A stretch of 5,917 nucleotides of DNA from a virus (lineage: Duplodnaviria; Heunggongvirae; Uroviricota; Caudoviricetes), in the IMG/VR virus record IMGVR_UViG_2703718812_000001, one strand, 5' to 3'. The position numbers and the translations under genes were made by a program. Below are positions 1-5,917 of this stretch, one piece after another. Every line of letters begins with the position of its first letter. Position 1 is the first letter of the stretch. The notes below the pieces were generated by a model. The model saw only the letters and a program-made list of their open reading frames with translations, did no database searches and was not told the origin of the DNA.

Positions 1-108
1 CCGGAATACAACCGCATCGCCACCTACCAGTCCATCAATGACGCTTATGTCGTTGAAGACTATGGCAAGTGCGCGATGGTCACTGGCCTGAAGTTCGCCG
101 ACAGCTAA
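1..108 (+). CDS. N: Major capsid protein, C-terminal fragment (P2 gpN-like); 5' end lies outside the window
   Basis: Frame 1 is open from base 1 to TAA at 106-108 and translates to PEYNRIATYQSINDAYVVEDYGKCAMVTGLKFADS. It sits immediately upstream of the terminase small subunit gene, as N does in P2. The assignment rests on synteny and recalled similarity over only 35 aa. Confidence 0.55.
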   Translation, partial: PEYNRIATYQSINDAYVVEDYGKCAMVTGLKFADS

Positions 109-117
109 TCAACTCAC

Positions 118-136
118 GGCGGGCATCATGCCCGCC
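118..136 (+). other. GC-rich stem-loop in the N-M spacer (8-bp stem GGCGGGCA/TGCCCGCC, 3-nt loop)
   Basis: Perfect inverted repeat ggcgggca-tca-tgcccgcc read directly from the sequence, between the capsid stop (108) and the M start (154). No T-tract follows, so it is not a canonical intrinsic terminator. Confidence 0.3.
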
Positions 137-153
137 TGTAACGGAGAGAAAAA

Positions 154-954
154 ATGATTACTCCTGCACAGCAACACTGGCAGAACGTGATGGCACAGCG
201 CGCAGGCCGGGCGAATGAAGGCGTGGACCACGCCGCGCGTACCGCGCATGAAGAGGTGCTGTATCGTCTGCGTCTGGCACAGGCCCGGCTTAAAGGCGTA
301 CAGGCCAGAAGCGCGAAAGCCGCCATCAAAAAAGAGTTGTTGCCGGACTTTTCCGGCTGGATTGAGGGAACGCTGGAGGCTGACGGCGGGCAGCAGGATG
401 AAGTGATTGCCACGCTGATGGTGTGGGCGATTGACTGCGGCGATCTTCCGCTTGCGCTGCGTATTGGTGCGTATGTGGTCCGTCACAACCTCATCATGCC
501 GGATAACTTTGGCCGTACTGCTGCCACGGTACTGACCGAAGAAATCTGTAACCCGGTATTGACGCAGGCCGGGACGGATGCCGACGCGGATTTGTCCACC
601 TTTATCGAACCACTGGACACACTTTGGGAAATTGTCGCCAACCAGGATATGCCGGACGAAGTGCGAGCCAAATTATGCAAGGCGTGCGCCTTTGCCCGTC
701 GTGGTCTGACCGATGCAGACAACATGGCCTTATCACTGAAGCTGCTGCGCGAAGCGATGCACCTGAACCCGAACGCAGGTGTGAAACGCGAGATTGCAAC
801 CCTTTCCCGCGCCCTGAAAAAAGCCGATTCCGCAGCCGAACCAGAAGACGCCAGCGCACCGCAGGCGCAGGACGAAAGCAGCAAAAGTAAAAAGACAACG
901 CGGAAGCCTGCAACACGAAAAACCACCGCGACGCAGAAGGCGAAGCGCGGTTAA
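154..954 (+). CDS. M: Terminase small (endonuclease) subunit, P2 gpM-like
   Basis: 266-aa ORF with ATG at 154 preceded by GGAGAG (144-149). The N-terminus MITPAQQHW and internal motifs (MPDEVRAKL, GVKREI) resemble P2 gpM as I recall it. The C-terminus is a lysine/arginine/threonine-rich basic tail. Position after N matches P2. Confidence 0.85.
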   Translation: MITPAQQHWQNVMAQRAGRANEGVDHAARTAHEEVLYRLRLAQARLKGVQARSAKAAIKKELLPDFSGWIEGTLEADGGQQDEVIATLMVWAIDCGDLPLALRIGAYVVRHNLIMPDNFGRTAATVLTEEICNPVLTQAGTDADADLSTFIEPLDTLWEIVANQDMPDEVRAKLCKACAFARRGLTDADNMALSLKLLREAMHLNPNAGVKREIATLSRALKKADSAAEPEDASAPQAQDESSKSKKTTRKPATRKTTATQKAKRG

Positions 955-970
955 CGACTGACCCCGTCAG

Positions 971-1041
971 CGGGCGGCGTGCGCGGTGTTCCGGTTTGAC
1001 TCCGTGACCGTTTACACCGCGCACCCACCGCCCGATTTTTT
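971..1041 (+). terminator. Putative attenuator or intrinsic-terminator-like nested hairpin with T-tract in the M-L spacer
   Basis: Outer stem CGGGCGG (971-977) pairs with CCGCCCG (1028-1034). Inner stem GCGCGGTGT (981-989) pairs with ACACCGCGC (1014-1022). A run of six T (1036-1041) follows, then the L ribosome-binding site AGGAG (1043-1047). Read directly from the sequence; function is inferred. Confidence 0.3.
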
Positions 1042-1055
1042 CAGGAGTGAACCCC

Positions 1056-1550
1056 ATGAGTATGGTTGCCAGAACCAACCCCGGACCCGCAGAGGACGAC
1101 ATCACCGATACCGATGATGGTGATACCCGTATTTCAGCGGGTGCATTCTGGCCGGATATTGTGCTGCGTGAGCTGCGTCTGGCGGTACGACTGCCGGGGC
1201 GCGTGACCACCTCCCGCCTGCTGCATACCGCCACCGGGGCCGTGGCACACGTTACCCGCGAGCTGGAAGCGTGGCAGCAGGAACAGCAGGCGGCTGGCCA
1301 TCAGACGCTGGCCGATGTTCCGGCCCCCGTAATTAACGGAGAAAGCGTCAATCTCTGGCACTGGCGCAATGCTGTTTATACCGCCACACGCGCCCTGATT
1401 CTGGAGCGTTACCGCGATGCGGACACAACGGATAAGGGCGACCGCCGGGCGGACGCACTGGATATACAGACATCGGATTTGTGGCGCGATGTGAGCTGGG
1501 CCATCTCTGACATTCTGCGCCGCCCGCGAATCTTTGCGGAGCTGTGCTGA
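1056..1550 (+). CDS. L: Head completion/stabilization protein, P2 gpL-like
   Basis: The track ORF 1047..1550 begins at a GTG. The more likely start is ATG 1056, 8 nt after AGGAG (1043-1047). The translation contains LADVPAP, NGESV and ERYRDAD with a C-terminal WRD segment, resembling P2 gpL. Position after M matches P2. Confidence 0.85.
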   Translation: MSMVARTNPGPAEDDITDTDDGDTRISAGAFWPDIVLRELRLAVRLPGRVTTSRLLHTATGAVAHVTRELEAWQQEQQAAGHQTLADVPAPVINGESVNLWHWRNAVYTATRALILERYRDADTTDKGDRRADALDIQTSDLWRDVSWAISDILRRPRIFAELC

Positions 1551-1750
1551 TGAAAGTGAAGGCACTGGAAGGCGACACCGTGGATTCGCTCTGTTTCCGG
1601 TACTACGGCACGACGCAGGGCGTCACCGAAAAGGTGCTGGATGCCAACCCCGGACTCTGTCAGCAGGTATTTCTGGACGCCGGGCAGGACGTGGAGATGC
1701 CGGAGCCGGAGAAGAAGAAACGAGAAATGATTCAGTTGTGGGGGGAGTAG
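1550..1750 (+). CDS. X: Tail protein X (LysM-like), P2 gpX-like
   Basis: Small ORF; MKVKALEGDTVDSLCFRYYGTTQGVTEKVLDANPGL resembles P2 gpX (recalled as MKTFALQGDTLDAICVRYYG...). ATG 1550 overlaps the L stop codon (TGATG). The track's GTG start at 1544 is 2 codons upstream in the same frame. Confidence 0.85.
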   Translation: MKVKALEGDTVDSLCFRYYGTTQGVTEKVLDANPGLCQQVFLDAGQDVEMPEPEKKKREMIQLWGE

Positions 1751-1752
1751 CA

Positions 1753-2076
1753 GTGAGCACCATTCAAACAGGGATCACAGAGCAGGTTATTGCGTGGCTC
1801 TTTGACCACCTGCCAACGGTGTATGCAGTAGGCGCGGCGGTCAGCATTTCCGCGCTGATGAGTCTTTATGACGGACGAACACTGGTTCAGACCGTAACGG
1901 GATCGCTGGCGTGCGGCGTTCTTGCCATGGCCGTGGCCGGGTCGTTGCGCTTCTTCGGGTTTCCTGAAGATGCCGTGACGTTTATCGGCGCATCAATCGG
2001 TTTTATGGGCGCAGAGAAAGCACGCGACAAGGTTATTGCGGCCTTTAATCGCAGGGTGAAGGAGAAGGACGAATGA
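1753..2076 (+). CDS. Holin, class I (three predicted transmembrane segments), lambda-S-like rather than P2 gpY-like
   Basis: GTG 1753 lies 6 nt after GGGGGAG (1740-1746) and directly after the X stop (1748-1750). The 107-aa product has three hydrophobic segments (PTVYAVGAAVSISALMSLY, TVTGSLACGVLAMAVAGSL, AVTFIGASIGFMGA) and a charged C-terminal tail (EKARDKVIAAFNRRVKEKDE). It sits immediately upstream of the endolysin. The part of track ORF 1534..2076 upstream of 1753 overlaps L and X and is probably not translated. Confidence 0.75.
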   Translation: MSTIQTGITEQVIAWLFDHLPTVYAVGAAVSISALMSLYDGRTLVQTVTGSLACGVLAMAVAGSLRFFGFPEDAVTFIGASIGFMGAEKARDKVIAAFNRRVKEKDE

Positions 2077-2465
2077 GCAACACATTTAAATTCAGCAGCC
2101 GGAGCGAAAAGAATTTGCAGGGCGTAAATCCTGATCTGGTGAAAGTGACCCGACGGGCACTGGAAATCTCGGAAGTGGATTTTGGTATCACCGAAGGGGT
2201 GCGCAGCCGTTACCGCCAGAAGCAACTTGTGGCCACGGGTAAGAGCCAGACCATGAACAGCCGCCACCTTACGGGGCATGCCGTGGATGTTGTGGCTTAT
2301 GTCGGCAGCCAGGTGTCATGGGAATGGCCGCAGTACGAAAAAATCGCAGCAGCATTCAGACAGGCCAGCCGGGAACTGAATATTCCGGTGGAATGGGGCG
2401 GAGACTGGAAGACCCTGAAAGACGGACCGCATTTTCAGTTACCACACGGAGCCTATCCGGCATGA
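2073..2465 (+). CDS. Endolysin, peptidase M15 family zinc metallopeptidase (L-alanyl-D-glutamate peptidase-like)
   Basis: 130-aa ORF whose ATG overlaps the holin stop (ATGA). It carries the M15 zinc-ligand pattern: His65-x6-Asp72 in SRHLTGHAVDV (His codon cac at 2265-2267) plus a downstream His in DGPHFQLPHG. The hydrophilic N-terminus gives no sign of a signal-anchor. Size and motif spacing resemble the phage T5-type endolysin. Confidence 0.8.
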   Translation: MSNTFKFSSRSEKNLQGVNPDLVKVTRRALEISEVDFGITEGVRSRYRQKQLVATGKSQTMNSRHLTGHAVDVVAYVGSQVSWEWPQYEKIAAAFRQASRELNIPVEWGGDWKTLKDGPHFQLPHGAYPA

Positions 2466-2869
2466 AGCTCTGGCCCACGCTGGGTGTCGCTTTCCTTCTG
2501 ATTGCCGCATGGGGAACATCCATGCGTCTGTCATGGTCGCTGGGCCGGGAGAACGCCAGAAACGAAGCGCAGGCCAGCGCCCTGAAAAGTACCGTCGACA
2601 CCCTGAATATCATCAGCGCCGGGGTACAGGATATGCAGCAGGTGCTGGCGCAACTCCGCGTGGAAAATCAACAGCGAAATCAGGACGGAGAGGCCAGACG
2701 TGAACAGCTACGCAACGATATTGCAAAAGATGAATGCGCCCACGCTTTGCCTGACGCTCGTTTTACTGACAGGTTGCGCAGGCACGCAGAACGCGCCACG
2801 GCCAGCGCCGTCAGTCCGGCTTATACCGCAGACGCTGACCATACCGGTAACGCCTCCCCCATTCCCTGA
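2462..2869 (+). CDS. lysB: i-spanin (Rz / P2 LysB-like inner-membrane spanin)
   Basis: ATG 2462 overlaps the endolysin stop (ATGA), with GGAG about 9 nt upstream. The N-terminal segment MKLWPTLGVAFLLIAAWGTS is a predicted transmembrane anchor, followed by a charged, Q/E/R-rich, probably coiled-coil periplasmic domain. It lies downstream of the endolysin and contains the embedded o-spanin start. The track ORF starts at 2318, inside the endolysin, which is unlikely. Confidence 0.7.
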   Translation: MKLWPTLGVAFLLIAAWGTSMRLSWSLGRENARNEAQASALKSTVDTLNIISAGVQDMQQVLAQLRVENQQRNQDGEARREQLRNDIAKDECAHALPDARFTDRLRRHAERATASAVSPAYTADADHTGNASPIP

Positions 2870-3020
2870 CACTCCCACATGGGGAAATCTCGGTATATGG
2901 GGCGACCGCCTTCTGGATGCACTGGAAACCTGTAACGCGGATAAACGGGCCATTGAATTACTGGAACAGCGCAGGCTGCAAAGACTGAACAACGAGGACA
3001 ACAACCATGCTGAAAACTGA
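2700..3020 (+). CDS. lysC: o-spanin (Rz1 / P2 LysC-like outer-membrane lipoprotein), overlapping and extending beyond the i-spanin in another frame
   Basis: Lipoprotein signal with lipobox LLTGC (LCLTLVLLTGCAG), then a proline-rich segment (PRPAPSVRLIPQTLTIPVTPPPFPDTPTW) and a cysteine near the C-terminus. GTG 2700 follows GGAGAGG (2687-2693) by 6 nt. ATG 2730 (MNAPTL...) is an alternative start. The overlapped arrangement matches P2 lysB/lysC. Confidence 0.65.
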   Translation: MNSYATILQKMNAPTLCLTLVLLTGCAGTQNAPRPAPSVRLIPQTLTIPVTPPPFPDTPTWGNLGIWGDRLLDALETCNADKRAIELLEQRRLQRLNNEDNNHAEN

Positions 3021-3474
3021 TTCCCTGCGTGAAGCCATGACCCGTTCATGCCGATGGTGTCAGGCTAACCCGGAAAAATTCACCATTTTCGTGGAGAGCG
3101 GCAACATTGAAACGACAGGAGAAACCCCATCGTTTGTTTACCGCTATCAGATGGTGATGTTTGTCATGGATTACGCCGGGGAGCTGGACGACCTCACGCT
3201 GCCGCTGCTGGCGTGGTTATCAGAAAATCAGCCACAGTTGTTGCTCAATCCGGAGCGTAATCAGGACATCAAATTCTCCGCCGTTATCAATGACGATGAC
3301 AGCGCCGATCTCCTGTTTACGCTCCCCCTGCGGGAACGCGTTCGCATTACGCGCAACAGTCAGGGGACACCGCAGGCAGAACACCTGCCGGAGCCAAAAC
3401 CCCGTCTGCCCTCTTCCGAAGGCGACTGGTCGCATGTATTCCAGGATGTGACGTGGGGTGAAAGCGATGGATAA
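3007..3474 (+). CDS. R: Tail completion protein R (P2 gpR-like)
   Basis: 155-aa ORF. MLKTDSLREAM, ANPEKFTIFVESGNI and LPLLAWLSENQPQLL resemble P2 gpR (recalled as MLKPDSLRRAL..., LAWLRENQP...). The start overlaps the o-spanin 3' end by 14 nt. Order after the lysis genes matches P2. Confidence 0.8.
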   Translation: MLKTDSLREAMTRSCRWCQANPEKFTIFVESGNIETTGETPSFVYRYQMVMFVMDYAGELDDLTLPLLAWLSENQPQLLLNPERNQDIKFSAVINDDDSADLLFTLPLRERVRITRNSQGTPQAEHLPEPKPRLPSSEGDWSHVFQDVTWGESDG

Positions 3475-4102
3475 GGCATTCACCCGCGTGGATGAAACCT
3501 TTGAGGCCATCCGCGACAGCCTGAATCAGCAGGCCATCAATAACATCGCCAGAAAGCTGGCACAGGATTTACGCCGCGCCCAGCAGGCGCGCATCCGGTC
3601 ACAGAAAGCGCCGGACGGGACCGCATGGACACCACGCAGACGCCGCGTAACCCGGATACAGGAGCGCATTCGCTTTATCTGGAATAACGAAGCACGCACG
3701 CTGAAAAACTGGCATCACGACACGGGGAAATACGGGCGAACCATTACCGGGTGGGATGAGGATAAAAACAATATCCGCACGTTTTACCGGGATGACATCG
3801 ACCGTTTTCTGGAAATACGCACCCGGCGCATCAACCAGGACAGCACAAAGCGCGTCCCCATGTTTGTAAAACTGCGCACCGCCCGCTACCTGAAAGCCCG
3901 TGCAGATACTTCCGGTGTGACGGTGGGTTACAGCGGCGTGGCCGCACGTATTGCACGCGTTCATCAGTTCGGTGAGCGCGATCAGGTTGCGCCGGGCATT
4001 TTCACCGATTACCCGGTACGTGAGCTGTTGGGCATCAGTCAGGCAGATGAGCGCCTGATTTATAACTCTGTGCTGGGCCGGATTGCGGAGGCTGTACGGT
4101 GA
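3467..4102 (+). CDS. S: Virion morphogenesis / tail completion protein S (P2 gpS-like), apparently enlarged
   Basis: The ORF contains the family-like segments APDGTAWTPRRRR and ARIARVHQFGERDQV, and the C-terminal RELLGISQADERLI. The start is ATG 3467 (211 aa) or GTG 3458 (214 aa, as in the track), both overlapping the end of R. The product is longer than the roughly 150 aa I recall for P2 gpS. Confidence 0.7.
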   Translation: MDKAFTRVDETFEAIRDSLNQQAINNIARKLAQDLRRAQQARIRSQKAPDGTAWTPRRRRVTRIQERIRFIWNNEARTLKNWHHDTGKYGRTITGWDEDKNNIRTFYRDDIDRFLEIRTRRINQDSTKRVPMFVKLRTARYLKARADTSGVTVGYSGVAARIARVHQFGERDQVAPGIFTDYPVRELLGISQADERLIYNSVLGRIAEAVR

Positions 4103-4680
4103 GCGCAGAACTCATGCGACTGCTGAGCAATATCATCCGCACCGGGATCATCTCTGAAGTTGATGAGGAATCCTGGTGCGTGCGCGTTCGCAGCGGCGAA
4201 CTGGAAACAGGCTGGCTGCGCTGGAACACCACGCGCGCGGGTGCCTTCAATGTGTGGCTGCCGCCATCACCCGGCGAACAGGTGGTAATTGCCTGCATCG
4301 GCGGCAACCCGGAAACCGCCATGATAATTGGCAGTCTGTGGAGTGATGCCATTCCGGCACCCGGCAAAAGCCTGAAAGAAATCGTGGTCAGCGCGCCGGA
4401 TGGCGCGGTGTTCCGCTACGACGCGGACGCAGGCGCACTGAGCGCCAGCGGCATGAAAACGGCCACCCTGCAGGCATCCGTCAGCGTGACACTGGACACG
4501 CCTGTCGTGGAATGCACAGACCTTCTGAGAACAGCGACGCTTGACGTCACAAAAGGGGGAAAGATGAGCGGCAATATCACGCACAGCGGCGGCGACTTCA
4601 CCTCAAACGGCATCACAGTGCATACGCATAAACACGGTGGCGTTAAAGGTGGCAGCGATTCGACAGGAGGCCCGCAGTGA
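4099..4680 (+). CDS. V: Baseplate assembly protein V (baseplate spike, P2 gpV-like)
   Basis: GTG 4099 overlaps the S stop (GTGA), with GGAGG at 4087-4091. LSNIIRTGII, GEQVVIACIGGNPETAMIIGSLWSD and the C-terminal HTHKHGG resemble P2 gpV (recalled as LRNMIRTGII..., LHTHKHPG...). Confidence 0.85.
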   Translation: MSAELMRLLSNIIRTGIISEVDEESWCVRVRSGELETGWLRWNTTRAGAFNVWLPPSPGEQVVIACIGGNPETAMIIGSLWSDAIPAPGKSLKEIVVSAPDGAVFRYDADAGALSASGMKTATLQASVSVTLDTPVVECTDLLRTATLDVTKGGKMSGNITHSGGDFTSNGITVHTHKHGGVKGGSDSTGGPQ

Positions 4681-5027
4681 CAACCCGCTACACAGGAATG
4701 AACCCGGACGGGACGGGAAACCTGAACGATATGGAGCACCTGAAACAGTCAGTCAGGGACATCCTGACCACCCCGCTGGCAAGCCGGGTTATGCGACGGG
4801 AATATGGCAGCCTTGTGCCTGATTTGATTGACGAACCCATGAATAACACCACGCGTCTGCAATGCATGAGTGCTGCCGTGATTGCGCTGACACGATGGGA
4901 ACCCCGCATTGCCCTGAATGCCATCGACGTTGTCTGGAAAGCGGGAGGCCGCGCAGGGGTGACGCTGTCGGGCACTGTCATGCAGACCATGCAGAATGTT
5001 GAGTTAACCATCACGCTGAGGGAGTAA
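4677..5027 (+). CDS. W: Baseplate assembly protein W (GPW/gp25 family, P2 gpW-like)
   Basis: GTG 4677 overlaps the V stop (GTGA), with AGGAGG at 4664-4669. MTTRYTGMN, VRDILTTPLASRVMRREYGSLVPDLIDEP and TRWEPRIAL resemble P2 gpW (recalled as MTARYLGMN..., RVMRRDYGSL...). Confidence 0.85.
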   Translation: MTTRYTGMNPDGTGNLNDMEHLKQSVRDILTTPLASRVMRREYGSLVPDLIDEPMNNTTRLQCMSAAVIALTRWEPRIALNAIDVVWKAGGRAGVTLSGTVMQTMQNVELTITLRE

Positions 5028-5030
5028 ATC

Positions 5031-5917
5031 ATGCCCGCTGTTGACCTTTCCCAGTTACCGGAACCCGCCATCATCGCGGAGCCTGACTTTGAAGCAATTC
5101 TGGCTGACACAAAGGCCATGATGATTGCGTCCTATCCTGCCGAACAGCGTGAAGCCGTCTCCGCCGCGCTGGAGCTGGAATCGGAACCCCTTAACGTTAT
5201 CGCTCAAACCATGTCGTTTCGTGAAATGCTGTTACGCCAGCGGGTTAACGAGGGCGCACGCGCCTGCATGTTAAGCCACGGTTCAGGGACAAACCTGGAC
5301 AACCTCGCGGGCAATATGAACACAAAGCGCCTGGTTATCACTCCGGCAACGGATACCACCGACGCAGTGATGGAAAGTGACACCTCGCTGAGACTACGGG
5401 CGCAACGGGCATATGACGGTCTGAGTGTTGCTGGCCCGTCAGGTGCATACGAGTATTTTGCACGCAGCGCCAGCGGTCTGGTACGCGATGCGCGGGCCAT
5501 CAGCCCGTCTCCGGCCAACGTGACGGTTTCCATCCTGTCCACTGAGGGCGACGGCACAGCAACGGAGGCGTTGCTTAATACCGTTCGCGCTGTTCTGAAT
5601 GCAGAGGATACCCGCCCGGTGGCCGACCGCCTTACTGTACAGAGCGCCAGAATCGTGACATGGCGGCTGAATGCAAAACTGTACTTTTACCCCGGCCCGG
5701 AATCCGAACCTATTCTGGCCGCGGCGGAATCGTCGTTCAGGAAGTGGCTGTCTGAGCAGGGGCTTATCGGTCAGGACGTGGCGTTGTCAGCCATTGCTGC
5801 CGCACTGCATGTGCACGGTGTGCAACGCGTGGAGATAATCGAACCCACACAGAATATGGCCATCAGCGACATACAGGCGGCGCGCTGTGAGTCATTCACC
5901 ATCAGCGAAGGTGGGCG
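5031..5917 (+). CDS. J: Baseplate assembly protein J (P2 gpJ-like), N-terminal part; 3' end lies outside the window
   Basis: ATG 5031 lies 3 nt after the W stop and the frame stays open to the window end. MPAVDLSQLPEP, ELESEPL, RQRVNEGARA, DGLSVAGPSGAYEYFARSA, EDTRPVADRLTVQSA and LHVHGVQRVEI resemble P2 gpJ. This ORF is absent from the supplied track because it has no stop within the window. Confidence 0.85.
   Translation, partial: MPAVDLSQLPEPAIIAEPDFEAILADTKAMMIASYPAEQREAVSAALELESEPLNVIAQTMSFREMLLRQRVNEGARACMLSHGSGTNLDNLAGNMNTKRLVITPATDTTDAVMESDTSLRLRAQRAYDGLSVAGPSGAYEYFARSASGLVRDARAISPSPANVTVSILSTEGDGTATEALLNTVRAVLNAEDTRPVADRLTVQSARIVTWRLNAKLYFYPGPESEPILAAAESSFRKWLSEQGLIGQDVALSAIAAALHVHGVQRVEIIEPTQNMAISDIQAARCESFTISEGG

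What the first reader, a model, noticed from the sequence alone, without database searches (positions are those of the whole stretch)
3640..3860. S protein appears enlarged by an internal segment of lower GC
The ORF is 211-214 aa, whereas I recall P2 gpS and typical family members as about 150 aa. The extra length seems to lie between the conserved APDGTAWTPRRRR segment and the VPMFVKLRTARYLKA / VHQFGERDQV core. That stretch (RIQERIRFIWNNEARTLKNWHHDTGKYGRTITGWDEDKNNIRTFYRDDIDRFLEIRTRRINQDSTKR) is rich in W/N/D/K/R and its DNA looks more AT-rich than the surrounding genes. It could be an acquired insertion or extra domain. My memory of the family's length range is uncertain, so this is tentative.
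Basis: inference. Interest (0 to 1): 0.5.

Follow-up and report, generated by a model that had tools for sequence, protein, structure and literature searches.

The report
Tail-completion protein S with inserted beta-barrel
The P2-type phage tail-completion protein S encoded here really is about 60 residues longer than the classic one, because a small, well-conserved beta-barrel domain sits inside it; this long form is common in prophages of enteric bacteria and is an old, selected feature, not recently acquired foreign DNA.

Summary
The window is the late operon of a P2-like (P88/Xuanwuvirus-type) prophage. Gene S (3467/3458-4102) encodes 211-214 aa, against 150 aa for P2 gpS. Alignment with P2 S, 186 O and other short forms shows one clean insertion of about 59 aa (residues 72-130, nt 3671-3847). 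Pfam Phage_tail_S and TIGR01635 each match in two pieces around it.

The insert is not a one-off. The long form occurs across Enterobacterales and Aeromonas, in about 48 phage records (isolated phages such as P88 among them) and in about 1,035 of 5,426 complete E. coli genomes. Within that group it is as conserved as the core.

The "lower GC" part is weak. GC is 0.538 against 0.579 (10th percentile), GC3 is not lower, and there are no flanking repeats, so nothing points to recent foreign origin.

The mechanism is inferred. The barrel probably sits at the DNA-facing apex of the protein inside the neck, much like the extra beta domain reported for lambda gpZ. This is a modestly interesting variant of a known family.

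The parts
3467..4102 (+). Gene S: long-form tail completion protein (virion morphogenesis protein). It encodes 211 aa from ATG 3467, or 214 aa from the alternative GTG 3458. The stop codon TGA is at 4100-4102. Residue numbers in this report count from GTG 3458.
   Evidence: ORF list. PF05069 scores 96.4 bits against a cut-off of 24.3. TIGR01635 scores 73.8 bits against 37.65. The ATGGATAA overlap with the gpR stop matches P2 and 186.
3458..3634 (+). N-terminal part of the S core (residues 1-59). It comprises two long helices (2-21, 24-48) and the conserved Q..R..Q..PDG loop, and ends in the basic run RRRR.
   Evidence: AF2 secondary structure. These residues align with residues 1-60 of the short forms.
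3671..3847 (+). The insertion proper (residues 72-130: RFIWNNEARTLKNWHHDTGKYGRTITGWDEDKNNIRTFYRDDIDRFLEIRTRRINQDS). It is absent from P2 S, 186 O, Cartapus, KL3, ST79, phiX216 and the Pseudomonas phage S protein.
   Evidence: Alignments. The insert has no Pfam, NCBIfam or PADLOC match. Its invariant residues within the long subfamily are R80, L82, W85, G93, T97, G98 and F109.
3635..3850 (+). Predicted beta subdomain (residues 60-131). It has five antiparallel strands (60-75, 78-90, 93-100, 105-110, 114-131) with a short helical turn between strands 4 and 5. This is a small beta-barrel of SH3/Sm/WYL type, carried on the extended basic hairpin of the core.
3854..4099 (+). C-terminal part of the S core (residues 133-214). 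It comprises the PMF motif, a beta hairpin (146-157), a helix (160-171), strands 174-184 and the C-terminal helix (195-213).
3959..3982 (+). The most conserved core motif, VHQFGERD (residues 168-175). By eye it lines up with FLEFGTRY of 80alpha gp51, whose F81 and R87 contact the DNA end.
   Evidence: V168, H169 and G172 are invariant across long and short forms. The gp51 sequence is and the gp51-DNA contacts are from PMC11661146. The correspondence is my own inference, not a computed alignment.
3007..3474 (+). Gene R (tail terminator / tail completion protein R), immediately upstream and overlapping S by 8 nt.
   Evidence: PF06891, E 3e-40, profile positions 1-133 of 133.
4099..4680 (+). Gene V (baseplate spike). 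Its GTG start overlaps the S stop codon (GTGA).
   Evidence: Phage_base_V, Phage_spike and Apex domains. ORF list. No terminator-like site on the + strand in 3300-4400.

Best explanation
Gene S encodes a long-form member of the P2 gpS / Mu gpG tail-completion-protein family (Pfam Phage_tail_S). This family belongs to the wider tail completion protein (TCP) group that includes lambda gpZ, SPP1 gp16.1, HK97 gp10 and 80alpha gp51.

Shown. (1) A segment of about 59 aa is inserted at the tip of the basic loop that follows the N-terminal helices. (2) It is predicted with high confidence to fold on its own as a five-stranded small beta-barrel of the SH3/Sm/WYL type. (3) The same insert sits at the same position throughout a subfamily of P2-like phages and prophages of Enterobacterales and Aeromonas, and is as conserved there as the core. 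It is therefore an old, selected domain insertion that works in viable phages such as P88, PhiR44_2, Shae_phiSM and SEN4. (4) It is not compositionally foreign DNA.

Inferred. In phage 80alpha the solved TCP is a single copy inside the neck channel. It caps the end of the packaged DNA with its extended loop and holds the tape-measure protein with its hairpin and helices. The insertion site here lies in the equivalent loop segment, between the N-terminal helix and the hairpin, and is flanked by strongly basic runs. The extra barrel therefore most likely projects from the DNA-facing apex of the protein. There it would act as an accessory module that helps seat the genome end (P2-type phages have single-stranded cohesive ends), or that docks the protein against the neck channel wall. 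I put about 0.3 on DNA-end binding, about 0.3 on a protein-protein docking role, and the remainder on other or purely structural roles.
For: - **Family membership.** PF05069 scores 96.4 bits in two stretches and TIGR01635 scores 73.8 bits in two stretches. P2 gpS gives one full-length stretch.
- **Position of the insert.** A clean gap block lies opposite residues 72-130 in all short forms.
- **Distribution.** 96 full-length homologues of 208-221 aa, down to 46% identity, come from E. coli, Salmonella, Edwardsiella, Serratia, Klebsiella, Erwinia, Dickeya, Yersinia and Sodalis. More distant carriers occur in Aeromonas, Brenneria and Pectobacterium. 48 phage records hold at least 80% of the insert. 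1,035 of 5,426 complete E. coli genomes hold at least 80% of the window, most at 95-99% identity.
- **Conservation.** Mean column entropy is 1.14 in the insert, 1.48 in the N-terminal part and 1.09 in the C-terminal part. Twelve insert columns are invariant across 31 diverse sequences.
- **Exclusivity.** A profile of the insert, searched against 1.84 billion representative proteins, finds it only inside S proteins, fragments of them or chimeric calls, apart from weak repeat-summed matches, mostly WD40.
- **Composition.** GC3 is 0.672 in the segment and 0.649 in the rest of the gene. No flanking repeats.
- **Literature.** TCP lengths range from 112 to 255 aa and P2 gpS is 150 aa (PMC11099176). 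[quoted passage not shown]
Against: - The fold assignment rests on predicted models. Only one of the five full-length models reached mean pLDDT 81.8, and the others reached 61-69.
- No sequence-level link to WYL, Sm or any Pfam, NCBIfam or PADLOC family was found.
- Small beta-barrels are very common and serve many functions, so the fold alone does not imply nucleic-acid binding.
- The location of gpS in a P2-type virion has never been determined. The literature is contradictory: gpS is called both a sheath terminator and a tail completion protein, and T5 p143 sits at the tail tip (PMC11784142).
- The mapping of the insertion site onto the 80alpha gp51 loop is by order of secondary-structure elements and a motif match made by eye, not by a residue-level superposition.
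- P2 itself has cohesive ends and manages with the short form, so the barrel is not required for handling cos ends.
- A core-only NJ tree did not recover the long forms as one clade, so a single origin is inferred from the shared insert, not from the tree.
Confidence: 0.72

Rival explanations
1. The segment is recently acquired foreign DNA: a horizontally transferred cassette or mobile-element remnant that landed in gene S. This would explain its lower GC.
For: GC of 3640-3860 is 0.538, against 0.579 for the window and about 0.59 for the rest of the gene. The segment has no counterpart in P2, 186 or other short forms.
Against: GC3 is not lower (0.672 against 0.649), and the GC drop lies in codon positions 1 and 2, so it reflects amino-acid composition. 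The GC value is only at the 10th percentile of same-size windows. No flanking direct or inverted repeats beyond chance-level 10-15-mers were found. The insert is present at the same site and conserved in homologues of 25-50% identity from many genera. No free-standing or differently hosted copy of the domain exists among 1.84 billion representatives.
Confidence: 0.04
2. The long form is ancestral within this family, and the 150-aa proteins of P2, 186, Burkholderia phages and others arose by deletion of the beta domain.
For: Lambda gpZ, a distant TCP, is also reported to carry a beta domain at its apex (PMC11661146). The midpoint-rooted core-only NJ tree does not place all long forms in one derived clade.
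Against: Short forms dominate. The Pfam and TIGRFAM family models lack these positions. The outgroup TCPs are 109-156 aa: 80alpha gp51, SPP1 gp16.1, HK97 gp10 and Mu gpG. No sequence similarity was found between this insert and gpZ. The long form is confined to Enterobacterales and Aeromonas hosts, whereas short forms span Beta- and Gammaproteobacteria.
Confidence: 0.1
3. The insert is a single WD40-like blade, evolutionarily related to beta-propeller repeats.
For: The insert profile gives full-sequence E-values of 2e-9 to 5e-4 for several large NB-ARC/WD40 proteins, with 4-8 weak stretches each, covering profile positions about 7-37. phmmer against PDB sequences gives a weak match to the WD40 protein LIS1 (E 0.77).
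Against: The scores arise only by summing many weak repeat matches. The Pfam WD40 model does not match the insert, even at E up to 10. FG-GAP and other repeat proteins appear in the same weak zone. The predicted fold is a five-stranded closed small barrel with a helical turn before the last strand, not a four-stranded propeller blade. The structural neighbours are Sm, WYL and Tudor domains, not propellers.
Confidence: 0.04
4. The barrel is a protein-protein docking module, not a DNA-end binder. It could bind the head completion or adaptor proteins, the terminator gpR or the tape measure protein. If gpS is really an external sheath-terminator-like protein, it could decorate the outside of the neck.
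For: SH3-like and Tudor-like barrels often mediate protein binding (structural neighbours). SPP1 gp16.1 helps build the tail interface that binds the connector (PMC11099176). P2 S mutants fail in head-tail joining or show abnormal sheaths, according to the literature summarised in PMC11784142. The net charge of the insert itself is only slightly positive (sequence).
Against: No partner can be identified from the sequence. gpR, gpL and gpV in the window look ordinary, with full-length matches to their Pfam families, so no obvious co-varying partner exists. The closest structural neighbours with the best scores are WYL domains from CapW, DriD and BrxR, several of them solved with DNA bound.
Confidence: 0.3

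Closest known systems
P2 gpS / phage 186 O / Mu gpG (Pfam PF05069 Phage_tail_S; TIGR01635 tail_comp_S)
   Same: The gene occupies the same position, directly after R with an 8-nt overlap, in a P2-type late operon. Both halves of the core match the family models above their cut-offs. The conserved motifs Q..R..Q..PDG, PMF..LR and VHQ[FY]G.RD are shared.
   Different: It is about 60 aa longer. The family models match in two pieces around a beta-barrel insertion that P2, 186 and the Burkholderia, Pseudomonas and Ralstonia phage proteins lack. Gene V follows directly, with overlapping stop and start codons. In P2 a terminator, orf30 and a separate promoter intervene.
Staphylococcus phage 80alpha gp51, the only tail completion protein with a solved in-virion structure (PDB 9mu2 chain P; PMC11661146)
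   Different: No detectable sequence similarity (hhalign probability 0.07%). gp51 is 115 aa and has no beta domain in the loop after the N-terminal helix. Its phage packages DNA by the headful mechanism with blunt ends, whereas P2-type phages have cohesive ends (the latter is established knowledge, not tested here).
Lambda gpZ (192 aa)
   Same: [quoted passage not shown] It comes from a cos phage, and it is needed to place the DNA end correctly at the head-tail junction (PMC11099176).
   Different: No sequence similarity to this protein or to its insert. Whether the two beta domains share a fold or an insertion point was not tested, because no gpZ model was available here. gpZ has not been located in any lambda reconstruction.
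WYL domains (CapW, BrxR, DriD, PafBC) and Sm/LSm/Hfq small beta-barrels
   Different: No HMM-level match to the WYL domain or any other Pfam family. Here the barrel is an internal insertion in a virion protein, not a ligand-sensing domain of a transcription factor or a ring-forming RNA chaperone. Ligand binding is untested.

Membership tests
Phage_tail_S (PF05069) / TIGR01635 tail_comp_S | Score above the curated cut-off of the family HMMs | tested here: met
   PF05069 scores 96.4 bits against 24.3. TIGR01635 scores 73.8 bits against 37.65. Both match in two stretches.
Phage_tail_S (PF05069) / TIGR01635 tail_comp_S | Gene lies immediately downstream of the R (tail terminator) gene in a P2-type late operon | tested here: met
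   gpR (PF06891) is at 3007-3474 and overlaps the S start by 8 nt. The gene order M-L-X-lysis-R-S-V-W-J matches P2.
Phage_tail_S (PF05069) / TIGR01635 tail_comp_S | Single compact domain of about 145-160 aa matched end to end | tested here: not met
   The protein is 211-214 aa and about 59 aa fall outside the model. This marks a subfamily variant; it does not exclude the protein from the family.
Phage_tail_S (PF05069) / TIGR01635 tail_comp_S | Essential for tail completion and head-tail joining | not testable with these tools
   This needs amber or deletion mutants of a P88-type phage.
Tail completion protein (TCP/Ne1) superfamily: 80alpha gp51, HK97 gp10, SPP1 gp16.1, lambda gpZ | Shared fold: long N-terminal helix, small beta sheet, C-terminal helix | tested here: met
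Tail completion protein (TCP/Ne1) superfamily: 80alpha gp51, HK97 gp10, SPP1 gp16.1, lambda gpZ | Single copy inside the neck lumen, between the DNA end and the tape measure protein | not testable with these tools
   This is known only for 80alpha/SaPI1 (PMC11661146). It is unresolved in lambda, SPP1 and Mu.
WYL domain / Sm-like small beta-barrel | Five-stranded bent antiparallel barrel with a short helical turn before the last strand | tested here: met
WYL domain / Sm-like small beta-barrel | Sequence match to the Pfam WYL or LSM family models | tested here: not met
   No Pfam family matched the insert at E up to 10, either for the window sequence or for 31 subfamily members scanned individually. 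No PADLOC match.
WYL domain / Sm-like small beta-barrel | Binds a nucleic-acid or small-molecule ligand | not testable with these tools
   This needs binding assays with the purified domain.
WD40 repeat | Match to the WD40 repeat HMM and several blades forming a propeller | tested here: not met
   No Pfam WD40 match. There is a single unit only. The similarity appears only as summed weak matches in multi-repeat proteins.

The most novel reading that the evidence does not exclude
The inserted barrel is a dedicated DNA-end module. It would be a WYL/Sm-like domain, grafted onto the DNA-capping loop of the tail completion protein, that grips the single-stranded cohesive end of the packaged genome inside the neck and so sets how the genome is primed for ejection. 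On this reading it arose independently of, but in parallel with, the apex beta domain of lambda gpZ. That would make these long-form S proteins a tractable handle on the still unresolved question of what tail completion proteins do and where they sit in contractile-tailed phages.
Probability: 0.2. Interest if true: 0.55.

Novelty: new variant of a known kind. Interest (0 to 1): 0.3.

Why it matters
Tail completion proteins are essential and near-universal in long-tailed phages, yet they remain among the least understood virion proteins. Only one has been seen in place, in 80alpha, and their location in lambda, SPP1, Mu and P2 is unresolved (PMC11784142, PMC11661146).

A widespread natural variant that carries an extra, confidently folded domain in the loop that touches the DNA end in 80alpha offers three things:
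- a built-in density marker of about 7 kDa for locating gpS in cryo-EM maps of P2-type necks;
- a natural short-versus-long comparison for function;
- a candidate nucleic-acid-binding module to test.

For annotation, the practical point is that Pfam and TIGRFAM split this protein into two matches and leave about 60 conserved residues undescribed, in a protein present in about a fifth of complete E. coli genomes.

It does not change the picture of P2-like phage biology, and domain insertions in phage structural proteins are common, so the finding is of modest interest.

Tried and rejected
1. **Compositional foreignness.** Sliding GC, percentile and codon-position GC show the dip is small and is not in GC3. 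Rejected.
2. **Mobile-element signature.** There are no meaningful direct or inverted repeats around the segment.
3. **Known family for the insert.** Pfam was scanned with the single sequence and with 31 members individually, and NCBIfam and PADLOC were also scanned; none gave a match. In PHROGs only S-protein families matched (phrog_36427, phrog_28496).
4. **Homology to lambda gpZ or 80alpha gp51 by hhalign.** No signal, although the template side was a single sequence, so power was low.
5. **WD40 lead** from the representative search and the PDB phmmer search. It is a repeat-summation effect and is not supported by Pfam or by fold.
6. **phiX216 'tail completion protein' of 244 aa** (top BFVD hit) as a second long form. 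It is a normal short S domain with an N-terminal extension of about 90 aa and no insert.
7. **Core-only NJ tree** to test monophyly of the long forms. It is not resolved: the sequences are short, the branches long and the rooting is by midpoint.
9. **Literature search for Xuanwuvirus/P88.** No description of the S insert was found.
10. The antisense ORF 3599-3964 (121 aa) was not pursued. It lies wholly inside the conserved S frame.

Full report
**Context.** The 5.9-kb window is the late operon of a P2-like prophage. On the + strand it encodes:
- the small terminase subunit gpM (154-954);
- the head completion protein gpL (1047-1550);
- tail protein X (1544-1750);
- a lysis cassette with a Peptidase_M15_4 endolysin (2073-2465) and LysB/LysC-type ORFs;
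- gpR (3007-3474);
- the S protein under study (3458/3467-4102);
- the spike protein gpV (4099-4680);
- gpW (4677-5027).

The S protein is 99% identical to that of Citrobacter phage Shae_phiSM (Peduoviridae, Xuanwuvirus) and 98% identical to that of Escherichia phage PhiR44_2. At least 80% of the window is found, mostly at 95-99% nucleotide identity, in 1,035 of 5,426 complete E. coli genomes.

**The observation.** The ORF encodes 214 aa from GTG 3458, or 211 aa from ATG 3467. The ATG overlaps the gpR stop codon by 8 nt (ATGGATAA), the same arrangement as P2 R/S and 186 N/O, so it is the likelier start.

P2 gpS is 150 aa and matches Pfam Phage_tail_S (148 positions) and TIGR01635 (144 positions) end to end in one stretch. 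The window protein matches both models in two stretches, and its C-terminal stretch (residues 124-206) begins at profile position 59.

An alignment with P2 S, 186 O, Cartapus, Burkholderia KL3 and a Pseudomonas phage S protein shows one clean gap block opposite residues about 72-130 (nt 3671-3847). Conserved motifs lie on both sides. A later alignment that added ST79 and phiX216 gives the same picture.

The 'lower GC' part is weak:
- GC is 0.538 against 0.579 for the window, which is the 10th percentile of same-size windows.
- The deficit lies only in codon positions 1 and 2.
- GC3 is 0.672 in the segment against 0.649 in the rest of the gene.
- There are no flanking repeats.

**Is it a one-off?** No. 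A search of 5.8 billion proteins returned 239 hits. Of the 120 listed, 96 are full-length proteins of 208-221 aa, with identities down to 46%. They come from E. coli, Salmonella, Edwardsiella, Serratia, Klebsiella, Erwinia, Dickeya, Yersinia, Sodalis and others, and all are annotated as phage virion morphogenesis protein.

A profile of the insert alone, searched against 1.84 billion cluster representatives, found 48 proteins. Nearly all are S proteins of 205-219 aa with the segment at about residues 70-127, or are fragments or chimeric gene calls. The more distant ones come from Aeromonas, Yersinia ruckeri, Brenneria and Pectobacterium. No free-standing copy or differently hosted copy of the domain was found.

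In the phage collection, 48 records carry at least 80% of the insert, always in the S gene of a P2-like phage. These include P88 and other Xuanwuvirus phages, Klebsiella prophage-derived phages, Enterobacter phiT5282H, Salmonella SEN4 and SEN5, and Klebsiella 3LV2017. By comparison, 314 records have any S match.

Within the long subfamily the insert is as conserved as the core. Mean column entropy is 1.14, against 1.48 for the N-terminal part and 1.09 for the C-terminal part. Residues R80, L82, W85, G93, T97, G98 and F109 are invariant. The segment is therefore an old feature under purifying selection that works in isolated, viable phages.

**What it folds into.** AlphaFold2 on a 97-sequence alignment gave a best model with mean pLDDT 81.8. 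The other four models reached 61-69. Residues 71-120 scored 91-95, the most confident part of the protein.

The core has two N-terminal helices (2-48), a small sheet and a C-terminal helix (195-213). Residues 60-131 form five antiparallel strands with a short helical turn between strands 4 and 5. Predicted alone (residues 56-136, 35 sequences), the segment gave the same strands in all five models, with mean pLDDT 78-82 overall and 85-92 in its core. It therefore behaves as an autonomous subdomain.

Foldseek against the PDB pointed to the same kinds of small barrel (WYL, Tudor, the eIF5A N-terminal domain), but without significant E-values. Foldseek against predicted viral structures gave WYL-domain phage proteins at 14-28% identity over 51-64 residues.

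The insert is thus a small beta-barrel of the SH3/Sm/WYL kind. No sequence model supports membership of any of those families, so the relation is one of fold only.

**How it probably works.** The gpS family belongs to the tail completion proteins, together with lambda gpZ, SPP1 gp16.1, HK97 gp10, TP901-1 ORF40, T5 p143 and Mu gpG. These range from 112 to 255 aa, are essential, and are poorly understood (PMC11099176; PMC11784142).

The only one seen in place is 80alpha gp51. It is a single copy inside the neck channel. Its extended loop caps the last base pair and phosphates of the packaged DNA through N55, Y78, F81 and R87. Its hairpin and helices bundle with the N-termini of three tape-measure chains. 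[quoted passage not shown]

The gp51 sequence and the S core share the same order of elements. By eye, gp51 'AAYSGFLEFGTRY' lines up with the most conserved S motif 'ARIARVHQFGERD', so that R87 would correspond to R174. The S insertion lies between the N-terminal helices and the hairpin. In gp51 that segment carries N55. In S it is flanked by very basic runs (RRRR on one side, KR..K.R..R..K.R on the other).

My inference is that the barrel projects from the DNA-facing apex of the protein. There it would either help seat the genome end or dock the protein to the neck channel wall. The genome end in P2-type phages is single-stranded and cohesive (established knowledge, not tested here).

This step is inferred, not shown. 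The position of gpS in P2-type virions is unknown and the literature conflicts on it. P2 manages with the short form. Small barrels serve many functions.

**Rivals.**
- Recent foreign acquisition is essentially excluded by GC3, the lack of repeats, the deep conservation and the absence of any donor.
- 'Long form ancestral, short forms by deletion' is unlikely, given the short outgroup proteins and the host range of the two forms. A core-only NJ tree could not settle it, however.
- The WD40 lead comes from summing weak repeat matches and is contradicted by Pfam and by the predicted fold.
- A protein-docking role for the barrel is a live alternative to DNA-end binding.

**Comparison and novelty.** The protein is a member of Phage_tail_S/TIGR01635 by score, gene position and core fold. 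It departs from the family's single-domain, 150-aa architecture. It works like a tail completion protein with an added apex module, analogous to lambda gpZ, but without detectable sequence relationship to it.

I found no description of this insert in the papers searched. The family models leave it unannotated, although the protein itself is routinely annotated in thousands of genomes.

I rate it a new variant of a known kind, of modest interest (0.3). Its main value is as a natural marker and comparison for locating tail completion proteins in contractile-tailed phages and for working out their function.

Noticed in passing
L011 (Aeromonas phage AP1, MT713136.1) 4002-4272, matching window 3717-3987: A 271-bp stretch that is 99.3% identical to the middle of this E. 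coli-type S gene sits in an unannotated intergenic gap of a 254-kb T4-like Aeromonas phage record. It covers part of the insert and part of the core, is not a whole gene, and has higher GC than its surroundings (0.56 against 0.49). It looks like an assembly or contamination artefact in that record, not real transfer.
   Followed up: partly
window 4099-4102 (S stop / V start); compare L001 (P2) 3868-4809: The S stop codon overlaps the GTG start of gene V (GTGA), and no terminator-like site lies on the + strand nearby. In P2, S ends an operon at a rho-independent terminator, and orf30 plus a separate activator-dependent promoter precede V. S and V therefore appear to be co-transcribed and translationally coupled here.
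   Followed up: partly
window 2073-2465; compare L002 (Shae_phiSM) 4463-5008 and L001 (P2) 1498-1995: The endolysin here is a Peptidase_M15_4 type of 130 aa. Shae_phiSM, whose S protein is 99% identical, carries a glycoside hydrolase 108 endolysin at the same position, and P2 has the K lysozyme. The lysis cassette is therefore mosaic among otherwise near-identical late operons.
   Followed up: no
window 2700-3020 (+), overlapping the LysB-like ORF 2318-2869: A LysC/Rz1-like ORF in a different frame partly overlaps the LysB-like ORF. It contains a lipobox-like LLTGC motif, which fits an outer-membrane spanin subunit.
   Followed up: no
window 154-954: The small terminase subunit gpM (266 aa) has its Pfam domain at residues 36-169, followed by a long low-complexity tail rich in A, E, S, K and T (...SSKSKKTTRKPATRKTTATQKAKRG). 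It was not compared with P2 gpM.
   Followed up: no
database proteins P0019 (352 aa), P0127 (282 aa), P0154 (268 aa): Some database entries join an S fragment to part of V, of gpL or of the gpO scaffold. P0019, P0127 and P0154 are each seen in a single cluster from a single contig. They are most likely frameshifts or chimeric assemblies, not real fusions.
   Followed up: partly
window 3683-3775 (insert residues about 76-106): The stretch ARTLKNWHHDTGKYGRTITGWDEDKNNIR resembles the strand-turn-strand consensus of WD40 repeats closely enough to pull multi-repeat WD40 proteins into a profile search. I judge this a motif-level resemblance only.
   Followed up: yes
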